Source of the DNA: Thermoplasmata archaeon
Lineage (GTDB): Archaea > Thermoplasmatota > SW-10-69-26 > JACQPN01 > JAJPHT01
Reading direction: 5' to 3'
DNA: 23,929 nt
Assembly: GCA_034667685.1 (NCBI GenBank)
Contig: JAXDQU010000064.1
Location: forward strand, 1-23,929
The translations under genes were made by a program, and so were the position numbers. Positions 1-23,929 of this stretch are shown piece after piece; positions within the stretch are counted from its first letter, which is position 1, and the number at the start of each line of letters is the position of its first letter. The notes beneath the pieces are model-generated. The model was given only the letters and a program-made list of their open reading frames with translations, ran no database searches and was not told the origin of the DNA.

Positions 1-2
1 CG

Positions 3-833
3 CCCGCGCCTCCTCCGAAGCCCGCCGCGAAGCCGGCGCCGCCGAAGCCGACCCCGCCCCCGGCCAAGAAGCCGGAGCCGGTGGCCAAGCCGGCCGCCCC
101 GTCCAAGGCCGCGAAGCCCGAGCCGGCCAAGCCCGCCGCCGCGCCTGCCCCCGCGCCGGCGGCCCCGTCCGCGGCCCCCGCCGTCGCCGCGGCCAAGGCC
201 GCGAAGGTGCCCAAGAAGAAGCCGATCCCGACGACCAGCCTCGCCGCGACGCCGATCTTCCGCCCCCTGAACGCGCCCGCCGGGCCCCTGGCCCCCCCGC
301 CCCCGCCCGCGAAGCCGGGGCACGCCGATCACCAGATCCTCAGCGCCATCTCCTACGGCCTCTTCGCCGCCATCAACAAGACGTTCGGCTTCGCCGGGCG
401 CAACGTGGTGAAGAACGCGGCCCTGCGCATGCTGGAGTACGGCTACAAGCGCGGCTGGCTCCCGCCCAAGAGCAAGGAGCCCGTGCGCGCGCTCAACGAG
501 TTCTTCGGCCGCCTGGAGACGATGGGCTACGCCGAGAAGATCCACGTCGCGAAGCACGGCGACCACTACGCCCTGGAGGTCCAGGGGCTGGCGGACTTCG
601 ACGCCGTGCACAGCCTGCGCGAGATGCACTACCCGCTGCTCCCGATCTTCCTGGGCGAGATGCTGGAAGCCATTGTCGACCAGTACTTCCAGCTCAAGGT
701 CACCGTGGAGCCCCTGGAGATGCAGGACCAGAAGCGCGGCTTCACGCTCCCCTTCAGTCTCCACGAGCGCCCCGCCGAGACGGTGGCGCCCACCGCGCTC
801 TCGTACTCGCGCACGGACGACTTTGAAGAGTGA
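3..833 (+). CDS. 5'-truncated protein: Pro/Ala/Lys-rich disordered region plus a ~150-aa C-terminal globular domain, possibly V4R/TRAPP-like ligand-binding fold
   Basis: The frame is open from position 3 (PAPPPKPAAKP...) to TGA at 833, with strongly GC3-biased codons. The C-terminal helix-helix-'GYAEKIHV'-strand pattern recalls V4R domains but has no Cys ligands. The fold call is weak. Confidence 0.75.
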   Translation, partial: PAPPPKPAAKPAPPKPTPPPAKKPEPVAKPAAPSKAAKPEPAKPAAAPAPAPAAPSAAPAVAAAKAAKVPKKKPIPTTSLAATPIFRPLNAPAGPLAPPPPPAKPGHADHQILSAISYGLFAAINKTFGFAGRNVVKNAALRMLEYGYKRGWLPPKSKEPVRALNEFFGRLETMGYAEKIHVAKHGDHYALEVQGLADFDAVHSLREMHYPLLPIFLGEMLEAIVDQYFQLKVTVEPLEMQDQKRGFTLPFSLHERPAETVAPTALSYSRTDDFEE

Positions 834-839
834 GGCGGC

Positions 840-989
840 TCACCGTTCGACGTGGTCCGCGGAGGCGTGCCCACCGGGATCCTCGGTGCGCGGCCGCTTC
901 TCCGGGTCAGCGTCGGGGCTATAGTGGACATGGTGATCGCCGGGGTCCTCGGTCCGCGGGCCGTCCTTCTTGGTCTTTTTCTTGGCCAT
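840..989 (-). CDS. 49-aa small peptide with a duplicated PRTEDPG motif (MAKKKTKKDGPRTEDPGDHHVHYSPDADPEKRPRTEDPGGHASADHVER)
   Basis: ATG at 989 is preceded by the SD AGGTGA, just after the TAG of the upstream gene. The two PRTEDPG copies (939-959 and 873-893) differ only at synonymous positions. Confidence 0.7.
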   Translation of the reverse strand: MAKKKTKKDGPRTEDPGDHHVHYSPDADPEKRPRTEDPGGHASADHVER

Positions 990-1000
990 GTGTTCACCTG

Positions 1001-1531
1001 CTATCCAGCGCTGGGAGGGTGAGCGATGCCGACGCCGAGCACGTAGACGAACGTCAGCGCGTGGAAGGCCATCGCCAGGATGAGCAGCCGCATGCCGGCG
1101 ATGCGGCGGTCCACGGCCCGCTTCATGACCTCGTCGTTGGCTCGCGACTTCTCGGGAAACTTGGAGAGCAGCGAGGCCCACAGGTCGTTCTTCGTCCACG
1201 TCGCGTCCTTTGACTTCTCGCGCACCCAGTCCGGGCTCGGACCCACGATGAGGGACGTCCGGATGGCGAGCGTGCTGCGCACGAAGAAGAGGAGCGCGAG
1301 AAGGTTCAGCGTGCCCGCGACGACCACCAGGACGAGCAGCGGCCAGCCCAGGGCGGCCGGGATTTTCTCCACGGCAAGGCCCACGAGCGCATAGCCACCG
1401 CCCAGCGCGGCCGTGCCCAGGCCGATCGCGCTCTCGGTCTTCTGGCGGATCACCTCGGCGGTGGCGACCTGCGCCTCCAAGTCCTTGCTCGCGAGGTCCG
1501 CCAGCGCCTCCAACGCCTCGTACTGTCCCAC
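1001..1531 (-). CDS. 176-aa membrane protein (N-helix, 2 TM, loop, C-terminal TM); topology resembles Pycsar-effector/SLATT-like proteins
   Basis: Three hydrophobic segments, 'EVIRQKTESAIG' before TM1 and 'ANDEVMKRAVDRR' before TM3. The family resemblance is inferred from pattern only. Confidence 0.75.
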   Translation of the reverse strand: MGQYEALEALADLASKDLEAQVATAEVIRQKTESAIGLGTAALGGGYALVGLAVEKIPAALGWPLLVLVVVAGTLNLLALLFFVRSTLAIRTSLIVGPSPDWVREKSKDATWTKNDLWASLLSKFPEKSRANDEVMKRAVDRRIAGMRLLILAMAFHALTFVYVLGVGIAHPPSAG

Positions 1532-1556
1532 GCGCTGACAAGGGGCGAGCCGGGTG

Positions 1557-2069
1557 TTAGCCTTTCCGTGCGATCGGCGCGTACGCCGGCGCGCGCGGCT
1601 GGTCGCGCATCCGCGCCTCGAGCCGCTTGGCGAGCCACTCGAAGTATTCCGCCAGGTACGGATCGTGGATCTCGGCGCGCATCTGCTCGAAGAGCGGGCG
1701 GCTCTTCTCCCATGCGTTCTTCACGAAGTCGCCCAGCGTGCGCTCGACGAGGTCGATCTCGATGATGCCGTCGAACACGAGCAGGCCGAGCATCTCCATC
1801 TCCTGCGCGAACTGGATCAGCGCGATCTGCTCGTCGTCGGGCAGCGCGTAGAGCTCGCGCATCGTCTTGGGCGGCGGCGTGACGCGGATGCGGTGGAAGT
1901 GCGCCGCCATCTCCCGCGATTGCATGGCGCGGATCGTCTCGATGGTCAGGCGCTCCTTGCGGTCCCGCGCGGCGGCCCGCACCTGCGCAACGCCGAACAC
2001 GAGCGCCACGACGAAGGAGAGCGCGATGGCGAGGTTGCCGACGATGGTGAACGTCGACTCCGCGTCCAT
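1557..2069 (-). CDS. 170-aa DUF4760-like protein with an N-terminal TM anchor
   Basis: Starts MDAESTFTIVGNLAIALSFVVALVFGVAQV. Motifs FAQEMEMLGLLVFDGIIEIDLV, W..SRP and EYFEWL are present. The ATG overlaps the SCP2 stop (TGATG). Confidence 0.8.
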   Translation of the reverse strand: MDAESTFTIVGNLAIALSFVVALVFGVAQVRAAARDRKERLTIETIRAMQSREMAAHFHRIRVTPPPKTMRELYALPDDEQIALIQFAQEMEMLGLLVFDGIIEIDLVERTLGDFVKNAWEKSRPLFEQMRAEIHDPYLAEYFEWLAKRLEARMRDQPRAPAYAPIARKG

Positions 2070-2443
2070 CAGGACTCCGGTACGCTCTGCGCGATGCGGT
2101 CGATGACGGTGAGCTGCGCGCGCAGGCCCATGATCTTCGGGATCGAGCCCTTGAATTTCAGCTTCCCCGTCATGACGAGCTTCTCCATGGGCGCCTCGCC
2201 CTTGTGGTTCGCGATCCACGTCGCGCTGTCGCCCAGGAACGTGAAGTCGGCCTTGCTCTCCATGTTCCCCTTGGACCAGGCCGCGCTGCCCTTGTTGAGA
2301 TTGAGCAGGAACGACTCCTTGGAGTCGGTGTTGACCATCAGCACGGTGGCGACGACGCCGCCCGCCTTCGCCTTGAAGTCGGGGTCGTTGTTGAGGCGCT
2401 TGACCAGCTCGTCGAAGAAGGCGTCCGTGAAGAGCGCGGGCAT
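2069..2443 (-). CDS. SCP2 sterol/lipid-binding domain protein (124 aa)
   Basis: Typical SCP2 signature: LNNDPDF...ADFTF.GD..TW...VMTGKLKFKG..PKIM. Confidence 0.9.
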   Translation of the reverse strand: MPALFTDAFFDELVKRLNNDPDFKAKAGGVVATVLMVNTDSKESFLLNLNKGSAAWSKGNMESKADFTFLGDSATWIANHKGEAPMEKLVMTGKLKFKGSIPKIMGLRAQLTVIDRIAQSVPES

Positions 2444-2465
2444 CGGAGGCGAGCGGCCGGCCCAA

Positions 2466-2480
2466 GCCTAAAGCATTTCG
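2466..2480 (-). promoter_or_regulatory. BRE-TATA promoter (CGAAATGCTTTAGGC) for a leaderless SCP2 operon
   Basis: TTTA starts 29 nt upstream of the ATG at 2443 and is preceded by a purine-rich CGAAA. Confidence 0.6.
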
Positions 2481-2597
2481 GCCCTTGCTGCCCCTCGCCT
2501 GATATCACGGTGGGCGTGCATAGCGACGGCGGGTCGCGCACCCTTCCGGGGCCCTCGCCCGCGTCCGTTATCGAGAGCGTATGCTCTGCCGCGCCGC

Positions 2598-4988
2598 ATG
2601 CCGCCCAAGACGTTCAAGCCGATCGCCGAGAAGCCCGTGCGCGCCATCCAGCCGCCCACGCGGACCGCGCCGCCGAAGACCTTCTCGCCGACGCTGCGCG
2701 GGGAGTTCGTGAAGCGCCTGGAGGACCCGCGCGCGCTGAAGCCCTTCATCGACCGCCCCGCGAAGCTTGCCAGCCACGCGACGATCGCGATGGATGGCCG
2801 CAAGCAGCCGCTCGTGCTCGTGCTGGCGCGCACGCAGTCCGGCGACCCGATCCCCGGCGTCCGCGTGCGCCTGCTCCAGGGCAGCGAGCTGCGCGACGAG
2901 ACGACCACCGACAAGCGCGGAGCGGCGCTGCTCCTCTTCCCCGCGATGTCGGGCACGAAGATGGCCGACATGCAGACGCCCGCGACGCCCACCGACGGGC
3001 GCGTCGAGATCCTGCAGAAGGGGCGCTCGCCGATCACCAAGCACGTCGCGATCCCGATGGGCAAGCAGCACCAGGTGATGGAGCTGACGCTCGAAGCGCC
3101 CACCGAGATCCCGATCGACTCCGCCCCGTCGACGGGGATCGCGTCCAACAACCTCGGCAACCCGCTCACGGACAACCCGCTCGACCGGCTCCCGGCGGAC
3201 TTCACGACCGACCTCTGCCAGGACCTGACGAAGCTGCTCGGGCCCGCGAACGATCCGATCCTCGGGCAGATGGGCGGCGACGACCAGGACTTCCGCAAGC
3301 GCCGCGTGCCGCTCGTGAAGCGCCTCGTGATCCCGCGCATCGGCGAGAGCGTCAACGGCAAGCCGCCCCGGCGCTACCTCGTGCGCGTGCGCCAGGAGTG
3401 GAACTTCCTGGGCTACACGCTGGGCGAGCTCACGCAGGTCGAGCCGCTCGACCCGGGCTCGATCCTCCAGCAGACGACGCAGGCCGCCGAGAAGCTCGTG
3501 TCGAACGCGACGCGCAGCGTGGACGAGCTCGTCTCGCGCGCCACCGACAGCGTCGTCAACGGGCTCCACTCCGCGGGCAGCGTCGACGCCGTGACCGAGC
3601 TGGCCACGAGCGTGCGCACGACGGCCATCGCGGGCGGTGGCGGGTTCTTCCTTCCGCCCTTCGCGTTCGGAGGCGGCGGCGCGGACGCCAAGGTCACGGC
3701 CACCGCGACGTCGCACTCGCGCGTCGACACGTCGCTCGACGTCAACTCCTCGATGCACGCGGCCAAGACGCTCGTGAACCAGGCCACGCGCCTCGTGCAG
3801 TCCACGCAGCGCGACCTGACCAACGCGGTCACGAGCACGCTGGGCAAGGTCAGCCCGCTGCTCTCGCGCGTGACGAACCTCATCCGCTGGACGATGTACG
3901 AGAACTACATGGTCTGCACCCACGTCGAGGACGTGCTCGAAGTGGAGAGCGAGGTCATCGCCGACCTCACGCAGCAGGGCCAGGCGTACCTCTTCACCGA
4001 CGAGCAGATCGTCGACCTGCGCCGCGTCTTCGAGCCGAACCTCCTGGAGCGCCGCCTCGCGCCGCACTTCGACTCGCTCGCGGCCGCCGTGGACGTGCGC
4101 CGCGGCGCCAACCTGCCCATCGTCGCGGTGGACGTCACGCTCGACTACCAGGTCGGGCTCGGCGGCGCCACGGTCGACGTCGCGGTGGGCGAGGGCACAA
4201 CGAGCTTCGTCCTGCGCCCCGGCACCACGCGCGCCACGCAGACGCTCCGGCTCAACGTGCCGGCGAACGCCAATGATATCACCGGCGCGCAGCTCGACCT
4301 GTCGCTCTCGACGCCGCAGTCGATCTTCGGGCCGATCGCGATCCCGAACTCGGCGCAGGTCAACCGCGTCACGCTCGGCTTCGTCACCGCGTCGGGCTAC
4401 CGGCGCACGCTGACCATCCCGCTGGGCAGCACGCTCTCGGCCTCGGGCCAGCCGGGCACCGCGAGCGCCACGCCCGCGTTCAGCGTCCCGCCGCCCGTCG
4501 TGCTCACCGACGCCGACCCGCTGCTGGTGCACGTCAACCACAACAAGACGTACTACTTCGGCCTGCTCTGCCAAGCCGCGCTGGTCGAGCCCGCGCTGCG
4601 CGACGACATGCCGCAGTTCGACGCGTTCAACGGCGACCACCCGATCTGGCGGCTCCCGATCGTCGGCTTCGAGGGCAACCGCGCCCTCATCGTCAAGGAG
4701 GCCGACGCGACGGACGCCGAGGTCAAGACGCTCCTGGCAGACCCGGGCGCGGCGACGCTCATCCAGATCGCGGCGCCGGGCGCGTACGCCGAGGCGCTGC
4801 AAGGGCTGCTGAAGCTCGCGGTGGACCTGGAGAAGATCCACCCCGCGCTGCTGCCGCCGCCCGCGCCGGTGATGCCCCCGCTCGCGATCGTGGACATGAC
4901 CGGGAAGACGATCCCGGTGCTCGGCGGCAACGGCATGGGCGGCACGCCGACCCCGACCCCCACGCCGCTGCCGCTGCCCACCCCCTGA
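2598..4988 (+). CDS. 796-aa uncharacterised protein: N-terminal transthyretin/carboxypeptidase-regulatory-like beta domain, a conserved-looking core with a possible pore-forming hairpin, and a Pro-rich tail
   Basis: Long GC3-rich ORF. Motifs: GDPIPGVRVRL...TTTDKRG; RVRQEWNFLGYTLGEL..VEPLDPG; a Ser/Thr/Gly-rich segment; LLVHVNHNKTYY; PIVGFEGN; IAAPGAYAEA. No signal peptide is evident. Confidence 0.85.
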   Translation: MPPKTFKPIAEKPVRAIQPPTRTAPPKTFSPTLRGEFVKRLEDPRALKPFIDRPAKLASHATIAMDGRKQPLVLVLARTQSGDPIPGVRVRLLQGSELRDETTTDKRGAALLLFPAMSGTKMADMQTPATPTDGRVEILQKGRSPITKHVAIPMGKQHQVMELTLEAPTEIPIDSAPSTGIASNNLGNPLTDNPLDRLPADFTTDLCQDLTKLLGPANDPILGQMGGDDQDFRKRRVPLVKRLVIPRIGESVNGKPPRRYLVRVRQEWNFLGYTLGELTQVEPLDPGSILQQTTQAAEKLVSNATRSVDELVSRATDSVVNGLHSAGSVDAVTELATSVRTTAIAGGGGFFLPPFAFGGGGADAKVTATATSHSRVDTSLDVNSSMHAAKTLVNQATRLVQSTQRDLTNAVTSTLGKVSPLLSRVTNLIRWTMYENYMVCTHVEDVLEVESEVIADLTQQGQAYLFTDEQIVDLRRVFEPNLLERRLAPHFDSLAAAVDVRRGANLPIVAVDVTLDYQVGLGGATVDVAVGEGTTSFVLRPGTTRATQTLRLNVPANANDITGAQLDLSLSTPQSIFGPIAIPNSAQVNRVTLGFVTASGYRRTLTIPLGSTLSASGQPGTASATPAFSVPPPVVLTDADPLLVHVNHNKTYYFGLLCQAALVEPALRDDMPQFDAFNGDHPIWRLPIVGFEGNRALIVKEADATDAEVKTLLADPGAATLIQIAAPGAYAEALQGLLKLAVDLEKIHPALLPPPAPVMPPLAIVDMTGKTIPVLGGNGMGGTPTPTPTPLPLPTP

Positions 4989-5029
4989 GCCGCGCAACGT
5001 TCTTCGTCCCCTCCGGCGTCCCCGGGGTC

Positions 5030-6094
5030 GTGCGCGCGGCCCCGCTCCTTCTTCTTCTCGCTCTCTTGGCGAGCGGATGCACGGCGCGCGACGTGCCGTC
5101 CCAGCCGCGGCTTCAGTCCGAGCCTCAGCCCCAGCCCCTCGTCGTGGCGGCCTCCGCGCCGCTTCCCGTGGCGCACGCGACGTTCCCGGTCGGCCTCGAC
5201 GTCGACGACACGTGGGTGCGGCCCGGTGATATCATCGTCGCGCATGCGCACGTGCCCGCGGGCGCGCGCGTGACGTGGCTCCTTGCCACGCGCAACCCGT
5301 TCCCCGAGAGCTGGCCGCACCTCCCGCTCGCGCCCGCCATCGTGGCGCCGGCCGCGACGCAGGCCGTGGCGCGTCTGACCGACCCCGGCCGCTACGAGCT
5401 GGCCGCCGGCGGCGCGACGTTCAACGTCACCGTGGACGCGCTGCTCCCGCGCGGGACGCAAGCGCTCGTCGACCTCGTGCGCTCGCCCGAGGGGCTGCGC
5501 GCGGTGCCCGACGAGACGGTCGCGGGCGTGGGCGGGCTGCTCCTCGTGACGAACCACGACGCGAGCCCCGCGCGGCTGGCCGAGCGGGACTGGCTGGGCC
5601 TCCTCCCCGCGAGCGGCCCCGAGGCGCGCATCACGATGCCCGACCACATCGAGCAGGGCGACTACGAGCTGCGCGCGCTCGCCACCGACGCGCGGGGCGG
5701 CATGGGCTCCGCGGACGCGCACATCCTCTACGACGCGCGCAAGCCCGACCGCGACGCGACGTACGGTCCGTTCAACGGCACGCTGCGCCCGGGCGCGGCG
5801 GTCGCCGACCCCTCCTTCGTCGCGCGCTTTCCCCTGCGCACGCTGGACGTGTGGTTCAATGCGACGCCGAAGCTCGCGGGGCCCTCCGACGTCGTGGTCG
5901 AGTTGCTGGGACGCGACGGCGCCGTGATCGACGCGAGCGCGCCCGGCCCGAGCGGCCACCTCGCGCTGCGCGACCTGCCGCCCAACGAGTACACGATGCG
6001 CATCCGCGTGGCGCAGGGCGCGCTCGTCGACTACTCCATCGTGGCGCGGGCGAGCCTCGTGCTCACGACGCCGCAGTCGTTCTTCGATCGCTAG
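5030..6094 (+). CDS. Putative lipoprotein with beta-sandwich (degenerate cupredoxin-like?) domains, 354 aa
   Basis: Signal peptide with lipobox LLLLLALLASG-C, then beta-rich segments (PGRYEL...FNVTV; P.ETVAGVG..LLVTNHD). No copper ligands are seen. Confidence 0.8.
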   Translation: MRAAPLLLLLALLASGCTARDVPSQPRLQSEPQPQPLVVAASAPLPVAHATFPVGLDVDDTWVRPGDIIVAHAHVPAGARVTWLLATRNPFPESWPHLPLAPAIVAPAATQAVARLTDPGRYELAAGGATFNVTVDALLPRGTQALVDLVRSPEGLRAVPDETVAGVGGLLLVTNHDASPARLAERDWLGLLPASGPEARITMPDHIEQGDYELRALATDARGGMGSADAHILYDARKPDRDATYGPFNGTLRPGAAVADPSFVARFPLRTLDVWFNATPKLAGPSDVVVELLGRDGAVIDASAPGPSGHLALRDLPPNEYTMRIRVAQGALVDYSIVARASLVLTTPQSFFDR

Positions 6095-8088
6095 AGCGGC
6101 ATGGAGCCGACGGCCTCGGGTGATAGCACCTCGATGCGCGTGCCCCACGTCGCGAGACGCACGCCGGCCGCGGGCCGGTCGGCGACGACCACCGCGACGT
6201 CGGCGCCCAGCGCGGTGACGAGCTGCGCGAGCGCCGCCGCGTCGTCCACGTTGAAGTCGACGCAGCGCTTGACCAGCACGCGGCGGCCGCCGCTCTTGTG
6301 CGCCGCGAACGCGAACTGGTGGCCCTGCGCCTTGAGGCCCTCGACGATCTCGTAGCCGCTCTCCTTGAAGCGCGACGCGAGGACCTGCTCGGGCGGGACG
6401 ACGGGCGCGACGGTGGGCACGACGACCGTGCCGCTGTCGGCCGCGGGGACCGGCACGCTGCGCGGCGTGATGACGCGCGGATCGTCCGGAGCCGCGGGCG
6501 GCGCCTGGGGCGGAACCGGGGGCGGGGCGGCGACCGCGGGGACGCCCAGCGCCGCGAGGTTCACGTGGAAGCCCTGCTGCGGCGGGGCTTGGACTGGCGC
6601 TTGCGCTGGGGCTGGGGCCGGCTGGGGCGGCGGGGCCTTGATGCCGAGCGCCGCGAGGTTCACGACCGCGCCAGGCGCGCTGGCCGTGGGCGAGCCGGTG
6701 AACACGTGCGGGTGGGTGGTCGCGCTCTGCGCCGAGGTGGGCATCGGCGGGGCCGAGACCACGGGGGCGGGCTCATGGGCCTTCGCCTGCTGCTGCGCGG
6801 CGGCCTGGAGCGCGGCCGCGAATCCGCTCGGGGCGGCGGGCGCGGCGGCCGGCGTGGGCAGCTTGCCCATCGTGGGCGGCGGGCGCGCGGACGACGAGCC
6901 GCCGTCCATGATGCTGTACTCCTTCGACTTCTTCGGCGCGTTGGCCGCGGCCATGTCGAACGCGGCCATGAAGCCGCCCTGGCCCGGCGGCGTGATCGTG
7001 GGCTTCTCCCGCGGCTTGGGCTTCGACGTGAAGACCTCGAACTCCTCGCTCGCGTGGATGACCTTCTTCTCGGGGTCGTGGTGCTCCGGCTCGGCGGCCG
7101 TGGCCACCGGCGCGGGCTCGGGCGCCTTCGGCTTGCTGACGATCTCGTATTCCTCATGGGTCTCGTGCTGCGCGCCGTCGTTCGTCGCGAGCGCAAGGGG
7201 CGCGGGGGCCGGCTTCGGGGCCGCGGGCGCCTTGGGCTTGGAGACGATCTCGTATTCCTCGTGGACCTCCTTCTGCGGAGGCGCGGCGGGGACGGCGGGC
7301 GCGGCGACGACCGGCTCCGCCGCCACGGGCTGAGGCTCGGGCTGGGGCTGGGGGGCGGGCGCGGGAGCCACGAGCGAGCCGAACGGGCTGCTGGCGACGG
7401 CGCTGGCGGGCGCGGCCGCCGCGCTGGACGGACCGCGCGGGAAGGCGAGCACGGCGGGGAGCTTGGGCTCCTCCAGCTCGGGGACCGGCGCGGCAGGCGG
7501 CGCGACCTCGTTCTGGAGGCCGAGCAGCTCGAGGAGCACGCGGCGGCCGAGGCGCTCGTGGTCGCGGTTCGCGACGATGTAGGCGTACTGGCACGCGTCG
7601 ACGGCCTTCTTGGCGTTGCCGAGCACGGCGCGCAGCGCGTTGACGTCCTCGGGGCCGATCTCGGCGATGGTCTCGCGCGGGATGCGCATGGCGAGCGCGA
7701 CGTGGCGGTGGTCGCTGGGCGACTGGACGGTGGTGAAGCCGTACTGGCGGTCGGCGCCGCGGCGGATCGCGTCGACGACGCCCATGTCCTCGCGCTGCTG
7801 GGCGCGGATGTAGTCGCGGAGCTGCTGGGGCTCCAGGCGCGCGGTCTTCTCGTGGCCGATCAGGAGGACGTCCTTCGTGGACTTGATCTGGTCGAGGCTG
7901 ACGTAGAACGCGACGTCGGCGAGGTCGTGCAGGTAGTCGGGCTTGGCCTTCGGCACCCGCACGAGGAGGACCTCGCGGCCGGTCTCGTTGACGAGCTGGT
8001 TGCCGAACTCGAGGGCGAGCGATTCGCGGGCGCGCTGGATCGTCTGCGGCGACACCGGCGGCCCCTCGTCACGGAGGAAAGGCGCCAT
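6091..8088 (-). CDS. ~665-aa protein: N-terminal globular domain, ~370-aa Pro/Ala-rich linker with repeated motifs, C-terminal degenerate Mrr/restriction-endonuclease-like domain
   Basis: Likely start is ATG 8088 (MAPFLRDE), with a TTAATA box at 8126-8131. The C-terminus EQVLASRFKESGYEI...FAFAAHKSGGRRVLVKRC...GADVAVVVAD...IEVLSP follows the Mrr_cat pattern without the catalytic Asp. Confidence 0.8.
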   Translation of the reverse strand: MAPFLRDEGPPVSPQTIQRARESLALEFGNQLVNETGREVLLVRVPKAKPDYLHDLADVAFYVSLDQIKSTKDVLLIGHEKTARLEPQQLRDYIRAQQREDMGVVDAIRRGADRQYGFTTVQSPSDHRHVALAMRIPRETIAEIGPEDVNALRAVLGNAKKAVDACQYAYIVANRDHERLGRRVLLELLGLQNEVAPPAAPVPELEEPKLPAVLAFPRGPSSAAAAPASAVASSPFGSLVAPAPAPQPQPEPQPVAAEPVVAAPAVPAAPPQKEVHEEYEIVSKPKAPAAPKPAPAPLALATNDGAQHETHEEYEIVSKPKAPEPAPVATAAEPEHHDPEKKVIHASEEFEVFTSKPKPREKPTITPPGQGGFMAAFDMAAANAPKKSKEYSIMDGGSSSARPPPTMGKLPTPAAAPAAPSGFAAALQAAAQQQAKAHEPAPVVSAPPMPTSAQSATTHPHVFTGSPTASAPGAVVNLAALGIKAPPPQPAPAPAQAPVQAPPQQGFHVNLAALGVPAVAAPPPVPPQAPPAAPDDPRVITPRSVPVPAADSGTVVVPTVAPVVPPEQVLASRFKESGYEIVEGLKAQGHQFAFAAHKSGGRRVLVKRCVDFNVDDAAALAQLVTALGADVAVVVADRPAAGVRLATWGTRIEVLSPEAVGSMPL

Positions 8089-8150
8089 TGCTATGCATCC
8101 CAGTCCGAGGACTCGCAACGACCCCTATTAAGCGCTCCGAAGTGCGCCGC

Positions 8151-8299
8151 GACCGCAGGGAGCGGGTGCGCCGGCCGCAGTGTCGCAGCCCGGCGCGAAG
8201 CGCCGGAGCGGAGACCCGCGAGCGAAGCGAGCGATCGCGGCCGGCGCTCGCGGCCCCGAGCGAGGAGGCCGGCAGGCCGACGCAGCGAGAGGAGCCGCG
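8151..8299. repeat. GC-rich palindromic intergenic element containing CGAGCGAAGCGAG (MITE/REP-like)
   Basis: Several short inverted repeats are present. The 13-mer at 8219-8231 recurs exactly, inverted, at 20623-20635. Confidence 0.4.
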
Positions 8300-8908
8300 C
8301 TAGCAGACGGCCCGGGGATCGAACGCCGGCATCGCGTCCTCGTAGGCCTGGATCTGCGCGTCGGTCTCGTTGCCGTAGACGAGCAGGTAGCGCATCCGGT
8401 CCTGGAGCGGGGTGCCGACGTCCGCCGGGCCGCGCCAGGCCGTGTCGTTGTCGCTGACGTAGAGACGCAGCGCGTGCGTGGCGTCCGTCCTGAAGGCGCC
8501 CGAGACGGAGGCGCCGGCGGGAAGCGCGAGCCGGTCCGCGGTGAGGTTGCCGCCCTGGCGCGCCCAGGCCACGTTGAACAGCGCCGCGAGCGAGCCCTGC
8601 CCCTCCCCGCCTCGTTGTGGATCAGGTCCGGATTGCACCGGTGGAGGTGGGCCGGGAGGAAGTTGTCGCCGCCTTCGTAGAAGAGCCGGATGCCCACGCT
8701 CGTGGCCGGGTCGAAGACCACGCGCGAGCCGTTCACGTAGACCGCGAACGTCGCGTGCCAGTGGACGAGGCGCGGCGCCCGTCGTCGGCGTGGGGGTCGG
8801 GATCGGCGTCGACGCGCTCGGCGTCGACGCGGGCGAGGGGGCGCTCGCGCATCCGGCGGCCAGCACGCAGAGCGCCACGCCGATCAGGAGGAGGGACCCG
8901 GACCGCAT
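8300..8908 (-). CDS. Lipoprotein with a His-rich (HxH...HxH...HxE) putative metal-binding domain; carries two compensating frameshifts
   Basis: Lipobox VLAAG-C followed by a Pro/Thr linker. The conserved-looking HWHATFAVYVNG...AHLH...LIHNE segment lies in another frame, between an extra base at 8778-8780 and a missing base at 8610-8611. Confidence 0.75.
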   Translation of the reverse strand: MRSGSLLLIGVALCVLAAGCASAPSPASTPSASTPIPTPTPTTGAAPRPLARDVRGLRERLARGLRPGHERGHPALLRRRRQLPPGPPPPVQSGPDPQRGGEGQGSLAALFNVAWARQGGNLTADRLALPAGASVSGAFRTDATHALRLYVSDNDTAWRGPADVGTPLQDRMRYLLVYGNETDAQIQAYEDAMPAFDPRAVC

Positions 8909-8932
8909 CGGGGGCGGAGGCGCCGCCGACCG

Positions 8933-8990
8933 CTTCAAGCCCCACGCCAAGCGGGCAACCATCGCCGGGCTTGCGGGAAGCTTCAAGAGC
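8933..8990. promoter_or_regulatory. Divergent TATA-like elements (TTGAAG on minus at 8933-8938; TTCAAG on plus at 8982-8987)
   Basis: Each lies about 30 nt upstream of a start codon (8908 on minus; 9014 on plus). Confidence 0.45.
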
Positions 8991-9013
8991 ACGCAAGCCG
9001 AAATCCTTGGCGG

Positions 9014-9781
9014 GTGCCTTTGAAGACCCTCGGCGTCCAGACGTCCGACTTCTCGGCGTACTACGACCTCGTGCAAGCGCTGCGCGCGCGCGGCGTGCCC
9101 TTCGTGCCGCTGGCGCAGGGGCAGGAGATCCCGCTGCACGTGAGCGTCGTGGTCACCACGGCGCCCGAGGCGCAGGCGTTCGCGCACCCGCGCGTCGTCG
9201 TCTTCACCACGCCCGAGGCCACCATCGAGGAGGCGCTGCGCCTGCTCGACGGCCACGAGGCGTTCCGCCAATGCGTGATCGGCGTGGACCCGGGCGAGCG
9301 TCCCGGCGTCGCGGTGCTGGCCGATGGCCGCGTCGTGCGGCTGATCCACGCCGCGAACCCGGAGGCCGTGCGCCCCGCGATCGACGCCGCGCTGACCGGC
9401 TGCCCGGCCGGCCGCTTCCTGCTCAGGATCGGCGACGGCGCCCCGACGTACCGCGACCGCATCCTGCGCGGGCTGCAAGGGCTCGACGTCGCGATCGAGC
9501 TGGTCGACGAGACGCGCTCCACGCCGCCGTCGGGCTACCACGGCAACGCCGAGCGTGACACGGCGGCGGCCACCAACATCGCGCTCACGCCCGGCTCGCC
9601 CATCGACGTCGCGCTCGTCGGGCCCATCACGCCCAGCGCCGGCGAGCTGCGCGACATCCAGCGCAAGAGCCGCGTCGCGAGCCAGGGACGCCTCACCATC
9701 AACCGCGACCTCGCGCTGGGCGTCGCCCTGGGCCACTTCACGCTGGACGAGGCGCTCTCCCGCCAGTCGCAGAAGGCGTGA
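9014..9781 (+). CDS. Conserved archaeal RNase H-fold (YqgF/RuvC-like) putative nuclease
   Basis: Motifs VIGVDPG.RPGVAV, LRIGDG, ELVDET.ST, RDTAAA.NIA and the C-terminal PSAGELRDIQRKSR...TI.R.LA..VA.G..TLDEA. Start is GTG 9014 or TTG 9020. Confidence 0.8.
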   Translation: MPLKTLGVQTSDFSAYYDLVQALRARGVPFVPLAQGQEIPLHVSVVVTTAPEAQAFAHPRVVVFTTPEATIEEALRLLDGHEAFRQCVIGVDPGERPGVAVLADGRVVRLIHAANPEAVRPAIDAALTGCPAGRFLLRIGDGAPTYRDRILRGLQGLDVAIELVDETRSTPPSGYHGNAERDTAAATNIALTPGSPIDVALVGPITPSAGELRDIQRKSRVASQGRLTINRDLALGVALGHFTLDEALSRQSQKA

Positions 9782-9805
9782 CGGTCCAGCCCCGTTCAAG
9801 AACGG

Positions 9806-9813
9806 TTAATATA
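9806..9813 (+). promoter_or_regulatory. TATA box (TTAATATA) for the leaderless signal peptidase gene
   Basis: Starts 29 nt upstream of ATG 9835 and is preceded by AGAACGG. Confidence 0.7.
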
Positions 9814-9834
9814 GCTCCACCCGAGCCGCGCGTG

Positions 9835-10782
9835 ATGAGCGAACGTCCCTCCCTCGCGCGGCGCGCCTGGTCGCGCGCGTGGCGGATGGGCGAGCGCTAC
9901 CGCTTCCTGCGCGACGTGCTCGGCGGCATCCTCATCGTCGCGGTGCTCGCGGGCACGCTGGCGGCGGCGACGGGCGGCGTCTGGCCCCCGATCCTCGTCG
10001 TCGAGTCGGAGTCGATGATGCACGGCGGCGCCGAGTACCACTACGGCCGGCTCGGGAGCATCGACGTGGGCGACATCGTGTTCGTGCGCGCCGTGCACGA
10101 TCCGGCCACCGTGCACCTGTGGGTCGACGGCGGCGCCTCGCGCTACGGGCGGCCCGGCGACGTGATCACCTACGCGCAGGACGGCGACCACCTCAACACG
10201 ACGATCATCCACCGCGCGATGACGTTCATCACCGTCGTCGAGCTGCCCAACGGGTCGGTCCAATACCGCGTGAAGTGGCTCGACGGCCAGACGCGCGTCT
10301 TCGGCTCCGCGGGCGTCTACATGCCGGAGCTGGGGTTCGACGAGCGCTTCGGCTTCACGCCCGCCAACGCGTACCGGCCGGCCTACTCCGGCTTCATCAC
10401 GAAGGGCGACAACTCGTTCACCAACCCGGCCTCCGACCAGGCGCTGGGCATCTCGCAGATCGTGGACCCCGCGTGGGTCGACGGCAAGGCGTACGGCGAG
10501 GTGCCGTGGATGGGGCTCGCGAAGCTCGCGTTGCAGACGGGCGTCACGAACCCGGACGTGCCCGGCTTCTACCGCGTGGGCAACGCCTTCGCGCCGCTGG
10601 ACGCCTGGACGTGCTTCTTCGCGACACTCACCCTCGTCATCGTCGTGCCGTTGGCGCTCGACACGCTGCGGCTCTGGCGCGCCGGCCGCGAAGGGCGCGC
10701 GGCGGACAAGCTCGCCCGCAAGATGCAGCGCGAGCGTCGGCGCGAAGCGAAGGCGCAGGCCTCCGCGCAACGACGCACGTGA
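9835..10782 (+). CDS. S26-family signal peptidase I (archaeal Sec11-like, Ser/His type)
   Basis: N-terminal TM, WPP..VVESESMMH (catalytic Ser), GDVITY, IIHRA (His), GFITKGDN, DQ, GEVPW.G and a C-terminal TM. Adjacency to cdc6 is common in euryarchaea. Confidence 0.92.
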   Translation: MSERPSLARRAWSRAWRMGERYRFLRDVLGGILIVAVLAGTLAAATGGVWPPILVVESESMMHGGAEYHYGRLGSIDVGDIVFVRAVHDPATVHLWVDGGASRYGRPGDVITYAQDGDHLNTTIIHRAMTFITVVELPNGSVQYRVKWLDGQTRVFGSAGVYMPELGFDERFGFTPANAYRPAYSGFITKGDNSFTNPASDQALGISQIVDPAWVDGKAYGEVPWMGLAKLALQTGVTNPDVPGFYRVGNAFAPLDAWTCFFATLTLVIVVPLALDTLRLWRAGREGRAADKLARKMQRERRREAKAQASAQRRT

Positions 10783-10976
10783 GACCGCGTTGCTTCGTTC
10801 TGCCCTCCCGCGCAAGATGATGTGCAGTCGGATGGCTGCGCGGCGAATCTACTCAACTCGGCCGCGTCGAGGCTCGTGTGGAAACGAGCGCGCAGACGAA
10901 CGGATGCGGACTCGGCACGCGCGTTCTCGCCGTCGGCTTGCGACAGATTCGGTTCCGGTGCGACGTACTCACGACG

Positions 10977-10996
10977 TCCACTGGAAATGAGGGGGT
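10977..10996 (+). promoter_or_regulatory. Origin recognition box (ORB) TCCACTGGAAATGAGGGGGT upstream of cdc6
   Basis: Close match to the archaeal ORB (TCCAnTGGAAA plus G-string) in the 400-bp intergenic region before cdc6. Partial copies occur at 10874-10888 and 11078-11088. Confidence 0.8.
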
Positions 10997-11041
10997 CGGG
11001 CTCGAATTTTCTCGGGGAAATCGCGAGTCTCCGCCGAAGCT

Positions 11042-11056
11042 CGAAATCTATTTACA
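11042..11056 (+). promoter_or_regulatory. BRE-TATA of cdc6 (CGAAATCTATTTACA)
   Basis: The clearest BRE+TATA-like stretch upstream of cdc6. It implies a 5' leader of at least 120 nt. Confidence 0.55.
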
Positions 11057-11201
11057 TGGTCCACCGCTACTGGTGCAACCACTGAAACGGTTGCGTGCCT
11101 CCCTGGGGAGGGAACGCGGACGGCGTCCGCGGGGCGCGCAGGCGGTTCTTGCATTCTGCGAGCAGCGAACGCTCTCCAGCGGACGCGGCGCACGGGATGG
11201 G

Positions 11202-12485
11202 ATGCCCCCTTCACCGGGGACGAGCAGGAGACTGGAGGGACGACTTACGACAAGGGATGGGCTATTCGACTCGCTGCTGCGCAGCGAGCCTATGTTCAGG
11301 AACAAGGAGGTGCTCCGGCCGAGCTACACGCCCGAGGAGCTGCCCCACCGCCAGGCGCAGATCAACCAGCTCGCCACGATCCTCGTGGCGGCGCTGCGCG
11401 GCGAGACGCCCAGCAACGTCTTCATCTACGGCAAGACGGGCACGGGCAAGACGGCCGTCACGCGCTTCGTGGGCAAGGAGCTCCAGCGCACCGGCCAGGA
11501 GAAGGACCGCAACGTCTTCTTCATCTACATCAACTGCGAGCTGGTCGACACGCAGTACCGCGTGCTGACGCACATCGCGAACCACTTCATCGAGGACTGG
11601 AACGACCGCATCCCGTTCACGGGCTGGCCCACCGATGAAGTGTATGACAAGCTGAAGCGGAAGATCGACGAGAAGGACGGCGCGTGCATCATCGTCCTCG
11701 ACGAGATCGACAAGCTCGTGTTCAAGGCCGGCGACGACGTGCTCTACAACCTGAGCCGCATCAACGACGACCTGAAGCGCGCGAAGGTCTCGGTCATCGG
11801 CATCTCGAACGATCTGAAGTTCACCGAGTTCCTCGACCCGCGCGTGAAGTCGAGCCTCGGCGAGGAGGAAGTGATCTTCCCGCCCTACGACGCCGTGCAG
11901 CTCCAGGACATCCTGCGCCAGCGCGCCACGGTCGCGTTCAAGGAGGACTCGCTCGAGGTGAGCGTCATCCCGCTCTGCGCCGCGCTCGCGGCCCAGGAGC
12001 ACGGCGACGCCCGCCGCGCGCTCGACCTGCTCCGTGTCGCCGCCGAGCTGGCGGAGCGCGAGGGCCAGAAGACGATCAGCGAGAAGTACGTCCGCAAGGC
12101 GCAGAACAAGATCGAGCTCGACCGCGTCACCGAGGTCGTGCGCACGCTGCCCACGCAGAGCAAGCTCGTGCTCCTCGCCACGATCCTCGGCGAGGAGGAC
12201 GGCACCAAGGGCCTGACGACGGGCGAGGTGTACGACACGTACCGCGAGCTCTGCCAGGCCGCCCACATGGACGTGCTCACGCAGCGCCGCGTCACGGACC
12301 TCATCAGCGAGCTCGACATGCTCGGCATCCTCCAGGCGCGCGTCATCTCCAAGGGGCGCTACGGGCGCACCAAGGAGATCCAGATGAGCGTCCCGCTGGA
12401 GGAGACGAAGGCCGTGCTCCGCGAGGACGCCGTGCTGGAGCCCATCGTCGGGTTCTCGCCCAAGAAGCAGGCGCGGCTGTTCTGA
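11202..12485 (+). CDS. cdc6: Orc1/Cdc6 DNA replication initiator
   Basis: LRPSYTPEELPHR, Walker A GKTGTGKT, YINC, TGWPT, Walker B IIVLDEID, RVKSSL, GDARRALDLL and the winged helix RRVTDLISELDMLGI...SKGRYGRT. The start is uncertain (11202, ~11244 or 11292). Confidence 0.98.
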   Translation: MPPSPGTSRRLEGRLTTRDGLFDSLLRSEPMFRNKEVLRPSYTPEELPHRQAQINQLATILVAALRGETPSNVFIYGKTGTGKTAVTRFVGKELQRTGQEKDRNVFFIYINCELVDTQYRVLTHIANHFIEDWNDRIPFTGWPTDEVYDKLKRKIDEKDGACIIVLDEIDKLVFKAGDDVLYNLSRINDDLKRAKVSVIGISNDLKFTEFLDPRVKSSLGEEEVIFPPYDAVQLQDILRQRATVAFKEDSLEVSVIPLCAALAAQEHGDARRALDLLRVAAELAEREGQKTISEKYVRKAQNKIELDRVTEVVRTLPTQSKLVLLATILGEEDGTKGLTTGEVYDTYRELCQAAHMDVLTQRRVTDLISELDMLGILQARVISKGRYGRTKEIQMSVPLEETKAVLREDAVLEPIVGFSPKKQARLF

Positions 12486-12495
12486 GGGCCCCGCC

Positions 12496-13047
12496 TCACC
12501 GGCAAGGAATCCCCGGAGCGACGCACGCGACGAGATGATGCGTCACGAGCGCCGCTCCGGCGAGATCGAGGACGAGGAGTCCCAGCAAGACCCACCGGGC
12601 CCAGTCGGTCGCGCTCCAGCGGCGGATGTCGTCGTTGGCGTACTTGTCCGGATCTGCCAGGATCCTCGCCACCTTCTTCTGCGTCGCCACCGGCCCCAAG
12701 GAGAACGCGCCGAGCGCCACGCTCTCGAACCCCGGGATCGGTCCTGCGAGGCCGAGGGACGCCTCGATCATCGTCTTCTTGGCGACGAGCGCGCGGTAGT
12801 AGCCCTTGTTGGCCTTCAGCACGCGCAGCCCCACCCCGGCCAGCCCTGCCCCGCCCACGAGGACGGCGATCAGCAGGCCATCGACGATCGCGGAATCCGC
12901 GACCTGGAGGAGCGTGACGGCCGCGGCCAGGACGGACGCGTTGAGCAGGACGAAGAACTGGTTCGTCGACCCTTGCCGGTCGACCTGCGCTTCGACGAGG
13001 CCCACCGAGGGCTCGTAGAGCCTCCAATGCGATTCGGGATCGGGCAT
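12496..13047 (-). CDS. ~183-aa 3-TM membrane protein resembling RipA-family/small oligomeric pore-like proteins
   Basis: Pattern Y...DRQ..TNQFF.LLN, then two TMs, then Y.RALVAKK..IE..L, then a C-terminal TM. Start is ATG 13047 or 13059. The family is recalled from pattern only. Confidence 0.7.
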   Translation of the reverse strand: MPDPESHWRLYEPSVGLVEAQVDRQGSTNQFFVLLNASVLAAAVTLLQVADSAIVDGLLIAVLVGGAGLAGVGLRVLKANKGYYRALVAKKTMIEASLGLAGPIPGFESVALGAFSLGPVATQKKVARILADPDKYANDDIRRWSATDWARWVLLGLLVLDLAGAALVTHHLVACVAPGIPCR

Positions 13048-13090
13048 CGCGGCTTCCATGCGCCCAGGATGGAAGACCCTTCTCCAGAGG

Positions 13091-13594
13091 TCACAGCACG
13101 CCAAGGCCGTCGGCGAACCGGAAGACGCGCTCGAAGGTGGGGCTGAACGTGCCGGCGCCCTCGCGAAGGAGACGGCGGATCTCGCCGACGGGAAGGAAGC
13201 TCGCCTCCGCAACCTCCGTGGCATCCAACGTGAACGGGCCCTCGTGCTGCGCGAGGAAGACGCCGATGAACTTCCGGCGCGGACCTTCATCGAGCCACGT
13301 GGTGCCCAGGTCCCGGAGCGCATCGAGCTGGACGCCAAGCTCCTCGCGGGCTTCCCGCTGGGCAGCCGACGCGTAGGATTCGCCGGATCGGACGTGGCCC
13401 GCCACGGAGGAGCCGAGCGCGAACGAGGACGCCTTCGATGGCGCCAGGCGCTGGATCAGGATCCGCCCTCGGCCATCCAGAACGAGGACGTGGACCACGC
13501 GGAAGTTCGATCCGTCCGCCTTCAGCGCAGCACGGGATACCGCGCCGACGACGCGGTCATCGACGTCCACGGCGTCGACGATCTCCTCCGTCAC
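13091..13594 (-). CDS. NUDIX hydrolase, type-1 IDI/YfcD-like subgroup (167 aa)
   Basis: EIVDAVDVDDRVVG..SR, RVVHVLVLD..GRILIQR and the Nudix box GHVRSGESYASAAQREAREELGV. The GTG overlaps the upstream stop (GTGA). Confidence 0.9.
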   Translation of the reverse strand: MTEEIVDAVDVDDRVVGAVSRAALKADGSNFRVVHVLVLDGRGRILIQRLAPSKASSFALGSSVAGHVRSGESYASAAQREAREELGVQLDALRDLGTTWLDEGPRRKFIGVFLAQHEGPFTLDATEVAEASFLPVGEIRRLLREGAGTFSPTFERVFRFADGLGVL

Positions 13595-13767
13595 CGGCCG
13601 CCGCCCCCCTTGCGTCGTTTCGGGGCGCTGTCTCCCAGATCGTCCTGGATGACGACGAGGACGCGCCGCCCGACGTAGTCGGAGAAGCCCGAGATGCGCC
13701 CGCCCGTGCCGACCTTGGCGGGGATCATGGCGACGACGCCGTCCAGTTCCGTCCGCGAGCCAGGCAC
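13591..13767 (-). CDS. 58-aa DUF2080/AbrB-like small putative DNA-binding protein
   Basis: ELDGVVAMIPAKVGTGGRISGFSDYVGRRVLVVIQ fits a swapped-hairpin pattern. The GTG is 29 nt below a TTGAAG box (13791-13796), and the stop is coupled to the NUDIX start. Confidence 0.65.
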   Translation of the reverse strand: MPGSRTELDGVVAMIPAKVGTGGRISGFSDYVGRRVLVVIQDDLGDSAPKRRKGGGGR

Positions 13768-13797
13768 GACGCCGCATCGGCGGCTCTGAGCTTCAAC

Positions 13798-13854
13798 ATT
13801 CCCAATCCGGGAACGTAAAACCATTTGGGGGAATCTTTGGGAATATTTGGGAAT
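13798..13854. repeat. Phased TTTGGGAAT direct repeats plus one inverted copy; candidate operator array
   Basis: ATTTGGGGGAAT 13823-13834, CTTTGGGAAT 13835-13844, ATTTGGGAAT 13845-13854 and inverted ATTCCCAA 13798-13805. Confidence 0.75.
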
Positions 13855-13898
13855 GGCGGGAGATCAAGATTCTTCCGTCCCGAAGCGCTGCGTCTCGC

Positions 13899-14381
13899 GT
13901 GCGCCGCCTCGACGTCCTCGTCCTGATCCTCGCGGGGCTCGTGATGCTCGCGGGGCCGCTCATGGCGCTCCAGGAGCTGGCGAAGGCGCGGGACGTGGAG
14001 GCGCGCAGCGCGCTGCTGGATCCCGCGGCCGCGCCCAGCGACCTCGACGTCGGGTTCCGCGACGTCTGGCGCAGCGCGCTGCTCGTGCTCACGCTGGCGC
14101 TCGACGTGGCCGGGTGCGTCGTGATGCTGCGGATCGGGCGGCAGGCGCGCGTCCGCGCGGCGAGCGGCCGGCTGCTCGGGCTCCTCGTCGCGGGCCTCGC
14201 GTGGCTGGACCTCGCGTTCCTCTTCGACGCCCGCTACCTCGCGTTCTCGCCCTACGCCTTGCGCGCGCTCGTCGTGTCGTGGCTCTACCCCGCGGGCGCG
14301 CTGCTCGTGGCGGGCAGCGTGTTCAGGCTCGGGGACGTGGAAGCCTTGGTATCAAACCAGGGGCCCGCCGCCCTCGGTTGA
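13899..14381 (+). CDS. 160-aa hypothetical membrane protein (~4 TM)
   Basis: Four hydrophobic segments and GC3-rich codons. Confidence 0.75.
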   Translation: MRRLDVLVLILAGLVMLAGPLMALQELAKARDVEARSALLDPAAAPSDLDVGFRDVWRSALLVLTLALDVAGCVVMLRIGRQARVRAASGRLLGLLVAGLAWLDLAFLFDARYLAFSPYALRALVVSWLYPAGALLVAGSVFRLGDVEALVSNQGPAALG

Positions 14382-15047
14382 CTGCGTGCCCTCGCCGACG
14401 CCCGCGAGGTGCGCCTTGTCGTTGAGGTAGAGCGCGCGCCACCCTTCGGACCACGGCTTCGCGTCGTCGTGCGCCAGGAGCGAGACCGACGTGTTGCCCT
14501 GGCCGAACGCGTCCATCTTCGCGAGGTCCTGATGCAGTAGCCCGGCGAGGAGGATCTTGTTGATGCGGCCATGCGCGACCGTGGCGAGCGTCTGGCCGCG
14601 GTGATGGTCGAGCGCCGCGAAGAGGCCCGCGCTCGCGCGCTCCCACGCGCCGCGCGGCGACTCGCCGCCGGGCACCGCGAGATCGACCTGGCCCGCGGTC
14701 CACGCGCGGTGCATCTCCTTCATCGCCGCGAGCGTCTCGCCCTCCTCCGTCTTGCCCAGGTGGATGCCCCACGAGAACTCGATCAGCCACGGCGCCGGGT
14801 GCAGGTGCCGCGCGTGCGCGCCGCGCATCACGGCCTCGGCCGTCTCCCACGCGCGCTTCAGCGGGCTCGCGAAGATCGTGTGCAGCTCCAGCCGGTGCTC
14901 CACGCGCTCGCGCGCGAACCGGGCCTCGAGCGCCTTGGCCTGCGAGAGCCCGCGCGGGTTGAGGCTGTCGTCGATGAGCGGGCCCTGGATGCGGCGCGCG
15001 ACGTTGTGGTCCGTCTCGCCGTGACGGATCATGTAGAGTCGGGTCAA
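14352..15047 (-). CDS. Histidine phosphatase (phosphoglycerate mutase family), 231 aa
   Basis: TTG start, then RLYMIRHGET..N, SPLKRA.ETA, L.E..WG, PGGES, VAHG, N.S.S and LND.AHL. Confidence 0.93.
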   Translation of the reverse strand: MTRLYMIRHGETDHNVARRIQGPLIDDSLNPRGLSQAKALEARFARERVEHRLELHTIFASPLKRAWETAEAVMRGAHARHLHPAPWLIEFSWGIHLGKTEEGETLAAMKEMHRAWTAGQVDLAVPGGESPRGAWERASAGLFAALDHHRGQTLATVAHGRINKILLAGLLHQDLAKMDAFGQGNTSVSLLAHDDAKPWSEGWRALYLNDKAHLAGVGEGTQSTEGGGPLV

Positions 15048-15138
15048 ACGTGGCGCAGGCGACCGCCGGACGTTTCTGGATTGCGGGTCGCTCGCCACAA
15101 GCAGAACCTTCAATATCCAAGCGCGCCACAATGGCCAC

Positions 15139-15390
15139 GTCCGACGGACCGGACACTTATGGAGGTGGCGAACTGCAAGACGACAATCGTACTCTGACTC
15201 GACCCGCCAAGGACCGCCGCAGCAACTGGGGCCGCTCCGACCCCATCTGAGGCCGCCCGCGTCCGTCAGCACCAACAGGTGATCGGCCCGGGTGGGCTCT
15301 CGGAGCCCGTCCCAAGGCCCCGTCCTTGGCGTCCCGTGCGCGCGTGCGCATGGGCACCGGCGCGCCCCGCGCGCGCCGTCCCCTTTTTCT
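15139..15390 (+). ncRNA. Candidate small transcript: structured RNA and/or a 25-aa small ORF followed by a hairpin array
   Basis: TTCAATAT box at 15109-15116, GACGGAC/GTCCGTC pairing (15143-15149 with 15261-15267), four tandem hairpins at 15290-15377 and a T5 tract at 15384-15388. No known family was recognised. Confidence 0.35.
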
Positions 15391-15413
15391 GGCCTTCCTT
15401 CCCTCAGCGCAGC

Positions 15414-15635
15414 GTGAACGCGCGCGACGTCGTGTGCCCCAAGTGCCGCGCTGCGAGGGGCGAGCCCTGCCGCGCGAGCGAGGCGCCGCACCGCGAACGC
15501 GCGCTCGCGGCGGCTGCCCTGGCGCGCATGCCCGCGTCGCGCGAGGATGACACGCCCGAGGCCCGCGCCACGCGCGCGGCGCGCCAACGCCAGCAGGCGC
15601 GCGCGAAGGATCCGCGGATGGACAACGACTGGTGA
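15414..15635 (+). CDS. 73-aa small zinc-finger protein (CPxC...GEPC...HxxR)
   Basis: VVCPKCRAARGEPCR...PHRER provides a C3H ligand set. GTG start at 15414. Confidence 0.7.
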   Translation: MNARDVVCPKCRAARGEPCRASEAPHRERALAAAALARMPASREDDTPEARATRAARQRQQARAKDPRMDNDW

Positions 15636-15637
15636 TA

Positions 15638-16387
15638 TCACCGGCCGCGGAAGAGGCGCAGCGCGAGCATGTGGTCGAGCCCCGCGCGCCGGATGCCCTG
15701 CGCCGCGCTCTCGACGTCGTAGGGCACGCGCATGAGGCGGACCGTGCGCGTCTCGAAGTCCAGGACGGCGTAGGCTGCGCGCGTGTCGCCGTCGCGCGGC
15801 TGGCCCACCGAGCCCGGGTTCACGACGAGGGGCGCGTCGGCCGCGCCGGTGGTGGACTCCGCGAAGCCGTGCGCCGTCCATCCCGCGCGGGGCGAGCCGG
15901 ACTTGGGAAGCGCGACGTAGGGCAGGTGCGTGTGGCCCAGCAGGATCACGTCCGCGACGCCGGTCCAGCGGCGCTGCCCTTCAGCCGCGTCGTCGGGGCG
16001 AACGTACTCGTGGATCGGATCGTCCGGGCTTCCGTGCGCGAGCAGGACCTTGAGGCCGCCCACCTGGCGCGTGAGCGTGCTGGGCAGCGCAAAGAGGCGC
16101 GCGCGCTCGGGCGGCGTGAGGATCTGCGCGTGCATGCGCGCGGCCGCAGCGGCGATCGGGTTGAAGTCGTCCATCTCGCCCGTGGCGACGGCGTGGTCGT
16201 GGTTTCCCTTCACGATCGTGCGCGTCCGCGCCTCGATGAGGTCAAGGGCGCGCTGGGGCGATCCGCCGTATCCCACGATGTCGCCCAGGCACCAGATCTC
16301 GCTGACGCCCTGCTCCGCGACGTCCTTGAGGACCGCTTGCAACGCCTCCTCGTTGGCGTGGAGGTCCGACATGATCGCGACACGCAT
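15638..16387 (-). CDS. Calcineurin-like metallophosphoesterase (YfcE/MJ0912-like), 249 aa
   Basis: Motifs SDLHAN, GDIVGYG, GNHD, HGSP, GHTH and NPGSVGQPRDGD. Confidence 0.95.
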   Translation of the reverse strand: MRVAIMSDLHANEEALQAVLKDVAEQGVSEIWCLGDIVGYGGSPQRALDLIEARTRTIVKGNHDHAVATGEMDDFNPIAAAAARMHAQILTPPERARLFALPSTLTRQVGGLKVLLAHGSPDDPIHEYVRPDDAAEGQRRWTGVADVILLGHTHLPYVALPKSGSPRAGWTAHGFAESTTGAADAPLVVNPGSVGQPRDGDTRAAYAVLDFETRTVRLMRVPYDVESAAQGIRRAGLDHMLALRLFRGR

Positions 16388-16567
16388 GGGGATGGAGTCC
16401 AAAGCGCGGACGCTGCGAAGACGCCCAGGCTCGTTTCCGCCAGCAGCGTGACCCATGAAAAAGATGGGGGCATGACCATGCGAAGAAGACTCACGGAACG
16501 TGGTCGGGGCACGGTCGGGATGGGGTGCGGCGCAACCAGCTTGCTGCCTGCCCGAGGAACGATCCAT

Positions 16568-16796
16568 CTCCAGACCCCCCACCCCATGTCTTCGGCTGGA
16601 GGGGCTGGAAGGAGGGGAGAGGGTCTCGACTCCCTCCTTGCCTCTGATAAGAAAATCCCTGTTGGTTATCAAACTCATCCTATATGATGCTTCTGAAGCA
16701 TCGCGATGGCGAAGCGGCGACCGATCGACGGATGAGACGGAAATCCACGATCCGTTCCAGGTCTCCACGCGAAGGAACGGGGTTGGGGTCGTGGAG
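16568..16796. other. Candidate replication origin: inverted ORB/G-string arms flanking an AT-rich unwinding element
   Basis: Arms 16568-16613 and 16751-16796 form an imperfect inverted repeat, each containing TCCAnnnGAAGnnAnGGGGT plus an extra G-run. The core 16645-16701 has 20 G+C in 57 nt. Confidence 0.7.
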
Positions 16797-16805
16797 GAAA
16801 ATGGC

Positions 16806-18221
16806 TCATGGCTCGCGGGCGTTCGCCGGACCTGTCCGCTGGACCTCGCGGAGCGCGCCACCGCCCACCTCACGGATCTTCTCGACGAGCGTCGCGCGCA
16901 GGCTGCGCTTGACCTCGAAGCGCAGGCGCAGCTCGCCTCCGCGCGTCAGGTCGAGGACGTCCGCGTGGTCGTGGATCCAGGCGATCAGCGATTCCGACGA
17001 GGAGGTGGCTGGGAGCGCGACCTCGTACTCGTCGTAGTCCGGGATCAGCGCGTACAGCTTCTCGTAGATCGCATCCAGCCCCACGCGATCGCGGGCCGAG
17101 ACGCGCACCGTGAGCGCGGGATCCAGGAGCCCCAGCCCGCGCAGCGCATCCTCCTTCTGGGCGAGCGCGGCCGGATCGACCTTGTCGACCTTGTTGAGCG
17201 CGACGAGCACCGGCGCCAGCTCGAACTCGTAGAGGATGCGCAGCGAGGAGCGCAGCCGGCGCGTCATCTCGTCGACCGGATCGGAGGCGTCGAGCACCAG
17301 GAGGATCACGTCGGCCATCGCGATCTCCTCCAGCGTGGAGTGGAACGCCTCGACCATCCACGGGGGAAGGTCCTCGATGAAGCCGACCGTGTCGGTGACG
17401 AGGATCTCGCGCTTCTCGCTCTGCGCCCTGCTCGTCTTCGTCGAGAGCGTCGAGAAGTAACGGTTCTCCACGAGCGTCTCGCGGTCGCTCAGGGCGCGCA
17501 GCAGGCTCGACTTGCCCGCGTTGGTGTAACCTGCGAGCGACACCAGATGGAAGCCGCCGCGGCGACGGTGCTTGCGGCGCAGGTCGCGCTCGCGGCGCAT
17601 GCGCTCCAGCTCGCGGCGGATCTTCACCATGCGGCGCTTCATCGTATCGTGGTATTCGTTGACGCCGTACTGGCCGCCGCCGAACATCGCCGCTTGGCGC
17701 TCGCCGCGCTTCTCGAGGTTGATCGCCTCCTTGACGAGCGGCATCTCGTACTGGAGCGTCGCGAGCTCGACCTGGAGCCGCGCCTCGGGCGATCGGGCGC
17801 GCTCGCGGAAGATCTCGAGGATGAGCCGGGTCCTGTCGTAGACCTCGACGCGCTCCAGGTCCGGGTCGCGCGATCCGGCCGAACTCCGGTTCGGCCTCTC
17901 GCGACCGCGTTCGCGCGTCCGCGATCGCACCTCGTCGGTGAAGGCCTGCTGGAGGTTGAAGATCTGCGAGGGCTTCAGCGCCGCGTTCACGACCACGAGG
18001 TCCGCGCCCAGTCCCACGAACGCCTGCGCCGCCTCCTCGATCTTGCCGCTGCCCAGGAAGAGCGAGGGGTCGGGCTGCGGGCGCCGCTGGATCACGGTGC
18101 CCGCGAGGTCCACGCCGAGCGCGAAGACGAGCTCCTCCATCTCCGCGGTATCGGGGCGGCTCGTGAGCAGCAGCGCTTTCCTGCGGCCGGGCAACGCGCC
18201 CCATCGGTCCTGTTCGGACAT
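16806..18221 (-). CDS. hflX: GTPase HflX
   Basis: FLGSGK.EE, DR..LILEIF..RA.S.EA.LQVELA, G1 GYTNAGKSS, FSTL, DTVGFI...AFHSTLEE and NKVD. Confidence 0.97.
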   Translation of the reverse strand: MSEQDRWGALPGRRKALLLTSRPDTAEMEELVFALGVDLAGTVIQRRPQPDPSLFLGSGKIEEAAQAFVGLGADLVVVNAALKPSQIFNLQQAFTDEVRSRTRERGRERPNRSSAGSRDPDLERVEVYDRTRLILEIFRERARSPEARLQVELATLQYEMPLVKEAINLEKRGERQAAMFGGGQYGVNEYHDTMKRRMVKIRRELERMRRERDLRRKHRRRGGFHLVSLAGYTNAGKSSLLRALSDRETLVENRYFSTLSTKTSRAQSEKREILVTDTVGFIEDLPPWMVEAFHSTLEEIAMADVILLVLDASDPVDEMTRRLRSSLRILYEFELAPVLVALNKVDKVDPAALAQKEDALRGLGLLDPALTVRVSARDRVGLDAIYEKLYALIPDYDEYEVALPATSSSESLIAWIHDHADVLDLTRGGELRLRFEVKRSLRATLVEKIREVGGGALREVQRTGPANAREP

Positions 18222-18231
18222 AGGGCTTGCG

Positions 18232-19896
18232 TCACCCGGGCGTCAGGTCGAACTTCAGCGAGGGGCGCAGGTCCGGATGCAGCGGCAGCGCCATGCCCTG
18301 CATGCGCAGGTCGCCCGCCTGCGCGCGCCGGAGGTTGCGCCCCGCGACGTCGCGCCACAGGGCGAGCCAGCCTCCAGGCGGCGGGTCGCGCAGCGCCTCG
18401 TCGGGCAGCCCCAGGTGTTCGCGCCAGAGCGCCATCCGCGCCTGCGCCGCCGCGCCCGTCCGCGGGAAGCCCTCGATGCCGTCGAGGAGCGAGACGTTGA
18501 GCTCGATGCTCACCGCGTCGGGCAGGGCGAACTCGCGCGCGCCGTCGAGCCCGATGCCGTCGAGGTTGGCGCTCCCGACGATCGCGAAGTCGTCGTCCGC
18601 GACGATCGCCTTGCTGTGGACGTACACGGGCGCCAGCGCGCGGCGGCCCTGGTGCACGCCGGGCGTCCAGAGCGAGAAGAGGCCGAGGTTCGGGTGCTCG
18701 CCCAGCGCGCGCAGGCGCCGCTTCTGCCACGTGGGGTAGAAGGGCACGTCGGGGCGCTCGTTGAGCACCACGAGGAAATCGACCTCGGGCGCGGCCTCCA
18801 CCGCGGCGTGCAGCGCATCGACGAACGTGGCGTTGGTGAAGTACTGGTTCTCGACGTAGACGAACCTCCGCGCCATCGCGAGGGCCCGCAGCATGGCCTC
18901 CAGGATCCCCTCCTCGGGCTCGCCCGCCGTGAGCTGGCGGGGCAGCGTGCGCGTCACCTGCATGCCGGTCTCGCCCGCGGGAGGCGGCGGCGCCGGCGGC
19001 GCGACGCGCTGGTCCACGGTCCCCTTCGCCGCGGCCTGGAGGTTCCACAGCTCGGCGAAGAGCGCGCCCACGTCGCGCACCGCGGGCCCGCGCACCTCCA
19101 CCGTCAGGTCGTGGTTCGGCATCGTCTGGCCGCGGCGCGGGTCGGGCACCACGTGCGCGCGCGTGTCCCAGAAGCGCCGTTGAAAAGGCTGGCCCACGAC
19201 GAAGGCGACCTCGTCGTCCACCACGACGGTCTTCGCGTGCAGGACGCCCGGCGTCAGGAGGAAGCCGGAGGCCTGCACGTTGGGCGCGTCGGCGAACGCG
19301 CGGTCGATCGAGGCGACGTCGTCGGGCGCCAGCCAGTTGTCGTTCACGAGGATGCGCACCTGCACACCGCGCCCCGCGATGGCCTTGAGGCGCTGCATCA
19401 GCGGCACGCCCTCGTCGGGCGCGAGCGCGAAGTCGGGCTTGAGGAAAAGCTGGAGGATCGTCACCTTCTCGCGCGCGCCCTCCAGCGCTTCCAGCAGCCG
19501 GTCCATGCCCTCGTGGTCGGCCAGCACGCGCGCCGCGTTGCCGCCGCTCACGCGCCCGCCCCGCGCGAGCCAGCCCGTAGCGTCCGCGCGCGGGATCGCG
19601 ATCGTCCCCGCGTCGAGGGAGCGGTCCGCGCCCGCGAGCGGCCCCGTGCGGTGGAGCGCGCGCACGCCCCGCGCGTCGCGCACCACGAGGCCCACCTCGG
19701 GCATCGTGGTCAGCTCCTGCGCGAGCGTCCGCACGATCTCCAGCTCGAAGGCGCCGTCCTCGCCGCTGCGCCCACGCGCCATCGTGGCGTCCGGGCCCAC
19801 GACGCGGGGCTGCGTGGCCTCGACGACGAGCCCGGCGAGCGGCGCGCCCGTCTCGTCGACGAGCCGCCCCCGGATGTGCTCGCTGCGCGGCGCCAC
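18232..19896 (-). CDS. Phospholipase D family protein (two HKD motifs) with an N-terminal transthyretin-like beta domain
   Basis: LHAKTVVVDD, HD...EVRGP, YVENQYF and VYVHSKAIVADD...VGSANLD. Start is GTG 19896 or TTG 19923. Confidence 0.92.
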   Translation of the reverse strand: MAPRSEHIRGRLVDETGAPLAGLVVEATQPRVVGPDATMARGRSGEDGAFELEIVRTLAQELTTMPEVGLVVRDARGVRALHRTGPLAGADRSLDAGTIAIPRADATGWLARGGRVSGGNAARVLADHEGMDRLLEALEGAREKVTILQLFLKPDFALAPDEGVPLMQRLKAIAGRGVQVRILVNDNWLAPDDVASIDRAFADAPNVQASGFLLTPGVLHAKTVVVDDEVAFVVGQPFQRRFWDTRAHVVPDPRRGQTMPNHDLTVEVRGPAVRDVGALFAELWNLQAAAKGTVDQRVAPPAPPPPAGETGMQVTRTLPRQLTAGEPEEGILEAMLRALAMARRFVYVENQYFTNATFVDALHAAVEAAPEVDFLVVLNERPDVPFYPTWQKRRLRALGEHPNLGLFSLWTPGVHQGRRALAPVYVHSKAIVADDDFAIVGSANLDGIGLDGAREFALPDAVSIELNVSLLDGIEGFPRTGAAAQARMALWREHLGLPDEALRDPPPGGWLALWRDVAGRNLRRAQAGDLRMQGMALPLHPDLRPSLKFDLTPG

Positions 19897-19967
19897 GCCG
19901 GATGGCGGGCGGCGGGGAGCCAAGGCTCTTCCGATACGATGGGAAGAACGCTCAGCAGAAGGGAATG

Positions 19968-20069
19968 AAAAAGAGGCCCCGCGGCATCATCCGGAAGTTC
20001 GCTCCGGCCTTGCGCTCCGGCAACCGGGCTGCGCCGCATGGGGTCTTTGCGCGCGGCCTTGATGCCGCG
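19968..20069 (-). terminator. Multi-branched structure closed by a 10-bp stem and followed by a T5 tract, downstream of the PRC-barrel gene
   Basis: CGCGGCATCA (19980-19989) pairs perfectly with TGATGCCGCG (20060-20069), with internal hairpins. TTTTT lies on minus at 19968-19972. Confidence 0.5.
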
Positions 20070-20087
20070 TCGCGGAGGACGTCCGGC

Positions 20088-20339
20088 TCAGAAGCCGGGC
20101 TGGTAGGTCGAGACGACGATGACGTCGCGGATCGACTTCACGTTCTCGAAGGGGAAGACGACGTAGCCGCGGTTGTCGCGCTTGAAGAGACGCGGGTCGA
20201 CGTCGTCCGCGGGCTCGACGAGGACCTCGGCGAGCTCGCCGGTGCGTTCGTTGACGGACACGTTGCGAAGGCGGCCGAGCATCGTGCCGTCGTCGGACAT
20301 GACGGTCTTGCCGCGGATGTCGGTGGCGAGGAGCTTCAT
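20088..20339 (-). CDS. cdpB2: PRC-barrel protein, most like the archaeal cell-division protein CdpB2 (83 aa)
   Basis: LA.DI.GK.VM.DDG..LG.L.N...N..TG.L..VLVEP...F..D..G...P...V.SI.D.IVV matches the CdpB2 pattern as I recall it. The paralog assignment is less certain than the fold. Confidence 0.8.
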   Translation of the reverse strand: MKLLATDIRGKTVMSDDGTMLGRLRNVSVNERTGELAEVLVEPADDVDPRLFKRDNRGYVVFPFENVKSIRDVIVVSTYQPGF

Positions 20340-20408
20340 GAGTGCACCCATCCCTTGGTGGTGGCGCATCATCCGTGGCGGCCTTACTTAGAGCTACGCA
20401 TTTTGAAA

Positions 20409-20582
20409 TCAGATCGGCTCGCGATCCTCGCGTTGGCGCCGCACGCGCACCGCGCCGCCCCTCTCTGCCAGCTCGGCGCCCTGGTCCCCCTGGAGGTTGA
20501 CGCCGCCCTCGCGCAGGTTCCACTTCAGGTATTCGTGCTCGTCGTCCTCTTCGCGGGTCTGGGGCATCTTCCGGCCGGGCAT
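20409..20582 (-). CDS. 57-aa hypothetical charged protein (MPGRKMPQTREEDDEHEYLKWNLREGG...)
   Basis: GC3-rich codons throughout; fills the gap upstream of the PRC-barrel gene. No family was recognised. Confidence 0.5.
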   Translation of the reverse strand: MPGRKMPQTREEDDEHEYLKWNLREGGVNLQGDQGAELAERGGAVRVRRQREDREPI

Positions 20583-20791
20583 GGGCAGGGGCCGGAGCCC
20601 ACCGTGCATCCGCGTTTTCGCCCTCGCTTCGCTCGATGAGAAGGAGGGCCCGTGCAGAAGGTGCACGGGCCGGCGGCGTCCGCGCCAGGCGGGTCCTGAT
20701 CCTCGAGCCTCCCAGACCGAGGGGGATCCGCGTGCTGCGGGTTGCCACGCCGCAAGGTACCGCGGGGATAGATAGCCGTTTTCGTGAGCGC

Positions 20792-21310
20792 CTATGCGCC
20801 GCTTCCGCTCCCCGACCGCAGCGCGCGCTCCTCCCGGCGGATGCGGCGGGCCAGGGCGACGCCCAGGAGCGGGACCATCGCCAGCGCGGTGAGCCACGCG
20901 CCGAAGGCGAGCGGGAGGGCCAGCGCCTCGACCATCACGGCGGCGTAGTTCGGGTGCGGCACCCAGCGGTAGGGGCCGGCCACGACGCGCGGCGCGCCGG
21001 GGACCGTGACCACCCGGATGCTCCAGCGCCAGCCCAGCGTCCCGATGGCCCAGTAGCGGAAGGCCTGGCAGAGGAGCGCGACGGCCAGCAGCGGCCAGGT
21101 CCACCAGCCGGTCCCAGCCCACGGCGCGAAGCCGCCTTCGAGGACGAGCCCGGCGACCAGCGCGACCTGGCTGGCGAGGATCAGGCCGAACCCGTCGGCG
21201 CGGAGCCAGACGGCCCCGCTCGCCGCGAGCCGCCTCGCATTGCGCCGGTTGAGGGCCAGCTCCGCCGCGCGCTCGGCGAGGAGCAGCAGGACGACGACGG
21301 CCAGGAGCAT
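20792..21310 (-). CDS. Isoprenylcysteine carboxyl methyltransferase family protein (SrsB/BpsB-like alkylresorcinol/alkylpyrone O-methyltransferase)
   Basis: ERAAEL...RRN...L...GA, Q.FRYW.I.TLG.RW..R...PG....GPYRW..HPNY and RI..EE.AL. The ATG is 1 nt after the PKS stop. Confidence 0.93.
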   Translation of the reverse strand: MLLAVVVLLLLAERAAELALNRRNARRLAASGAVWLRADGFGLILASQVALVAGLVLEGGFAPWAGTGWWTWPLLAVALLCQAFRYWAIGTLGWRWSIRVVTVPGAPRVVAGPYRWVPHPNYAAVMVEALALPLAFGAWLTALAMVPLLGVALARRIRREERALRSGSGSGA

Positions 21311-21311
21311 G

Positions 21312-22361
21312 TCAGCCTTCCAGGAGGCCAAGCTCCGCGGTGAAGCCGGGGCCCAGGGCGCCCAGCATCGCCGTCTCGCCGCGCGCCAATGGCCGCTCGC
21401 GGAGCATCCGCTCCAGGACGAAGAGCGCCGTCGGGCTCGACATGTTGCCGAAGTCGCGCAGCACGGCGCGGGAGACGCGCGTGTCGTCGGCCGACAGGCC
21501 CAGCGCGCGCTCGTAGGCCTCCAGGACCTTCGTGCCGCCCGGGTGCAGCGCCCAGCGGCCGGGCCGCTCGATGCCCTGCGCCTTTTGATAGCGCGCGACG
21601 ACGGGCGCCAGCTGCGTCTCCACGATCTCCGGGATGCGGCGCGAGAAGACGACGCGGAGGCCGTCATCCAGCACGTCCCAGCCCATGACGTTCTCGGAGT
21701 CGCGCCACTGGTGGCTCATGCCTTCGCGCACGCGACCCAGGCTCGGGCCCGCGAGCGCGTCGCCGCGCACGATCGCCGCCGCGCAGCCGTCGGCGAAGAG
21801 CGTCGTCGCCACGAACGCGCGCACCGACATGTCGGTGAGGTTGAACGCGAGGCTGCACGTCTCCAGCGAGAGCAGCAGGAAGCGCTTCGAGGGGTGCGCG
21901 CGCGCCAGGTCGCCCGCCAGGTTCCAGCCCGCGACGCCGCCCGCGCAGCCCAGGCCGAAGACCGGCACGCGCTGCACGGGCGCGTCGAGCCCGATCCGGT
22001 TCGCCAGGCGCGCGTCGAGCGAGGGTGTCGCCACGCCGGTGGTGCAGACGAGCACGACGCCGTCCACGTCCGCGGGACCCAGCCCCGCGCGGGCCAGCGC
22101 GTCGCGCGTCGCGGCCTCCATCAGCGCGGCACCTTCGCTGGCGAACACCGCGCTGCGGTCCGCCCAGCCGTGCGTCTCCAGGTACCAGTCCATCGGCCGC
22201 ACGAAGTGACGGTTCGCGATCCCCGTGTGGTCGAAGACGTCGAGCTTCTCCACCAGCTCGGGCGCGAGCGCGCCGAGCACCTCCGCGGCCTTCGCCTTCA
22301 TCGTGGACTGCGCCACGGCGTGCGCGGGCACGGCGGTCGCCAGCGCTTCGAGGACGGGCAT
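21312..22361 (-). CDS. Type III polyketide synthase (chalcone-synthase-like; SrsA/BpsA-like), 349 aa
   Basis: TTGVATPSLDA, FGLGCAGG (Cys), ETCS, LFADG, HPGG (His), GNMSS (Asn) and GPGF. Confidence 0.95.
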   Translation of the reverse strand: MPVLEALATAVPAHAVAQSTMKAKAAEVLGALAPELVEKLDVFDHTGIANRHFVRPMDWYLETHGWADRSAVFASEGAALMEAATRDALARAGLGPADVDGVVLVCTTGVATPSLDARLANRIGLDAPVQRVPVFGLGCAGGVAGWNLAGDLARAHPSKRFLLLSLETCSLAFNLTDMSVRAFVATTLFADGCAAAIVRGDALAGPSLGRVREGMSHQWRDSENVMGWDVLDDGLRVVFSRRIPEIVETQLAPVVARYQKAQGIERPGRWALHPGGTKVLEAYERALGLSADDTRVSRAVLRDFGNMSSPTALFVLERMLRERPLARGETAMLGALGPGFTAELGLLEG

Positions 22362-22407
22362 CGCGCTCCGATCAGGCGAGCGCGGGTTTGAGGATTCGCT
22401 CACCCGA

Positions 22408-22484
22408 GGGGGTTTCAGGGGACGAAGCCCCTGATGGAGGATCAGAAGACGAGACGTCAGGGGGCTCCGCCCCCTGAAACCCCC
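22408..22484. repeat. Inverted pair of REP-like palindromes (GGGGGTTTCAGGGG-n-CCCCTGA)
   Basis: 22408-22434 reads GGGGGTTTCAGGGGACGAAGCCCCTGA. The reverse complement of 22457-22484 reads GGGGGTTTCAGGGGGCGGAGCCCCCTGA. The spacer is 22 nt. Confidence 0.8.
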
Positions 22485-22538
22485 GCGAGGTCGCCGCGCT
22501 GCGGCGCGGCGAGACGAAACCAAGAGGTCGAGCCGTTC

Positions 22539-23929: not shown

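Follow-up and report, generated by a model that had tools for sequence, protein, structure and literature searches.

A probable replication origin detached from cdc6, between hflX and a phosphoesterase gene, in an order of Thermoplasmatota

The window analysed here (23,929 bp) is an entire contig of a Thermoplasmata archaeon genome of 3.48 Mb, 71% GC and 124 contigs. It contains an orc1/cdc6 gene and, in a separate gap between an hflX GTPase gene and a phosphoesterase gene, two inverted ORBs on either side of an AT-rich tract. The features are as follows.

10977-10996, plus strand: lone ORB upstream of cdc6, with no inverted partner (pattern and matrix scan)
11202-12485, plus strand: Orc1-1-type orc1/cdc6 gene with an uncertain start codon, predicted to encode the cognate initiator (NF001625, 646.6 bits against a cut-off of 501)
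15638-16387, minus strand: YfcE-like metallophosphoesterase gene (PF12850; TIGR00040 below its cut-off)
16581-16600, minus strand: phosphoesterase-proximal ORB, with an outward second G run at 16575-16580 (sequence; second-ranked site of the genome)
16601-16644, no strand: inner flank, a purine-rich stretch followed by a pyrimidine-rich one, containing a second TTCCA half-site (sequence)
16645-16701, no strand: AT-rich tract, predicted duplex-unwinding element (DUE), 35% GC
16648-16693, minus strand: weakly conserved core of about 40-45 bp within the AT-rich tract (alignment and held-out tests)
16764-16783, plus strand: hflX-proximal ORB, with an outward second G run at 16785-16788 (sequence; first-ranked site of the genome)
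16806-18221, minus strand: hflX GTPase gene (TIGR03156, 273.7 bits against a cut-off of 216.75)
20088-20372, minus strand: PRC-barrel gene (PF05239)

The element is intergenic, single-copy and conserved in position; hflX ends 10 bp away from it, and the phosphoesterase gene starts on its other side. An earlier note on this DNA had described two 20-mers, each followed by a second G run pointing outward, around an AT-rich tract of about 35% GC, and had recognized in them the archaeal oriC layout of inverted ORBs around an unwinding element. Both 20-mers lie at the coordinates and on the strands that it gave, the two G runs are present, and all parts occur in the order ORB(-)/DUE/ORB(+) that is the standard layout of an archaeal origin. 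The letters that it quoted for the two arms are likewise correct, but the quoted arms measure 43 and 42 bases rather than about 46. Both boxes carry the TCC and GAA cores and the G-string of the ORB consensus, and 25 of the outer 34 arm positions match without gaps (hand count), while a comparison of the inner flanks of the two arms revealed no shared sequence between them; the compositional trend of the inner flank from purine-rich to pyrimidine-rich is also seen in 12 genomes. The AT-rich tract is the lowest-GC 57-base window of the whole contig, and only four tracts in the genome are as GC-poor.

A PRC-barrel gene repeatedly borders the predicted origin or lies near it (in the window and at loci L077, L131, L132, L149 and L171), adjoining it in the sister family and in other Thermoplasmatota; the PRC-barrel family is reported to include haloarchaeal cell-division proteins. 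Between cdc6 and the origin block, genes of the 8xMP and Nudix families (12496-13777) are likely a recent insertion and are not found at this place in genome G002. Two further ORFs of the window, of 796 aa (2598-4988) and 354 aa (5030-6094), gave no Pfam or NCBIfam match.

The ORB core pattern matched the genome at six positions, three of them within the window, against 0.83 expected from word frequencies, and the number of inverted pairs expected by chance in the genome is 4e-5. The earlier note had proposed scanning the genome with an ORB position weight matrix. With a matrix built from eight genomes of other genera of the order, the two boxes were the top two of the 154 sites that scored more than 8 bits, and the pair was unique, scoring 56.1 against 18.5 for the runner-up. 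With a matrix built from 18 boxes outside the order, the pair still came first, narrowly (32.7 against 30.3 for a cluster on contig C25), and one of 20 column-shuffled control matrices beat the pair score; on this GAAA-dominated matrix the two boxes reached only 18.6 and 14.1 bits, with the cdc6 box above them at 30.7. The cluster on C25 (positions 384-524, L120) comprises three ORB-like boxes near the contig end, without an AT-rich tract, and is possibly a titration or regulatory site. Other strong lone boxes are intergenic, at C10:18148 (malate synthase and ABC transporter genes), C35:12776 (pfkB and gatB) and C28:37344 (unidentified genes).

Conservation was assessed in 21 genomes of the class, 15 of them from this Thermoplasmatota order, with at most one mismatch allowed in the pair search. 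Conservation of the arms in relatives, on which the earlier note had made its reading depend, was borne out, the full pair being present in 12 of the 15 order genomes (G000, G002-G005 and G007-G013), from four families. In the 13 order genomes that could be tested box by box, which leaves aside G001, whose hflX lies at a contig end, and G014, where the genes did not turn up, the phosphoesterase-proximal box has an orthologue in all 13 and the hflX-proximal box in 12; in G006, which has the former along with the AT-rich tract, a search allowing two mismatches gave no opposite box. In the full-pair genomes the pair lies downstream of hflX, with a 2-kb insertion in G002, and immediately precedes the phosphoesterase gene in 11 of them, the contig of the twelfth, G013, stopping 180 bp past the box; the phosphoesterase query found no match in G001, G013, G014, G017 and G019. 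The GC minimum between the boxes is 0.18-0.42 in these 12 genomes, and the lowest-GC 57-mer of the examined stretch falls between the boxes in 10 of 11 relatives.

Outside the order, three of the six genomes of the sister family have the pair at the 3' end of a PRC-barrel gene behind FEN-1, away from cdc6, and a fourth has a single box only. Pair and cdc6 are on different contigs in G023, G034, G036 and G038, and a similar scan of 80 cdc6 loci found 18 with a pair, many directly upstream of cdc6 (e.g., L149, L152, L171 and L175) and four (L206 and L214-L216) with the pair 0.9-4.5 kb from it. Given the sister-family pairs, those on other contigs and those at 0.9-4.5 kb, detachment is common in the phylum. 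Ten metagenome loci were also inspected: visual comparison shows the layout, at the cost of more mismatches, in L218 and L222; the boxes of L219 and L220 are among those counted above, so these two loci are not independent; L221 stops just past hflX; and five further loci are distant GTPases. A sequencing run from another study contains the two halves of the element without a mismatch, on two pieces that overlap by only 20 bases, and none of the assembled contigs of the sequencing runs spans cdc6 to the element. Variant arrangements were seen in Thermoplasmatota-like loci L143, L145 and L196, where ORBs flank hflX on both sides next to cdc6 (one ORB lying inside the 5' coding part of hflX in two of them), and at L127:4991-6444, L129 and L130, where inverted boxes at least 1.4 kb apart enclose a gene that is cdc6 in two cases.

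The predicted initiator is intact where it should contact DNA. Its best structure match is 2QBY chain A; it keeps the residues equivalent to Orc1-1 R341, R365 and G120 (mapped by a constant offset of 11), and its ISM and winged-helix contacts are preserved, with an ISM leucine replaced by tryptophan as in nearly all relatives examined. The earlier note had placed an ORB upstream of cdc6 and the origin about 4 kb from its initiator gene, and the coordinates agree, with the box at 10977-10996 and the end of cdc6 (12485) 4.1 kb and several genes away from the element. The gap upstream of cdc6 has a best opposite-strand score of 5.3 bits and a GC minimum of 0.45-0.47, and its lone box is likely autoregulatory or a relic of the ancestral origin. 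The distance from cdc6 to the pair is 2.6-17 kb in the seven genomes that have both on one contig. Within 700 bp upstream of cdc6, 8 of 14 order genomes have one sense box and 6 have no box; an inverted pair is absent from this interval in all 14, so that the detachment from cdc6 described in the earlier note is a trait of the lineage. No box above 10 bits was found near the three other orc1/cdc6 paralogues, and the match to a cdc6 paralogue at C103:2114-3305 is broken into two parts that lie in different frames or ORFs.

Lone boxes also recur at other replication genes. The PolD large-subunit gene is preceded by a single antisense box, 186-438 bp ahead of the query start, in 8 of the 14 order genomes with sequence there and in none of five from the sister family; in this genome it is at L119:5732-5751 (contig C2), between the two PolD genes, and it was also recorded at L228-L248. 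Cdc6 is reported to bind boxes in Thermococcales dp1 (PMC1904270); the PolD box may have a regulatory role. In distant Thermoplasmatota, lone ORBs were observed directly before MCM (L135:4115-4134), at the end of the PolD small-subunit gene (L128:2222-2241) and directly before hflX (L017:1660-1679).

Within the element, box-to-box spacing ranges from 71 to 873 bp among order genomes, yet 11 of 12 genomes have their GC minimum at a distance of 43-108 bp from the box next to the phosphoesterase gene, the exception being G010 at 147 bp. Over about 45 columns, the AT-rich part can be aligned with almost no gaps, but no column is invariant. In held-out tests, each with an alignment and matrix made afresh from the other genomes (for members of this genus, from genomes outside it), 7 of 13 genomes outscored dinucleotide shuffles (p<0.05), with the site 45-63 bp from the box next to the phosphoesterase gene, and the other six gave p values of 0.06-0.55; the genomes are kin, and the tests are therefore not independent trials. 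A looser motif test that included the tested rows in the alignment was significant in 13 of 14, and we used the stricter figure of 7 of 13. Controls reached p<0.05 in 0 of 11 cases for the other arm (two at 0.050), 1 of 19 for other origins and 0 of 4 for cdc6 boxes, and the site at 16648-16693 is the motif's best in the genome. The core of 40-45 bp is a candidate, no more, for a protein-binding site like the Sulfolobus ucm, a motif inside the DUE that is described as bound by a dedicated protein and required for firing (PMC12141716).

The earlier note had also attributed a variant GAAG box to the lineage, which overstated the case: position 11 of 24 origin boxes is G in 13, A in 10 and C in 1. 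GAAG is enriched in the order, making up 23 of 46 exact pattern matches there, against 1 of 8 in the sister family and 0 of 32 in 20 other genomes (hand count), with two matches in the order for a reversed-pattern control. Phylum-wide, the GAAG pattern occurs in 110 of 301 genomes, which is weak evidence given the many control matches. A changed initiator specificity was considered and rejected, the ISM, recognition helix and wing of Cdc6 being identical in GAAG (G000 and G003) and GAAA (G002 and G004) genomes. Because these DNA-binding segments are the same and GAAG boxes also flank cdc6 in unrelated Thermoplasmatota loci (L149 and L196), GAAG is best read as a tolerated polymorphism or drift; in binding studies, TTCC and GAA are reported as the conserved cores (PMC1904270). 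A second G run lies beyond 19 of the 24 origin boxes, comparable to the extended G-strings described in haloarchaea (PMC3936714) and the GGGGGT extension described in Methanomassiliicoccales (PMC4153887, Table 2).

On this sequence evidence, we consider the inverted ORB pair to be, probably, a chromosomal origin in use by the Orc1-1-type Cdc6 encoded 4 kb away. The most serious competitor, which we regard as unlikely, is that Cdc6 binds the pair but that the site is a dormant or back-up origin, or titrates the initiator, replication proceeding mainly by recombination or from another origin. Such an origin is described in Thermococcus kodakarensis, where an origin of this type is reported to be dispensable and to lack a marker gradient (PMC5663688), and a titrating precedent is the ORB cluster oriC2D of Haloarcula (PMC3936714). 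In favour of this alternative, no skew inflection was seen at the element. On two contigs of the order, the skew measured at four-fold sites, with a correction for gene strand, did not change significantly across it (-0.016 before and -0.001 after in G003, -0.004 and -0.005 in G009), and on a third contig, in G016 of the sister family, it went from +0.034 to -0.027, a difference of the unexpected sign. The test had little power: the errors were 0.009-0.023 with gene-to-gene scatter left out of the model, and the contigs, each of 98-106 kb, were too short. Because the genome is in 124 contigs, another origin may sit in a gap. The 873-bp spacing in G007, far from the 130-bp Sulfolobus module, also counts against an origin. 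Against titration, the known site, as described, is a dense cluster of 11 boxes, whereas the present element has a pair, in inverted orientation on either side of an AT-rich tract, that is kept across the order.

Readings in which the pair is neither a Cdc6-1 origin in use nor a dormant or titrating site are, even taken together, quite unlikely. Origins usually adjoin cdc6, and the cdc6-adjacent box is the one nearest the general consensus, so the gap upstream of cdc6 might be the true origin, with the pair serving as a Cdc6 operator and the AT-rich tract as the phosphoesterase promoter; one box does lie 15-280 bp before the phosphoesterase start. That gap, however, holds one box with no partner and no strongly AT-rich tract, has no box at all in 6 of 14 genomes, and would fall among the one-box gaps that PMC3528665 is reported to count as deficient origins, while the inverted box at the hflX stop codon would be superfluous in an operator, and in the sister family a different gene adjoins the pair; we regard this alternative as improbable. 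A scan for sigma-70 promoters and terminators found no match, archaeal promoters being outside its models. That the arms are MITE ends or the stem of a structured RNA is the most improbable of the alternatives. The strand folds better than shuffles (z -3.84), and the outer G runs are slightly more alike within than between genomes (0.57 against 0.48, p 0.02), but neither the inner flanks (p 0.32) nor the variable box positions (p 0.07) co-vary between the arms, and the letters common to the arms are those of the ORB consensus. No Rfam family was reached at threshold (best 25.7 bits against 40). The dispersed copies that the earlier note had named as a sign of MITE ends were not encountered, BLAST finding no second copy above a 17-base match in the genome, and the same single locus recurs across the order; on the single locus, the missing Rfam family and the lack of co-variation, both MITE and structured RNA were rejected.

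If the pair is an origin in use, each box would bind one Cdc6 monomer with fixed polarity, by analogy with Sulfolobus oriC1 as described in PMC6742236 and PMC12141716, the AT-rich tract would open between the boxes, and the two bound Cdc6 proteins would load the MCM helicase onto the intervening DNA. Cdc6 would act in trans from a gene kilobases away, and adjacency of the origin to cdc6 would therefore be unneeded. A more elaborate version, which we put forward tentatively, is a one-sided origin: the core at a fixed distance from one box would be the site of an unknown activator, the Thermoplasmatota counterpart of Sulfolobus ucm/UBP, with the second box acting from up to 870 bp, and the lone cdc6 and PolD boxes would mean that Cdc6 also regulates the transcription of replication genes, a function separate from its origin.

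Gene orders suggest how the detachment may have come about. In G011 the sequence is PRC, phosphoesterase, ORB(-), AT-rich tract, ORB(+), ORB(+), hflX, ORB(+), cdc6. This is the standard orientation, with the last box separated from the pair by hflX, and the gene order is the same in G006 and G008; in other Thermoplasmatota (L149 and L171) the order is PRC, pair, cdc6, with nothing between; in this genus (G000, G002 and G003) cdc6 is on the other side, pointing to the element. The ancestral order may thus have been origin, further box and cdc6, with hflX between the pair and the cdc6-proximal box, as still seen in G011; cdc6 may later have been relocated or flipped by rearrangements that left the pair in place beside hflX and the phosphoesterase gene.

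A likely origin is thereby placed for a whole uncultured archaeal order, in which the rule of looking beside cdc6 would choose the wrong gap. According to its method description, Ori-Finder-Arch gives priority to a box-containing gap that adjoins the initiator gene and requires three boxes at a detached site; by our reading of these two rules, a two-box detached element is probably missed. The range of spacings found in nature and the link of the core to a single box offer testable constraints on helicase loading by two initiators, and the core bears on whether other archaeal lineages have ucm-like elements, as the authors of PMC12141716 ask. The open literature yielded no paper linking hflX, cdc6 and an archaeal origin and none on this lineage; subscription journals, DoriC and the tables of the Ori-Finder-Arch preprint lay outside the search and may list the site.

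Among known systems, the element is like oriC1 of Sulfolobus/Saccharolobus (ORB3-DUE-ORB2, Orc1-1; PMC12141716 and PMC6742236) in its inverted ORBs around an AT-rich tract and in an initiator with the same DNA-contact residues; in the descriptions given there, however, oriC1 adjoins orc1-1 and is a 130-bp module with ucm midway, whereas here cdc6 is 2.6-17 kb off, the boxes are 71-873 bp apart and the core keeps to one of them. The predicted origins of Methanomassiliicoccales, from the same phylum (PMC4153887, Table 2), share inverted-then-forward ORB pairs, GGGGGT on several boxes, variable spacing (39-256 bp in theirs) and lone boxes elsewhere; as listed there, they lie beside orc1/cdc6.1 and are all GAAA, whereas here genes intervene, half of the boxes are GAAG and most lack the full TTCCA-N-TGGAA dyad. 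In haloarchaeal oriC1 (PMC3936714 and PMC4010727) a second G run likewise lies outside the box and a GTP-binding-protein gene flanks the origin; that origin is described as adjoining cdc6, and the G-rich inverted enhancer within both of its boxes has no conserved counterpart here. The Thermococcales dp1 ORB cluster (PMC1904270) resembles the PolD boxes in placing Cdc6 boxes at PolD genes outside the origin, whereas here the box is single and intergenic, precedes the large-subunit gene and, in this genome, has no linkage to the origin. Closest in placement are Aeropyrum pernix, where neither cdc6 gene is reported to adjoin its origins (PMC5333045), and the Hyperthermus-type 'Hbu' oriC, with no adjacent initiator gene (Ori-Finder-Arch preprint, Fig. 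1 legend), in which ORB(-)/DUE/ORB(+) works, or is predicted to work, away from cdc6; both are crenarchaeal, whereas here cdc6 is usually within a few kilobases and keeps a lone box. The element does not adjoin its initiator gene; since the A. pernix and 'Hbu' origins lack an adjacent cdc6, this adjacency is typical of oriC1 rather than required, and every other testable defining feature of an oriC1-type origin was found. Origins away from cdc6 and extended G-strings have thus already been described, and what is new is the gene neighbourhood with hflX and, in detail, the variable spacing with the AT-rich tract near one box, the weak core and the recurrent lone PolD box.

Follow-up and report, generated by a model that had tools for sequence, protein, structure and literature searches.

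A type III polyketide synthase (PKS) and an ICMT-fold membrane O-methyltransferase (MT) are encoded side by side in the genome of a soil Thermoplasmatota archaeon (assembly GCA_034667685.1), on contig JAXDQU010000064.1, whose 23 929 nucleotides constitute the window analysed here. The pair is a native, intact and conserved module, not a one-off. The best explanation, to which we give a probability of about 75%, is a native two-gene operon homologous to bpsA–bpsB and dquA–dquB that operates by the mechanism outlined below. By analogy with these homologues, the product is most likely to be O-methylated long-chain alkylpyrones or alkylresorcinols. The chemistry of the pair, together with a membrane-modifying or dormancy-type role, is what we infer from the same analogy.

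Gene pair and encoded enzymes

The PKS gene lies on the minus strand at positions 21312–22361 (ATG at 22361, TGA at 21314–21312) and encodes an intact protein of 349 amino acids. It is followed on the same strand by the MT gene at 20792–21310 (172 amino acids; ATG at 21310, stop codon at 20792–20794). The junction reads TGAcATG, with a spacer of 1 nt (21311). An intact chalcone-synthase-type reading frame and an MT start 1 nt beyond its stop codon had both been proposed in a first-pass annotation, and translation and junction agree with these proposals. The codon bias resembles that of the flanking genes, as also claimed there, with a GC3 of 0.96 for PKS and 0.97 for MT compared with 0.90–0.98 in seven other window genes, but this likeness carries little information. 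PKS is present as a single copy in the host genome, internal stop codons are absent from all archaeal PKS matches, and dN/dS ranges from 0.39 to 0.66, a measure that is weakly informative at a GC3 of 0.96. The promoter of the putative operon must be located in the 177 nt intergenic region between the ABC-2 permease gene and PKS (22362–22538, minus strand). This region contains a long GC-rich hairpin, the arms of which (22405–22431 and 22461–22487) form a 27 nt inverted repeat with 89% complementarity; its RNA fold, at −108.2 kcal/mol (z = −6.75), was equalled by 0 of 200 shuffles.

Pfam, NCBIfam and PDB matches place the protein with the type III PKSs and settle the question, raised in the first-pass annotation, of a grouping with FabH or HMG-CoA synthase. 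Chal_sti_synt_N (PF00195) and Chal_sti_synt_C (PF02797) score 72.3 and 61.7 bits, respectively (cut-off 27 each), versus 25.3 bits for the FabH-type ACP_syn_III (PF08545) and 29.8 bits for ACP_syn_III_C (PF08541), and the FabH models of NCBIfam reach at most 52 bits against cut-offs of at least 249. The Pfam search returned no HMG_CoA_synt match in the protein, and the only PF01154 (HMG-CoA-synthase-like) match of the host genome is a separate gene on another contig (C101). The closest solved structure is the alkylpyrone synthase PKS11 of Mycobacterium tuberculosis (PDB entry 4jao; E = 9.7e-53, residues 2–347), and its catalytic Cys, which the 4jat chain has exchanged for Ser, aligns with Cys139 of the archaeal enzyme. 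PKS11 is not known to have an ICMT-type gene as its partner. The predicted Cys-His-Asn triad was confirmed as Cys139/His273/Asn306, which is invariant throughout an alignment of 75 sequences, of which 20 are archaeal, 50 bacterial and five outgroup. In DquA the triad is Cys141/His273/Asn306, and Phe191 and Trp226 bind the long-chain acyl group, according to the available part of the DquA report (PMC9827899); the numbering of His and Asn is thus the same in the two enzymes. Phe189 and Trp228 of the archaeal PKS are invariant in the 70 ingroup sequences, and they, like Lys278, may correspond to the residues named for DquA, judging by position and motif rather than by an alignment with the DquA or BpsA sequence.

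The downstream protein matches Pfam ICMT (PF04140) with 81.7 bits (cut-off 24), contains at least three hydrophobic segments and shows twelve invariant columns in an alignment of 42 sequences. The three PDB entries that best match its AF2 model (pLDDT 96.3), 5v7p, 4a2n and 5vg9, are all ICMT structures; Foldseek gives a probability of 1.00, weak E values of 0.03–0.13 and TMq values of 0.72 (4a2n) and 0.58 (5v7p). In the sequence search against the PDB, AtTam46 was the sole match (E = 3.5e-5). The equivalog model for protein-S-isoprenylcysteine O-methyltransferase (NF040696) requires 160 bits, and MT scores 29.5; it shares the ICMT fold, but is not to be classed as a protein-modifying enzyme. 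Fold and Pfam family are common to MT and the characterized ICMTs (Ma-ICMT, 4a2n; Tribolium ICMT, 5v7p), whereas the partner PKS and the homologues of MT point to a phenolic-lipid rather than a protein substrate.

Proposed pathway and acyl-starter supply

In the proposed mechanism, the soluble PKS would load a long-chain fatty acyl thioester onto Cys139, add two or three malonyl-CoA units to the acyl chain and release either a 6-alkyl-4-hydroxy-2-pyrone or an alkylresorcinol, or the two together. MT, embedded in the membrane and made from the same transcript, would then O-methylate the free hydroxyl with SAM, yielding a neutral amphiphilic lipid that would partition into the membrane. The two-gene layout with MT directly downstream and the Pfam families are common to the archaeal pair, BpsA–BpsB of Bacillus subtilis and DquA–DquB of Sporomusaceae. 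In the accessible text on these systems, BpsA produces long-chain alkylpyrones and alkylresorcinols, BpsB O-methylates the BpsA products and DquA produces long-chain alkylpyrones; the activity of DquB could not be demonstrated in E. coli (PMC9827899), and methylation by the homologues therefore rests on BpsB. Sequence does not distinguish a pyrone from a resorcinol product: DquA carries the 'resorcinol' Trp, yet the product described in the same partial text is pyrones only.

Judging from the genome content, malonyl-CoA would come from acyl-CoA carboxylase genes, and the acyl starter either from a lipid megasynthase of the PfaA-like Type R kind or, as acyl-CoA, from the breakdown of fatty acids. 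A search for acetyl-CoA carboxylase and acyl-CoA ligase genes found three carboxyltransferases, one biotin carboxylase and four AMP-binding ligases in the host genome, which also has 11 acyl-CoA dehydrogenases. The megasynthase (3072 amino acids; KS-AT-KS-ACPx2-KR-PPTase) is adjoined by FabI-like and carboxyltransferase genes. It is a candidate supplier of the PKS starter and may provide fatty acyl groups endogenously, instead of the scavenged or isoprenoid-derived starters suggested in the first-pass annotation, which had overlooked it. Our literature search found no account of a PfaA-like synthase in Thermoplasmatota.

A tenable though less probable variant of the main reading is that the starter does not come from this megasynthase and is instead a fatty acyl-CoA derived from scavenged fatty acids through the ligases and β-oxidation intermediates. 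The ligases and acyl-CoA dehydrogenases favour it, as do the prediction of related soil Thermoplasmatota as fatty-acid degraders (PMC9287336, available part) and the acceptance of acyl-CoA by DquA in vitro (PMC9827899, likewise in part). The megasynthase is moreover unlinked to the pair: the two are on separate contigs in the host (C54 and C64) and wherever both locations are listed, no linkage appears in the genomes examined, and the megasynthase is common in genomes without PKS (111/379; 133 of the 401 sampled overall). Against this variant, the megasynthase occurs in all 22 PKS-positive genomes among the 401 sampled, and three families of the same order without it (0/5 genomes) are also without PKS. 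Furthermore, position 278, mapped by its offset from His273 rather than through a DquA alignment, is Lys or Arg in all 70 ingroup sequences, which under one rule may be read as ACP-dependent loading, although DquA itself takes acyl-CoA. In the ars cluster of Azotobacter vinelandii, the Type P FAS/PKS enzymes ArsA and ArsD feed the type III PKSs ArsB and ArsC by direct acyl-chain transfer (Shulse and Allen 2011, available text of PMC3098273, citing Miyanaga 2008). Both genomes contain a PfaA-related iterative megasynthase and a phenolic-lipid-type type III PKS; the archaeon differs in the Type R rather than Type P layout, in the presence of MT and in having no known cyst biology. With its megasynthase on another contig than PKS, an ars-type system of adjacent genes was rejected for the archaeon. 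A further and rather speculative extension, which we consider unlikely, is that these archaea have their own complete route to fatty-acid-derived lipids. In it, the Type R megasynthase, with its built-in PPTase and its FabI-like and carboxylase neighbours, would make a long acyl chain and pass it as acyl-ACP to PKS, in the manner of ArsA/ArsD with ArsB/ArsC; the methylated alkylpyrone or alkylresorcinol would regularly form part of the isoprenoid ether membrane, for instance during rest or stress, and the module would have spread among Thermoplasmatota lineages. If true, archaea would make a non-isoprenoid lipid class.

Type III PKS and MT pairs are the core of actinobacterial alkylquinone pathways, and SrsA–SrsB of Streptomyces griseus comprises a type III PKS together with a membrane methyltransferase acting on alkylresorcinols. 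The archaeal pair might accordingly supply the precursor for an electron carrier of the polyketide quinone type or for a redox lipid (srsABC/pkq-type) instead of making a structural lipid. We consider this improbable: the type III PKS and the membrane methyltransferase are shared with SrsA–SrsB–SrsC, whereas no SrsC-type flavin monooxygenase is found beside the pair in the window or among 56 neighbouring ORFs of eight archaeal loci. Nor is any third gene conserved beyond the genus in these eight loci, the neighbours of which vary between genera; the ABC-2 permease upstream of PKS is common to the genus only.

A starter that is small or other than a fatty acyl group (malonyl-CoA, acetyl-CoA or an isoprenoid-derived acyl-CoA), leading to a small aromatic or isoprenoid-tailed product, is suggested by DpgA being the best NCBIfam row of PKS (163 bits) and by the abundance, in principle, of isoprenoid acids in archaea. 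This reading is quite improbable, since the DpgA score is far under the cut-off of 425, PKS11, the nearest enzyme of known structure, is a long-chain one and a membrane MT partner suits a lipid substrate. In addition, a quick tree separates the 70 ICMT-paired ingroup sequences at SH-aLRT 95 from five outgroup sequences, namely DpgA, PhlD and three other distant type III PKSs, with a Streptomyces enzyme among them; the srsA sequence of Streptomyces is not part of this tree.

Archaeal residence, distribution and ancestry

The contig is archaeal and non-chimeric at the locus of the pair. The cdc6 gene recognized on it in the first pass is borne out by NF001625 (Orc1-type; 645 bits, cut-off 501), and the gene called cdpB2 there encodes a 94-amino-acid PRC-barrel protein (Pfam PRC, 42 bits). 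Chimerism, tested explicitly, is opposed by two lines of evidence. Firstly, the gene order of the host recurs on a 97.8 kb contig of another genome of the genus (G003), as ABC2-PKS-MT-PRC-HflX-Metallophos-HisPhos. Secondly, two Logan contigs, 5751 and 6868 nt long, extend over positions 16749–22499 and 15620–22487 with 0 differences, and such single-run contigs bridge HflX-PLD-PRC-MT-PKS. No RNA run is listed for positions 19900–22700. The stretch is contained in two runs (X1 and X2), which may themselves be the source samples; a run from another study (X3; share 0.24) yields only short pieces of 90–99% likeness, for example 691 nt over 21362–22052 with 50 differences, and one further run (X12) only scraps.

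PKS occurs in 15 of the 21 genomes of the host's class, with 46–80% identity, and in two further Thermoplasmatota lineages, giving 22 of the 401 genomes sampled across the phylum. MT is directly downstream of PKS in each of the 20 archaeal genomes where PKS is full-length and in 76 of 80 bacterial loci, these being the best 80 of a pattern scan among the matches listed. In archaeal loci of other genera, the neighbours include genes for an ATP-dependent DNA ligase, an aIF-2B-family protein, PyrB/PyrI and DUF5828, and the named close relatives carry the label Thermoplasmatota archaea. Mis-assembly or mis-binning of a bacterial fragment into the archaeal genome, which might be suspected from the 124 contigs and 1.29% estimated contamination of the host genome and from soil Alphaproteobacteria of similar G+C as the nearest non-archaeal PKS relatives among the matches listed, is extremely improbable in view of Orc1 on the same contig, the G003 synteny, the bridging single-run contigs, the occurrence in most of the class, the archaeal-type neighbours in the eight loci scanned and a best bacterial identity of 49% (among the matches listed) versus 46–80% within the class.

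The 20 archaeal PKSs form one clade (support 99–100) apart from 76 bacterial PKSs, and the MT tree likewise parts archaea from bacteria (SH-aLRT 92). The Bacillota orthologues, with 34–42% identity to the archaeal PKS among the matches listed, fall in the same ingroup clade; in contrast to the BpsAB and DquAB systems, the archaeal sequences form a clade of their own, and the host has ether-lipid genes, GGGPS being present in its genome, and no sporulation context. In the rooted quick tree the archaeal clade adjoins an alphaproteobacterial clade at an SH-aLRT of only 88. An AU test does not reject a single clan of all 50 ingroup bacteria (p = 0.555), and the tree constrained to that clan is better by 2.7 log-likelihood units. 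The tree is thus compatible with an archaeal clade nested within bacteria and with one outside them. The checks suggested in the first-pass annotation all favoured its reading, as far as they were run. Of the proposal that the pathway was anciently acquired, the age stands, given the 46–80% identity in the class and the single archaeal clade, and the acquisition rests on distribution. Within the archaeal clade the gene tree departs from taxonomy, which indicates later exchange or paralog sorting.

Significance for archaeal lipid biology

A 2019 review, in the part available, describes type III PKSs as absent from archaea. Our literature search, including the available parts of PMC6562949 and PMC13587509, found no publication on a type III PKS from archaea; the supplements of BGC surveys may list such clusters. 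Public databases already label these archaeal proteins.

Contrary to the review, an archaeon carries the bacterial-type enzyme duo for methylated fatty phenolic or pyrone lipids, and its PKS is native, intact and kept together with MT through the greater part of the host's class and in two additional Thermoplasmatota lineages. In combination with the widespread megasynthase, the pair suggests a lipid chemistry based on fatty acyl groups in archaea with presumed isoprenoid membranes. Part of the 'lipid divide' question thereby becomes directly testable through two small expressible genes, and for lipid geochemists these archaea are a candidate source of alkylresorcinol- and alkylpyrone-type compounds in soils.

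Identity and archaeal residence of the gene pair

The type III polyketide synthase (PKS) gene runs on the reverse strand from its ATG at 22361 to a TGA at 21314–21312 (349 codons), and the methyltransferase gene (172 codons) opens one base past that stop, with its ATG at 21310 and its end at 20792. The synthase scores 72.3 bits with Chal_sti_synt_N and 61.7 bits with Chal_sti_synt_C of Pfam, far above the FabH-type models (25–30 bits only), and its partner scores 81.7 bits with ICMT. No NCBIfam equivalog reached its cut-off for either protein: the synthase scored 163 against DpgA (cut-off 425) and 52 or less against FabH models, and the methyltransferase 29.5 against prenylcysteine methyltransferase (cut-off 160). 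All 60 matches listed (of 129) in a solved-structure search are type III PKS-type enzymes, the closest among them being M. tuberculosis PKS11 (E = 9.7e-53, residues 2–347), whose catalytic cysteine aligns to Cys139 of the synthase, followed by S. coelicolor 1u0m. Cys139, His273 and Asn306 are invariant in 75/75 aligned sequences. The first-pass annotation, which described an intact chalcone-synthase-type enzyme followed after one nucleotide by an ICMT-family methyltransferase, is right in each detail of its observation.

The pair is real and native to the archaeon; it is the domain that is unexpected. Chimerism and contamination were rejected on several grounds. The contig also carries genes for Orc1/Cdc6 (NF001625, 645 bits), the GTPase HflX and a PRC-barrel protein (both Pfam), and the host genome (3.48 Mb in 124 contigs, estimated completeness 99%, contamination 1.29%) contains a GGGPS gene. 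A genome of the same genus, G003, keeps the order ABC2-PKS-MT-PRC-HflX-Metallophos-HisPhos on a 97.8 kb contig at 70–90% protein identity. The linkage of the pair to its flanks is borne out by Logan contigs from two single runs, which cover 16749–22499 and 15620–22487 with zero differences; both runs may be source samples, so that this shows agreement between assemblers and not between independent samples. Named close relatives belong to hosts entered at NCBI as 'Thermoplasmatota archaeon', 'Euryarchaeota archaeon' and 'Thermoplasmatales archaeon SW_10_69_26'.

The window takes in contig C64 from end to end, with a G+C of 0.64–0.77 along it. The gap between the synthase and the ABC-2 permease gene holds a long GC-rich hairpin (22405–22487) with 27 nt arms, 89% complementary, and a fold z of −6.75. 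Between the PRC-barrel gene and HflX is a 563-residue PLD-family protein (18232–19923, reverse strand) with two PLDc motifs and weak cardiolipin-synthase and DrmC-like matches; it has no match at the equivalent position in G003, where the two flanking genes are ~1.1 kb apart. The family model covers only residues 125–534 of the 535-residue Orc1/Cdc6 frame (10878–12485, forward strand), which either has an N-terminal extension of ~120 residues or truly starts further in. Two large frames, at 2598–4988 (forward, 796 residues) and 6091–8118 (reverse, 675 residues), have a GC3 of 0.95–0.98 and no match in Pfam or NCBIfam.

Residues, fold and predicted product

In the characterised bacterial enzyme DquA (PMC9827899), the triad is Cys141/His273/Asn306, Phe191/Trp226 bind the long chain and Lys278 is read as a marker of ACP-delivered starters. 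Phe189, Trp228 and Lys/Arg278 of the present synthase, mapped to DquA through motif and offset from His273 rather than an alignment with DquA, are invariant in all 70 ingroup sequences. The methyltransferase has at least three hydrophobic segments and twelve invariant columns across 42 archaeal and bacterial sequences, and its AF2 model (pLDDT 96.3) has three ICMT structures at the top of its PDB matches (4a2n, TMq 0.72).

By the features tested, the pair is of the same kind as BpsA/BpsB and DquA/DquB. It has neither the adjacent flavoprotein of srsABC-type clusters nor the adjacent megasynthase of ars-type clusters, and is therefore of neither type. BpsA makes long-chain alkylpyrones and alkylresorcinols, which BpsB O-methylates (PMC9827899). 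The product would most likely be an O-methylated long-chain pyrone or resorcinol: the synthase would extend a long acyl starter with two or three malonyl units to give the ring, and the methyltransferase would O-methylate it in the membrane. The ring type is beyond prediction, since DquA has the 'resorcinol' Trp but forms pyrones.

What is unusual is the archaeal host and not the pair, which is of a known kind. A review describes type III PKSs as absent from archaea (PMC6688129), and our literature search for an archaeal type III PKS found no paper; databases already name the proteins, the close relatives being labelled type III polyketide synthase at NCBI and 'alkylresorcinol/alkylpyrone synthase' at JGI.

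Distribution and origin

At E = 1e-20 or better, the synthase occurs in 14 of the 21 species genomes of the host's class; a fifteenth holds only 53 residues of it, at the end of a contig. Within the host's order it is present in the host's own and one other family, and was not found in five genomes (76–98% complete) of three further families. An even sample of the phylum contains PF00195 in 22/401 genomes, namely 13 in the host's class, 8/19 in family f30 and one in family f33. In each of the 20 archaeal genomes where the synthase is full-length, the methyltransferase comes immediately downstream, and no third gene is conserved beside the pair outside the genus in the archaeal loci scanned, which makes the unit a two-gene module. 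The neighbours vary outside the genus and are ordinary archaeal genes (ATP-dependent DNA ligase, an aIF-2B-family gene, PyrB/PyrI, PolX, Ku, DUF5828). Among the best 80 bacterial loci, which are mostly alphaproteobacterial and otherwise from Bacillota and, one each, from other phyla, synthase identity is 34–49% and the methyltransferase follows in 76.

PIN_6 ribonuclease and nucleotidyl-transferase genes come after the pair in both G015 and G016 (L093, L094), which are of different genera of the sister family; this synteny is confined to that family. G003 encodes an SRPBCC/Polyketide_cyc2-family protein (31.7 bits; L091:4640–5122) ~4.4 kb upstream of the pair, accompanied by an ABC ATPase gene; the host counterpart of this region falls past the contig end at 23929.

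A quick IQ-TREE synthase tree (LG+C20; 20 archaeal and 76 bacterial rows, four of the 80 bacterial loci being left out as partial) placed all archaeal synthases on one side of a branch (SH-aLRT 99). A second tree, with 27 near-duplicate bacterial rows removed and five distant bacterial type III PKSs from annotated plasmids as outgroup (PhlD, DpgA and enzymes of Streptomyces, Deinococcus and Psychrobacter), supported the archaeal clade at 100 and separated the ICMT-paired ingroup from the outgroup at 95. The archaeal sequences adjoin an alphaproteobacteria-rich clade at a support of only 88, and a tree uniting all 50 ingroup bacteria was not rejected (AU test, p = 0.555), so that nesting within bacteria is left undecided by the tree. 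We infer acquisition from bacteria from the distribution, since bacterial carriers span many phyla and archaeal ones three lineages within a single phylum. A methyltransferase tree (63 rows) gave the same archaeal–bacterial split (support 92), which indicates that both genes travelled together. Within the archaeal clade the tree departs from taxonomy, f30 nesting with part of families f1 and f6, and the starred branches require at least two changes; this mismatch points to exchange between Thermoplasmatota lineages or to sorting of old paralogues.

Acyl supply

The acetyl-CoA carboxylase and acyl-CoA ligases that the first-pass annotation proposed to look for have counterparts in the host genome: three acyl-CoA carboxylase carboxyltransferases, one biotin carboxylase and four AMP-binding ligases, together with 11 acyl-CoA dehydrogenases. 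Two genes upstream of the pair, one sister-family genus (G018, G020) has a gene for a 4HBT-type acyl-CoA thioesterase (L096:11335–11760, L097:4033–4533); this could be relevant to acyl supply or due to chance.

That the host lacks ACP and ketosynthase was ruled out by a 3072-residue megasynthase on another contig (C54:20299–29517, reverse strand), whose KS and AT domains are followed by another KS-like domain, a pair of ACPs, a KR and a C-terminal PPTase, along with a weak PKS-DH signal. It scores 999 bits with the NCBIfam PfaA model, just under the cut-off of 1010, and is adjoined by FabI-like reductase and acyl-CoA carboxyltransferase genes (locus C54:20299–32332; L136:5299–17332). The layout is that of the bacterial 'Type R secondary lipid synthase', KS-MAT-CLF-ACPn-KR plus PPTase, which in Koribacter has an ACC gene close by (Shulse and Allen 2011, PMC3098273); the available part of that paper makes no mention of archaea, and recounts that a type I FAS/PKS supplies a type III PKS in Azotobacter.

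The KS-AT part occurs in 133/401 sampled genomes of the phylum, including 57/58 of one family with ~2 Mb genomes, and in 22/22 PKS-positive against 111/379 PKS-negative genomes; in the five PKS-negative genomes of the host's order the megasynthase was not found either. Kin are not independent, so this co-occurrence makes functional coupling of the megasynthase to the type III PKS a lead and is no proof of it. The pair opens fatty-acyl-derived lipid synthesis in archaea to testing.
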